Assembly: GCA_054600435.1 (NCBI GenBank)
Contig: BAAIJX010000005.1
Location: forward strand, 793,930-813,929
Length of the DNA stretch: 20,000 nucleotides
Direction of reading: 5' to 3'
Source of the DNA: Neophaeotheca triangularis
Lineage: Eukaryota
Shown here: positions 1-20,000 of the stretch, piece by piece
How the letters are laid out: each line of letters starts with the position of its first letter
Position numbering within the stretch: the first letter of the stretch is position 1
Translations under genes and position numbers: made by a program
Notes under the pieces: model-generated
The model's input: only the letters and a program-made list of their open reading frames with translations
Database searches by the model: none
Told to the model about the DNA's origin: nothing

Positions 1-210
1 GCAGTGAAGCGAGAGCGTGCGGGATTTGTAAAGCAAACAATAGTGTAAAACGTTTGACTGGTTGTACAAATAGAACGCTTCCCAGCCGCACAAACTGTTC
101 CAACCTAGCATTCTTGAGCCGTAACAAGGGATATCCAACCAACAACACCATGCCTTGAACCAGAACGCCTCAAGTACCGTCTCCAGCGCGTGATGTTCGA
201 CTACCGATTC

Positions 211-1200
211 TCAGTTGTTCTGCTGCGAGTTCAAGATCCTGAGAATGGCAAGGAAAAGGTTGATCACATCAAGGTAAAGGCTGATGGCCGCAGCAATTTC
301 CTCCTCGACCTGATAGTGGCGCATCACTAGCTGTGTGTCCACCAAGATGTAACCGCTGAAGATCAGCGCCGCGACGATGCCGTAACCCAACTCGAGGCCA
401 GACGAGTGGGGAAAGAATGCCGCCATAAAGCCGAACAGGATGAGCACCCAGAGTGCACCGAAGAGGTATGGCATCCAGCTCGTGAAGTCGTATTTCGTCT
501 GACAGGCGAAAAGAGTCAGAGCGACAAAGATGCCCAGCGTGAAGATGAGTGCCTCGAGCACAATCTTGGACGAGTAGAAGGACGTGATGACGGAGATGCT
601 GTAAGCTTCGAGAGCTGTGAAGCCGGCAAGGAAGACGAGGTTCATCGGGTATGACTTGCGCTTCTACAAATGTGCGTCAGTAAGCCGTGTCAATCTTCGG
701 TATCTGGTTTGGAGGACAATCTTACCCAGAATGTCAAGAGCATGAACCCGATGGCGCCGAAGAGGCTGACCCACATCATCCACTGGTTTGACTGGATCCA
801 CGACTTGTAGCCCTTCGAGAAGAACGAGACGGCGCTGAGAGCGGTTGTGAAGAGGAGCTGCACTGTGAGAATAGCATAGACCTTGCGGATAACTGTGGTG
901 CTGTTAGTGAAAAGCTCATGCTTCCTTACTCGTTGCCCTAATCGCATCCATCTTCGCCCTGCCCTGGCAAGCTGATTGGTGGCGCTTACATTGCATCCTT
1001 ATGGGAAGAGTCGCCTCGGCGACGCTCCCGCCAAACTTGAAATCATCAGGCACGTTGTCATCCTCGTCTCTTGCTTGTCCAAGGACTGGCTCGTCGGCCT
1101 GGTATGAAGGTGGCGGTTGGCTGTATCCTTGTCCGCCGTTGCCTTGCTCTTCGAAGCTGTCGCGCGTCGGCGCCGGCTGGTATTTGGAGTTTGCCGCCAT
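211..1200 (-). CDS. BXI1: Bax inhibitor-1 / TMBIM (Lifeguard-like) family membrane protein, 276 aa, 3 exons
   Basis: Exons 1200-990, 892-726, 663-211. GT-AG introns 989-893 (branch CTAAC) and 725-664 (branch CTGAC). The spliced frame reads IRMQFIRKVYAILTVQL...LTFWKRKSYPMNL...YILVDTQLV...AAAISLYLDVINLFLAILRIL, typical BI-1 family motifs with about 7 hydrophobic segments. Confidence 0.93.
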
Positions 1201-2413
1201 CGGGAGATTCCTGGTTGATTTCTGAGTACAGTCTGGTTGTGCTAATCGCTAGGTTGTGTTCGTAGGAGTTGAGACAGTATGTCGTGTTAGGAAGGCTGAT
1301 GCGCCGGATGACGATGGATCGAAGGAGTACTATAGTAGTGTACTACCTAAAGTCGGCGTTTCAAAAGCTCGCTCCGACTTCAAGCCTCCGAGAGTCCCTC
1401 ACCAGTCCCTCACTCCCGCTGACTACCCAGGCAGCCAGGTCGGCAGTACACATAGTACTACTCAGTAGCTAATGAACAGCCCTACTGTAATCATTACCGG
1501 TAGTTATCGTCAGTAATTCCCAGCAGATCCCAGGCCATATCAGATCGTCTCACGCACTACAATTCACGACAACAGCTCATGTCGAGGTAAGGTACCATGA
1601 AAAACCGTCTCGAGCACGTGCACATCAGTGGGGAAGAAGGCTTCTTCATGTATCTTGTAGAGTACCCAATTCCTAACTAGGTGCCAAGTCACCAACCACG
1701 ACTAGATATCTACGACGCCCCTGCAGCTGCTGCTGCCGCCTCGCCTGCATAGCCAAGTCGATGTGCAGAGGATATCGAGGCGTCACTACCTCCCCATTTG
1801 AGCTTTCCAACCGACTGTGGCAGTGTAAAACCTGTAGGCCAAACCACACCACGCATTGCGAGTCTTACTGTATCCATGGCCGCCGAGACACACCAAGGGC
1901 TACGTCGCGAGCGGTATGCAATAGGTATGCATGCCTGTCGCCCGCGGCTCTAGGAGCTCGATATTCCTCCCAATGGACGAGCAAGCTTTCATCGAGCCTG
2001 AGCGTTGGTCGAGGACTTGATCTGACGGCGTCACTGGACTTGGACCGTCTTCATCTTCGAGGGACATGGTCACGATTTTTCTCGACGTGTTAGCAAATCG
2101 ATGCATTGCAGCAGTCTCCGGCAAAACTAGAATGTCCAACCGTGGTCATCTTCCTATGGCTGCGCATTTTGCTTCCGCGGTGTATGCTGATACTTCCTCG
2201 CGATCGCAATATCGGAAGCTGCAGGACCGTCTTGCTTGACGTACGCCATGACTTGAATCAATAAAGCATGTCTCGATGCTTTTCCCGTGCTCAAGGGTGC
2301 ATGGCAAGAGCATAAAGAGCACCTTCGATCCTCTCTTATTGTTGTAGCATCATTAGAGTATCTCAAGTTGTCTTTCTCTCAGCGCTCATCCAACGTAACT
2401 CCGCCAATACACC

Positions 2414-3521
2414 ATGCAGACCAAAAGCCTCCTCGCCGTGGCCCTAGCGGTCATCGGCTCCACCGCGCAAGATGACGGTAGCGACGTCGACCTCACGACC
2501 TTGCTCGCAGGCCAAGAGAGTTTGTCGAGCCTCACTGAGCTCCTTACGAGTCTGCCTGACTTGGCAAGTGAGCTCGCTTCCTTGGAGGGCATAACCATCT
2601 TCGCTCCCAGCAACGACGCAATCGCCGCGCTCTCTGATGCCGATAGCGTGACCGAGGAAATCTTGATGTATCATGTCGTGAACAGCGAGGTACCCTCGAG
2701 CGCCGTCACCGAGGACCTTCAATTCGTGCCGACTCTGCTCGAAGCCGAAGTGACCGGCGGCCAAGTCGTTGGAGCCCAGGTGGTCGACGGCGGCGTTGTG
2801 CTCACTTCGGGCCTGAAGATGGAATCAAACGTTGTCGAAGCCGTAAGCGTGCCACCAAAACACCAGCAAGCCCATTCCCTCTCTCTAACCACCCCCCATC
2901 TAGGACCTCCAATACAACAACGGCATCGTGCACATCATCGACTCCATCCTCACCGTCCCCTCGAGCGTCTCCGAAGCCCTGGCCTACTTCAACCTCACGG
3001 CCCTAGCCGACGCCGCCACAACCGCAAACCTCGTCGAAACCCTCGACACGACCTCGGACATTACCGTCCTCGCCCCCAACGACGAAGCCTTCGCCGCCCT
3101 CGCCGGCGCCGACACATCTCCCGAAGAGCTCGCTCAAGTCCTCGAATTCCACGTCCTGCCGGCCGTCCTCTACAGCTCCACCATCTTGGCAGGTGACGTC
3201 GAAAACGCGCCCGAGGGCTACGACATCCAAGTCACCGACGCCGGCGTGACCATAAACGGCGCCAGCGTCGTCGTCGCGGACGTCCTCGTGGCCAATGGCG
3301 TCGTTCACGTCATCGATGCTGTTTTGGATCCCATGGCCGATGAGGCGCCTCCCCAGTCTACTGCCACTGGGGCCCCCTACCCTACCGGCACCGGTGCACC
3401 CATGCCGACGGATACTGCTGGGGAACCCCTCCCGTACGATGGCGAGGGCGCTTTTGTTCGCGTTTCCATGGGCGCGGCGGGCTTGGCGGCTGGCGTTGCC
3501 GCTGTTTTGGCTGCCTTTTAG
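2414..3521 (+). CDS. Secreted, probably GPI-anchored fasciclin (two FAS1 domains), 348 aa, 2 exons
   Basis: Exons 2414-2842 and 2904-3521. Intron 2843-2903 is GTAAGC...CTAAC...TAG. N-terminal signal peptide; two FAS1 H1 motifs (TIFAPSNDA, TVLAPNDEAF) and two H2 motifs (NGIVHIIDSIL, NGVVHVIDAVL); Pro/Thr/Gly linker and hydrophobic C-terminal tail. Confidence 0.92.
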
Positions 3522-3929
3522 GAGCCTGTCAAGGGAGATTGAAATAGTGTACCGAAGCGCGGCGAGAAAGTCAATCAATATGACGAGCTGAGGAATCCCC
3601 GTGGGATTAAATAGTTTCGTATGACATCGTTTTCAAACCTTGGAAGATTCATCCGCCTAGCTGAAAGAGTGAATATATGTCAAGCAGTTCAACCGATGTA
3701 ATTGTGGGTATAGTACCAAACCTTTAGAAATGTACACCTCGTTTCGACCCTGTATCCAATAGTGCCTTCTTTCGCGCCCGACCTGTCTAACGTCCGTGTG
3801 AAATGCCGTTAGATCAACCATGCGCCATGTCCGAAACCAAAAAGAGCGTTAACGCTATCATGACCACATAAATTTCGCATCATCCTTACATCCTGCATCG
3901 CGAGCGAGAGTAATCGCGAGCGCAAAACC

Positions 3930-5435
3930 CTACCTCGCGCCCACCTCACCCGCCTCGACCTTCGCCGCCACCTCCTGAGCCCAGACCCGCTTCTCCACCT
4001 CCAACATGTGGAAAACATACCAGAAAGTCATGGCGGTGAAAATCGCCGCCCAGACGAACGGCACGGACCAGCCAACGATGTAAGCTGGATCCTCTTTGAG
4101 GGTGAAGACTAGGATTGTAGTCAAGGTAGCCGCAGCCTGCGCGCCCACCGCCCAGAAAATCCCCAGTCGCCTTAACATGGCACGGAAAACGTGACTGGCT
4201 TCATAGCGGGCGTTAAGTCGTTGGCGAAACTCTTCACCACCGCCGCCGTCGACGGCGCAGATGTCTTCGACGAGCGAGTAGAGGCAGGGGCGGATCTGGG
4301 AGCCTTTGGGGATCGAGGAGATACGGAAGGGCGATGGGACGTGGAAATAGCGTAGGATGTCGGCGATCATGAGTTCGGTGCCGAACCAGTAGCACATTGT
4401 CGCGACGGGCATGGAAAGGAGGCGGATCGGAGGGTCCTCTTGGGTCGAGCCGCTGGGATGGGATGTTAGTGACCATGTTGGCTAGAGGTAGGTGGGTTGG
4501 TGGGGTTTAGCTTACTAGCAAAGCTCGATCATAATTACCAGCCAGGCAGAGCTGAAGTTCCAATGGAACCAGTCGAGATACCAGCGATTTGCGCCCAGGG
4601 GTCGGCATGTGCTGCTCTTTTTCCACAGATTCCACCATCGCATGAAATACTCAATGATTGAAACACCTCCGAGTGCGGCTGTCACGACGGAAAATACGGT
4701 GTTTGGGGATAGCCCGTACCCCCCGTACCACAGCCCAAAGTATAAACCGATTGGCATTGCTATGCTGTCAAGCGCTGTCAAGCCCCAGAAGATACAGATC
4801 GTCAATTTCCTCGTCCGAAGGGTGTAGTTGAGCGGCGGTGGGACTGGCGCAAACGAGGGATCGTTGCTGGACTGCATAGTCTCGACACTCAACGGCTGCG
4901 GTTCGCTGGCATGGTGACCATGTTCGGCTGGATGCTCAGGCGATGTGGGAAGCGGCCCTGACGACTTTCTCCGTGTCATGGTGACGGACGGTCTACCAAA
5001 GGGTCCATCCCGACGTGTGTCAAATTCAGCGCTCGGCCTAGAGCGCCATTTCTGTTGACTGCTGTGCCTCCTTGCTCTTTCGCTCTCTTCCGCGCTGACA
5101 CCTACTGGACTTGTAGGCGTTTGCGAGTCCGGCCCAGCTGGAGACGTTACGCCGCCAGGGTTCGTAACGTCTTCCTCTCTCGGCATTGGGCTTGTCGCGG
5201 GAGTCTCAAACTTTTCGTCCTGTTGCGAGGATTGTCGACGGGGTGGTTGCACCGAAGGTCTGTTGTCTATTGAATCCGTTGCCTCGGCGACTTCATGTTG
5301 CTTTGGGTCGGTCGGGAATGGTTGTTCGGCTGGACCGTCGGTGCGAGTGTCGAAGTCATGGTGTTTTGGGTCTACAGCGAGGGAGGGTCGATGGTCGGGG
5401 TTGCCGGTCTTAGATGGGCGATGATCGTGGTTCAT
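3930..5435 (-). CDS. Uncharacterised fungal multipass membrane protein with long disordered N-terminus, 480 aa, 2 exons
   Basis: Exons 5435-4516 and 4452-3930. Intron 4515-4453 is GTAAGC...CTAAC...CAG and joins IELCY-GSTQEDPPIRLLSMP in frame. About 200 aa of Pro/Ser/Arg-rich N-terminus is followed by about 6 hydrophobic segments. Start context is CAAAC-ATG. Confidence 0.85.
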
Positions 5436-5479
5436 GTTTGGTTGCTCTCATGTAGTAATGTAAGTATCGCAAGAAGTGT

Positions 5480-5830
5480 GAGTCTATGATGGGGATGGAT
5501 GTGTCCGGATCGAGGCGGATGACGATTGGGTGGGAGGGTGGTAGTGTGTAGTAGAGGGAATAAAACGAGCGAAGGGGATGGGAAGGAAGTGTAAGGTGGG
5601 TAGGATAACTAAGAGAACGAGGTAGGAGGGATGGCAAGGGAAAGGGAAAGGAAAGGAAAGTGGCAGTGGCAGTGGCAGTAGGTAGTAATTGGAAGGTAGT
5701 AAGGTAGTTAGCGTCTCGACGTTGGCAACGTAAGGTAAGGTAAAGGTTGGGGTCGAGACTCGATTCTGCCGAACGTGGAGAAAGAGTTGGGAGGGAAGTG
5801 TGGAAGTGGAAGTGGAAGAAGGTGGACTTG
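5480..5830. repeat. Polypurine/polypyrimidine low-complexity tract with short tandem repeats, upstream of the membrane protein gene
   Basis: GGGAAA/GGAAA run 5638-5659, (GTGGCA)3 5660-5677, GTAAG repeats near 5730-5745, (GTGGAA)3 5800-5817. The tract is CT-rich on the strand coding for the downstream gene, as in fungal core promoters and 5'UTRs. Confidence 0.7.
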
Positions 5831-6446
5831 CACTACTACTGAACAATAATCTAACCTCAAGGGCTTGGAAGTTAATTGAAATCTCGATGAGATCACATCC
5901 GTAGTCCAACCGTCACGGGTAGTAACCCCATCAATATCAATCAAAAATAATAATAATATCCAAGGCATGATGGCCCATCTATTTCCATCCACCTCCACTA
6001 ATATCTTACCAGCCGTGGACCCGTGGACCCTACAGTATTTTCCTCTACCTCTGCAACCTCATGCCCTTACTACTATGTAGTATCAAGTGTCAACAAACAC
6101 AGGCGGACGTTGACAGAATCTACCTACTCTTAATTATCATCAATCAACAAACTCTTCCATCAGCCTTCCAGGTTCTGCTGCAATTCATTCAAGATTCTCC
6201 CGGCAATTCAAGCCTTTTGTGACATCACAACAAGCCTGCTGCCCTGCGCCACATGAGCCCGACAAGATGCCAACGCCGCTGTTCCCGCCAGGTACGCGAC
6301 GCTGTGTGACATGCGCCGAGCACCCGTGAAGACGACGACTTGGACGACCTACCTTAGTAAAAAACCTGTCTTCTCTTCCCCCCTCCGCCTAACTTACAGC
6401 ACTGTAGCCTTATCTGATAACATGTGATTGTGATCGCTGTGAAGCC

Positions 6447-7583
6447 ATGCGCTTCCTCTCCGCCGTCACCACCGCCCTCTTGGCCGCTTCCGTCTCGGCC
6501 ACTAACCCTACCGACCAAACACCACTCCTCAGCCATGCTTCAGATAACCGTGGCGTATCCGCCGAGCTCTTCTCTGAACTCGAAGAATTCGCCCGCATAG
6601 TTGACATCGCCTACTGCGTCAGTCTCGGCGGCATCGGCATCCGCAAACCCTTCTCCTGCCTCTCGCGCTGCTCTGATTTCCCCACCTTCGAGCTCGTGAC
6701 GACTTGGAACACGGGACCGCTGCTCAGCGACTCTTGCGGGTATATAGCGCTTGATCACGGGAAGAGGAGGGTGATAGTAGCATTCAGGGGCACATACAGC
6801 ATCGCAAACACCGTAGTCGACCTCAGCACCATTCCGCAAGCTTACGAGCCGTATCCTGCATCGGACAGCCACAATCACCTCAGATGCCATAATTGCACGG
6901 TCCACAGAGGTTTTCACACCTCATGGCTCAACACTCGCGACAAGATCCTCACATCTCTCCTCCTGCAGCTCGAGCTACAACCCGACTACACTCTGCACAT
7001 GGTCGGGCACAGCTTGGGCGGGGCGGTAGCAGCGCTGGCAGCTTTGGACCTTTTAGCCCGGGACTACAATCCCATCGTCACCACTTTCGGCGAGCCGCGC
7101 ATTGGCAACAACCGGCTAGTTGAATACCTAGACGAGCGATTCGACTTGAAAATACCGCAACGAGACGGTCAAAAGTTCCGCCGCATCACCCACATCGACG
7201 ACCCAGTTCCTCTCCTCCCCCTGACCGAATGGGGCTACGCAATGCACGCTGGCGAGATCTTCATTTCCAAACCCTCTTTGTCTCCGGACATTGCCGACCT
7301 AGAACACTGTATTGGCGACGACGATGATAACTGCATAGCTAGTCAAGATGCGAGCCTCACAAGCGGCGGCGAAGGAAGCAAAGTCAAGAGAGATTTGTTG
7401 GCGTCCGTGGAAGACGAGGTGCAGGACGTCTTGAACGAGCCGTGGGGCGTGCCGAGTCGGTATAAGCTATGGCAGCTGTTCTTCGCGCATAGAGATTACT
7501 TCTGGAGGCTGGGGTTGTGTGTTCCTGGCGGAGATCCGCTGGGTGGTGGCGGAAAGTATGCGTACGATATTAGGGAGTTGTGA
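6447..7583 (+). CDS. Secreted class 3 lipase (alpha/beta hydrolase), 378 aa, intronless
   Basis: Signal peptide MRFLSAVTTALLAASVSA. Motifs: VAFRGT oxyanion segment, VHRGF, GHSLGG nucleophile elbow, TFGEPRIGN, DDPVPLLP (catalytic Asp), AHRDYF (catalytic His). Confidence 0.95.
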   Translation: MRFLSAVTTALLAASVSATNPTDQTPLLSHASDNRGVSAELFSELEEFARIVDIAYCVSLGGIGIRKPFSCLSRCSDFPTFELVTTWNTGPLLSDSCGYIALDHGKRRVIVAFRGTYSIANTVVDLSTIPQAYEPYPASDSHNHLRCHNCTVHRGFHTSWLNTRDKILTSLLLQLELQPDYTLHMVGHSLGGAVAALAALDLLARDYNPIVTTFGEPRIGNNRLVEYLDERFDLKIPQRDGQKFRRITHIDDPVPLLPLTEWGYAMHAGEIFISKPSLSPDIADLEHCIGDDDDNCIASQDASLTSGGEGSKVKRDLLASVEDEVQDVLNEPWGVPSRYKLWQLFFAHRDYFWRLGLCVPGGDPLGGGGKYAYDIREL

Positions 7584-8673
7584 GTAGCACAACGTGTGCG
7601 GGTTGACACAGGTGAGGGTGCTGAATAGACGGCGGGTGTTTTATTGAAGTTCGAATCATGACAGTATTCTGCGTGTAAGTCTCCAATCGAAAATGTCGAT
7701 CTTCCACGCTTGCGAGGTTCTCTTTGCTTCGCGCTCCGCTACGTTCTTTCCCGACGTGTCGGAAGGGTTTTCTTGATAACCCCGCCTTGGATTTTGTGAT
7801 CCTTGGTGGTCTGATGCTTCTGTGGTACCCTCGATCTTCTTTTCCACACATGTGAGCAAGCCGGTATTGAAGGTCTTACACGCCACCCGGCGTTCCGGGG
7901 GTCGGTGTTCTGGCGGTCTTGTGGGAAGGACTTGAGCGCAAACGAAAGGACCGGCCTCGATTGGCGCGATGAGACCTCTGCTGGGAGTTGATCGATGGAG
8001 AGGGACTCGGCGATTAGAGATGCGGCGTTGAGGCATAAGTAAGAGTCGTTTAAGCGTGAGAAGCCGGGACTACTGAGTATAAGTGAGATGAGGTGAAATG
8101 AGGTAAGGTGATGCTCCATCCCCGGGGTTATCCTGCCCCTTCGCTGTTGCCTTCACTTTGGACCATTCTCGCAGGTCTTCTTCACTTGTCGCTCGTACAG
8201 CATCCCCTGTCCGGTCATGGCGCAAAAGAAGGAAGAGCTCAATGAATTTCCCGAGAAAGAACGGGGGCTTGCTGGCACCTCTGGACTACATCTGCCACGC
8301 GGTCCTGGTCATATGCTCCACTGTCACCATAGCTTCTTTACAAGAGGGAGGGAGGAGGTGATGTCGTCGAGCCAGAAACATCCGGCAGCTAGCGCCGGGC
8401 GAGACGAACCACCCAGCTCGCTCGCGCCTCCGCGCTAGCTGAGGGACGTGTTTCACCCGGCGACCTCACCTCGTCTTTTGGGCGAGACGGCAGGTGGTCT
8501 ACACTGATTGGTGGGCGTAGCAAAGTCTGATGCTCGCTCGGGCCAGACTCACAAGCCTCTAACTAGTCACCATGGCCTTTGACCCGTGCGGCTTGGCTCA
8601 TTGTGAGGTTGTTTGGATCCCTTCCCTGCCTACCTACAGAAAGACATGCAAGTTCATTGGCGCTAGAAGTGTG

Positions 8674-10756
8674 CTAACGTGATGGAGACTCGGTCTCTTC
8701 GGTCTCACGCTCGTTGAGCGACAATATCACCCCGTCCGCTGCCCGCAACCTATGCCTCTCCACGACTGGTGGCATGCTATCAGGCAGTCAGCTTTCGCTA
8801 TTCAATGACAAGGCACTACTTTGGTGGCCACTCTCATACCTAAGCACTTTTGGGTTTCCGTCATCTAAACGTGTCCCTAGATAACCGCATCGTGTCGGGC
8901 TCGTGGCCAGCACCTTCAACCGGTATTCGCCCGTGTCTTTGTCGGCCAAGTCATACAGCGAGTTGAAAAAGTCTCGGGTGTCATGGTACCGTTTGCGGTC
9001 TTCGTAAAAAGATACGCAATCGAGAATGAAGAACACCGAGCTTTTCTTAAGCTGTGCGTCCAGGAGACACATGAAGATCGCGAGCAGATCATCAAAGCTC
9101 GTACAATCTGCACGTAGACCGGACAGAGTGACAGCTAGGAGGATGTTCCTTTCCCCCTTCTGCAGCAGCTGTCCTGTTGCATCTCGAAGAATATGATCAG
9201 CTCTGTCGTGGATGTTCCGATAGCAGGTCCAGTACAATACGACATCTTTACTTTGCTCCGCCAAAGCTTGCGCCATCATTGCAGAGAAAAGCGACACCGG
9301 CGAGTCCCGCTCGTGTGAAGCTTCTCGGCCGTTGACGACCAAGATATGCGATGATGAGTCGCTTTGGAGCCATGTAAGAATCTCCGCCGATTGGAAGAGC
9401 CACACGGCACGATCTTGCGCTCGGATGTTGGTATCGATACCAGTTTTGAGACAGTCGAGGAGATCTTGGGTTTGTTTCACTGGGTCATATCCAAGCTCCA
9501 GAAGAAAGCCCCCTGCGGATATGATTAGCCGCCTGCCGATGCCATGTGTCTCTAACAGTACGGGACTTACGTTTATTAGTGTCAATCACGACCCCAAGCT
9601 GCTTCTCTAGCGCTAGAATAATTTCTTCCCTCTTTCGCGAGTGCTCTTCCTGCTGACGCTTCTCGCCTTCATCGTATTGCAACTTTTCGCACGTGCGCTC
9701 GAGGGTGGCCACAGCTGTTTCCAGATTACCGGTGAAGAGTCCGAGCGCATTGTTCAGAACATTGACCTCGACTCCACCTTCTCGCGAGCCTGAGGGCGAT
9801 GTGTCAACGTCCATTGAGAAGATAATGGCGATTTTGATGTTGGAAGACTTACTAGTGTACATCTCGTGCATCTTTGCGTGCAAACCTGCATCTGCTATTT
9901 GATCTATTTTGTGACCCAACCCTCTCAGTGCCGCTCGCTTCTCCTTCAACCCCTTCGCATGATCGCTACCTTTGAGTGCGGAAAATGCTTTAGTGACCGG
10001 ATTCCTTGTCAACCAAGCCAGGCATTCTTGCAAGAGTTGTAGGATCGTCACCACCAGTTCAGACACGTGATACCTCATCATCCCAGTATCGTAACACCGA
10101 GCAAGATCCTTGACAATCTCCATCGTGAATGGGATTTGCTGAATCGAGTCTATGATCTCGCTGTTGACTTGATTCAATTGGTGGGCAGCGGCTAGTACCA
10201 ACTTCATGCCGCCACAAATTCCAGAACCCTGCCACGACTCCGACGGGAGGAACTATAGTTAACATTGATTATTAGCTCAACTCTGCAAGAAGATTTGATT
10301 CCATCGTACTTGGAGAAACTGCTCGCATGGCACCGTTGAGCTCCGCAGCTTTCGAAGGCACTTTCTGATGTGGTCCGATTTTGCGTTGGATAGGTATTTG
10401 TACCGATCGTAGGCGACAACGACTCCGTTCAGCTGCTCAACAACATCGTTCCATCGATAATCACTCGATCTGTCCAGGCGAAAATCGAGTTTGACTTTGT
10501 TGTCCTTTTCGAATCTCGCTGCGGCTTCGAGAAATTCTTGCTGCTGACGGTTCATTTCGTCCGTCACCTGGATCGGCTCGTTGATGACTTGGCTGTCATG
10601 CTCGACATACCGTCCTTTGGGGACACTGTAAACCGCATCCGAAGCGCTGAGTTGCTCGAATTTGGGATGCACGCTCGCAAGGTGATTGTCCACGAATGCC
10701 ACAACTGGATTCAGCTGCGGTTCGAGTCCTTTCTCTCTTAGCGGGATGGCGGACAT
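8674..10756 (-). CDS. NACHT/NPHP3-N-like protein with helical N-terminal domain and degenerate P-loop, about 613 aa, 5 exons
   Basis: Exons 10756-10310, 10252-9853, 9789-9571, 9512-8840, 8776-8674. GT-AG introns 10309-10253, 9852-9790, 9570-9513, 8839-8777, all preserving frame. ACC-ATG start at 10756, with alternative in-frame ATGs up to 10831. Motifs FLPSESWQGSGICGGMKLVLAAA, TWLQSDSSSHILVVNG, VVLYWTC, LRDATGQLL, FFILDCVSFYE and LKVLATSP follow the NACHT motif order, but there is no GxxGxGK. Family assignment is by motif recognition only. Confidence 0.75.
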
Positions 10757-12801
10757 GGTTACTGGAGTGCTCGACGGTTGATAAATTACGGTCCTTTCGA
10801 GGGCGGACATTTGCAGCGCTGGCGTCTTCATCTATAGGAACCTCCATACCCAGCTATAGCTGCCACACGTCCCGGAGGCTGCCCCAAGGGCGCACGCAAC
10901 GGCGCCAGAGTAGATGCTGTAGAGCATACACCACCAACATCGCCAGCTGCAGATCTCGCATCGTGCTAGCGGTCAGTGCATCAAGCGTGCTGGCACCTTA
11001 GGTACTCATTCATCTCTGGGTCGGCTCCAGAGCTGTCCGCTCCAGTACAGTAAGCCGCCACAGTGCTAGCCCGTAGACCACTGCTCGTTACTGACCGGTG
11101 CGACGCTGTTCGTGTTGATGCAGCCGCACATACGCAACCACTCTGACATCCACACCATCAATGCCTTTTAGGCTTTTACCTTGTCAGCTTACCCGTGCAG
11201 AAGCGACGTGACATTCTAGCTACCTACCTGTAAGCGCCTAGGCATCTGGATCACCACCGATGCCAAGCCCTTCAGCCTTGCCTTCACAAACTACAGTACT
11301 TAATCCCGAGTCGAATCCTTCAGCCTACAGCCTTATCTTTTTTTTTTTTTCCCTTCCACGGATCCCTTGCTATCCATCCGAGGTATGGAGGGTGTTAAAT
11401 CATCTCGCATCTTTCGTGGTTGTACTTGGTCACCTGCAGCTTGGTATTGACAAGGGCCTTGTCCTCTTCTCTCCGTACCTCAAATTCTGGATTTCCGTGC
11501 TGGTCCAGACTCGGACTTCAGCCATGCCAGCATGCCAGCCTTGCATTCAACCCCTCATCTTCATCATCCTGAACCAAAATAAGCCCGGAGGACGTTTCTA
11601 CCGCCTTCATACCAGTTGGCAGAGCTCAGTCTGCGAAGCGCTTTGGGCTTGCCTGGGAATCATCTAGAGCCGAATATTTCAGCATTGTTCTCCTACCTCC
11701 TACCTTCTAAAAATTATCGACGGTACATCTTTCGACTCGTGTTTCGCACAGCTGGCACTGCATCTTTTAGCCACTTCCACCACGTTGGAGGTTGAGATCT
11801 GAGGTCAAAGACAAGCAAGTCTCAGCCTTGGGACCGGGCGGCAGTCGACCCAGTGTTCAAGCGGTACGTTTCCACTTCTGCTCTTCCACATGACATACAG
11901 GCCTACGTTATGTACCGAGGCCGTAAGCGAAAGATAGTGCTGTACTATACATCCCTCGAGCTCGTCGTTGCTCAAAGCTGAGTGTTGTTGATCTACGCAA
12001 TATACGATCACACCATCCTAGAACAGCGGGTCTAGAGAAGAGGCAGGGTTATGTTCCTTGCTATACAATAATACAACCTCAGCCTCGAATTTCCAGCGCC
12101 CCCTCGCTCTAGACACGAACGGCCTACGCTTCAGACAACAGAAACGACCGGCTAAAGTATACTAGAATTGCGTTGGCTCTGGAAACGGTCTTAAAGAGCC
12201 TTTGTACTCTTCATCAGCCTGAAATTCGCCTTAACACCCAGCGAGATTGAATTCAGCCCCCATCACGGAATATCGATGAATCGAGATACAACAAGGCAAG
12301 GAGCTTGTAAGTGGCAATACCATGAGCTTGCGGCTGCGTTCCTTTCACGACAGTGATGTTCAGACATCGGCTTGCGCGCTTATGCACATGGAGGAGTAGG
12401 GTCTCATTGGAGGTTGCACCGGCATGTCCGATGACTGACATGACCGGCCAAACTTGACTCCATGACTTTCAGGACAGCTCAGCTGTATGAAGACAGTCTC
12501 GCGTAGCTGTACACTCTAGGCTGTCAACTGTGCCGCCCACGAGGTAAAGTATCCAATATTGCATGCACACCATGCAGCTTACCCAGCCGTAAGCTTCATT
12601 CAGGAAAGGATACGTCCGGCGTCTGCTCGTGTACACTGGACGGGATTGTATTGGCTGCCAAGCTTCAATGCGTTATATCAAGGTGCGACGACCCGCTCTT
12701 CCCGAGCGCAAACACATTACGAACGTTTTACTTTATCCTTGCAAAGGCCATTGACCGCGATTGTTTCTGTCTCAATGTAATTGCGATTGCCTCTCTCAAG
12801 G

Positions 12802-15800
12802 ATGGCTACCACACAGTCCACACTCTTATCTTCAAATGGAGATGGCCACGTGCAGATCAAATCTGGCTCAGCGATTTCTGGAGAGGCGACCCCAAACATC
12901 CCGTCCAGCGGACATGATACACCCTCAGGCGACTTGGCTCCGTCGAAAATCGGCTTGAACGACGAAGTCGCTACCAATGGGACAGGCGCCAAGCCTGCCG
13001 GCTCCCTCGAGATAGCTGCTGCCACAGTCGACACTGCTATCGGGGAAACAAACGACCACGTCGGTAAAGTTAAAGCCGATGGATACGAGACTGACCAGGA
13101 GGATGAGTATACCCTCAAACAAACCCTTGCAGATGATCTACGATACCCAAGCCTGGCTGCACCCTTGGAGGAACGGCGAAAGTCTTCCCAAAAGCGAAGC
13201 CTCCAAGCTTCCTCTTATTTAATATTGCTCGAAGATCGCGTGCGAGATCTCGAAAAGATCGTAACTGCTCTACAAACGGAAAAAGTCGATGCAAAGGCAG
13301 ACGCGGCTGACGATCAGACTGAAGCGCAGCCTGAAGCGAACGTCCACAAATCCGACGACCTGCGCCCGGTCGTGGCCAAATTGCAGTGGGCCGCATTCTC
13401 TGGAGCCGTATCCACCACCCCCTTGGCAAAAGATGTCCATGTTGTAGAGCTCCTGATTCAGCGGCCATACTCCTTTGAGGTTCGAAGCCAATCCTTGGGG
13501 AAACGCCACCGGAAGCACCTTGACCCTCCGGATGAACAGTCGGAGGCGCTCGTGCAGCGAATCAGGCACAACTCAGAGAGCTTGTCACGCATTTTCGAAG
13601 AAATCCTGGACAAAGATCATTACCCAAAAGAGGCGGAGGATCAACTCAGACCTTTCAAAGCCCTGGTACCATACGCTGAAGAGCTTCGCGCAAAGAAGGA
13701 AGAGCTGGAAGAGTTGCTGTCAAATTTACCAGCGCCACCAGAGGATTCATCGGTGGGTGATGGCGAACCGAAGTCATCCCCTCTCGCTCACAACGAGACT
13801 CGTAGTGGCGGGGAGGCGAAGCAAGTTCCTGTATTTCACGACGCTGCTCCCCTGGCCGATTCACCATTGCCTGGATCGGATGCGAAAGATATTGAGTCAG
13901 ACAAGGAGCGGTCTGACGTTGTCAGATCGCTTGAGCATCTTCAGCCTCTACTCGATTGTCTGAATGGCAACCTTGCCGTTGAAGTGGCTCGTCACCAGAG
14001 GCTGAGAGCGTGCCACACTGGCGGTAAAGCGGCGGGCTCTACCAGAGTTTCCTTTGATGAGCTGTGGCACCTATTTGCTCCAGGTGATCTTGTCTATGAC
14101 CCAAAGGAATATCAAGCATTGAAGGTCTTGGCTGTCACAGGCGGGAGGCAGCACCTGATCGAAGAGCATGGGGACGGAAAGACCATCGGCGCTGGGGGCC
14201 TACCATACGAAGCTGGACTTGACCGAGGCTTCGACGATCATTTCGCTGTTGGCGACTTTCAACGTCTGACGCTCACTGGAACTGAGCAGACCTCTGATTT
14301 TGTTCTCAGTTGTTTTTACCTCCGGTCCAATGGCGCACGAGTCGGTCCCATCCAAACTACGCGAGTCATCAAAGCCTTTGAGGGATTGAGAGAGATCAAA
14401 GATTTGGCGCTCATGCCCGTGGCTTACGCAGAGACAGAGTCGTTTTCCATGGGACGGACAGGCGAGAGTGACATTGGCGAGCGCGGAAAAACCGTTCAAC
14501 AGGTTCTGCTGGAGAGAGGCAGGAAATACGCTGAGCTGGCTCTCAAAGGGCAAGCCGGTAAATACAGCCTGCATCCTCAAATGGGACTGAGAGACGCTAA
14601 CACCACCTTATAGCTCACCGTGAATACAGTGGCTTCAGTCTGGGCTCGATCAGGGAGCAGGTGAGTAAGGCCATGACCTCCCCTCTCATTGCAGTGCTAA
14701 CCATTTCGGCAGCTTGATTCAGAGGTGATCGTAGATCTAGATTACTATCACCAGTCTCATCCCGAAGCCGAGCCTCTTTTCGGCCTTCACCAACCGCCTG
14801 ACGCTGAAGCACAGGAAACAAGGGAGAAGCTCCTGGTAAAATGTACCTGTTCGATCCCTAATTGCTCCTACAAGACGCTGCACGAGTCCACGATTTTCGA
14901 CGACTCCGTCGTCGACAAGTTGCGCACAGACAAGTATTTGAGGCAGCACCCGTACTTGGTACGATGGAGTGAGGATCAGTATCAGAGGTTTATGCTATCT
15001 GCCGACGACTGCATCATTCTGTTTCCGCGGGAGATGTGGGGTTTTGTGTTGAGGACTCGGGAATTCAGTGAGCTCATGACACATTTTCCCATTGATGTTT
15101 AGTAAAACCTATACTAATATGATACAGCGCGGCTCGATGTTCTGCGGATTACCGAGGTGGCACCAAGAGTACAAAGTTTCGACGAGCTGGTGCTACCCGA
15201 CGAACACCGGCGTATTGTGCAAGGCTTGGTAGAGACTCACAGTAGGGGCCTTCGTCCGGTCCAGGACGCTATGGGCAACAAGGGCCTCGGAGAGCGCGAA
15301 GATCTGGTTCGTGGCAAAGGAAAAGGGGTCATCATTCTGCTCCATGGCGTCCCTGGAGTAGGCAAGGCAAGTCGCATAAAACACTCCCTTTCGACTAGCC
15401 GCTCAAAGAGCTAACGAACGCGGAAGACGTCCACAGCAGAGTGCGTTGCGGAGTACACCAAACGACCCCTGTTTTCCCTTACATGCGGTAGGATCAGATG
15501 TTCCATTGCAAAGAGTAAACACCCACTAATTGTCAGCAGGCGACATTGGTGACAACGCGCAGGACGTTGAGAAGAACTTGAGAACGAACTTCCAGCTCGC
15601 TCATCGATGGGGCTGCGTCATGCTTCTCGACGAGGCTGACGTCTTCCTTCAGTCTCGAAGCACCAACCGCGACCTCACAAGGAACGCCGTCGTTTCGGTG
15701 TTTTTGGGCATGCTAGAGTACTATTCCGGCATTCTTTTCCTGACAACCAACAAGATCGGCACCTTCGATGAGGCCTTCAAATCGCGCATTCACGTTTCAC

Positions 15801-16405
15801 TCTACTACCAGGAGCTTGACAAGGAACAGACCCTGAAGATATGGAAATTGAATCTGGAGCGAATCAAGAAGACCCGCAAAGGTGTGGTGTACGAAGAAAA
15901 GAAAATGATGAGATGGATGGAAAAGCTCTACGAGCAGAACGAGAATGATGAAGTTCGGCCTTGGAATGGTCGCCAAATCCGCAACGCTTGCCAGACAGCA
16001 GCAGCTCTCGCGGAGTTCGTAAACAAGGACGATCCTGTGAAGGCAAGTTGACTGCTCCGGCTTCCGCAAAATCTTTGCGCTGACAAACAGCAGACCATAA
16101 CAAGGGAAGAGCTCAATGCTGTGGCGACCGTCAGTGCTGAGTTCGATCGCTACCTGGAGGCAACCCACGGTACGGACGACATCGGGCGAGCTGAAGCTAA
16201 CTATGAGCGTGGTGACCATAAGTATCATGAGTGGCTTGAGAGAACCCTCAAAGATATGAAGCAACCTTCTCGCTCAGTGAGACCTCGCAAAGAACGTTCG
16301 CCGCCACGCAAGTACTCCACCACCAAGAAGGCCAGAAAAGAGACCACAAGGGCACCGGGAGGTATATCGGATAGCGAATCATCGGGCGACAATCGCCGTC
16401 GATGA
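12802..16405 (+). CDS. Large fungal AAA+ ATPase with long N-terminal region (DUF7025-like), about 1090 aa, 7 exons
   Basis: Exons 12802-14557, 14614-14660, 14713-15067, 15128-15366, 15427-15487, 15540-16042, 16094 (or 16091)-16405. Walker A LLHGVPGVGKTSTAECVA, Walker B MLLDEADVF, sensor 1 LFLTTN, arginine finger DEAFKSRIH, lid WNGRQIRN. Upstream family motifs VSFDELWHLFAPGDLVY and SFDELVLP. Confidence 0.92.
15367..15426 (+). other. Non-canonical GC-AG intron inside Walker A
   Basis: AAG|GCAAGT donor, GCTAAC branch at 15410-15415, AAG acceptor. Removal is required to join GVGK to TSTAE, and the intron carries an in-frame TAA at 15412-15414. Confidence 0.85.
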
Positions 16406-16843
16406 GGCTGATGTGATAGCCATTGAGGTGGGCGGTTGATTCCATTTCTCTGGACATGCGTGAGCATTGTGAGCAAGGGTTTATTGATTTTTCACGGCCA
16501 TGTTATAACGATTTCGGCAGCTTACTCTTGTATGACCCGTGCTCTGAATCCCTCTAAACTCGTTTTAGTTGCATGCAGATGGACCGGGGGGATTGCCGTG
16601 ATACACATCAGCTCGTAGCCACAACACTCTGGATGATACCGTAACGAGGCTGAACCCACTTGGTAGTCAAGACTCCACGAAGCGCTCTTTGTATTGGATT
16701 GACGGATGGTGCTGGCGACTGTCTTGCGAGGCAGGAAGCGTAAGCCTTTCTATGCCGACATCTGGACCTGTTCGCCTCATGATGGGTCGCCTTTGATGGC
16801 GATCCTACTTCTACGCCGGGGGTGATTTGATATGCCCGCAGGC

Positions 16844-17764
16844 TCAGGATAATTGGGTCCATCGATCAACGAACTGCGCAACCTCTCCCAAATCGCGAGC
16901 CCACCACAAGCCCTTGAAAGTCCTGCCTCGTTCCTCCACCTCACCAACATGAGCCTGCTCAACACCAACCCGATCCAAAGCATCTTTCAACCCCTGCTGA
17001 CCACTACCCATGGGCTCGTCGCGGATGCAGATGCCAGCCCCGAGTGCGAGTAAACAGTCAAAGTCCGTCGCGGAGTCGCCGACATACGCAAAAGCCGAAG
17101 AAGCCGCTGAGATTGGATCACCGGGCGGAAAAAGTCTTGCAAGCTTGTCTGCGCTTGTCTGAACTGCTTCGCTACCGTTGCTCAGAGACCCGTCGCTGCC
17201 CTCTGGAGAGTCTAGTCTTTGGATCTCGTTGGCTGTGATAGAAATATTTGCGATGCCCTCTAGTAACGCCGGGTCATCTGTCGAGGCTCGAAGGGTCTCG
17301 CGAATAAAACTTGCGCTCCAGTTTACACTGACAATGTCCAAGATACCCTCGGGGGTTGATAGATCTCTCAGCAGCTCGAGACAACCGGGACGCAGCTGGA
17401 CGTCCCCCCGCGAGATGGCTTGTCGCGCCGTCGCCACCACATCATCGCCAGTCACGCCACGAAAGAAACCCGACTTGCTCACCCTCGCGGCGCTTGCCTT
17501 CTCGACAGCCTTCAAGCTACGCAGCCAATCCTTCTCCTGGGCTATTGTGGTTCGGTCGGCTTTGGTAGGTCTGTAGTTATTTTGATGCGAAGTGTAGTCG
17601 TCCATGTACGCTTTGGAGATGGCAGACCACTCGGACTCACTAGGTGCTGCCTCACTTCCGGTACGTTTGTCACGCTGAGACGGTATGGATCCGATGACTG
17701 ACATGGTGTCCTTCCGTGTCATTGTCCCGTCCCAGTCCAGGACGAGACGAATCGGTTTGACCAT
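16844..17764 (-). CDS. HAD-superfamily hydrolase, thiamine-phosphate phosphatase-like (yeast YCR015C/CTO1 and plant TH2 HAD-domain type), 306 aa (323 aa if started at 17815)
   Basis: HAD motif I LVLDWDGTMT, motif II IVSVNWS, motif III TSADK, motif IV YVGDSATDFDCLL. Single uninterrupted ORF. Confidence 0.85.
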   Translation of the reverse strand: MVKPIRLVLDWDGTMTRKDTMSVIGSIPSQRDKRTGSEAAPSESEWSAISKAYMDDYTSHQNNYRPTKADRTTIAQEKDWLRSLKAVEKASAARVSKSGFFRGVTGDDVVATARQAISRGDVQLRPGCLELLRDLSTPEGILDIVSVNWSASFIRETLRASTDDPALLEGIANISITANEIQRLDSPEGSDGSLSNGSEAVQTSADKLARLFPPGDPISAASSAFAYVGDSATDFDCLLALGAGICIRDEPMGSGQQGLKDALDRVGVEQAHVGEVEERGRTFKGLWWARDLGEVAQFVDRWTQLS

Positions 17765-18193
17765 TCTTATGCTCGGGGTCTGTATCCTGACGCGAGGCAA
17801 TCGAGTAGCTTTCATGGGAGTATGCAGCGGTTTCGTCTTGACGCCGACGTGAACGTCCGTCACATGTTCAGGTGTTCAACTGGTCGGGCGTGGTCGGTGA
17901 ATGAGTTACATGGTGGCAAGCTGCTTGGCATGTTTATTTCCGGCTGAGACTCGCTCGGTAATAAAATCCATAGGGGCTGTTTTGCCACATCCCCTTCCAT
18001 CGCACTCCGGCCCCCTGCAGCGGAAATTTGTTGGCATGTTGAGATTGGGATTGCGCTATAAGTGCTTTCATTGAAATCGTAAACAGCTGCACCCAGTCAA
18101 CAATTTGTGCCGAAGAGTAAGGTAGATGCAGGAGGTGTGATAAATTCGCCACAGGTCCAAGGGAAAGCGACGAAAGCCAGCCGAGGTGAATCG

Positions 18194-18203
18194 AGCCAAT
18201 CAG
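18194..18203 (+). promoter_or_regulatory. CCAAT box (Hap/CBC consensus) in the divergent HAD/sdhB intergenic region
   Basis: AGCCAATCAG about 170 bp upstream of the sdhB ATG. The CCAAT-binding complex is an established regulator of respiratory and Fe-S genes in fungi. A second CCAAT lies on the minus strand at 18044-18048. Confidence 0.5.
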
Positions 18204-18365
18204 AGGCCCGATTATTGAGACAAGGACTAGCGGCCGGAGATCTCGTTGCCATCATCACCACTTTCCCAACTTCCACACTACTACCTAAACTTACAACCAA
18301 ACACCCTCTTTCAACCTCACACCTCGAAACACCATCGACCCCTACCACTCTCTCCACTCCACACC

Positions 18366-19345
18366 ATGGCCTCTCTTCGACACGTAGCGCGCCGCGCAGC
18401 GACGACGGCGTCTGCACCACGATTCATCGCCCCCATGGCCGCCAGGCGCGGCATGGCCACTACGATCGAGCACACCAAAGAGCCCCTCAGCGCCGTAGCG
18501 GAGGCTACCTCTGCTAGCCGACCACCAGAGCCCGCGTCCAAGACCGACACAAAGCAAGAGCCGAAGCCGGACGAGAATGCCCAGATCAAGACATTCAACA
18601 TCTACAGGTGGAATCCTGATGAGCCGACCAGCAAGCCCAAGATGCAGTCATACACTCTCGACCTGAACAAGACCGGCCCCATGATGTTGGATGCGCTCAT
18701 TAGGATCAAGAACGAAGTGGACCCGACTCTCACATTCAGGCGAAGCTGCAGAGAGGGCATTTGCGGAAGCTGCGCCATGAACATCGATGGTGTTAACACA
18801 TTAGCGTGCTTGTGTAAGTCGATTTACACATCATTAATACTCACAATACATTACTGACATGGTGAAAAGGCCGCATTCCCACCGACACCAAGCAGCAGAC
18901 TCGTATCTACCCACTACCGCACACCTACGTTGTCAAGGACCTCGTCCCTGACCTCACCCACTTTTACAAGCAATACAAGTCGATCAAGCCCTACCTGCAG
19001 CGCGAGACCCCACCGCCAGATGGCCGGGAGAACAGGCAATCTCCCGAAGAGCGCAAGAAGCTGGACGGTCTCTACGAATGTATTCTGTGCGCATGCTGCA
19101 GTACTTCATGTCCGTCGTACTGGTGGAACAGCGAGGAATACCTCGGCCCCGCCGTGCTCTTGCAATCTTACCGCTGGATCGCCGACTCCCGCGACGAGCG
19201 CACCGCCCAGCGCAAAGATGCCCTCAACAACAGCATGAGCTTGTATCGGTGCCACACCATTCTCAACTGCAGCAGGACATGCCCCAAGGGCTTGAACCCT
19301 GCGTTGGCCATTGCCGAGATTAAAAAGAGCATGACTTTGTCGTAG
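18366..19345 (+). CDS. SDH2: Succinate dehydrogenase iron-sulfur subunit, mitochondrial, 307 aa, 2 exons
   Basis: Exons 18366-18813 and 18870-19345. Intron 18814-18869 is GTAAGT...CTGAC...AAG. Arg/Ala-rich presequence; cysteine clusters [26 protein letters not shown] and [12 protein letters not shown]. Confidence 0.98.
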
Positions 19346-19869
19346 AGCGGTTTCATTTCGACATGCCGTTATTAGACGGCTTTTAGGGTTTCAGACATTT
19401 GAACGGGATTGCGTGGTTGATGGCGTTATGCTGTAGATATGCCTTGTATCATTCAGTCCAAACCCCTTCACACTTTTCCAAGCTGAGTTGGTAGTGTCGT
19501 CTGTTTGTATACTGCATCAACTCATCCGCGCACTTGTCAAGTAGGAGACCTTGGTGCAAGCGAAAGTACTAGCAGGTACGAGAAACTTGCTCTCCCATCC
19601 TTTCCGTCCGCACCTAAAGCTAACGCCCTTTCCGCCGATGATGTAGCAAAGGTCGTTCGCCAGATACTCAACCATCCTGACAAGGCTCTGCTAATACGCT
19701 TTCGGCAAAGCCGCCGCAGCAACCACGATCCACTTCTATGATCCAGACCTCGCGTGTGGAAGGGTCTCTGGTTGGCGAAAGCTCAAACCATCTACACCAT
19801 TGCGCATTGCTTCGCCCACCCAGGTGCGTACGACTTCGGTGCTTCTCGGTCTTGAGATTCACCACTCTC

Positions 19870-19872
<3 letters not shown>

Positions 19873-19917
<45 letters not shown>

Positions 19918-19935
19918 TAAAAAAAAAAAAAAAAA
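19873..19935. repeat. Homopolymer tract T43-ATT-A17 at the start of AT-rich sequence
   Basis: T run 19873-19915 and A run 19919-19935. The sequence to the window end is strongly AT-rich. Confidence 0.9.
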
Positions 19936-20000
19936 CTGTACCTTGCCTTGTATATTTTTTAGTAAAATGAGATAATTAATAAATTTAAAACCCATGCTTA

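Follow-up and report, generated by a model that had tools for sequence, protein, structure and literature searches.

Switching of fungal NLR-like proteins is generally attributed to the binding and exchange of nucleotide in a NACHT or NB-ARC domain within the protein itself. In the head-to-head NLR pairs of plants, such as RGA4/RGA5 and RPS4/RRS1, the P-loop may be dispensable in one of the two members. ORC/Cdc6 rings contain active as well as inactive AAA+ subunits, some subunits of ORC being without catalytic activity. IetAS, a bacterial anti-phage and plasmid-stability pair, combines an AAA ATPase (IetA, or IteA) with a non-ATPase partner, the protease IetS. In the het-S/nwd2 system of Podospora, the receptor activates a neighbouring effector (PMC4344463).

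The two genes described here, A and B, come from a stretch of 20,000 nucleotides of Neophaeotheca triangularis, referred to below as the window. They are adjacent, as are the members of the plant NLR pairs and of het-S/nwd2, but neither of them encodes a full NLR, and the active ATPase of this locus is a classical AAA protein and not a STAND protein. The pair represents a variant of the NLR-like architecture and, plausibly, a linked two-gene unit.

The locus and its neighbours

Gene A (8674..10756, minus strand) and gene B (12802..16405, plus strand) are both intact and divergently transcribed in a head-to-head arrangement, at exactly the positions that an earlier note on this DNA had assigned to them, and they carry the consecutive NCBI gene numbers g6166 and g6167, respectively. 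The first encodes 613 aa between an ATG at 10756 and a stop at 8674, while the present model of the second encodes 1090 aa between an ATG at 12802 and a stop at 16405. Both start codons face a common intergenic region of 2045 bp (10757..12801), which gave no Rfam match, is rich in indels between strains and contains, as the sole repeat found, a 16-nt direct repeat in two copies.

With regard to the neighbours, Pfam recovered the lipase (Lipase_3), HAD hydrolase and sdhB genes that had been named before, together with a fasciclin gene and a Bax-inhibitor gene. The earlier picture of an intron-rich pair among intron-poor genes applies only roughly: the lipase and HAD genes are indeed single ORFs, whereas the sdhB and fasciclin genes are each split over two frames. 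The gene models and family assignments presented below are almost certainly correct.

Gene A, a NACHT-type protein without a P-loop

The coding sequence of gene A is composed of five exons on the minus strand (10756-10310, 10252-9853, 9789-9571, 9512-8840 and 8776-8674, stop included), separated by four GT-AG introns of 57, 63, 58 and 63 nt, and this splice model is identical to the 613-aa NCBI protein P0001, labelled Neophaeotheca triangularis g6166. The start at 10756 is favoured because an inserted G at 10763 in strain X2 breaks the frame from an upstream ATG at 10831.

The AF2 model of the protein (mean pLDDT 82.5) contains a helical bundle at approximately aa 66-242. A DUF7708/Goodbye-like helical head is located at aa 163-276 (9872..10213, minus strand; Pfam DUF7708, 37.8 bits against a cut-off of 25), and the nearest ESM Atlas clusters of this region are DUF7708, Goodbye and NACHT_N, with a score of 0.93. 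By its DUF7708 score and its Atlas neighbours, gene A thus carries an N-terminal head of a class present on NLRs. In the same AF2 model, two long helices (aa 246-319 and 325-362; 9493..9964, minus strand), whose coding stretch is interrupted by intron 2 (9790-9852) and intron 3 (9513-9570), join this head to an alpha/beta nucleotide-binding-domain core of NACHT derivation at aa 365-587 (8755..9486, minus strand, including intron 4 at 8777-8839).

The core matches Pfam NPHP3_N (PF24883), which covers the N-terminal half of NACHT-type NTPases, at aa 393-560 with 31.9 bits, above the cut-off of 24.8. Its best fold matches are AAA+/STAND cores: Foldseek returned ORC4/5, HslU and TnsC, and VIA-align gave Z values of 14.0-12.0 for Cdc6/ORC, 13.4 for Avs3, 12.6 for ZAR1, 11.1 for CED-4 and 11.0 for Apaf-1. 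The resemblance to ORC/Cdc6, the best of these matches, is one of fold, and gene A is devoid of the ring-building lid and winged-helix parts of those proteins. A search of gene A against PDB sequences found no match (best E 0.6).

The strand and loop equivalent to Walker A (aa 411-430; 9289..9348, minus strand) contain no GxxxxGK[ST]. Both this and the NPHP3_N match bear out the earlier reading of one member of the pair as NACHT-like without a P-loop. A Walker-B-like strand, VFFILDCVSFYED, lies at aa 515-527 (8998..9036, minus strand), with the strand itself at 515-520 in the AF2 model, and its D520 and E526 are invariant among the 12 closest relatives. Compared with the NACHT Walker B consensus hhhhD[GAS]hDE, as given in PMC12258605, the D is invariant and D[SG]h is found in most relatives, but S..YE(D) stands in place of the DE pair, the second acidic pair being displaced. 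After strand 5 (577-580) the modelled core gives way to a disordered tail.

Gene A therefore has the head class, the NPHP3_N match and the core fold of the fungal NACHT-type NLRs (of the NWD and HET-E/D kind, with Goodbye-like, DUF7708 or NACHT_N heads), as well as a hydrophobic, Walker-B-like strand that ends in D, with a small residue after it in most of the relatives. It differs from them in that no member of its family examined has a Walker A motif, and in that the protein stops ~30 residues after strand 5, without a lid, a winged helix or an ANK, WD40 or TPR sensor.

These features extend to the whole family. Relatives of gene A among 50%-identity representatives number 456 at E ≤ 1e-3, 134 at ≤ 1e-10 and 13 at ≤ 1e-30. 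A Walker A motif is found at the expected site in none of the 129 relatives that cover the segment, nor in the family consensus, while family-specific motifs are conserved in that consensus and in the closest relatives. The length of 150 relatives has a median of 566 aa and a maximum of 741 aa. In a Pfam scan of 40 long members chosen from these 150, NPHP3_N was detected in 33 (E ≤ 1e-3), DUF7708 in 32 and other Pfam families in none, and no C-terminal ANK, WD40 or TPR repeat family was matched. A homologous protein search for longer proteins with exon 4 recovered gene A only. The family is a conserved, mainly Ascomycota group of ~560-740 aa proteins that consist of a Goodbye-like/DUF7708 head, two long helices and a NACHT-type core without a P-loop. 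The earlier note had called gene A P-loop-dead; a reading of it as a "dead" NLR copy does not fit a member of a conserved family which is P-loop-less and repeat-less throughout.

Gene A is under purifying selection. Between two strains there are 18 synonymous changes over 420 sites and 10 non-synonymous ones over 1419 sites, for a dN/dS of ~0.16; this estimate draws on 36 of the 385 differences recorded along the compared stretch, namely those listed for the region of gene A, under incomplete coverage. The indels listed near gene A are intronic or precede the ATG, and those listed in gene B preserve the frame.

Gene B, an intact AAA ATPase with bacterial relatives

Gene B contains seven exons on the plus strand (12802-14557, 14614-14660, 14713-15067, 15128-15366, 15427-15487, 15540-16042 and 16094-16405), and two of its six introns are of the GC-AG type. 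The NCBI model P0151 (976 aa) differs from this one only in lacking aa 643-655 and in ending at a TGA after 16042. A long low-complexity N-terminal region of ~400 aa is followed by DUF7025 at aa 414-543 (14041..14430, plus strand; 66-67 bits in Pfam), an AAA ATPase core at aa 789-908 (15334..15805, plus strand; PF00004), an AAA_lid_13 lid (15815..16180, plus strand) in which GRQIRN occupies aa 963-968, and a C-terminal tail of basic character. The lid spans the second GC-AG intron (16043-16093), and positions 1-69 of its Pfam profile are found in one ORF and positions 74-104 in the next. All three domains pass their Pfam cut-offs in the order DUF7025-AAA-AAA_lid_13, with 66.1, 70.7 and 46.4 bits, respectively.

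The classical AAA motifs are all present, in agreement with the earlier claim that the other member of the pair is an intact AAA+ ATPase. Walker A (GVPGVGKT, aa 793-800; 15346-15429, plus strand) is split by the GC-AG intron 15367-15426, Walker B (LLDEAD) is found at aa 848-853 (15623-15640, plus strand), and sensor 1 (TTN), with its asparagine, at aa 888-890 (15743-15751, plus strand). At the position of pore loop 1 (TCGDIGDNA; 15481-15559, plus strand) there is no aromatic residue, N-A-Q being aligned opposite Y-V-G of the D2 domain of Rix7. At the arginine-finger positions of the second region of homology (SRH), FK..SR stands opposite RRPGR of Rix7 in the alignment, with one arginine kept and a K at the other position. 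No PDB sequence was matched by the latter half of the AAA domain when searched alone. With exon 1, a homologous protein search recovered the protein itself and three partial relatives among near homologues and nothing among longer proteins, and DUF7025 had no match in the control genomes searched.

None of the solved eukaryotic AAA proteins is as close to the ATPase module as a bacterial stand-alone family of ~530 aa proteins, to which the identity is 38% over 233 aa. GVPGVGKT, LLDEADVF and the non-aromatic pore-loop position are common to gene B and these relatives, from which gene B differs by its N-terminal low-complexity region and C-terminal tail. Furthermore, gene B adjoins a gene of the A family, unlike its relatives at all 77 bacterial loci, none of which has an A-like ORF or a conserved partner gene of any other kind beside it. 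Since these relatives stand alone, the ATPase family is not generally dependent on an A-like partner.

The best PADLOC and NCBIfam match of gene B and of its bacterial relatives is IetA/IteA (54 bits), and the A/B pair resembles IetAS in that an AAA ATPase is accompanied by a non-ATPase partner. Nevertheless, the assignment of gene B to this family (NF042959) was rejected, as its 53.8 bits compare with an equivalog cut-off of 510 and the match is restricted to the AAA core. No peptidase family that could represent a protease partner was found among the window ORFs scanned.

A second locus with the same arrangement

On a second fungal contig (L002), an A-like gene again lies head-to-head with a B-like gene. 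The A-like ORF (8499-9245, plus strand) scores 220 bits against the gene A family HMM, and the B-like gene (from ~8378 to ~5740, minus strand) matches DUF7025 and AAA, its identity with gene B being 60% in the exon that carries Walker A and Walker B. When L002 was compared with the window ORFs of at least 60 aa, only those of A and B gave matches. The A-like copy is reduced and may be a relic: it has no DUF7708 head, and 47 HMM positions that comprise strand 1, the loop, helix 1 and strand 2 are missing.

The recurrence of the head-to-head pair with no other gene in common favours a linked unit. The earlier proposal of a two-gene module is accordingly upheld in part, by the repeated pairing, and tempered by the fact that it comes from a single independent locus with a reduced A copy. 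The sample for linkage amounts to one paired locus out of one that is informative and independent; L001, the only other locus of the A family that was found, is with its 2145 nt too short to show a neighbour. A short templating motif common to the A and B proteins, of the kind expected for an amyloid pair like het-S/nwd2, was looked for with blastp-short; none was found (best E 2.2), and on that comparison such a pair was rejected. A complex prediction made without alignments from aa 400-976 of B and aa 355-613 of A gave ipSAE values of 0.00 and 0.00, which speak neither for nor against a complex.

Interpretation and alternatives

The explanation that we prefer is that A and B form an inherited, linked two-gene unit, which would be driven from a shared bidirectional promoter. 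As the likeliest mechanism, gene A would encode an NLR-derived adaptor or effector that is unable to switch itself by nucleotide exchange, and the ATPase of B would then set the assembly state of A in trans. Given that it has no aromatic pore loop, B is more readily envisaged as an ATP-driven switch or remodeller than as a threading unfoldase. The parts of this explanation differ in strength. Linkage of A and B beyond chance is probable, whereas their functional coupling is held tentatively, at slightly below an even chance. A role of the pair in defence or cell death is rather unlikely, the kind of head domain on A being the one reason for proposing it, and a part in non-self recognition would likewise be conjecture.

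It is quite possible that A and B are instead independent neighbours, each functional and unrelated to the other, and that the arrangement in L002 is leftover microsynteny or a coincidence. Inherited microsynteny without selection could account for this one instance, which is so far the only independent pairing; the bacterial relatives of B work without an A-like partner, and a spacer of 2 kb, as in the window, would be a long one for two genes with a common promoter. On the other hand, the pair is retained at two loci whose remaining genes within ~8 kb are all different, and two intron positions of the B-like gene match those of gene B, which points to common descent of the pair despite identities of only ~25% in A and in the DUF7025 portion of B. 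With DUF7025 genes taken to number in the tens among about 10,000 genes per genome, chance adjacency would be expected in well under 1% of cases.

A shared bidirectional promoter could also serve two proteins that respond to the same condition, be it stress or biotic challenge, and do not interact, having different targets. The divergent orientation at both loci would fit this co-regulation, as would the presence in B of a putative substrate-side domain of its own, DUF7025, and the existence of B alone in bacteria; no finding runs directly counter to it, and we judge it distinctly unlikely. By far the least probable reading takes gene A for an NLR pseudogene, truncated and in decay, with a chance position beside an ATPase. 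The missing Walker A, lid, winged helix and repeats would agree with decay, and so would the internal deletion of the L002 copy. Yet the same short architecture is found family-wide with its own conserved motifs, the fold model is confident, and the low dN/dS is accompanied by an open frame in which no frame-breaking indel is listed for the second strain, so that this reading is largely refuted.

A large conserved family with an NLR-type head and core fold, and with no P-loop, lid or sensor, raises the question of how its members are regulated. If true, a conserved partnership with an intact AAA ATPase would offer a concrete and testable answer in the form of ATP-driven control in trans, as well as a first functional handle on DUF7708, DUF7025 and AAA_lid_13, Pfam families so far without any. 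These family names were absent from the full-text literature searched, and nothing on a pairing of the A/B type was found in the portions of that literature that were consulted. In its most far-reaching form, the proposal is that of a "split NLR", in which a widespread Ascomycota family of Goodbye-headed, NACHT-derived proteins without a switch or sensor of their own would be armed or disarmed by an AAA ATPase of bacterial ancestry encoded by a separate, divergently transcribed gene, the two genes acting as a cell-death or immune switch. We consider this unlikely; if true, it would be a kind of switch not described in fungi.

Occurrence at other loci

A pattern search for the gene A family was confirmed in 0 of 48 matches in bacterial and archaeal genomes and in 0 of 35 matches in viral contigs, and in 2 of 161 matches in metagenome contigs. 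At the bacterial loci of the gene B relatives, the neighbours sampled are mostly metabolic enzymes and LysR regulators. The largest neighbour cluster is present at 31 of the 77 loci, on either side and on either strand, and the member that was scanned is a catechol dioxygenase.

Gene models and neighbourhood

Gene A (8674-10756, minus strand) runs from an ATG at 10756 to a stop codon at 8674 and is interrupted by four GT-AG introns of 57, 63, 58 and 63 nt, a splice model identical to the NCBI protein P0001 (613 aa, locus g6166). Gene B (12802-16405, plus strand) begins with an ATG at 12802 and ends with a stop codon at 16405; its six introns, two of them of the GC-AG type, leave a product of 1090 aa. 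The coordinates proposed for both genes in the earlier note coincide exactly with these models, and both proteins are labelled at NCBI as coming from Neophaeotheca triangularis. A second sequencing run with the same organism label, X2, contains a version of the whole locus (window 8600-16500) diverged by 2-5%, which could represent another strain or a second haplotype. An in-frame ATG upstream of gene A, at 10831, is an unlikely start, since an extra G at 10763 in this second version disrupts that frame.

The two GC-AG introns of gene B, 15367-15426 and 16043-16093, both carry GCAAGT donors, and the first of them interrupts the coding sequence of Walker A, leaving GK on one side and T on the other. 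The NCBI model of this gene, P0151 (g6167, 976 aa), agrees with the 1090-aa model except at two places. It omits 13 residues (aa 643-655 of the longer model), and it leaves the intron 16043-16093 unspliced, thus ending at a TGA after 16042, with a truncated lid domain and the loss of approximately 100 C-terminal residues, including a basic tail. At the 3’ end, the spliced form appears preferable, because position 69 of the Pfam lid profile lies in one ORF and positions 74-104 in the next. The 13 omitted residues correspond to 39 nt at about 14833-14871, which would be a very short intron, and this stretch is not conserved.

The surrounding genes identified by Pfam are ordinary ones, namely Bax inhibitor-1, a fasciclin protein, a class-3 lipase, a HAD hydrolase and sdhB. 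Between the fasciclin and lipase genes, the minus strand of 3930-5912 holds long ORFs of 183, 310, 140 and 142 aa that have no Pfam match and probably form one intron-containing gene of unknown family.

Gene A belongs to a family devoid of a P-loop

Two Pfam domains exceed their cut-offs in the gene A product: DUF7708 (aa 163-276) and NPHP3_N (aa 393-560), the latter corresponding to the N-terminal half of NTPase domains of the NACHT type. When 1.84 billion representative proteins were searched in full with HMMER, 456 relatives were obtained at E<=1e-3, of which 134 reached <=1e-10 and 13 reached <=1e-30; the best 150 were aligned. Among these, 129 cover the Walker A segment; none has GxxxxGK[ST] at the Walker A site, and only one has it anywhere in the protein. 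In its place, the family presents the signature LL(V/I)NGN, followed by a variable stretch and SP.SF. Further conserved motifs are QDRA, FCG, QLL and KLL.TSP, and a Walker-B-like strand ends with a D and is followed by S.YE. The earlier description of gene A as P-loop-dead is therefore correct in that the P-loop is missing, but it does not apply in the sense of a broken NLR, as the loss extends across the family. The existence of this family without a P-loop is firmly supported.

The aligned relatives have a median length of 566 aa and a maximum of 741 aa, none being above 800 aa. Out of 40 long members chosen from the 150, NPHP3_N was found in 33 and DUF7708 in 32; no other Pfam family matched these 40 at E<=1e-3, so that none of them carries repeats. 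Many short relatives (200-300 aa) span exactly exon 4 of gene A and may represent ORFs called from one exon, not genuinely short proteins.

An AlphaFold2 model built from the 150-sequence alignment (mean pLDDT 82.5, confident) predicts a helical bundle, then two long helices (aa 246-319 and 325-362), then an alpha/beta domain with five strands (411-416, 446-451, 515-520, 554-560 and 577-580), after which a disordered tail closes the chain. Foldseek relates the alpha/beta domain to the cores of ORC4/5, HslU and TnsC (E 2e-4 to 1e-2). Moreover, VIA-align matches, all covering model residues 365-587 approximately, were obtained with Cdc6/ORC (Z 14.0-12.0), Avs3 (13.4), ZAR1 (12.6), NRC2 (11.8), CED-4 (11.1) and Apaf-1 (11.0). 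Sequence, Pfam profile and both structural comparisons therefore agree with the initial reading of gene A as having a NACHT-like motif order without Walker A.

DUF7708, Goodbye and NACHT_N are head classes present on fungal NLRs. In language-model features, the gene A head lies nearest to the clusters of these three classes (score 0.93), a proximity that serves as a lead only. Goodbye-like and HeLo-like heads are classed together as MLKL-like in at least one account (PMC9815663). Despite having an NLR-type head and NPHP3_N, gene A lacks three defining features of NLRs, namely the P-loop, a lid or winged helix, and repeats, and is thus an NLR-derived protein rather than an NLR.

Gene B encodes an AAA ATPase that is intact yet atypical

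In gene B, Pfam recognises DUF7025 (66 bits), AAA (71 bits) and AAA_lid_13 (46 bits). Walker A (GVPGVGKT), Walker B (LLDEAD) and sensor 1 (TTN) are present, as expected from its earlier description as an intact AAA+ gene, and GRQIRN is found within the lid. The closest solved structures in a PDB sequence search are Rix7, VAT, p97, Msp1 and Vps4 (E 7e-10 to 4e-5), all of them classical AAA machines. In an alignment to the D2 domain of Rix7, N-A-Q of gene B stands against the pore-loop Y-V-G, and only one of the two SRH arginines is retained. Judging from these motifs and this alignment, gene B probably hydrolyses ATP, and we infer that it is unlikely to thread substrates as Cdc48 or Vps4 do.

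Recurrence of the pair and its possible meaning

A metagenome scan seeded with the five closest relatives of gene A gave 161 pattern matches, of which two were confirmed. One of these contigs, L001, is 2145 nt long; it carries no more than the 3’ portion of an A-like gene and is uninformative on neighbours. On the other, L002 (17,744 nt), positions 8499-9245 of the plus strand hold an A-like ORF that the family A HMM scores at 220 bits. Immediately upstream of it, a B-like gene with several exons extends along the minus strand from about 8378 to about 5740. Pfam recognises DUF7025 and AAA in this gene, whose exon with Walker A and B shares 60% identity with gene B. Two of its introns coincide with gene B introns 2 and 3, after the equivalents of IREQ and REF, which points to common descent of the two genes. 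Elsewhere the sequences are distant: both A and the DUF7025 portion of B reach only about 25% identity. When all window ORFs of at least 60 aa were compared with L002 (E<=1e-4), only those of A and B gave matches; the head-to-head pair has thus been kept between the two loci while the surroundings are all different. Among the other genes scanned beside the L002 pair, several ORFs have no Pfam match and one encodes a type III polyketide synthase (3279-4505, minus strand). The synthase has both the N- and the C-terminal chalcone-synthase domain, and some 1.2 kb separates it from the B-like gene, whose 3’ end is placed approximately. The A-like copy in L002 is itself reduced: a first exon of 27 residues (ATG 8368, intron 8449-8499) replaces the head of approximately 350 residues, and 47 HMM positions comprising strand 1, loop, helix 1 and strand 2 are missing; this copy could be either a relic or a form in which reduction has gone further.

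The proposal that A and B form a two-gene unit is strengthened by this recurrence of the head-to-head order, but a single independent locus, on a metagenome contig, stands behind it, and the pairing is best regarded as suggestive. Taking tens of DUF7025 genes and roughly 10,000 genes per genome as approximate figures, a DUF7025 gene would be expected beside A by chance well under 1% of the time. A non-random linkage is the reading we consider probable, while a functional coupling of the two proteins falls a little short of an even chance. In such a coupling, A and B would constitute a linked unit sharing a promoter. A would retain an NLR-type head and an oligomerisation-type core without the capacity for self-switching and, because it could not switch itself, its state would be set in trans by the ATPase of B, acting as a switch or a remodeller, whether by activation or by restraint.

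The main rival explanation is that A and B are independent neighbours. A second locus with the same divergent order speaks against it and the count of only one such locus leaves it room, and we regard it as a serious, if less probable, explanation. Co-regulation without contact, with which the divergent order at both loci is compatible, appears rather improbable. As for a role of the pair in defence or cell death, the class of the A head domain is its only basis, and by this analogy such a role is conceivable though unlikely. Two known kinds of gene pair differ from this one: in plant sensor/helper NLR pairs both members are full NLRs, unlike A and B, and the pair does not resemble het-S/nwd2 either, since A and B have no motif in common. 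In the searched full-text literature, no paper mentions DUF7025, DUF7708, AAA_lid_13 or their accession numbers, and further searches there returned general NLR literature only.

The missing P-loop might also be read as a sign that gene A is a pseudogene. Its absence throughout the family and the comparison with X2 both bear on this reading. X2 pieces cover gene A partly, and 40 of the 385 differences and 12 of the 28 indels are listed. In the gene A region (8757-10793), the 36 listed differences comprise 18 synonymous, 10 non-synonymous and 8 in introns or upstream of the start, which over 420 synonymous and 1419 non-synonymous sites gives a dN/dS of about 0.16. Of the indels listed, two are near the gene, one within intron 3 and the other ahead of the ATG. 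This pattern indicates purifying selection on gene A, and the pseudogene reading is essentially excluded.

Elsewhere in the locus, the spacer between the two start codons shows many indels relative to X2. The disordered N-terminal part of gene B presents in-frame length changes, including a 60-nt insertion-like joint near 13290-13338. Furthermore, other contigs of the source-like run X1 match the window at 11689-11724, a 36-nt element inside the spacer, and at 15607-15649, the Walker B region of gene B, with six mismatches each; the latter match implies at least one putative gene B paralogue elsewhere in the genome.

Bacterial relatives of gene B

Bacterial and archaeal genomes yielded 394 matches in a pattern scan, and 77 of these were confirmed as bacterial loci with relatives of gene B. 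These proteins, mostly of 525-570 aa, are 36-49% identical to gene B over aa 700-920 approximately, and share with it GVPGVGKT, LLDEADVF and the non-aromatic loop. Among the eukaryotic AAA proteins that the PDB search returned, none comes nearly as close to gene B. Stand-alone forms of about 530 aa occur in Methylophaga, Gordonia, Kluyvera, Brevibacterium, Citricoccus and several plasmids (for instance, 9230-10843 in L005). The closeness of these proteins to gene B is a hint that the ATPase module of fungal DUF7025-AAA proteins may have passed between bacteria and fungi long ago.

Both gene B and its bacterial relatives find their best match in PADLOC and NCBIfam in the anti-phage ATPase IetA/IteA. 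As the equivalog cut-off is 510 bits and the score only 54, they are not considered members, and the likeness lies in the AAA core. No conserved partner gene was found beside the bacterial relatives, the scanned neighbours being mostly metabolic enzymes and LysR regulators, and the family A HMM matched none of the 77 loci. One of these loci, L077, from a Candidatus Colwellbacteria MAG, encodes at 7637-10561 a 974-aa ORF containing DUF7025 and AAA, into which an intein with Hint and homing-endonuclease domains is inserted.
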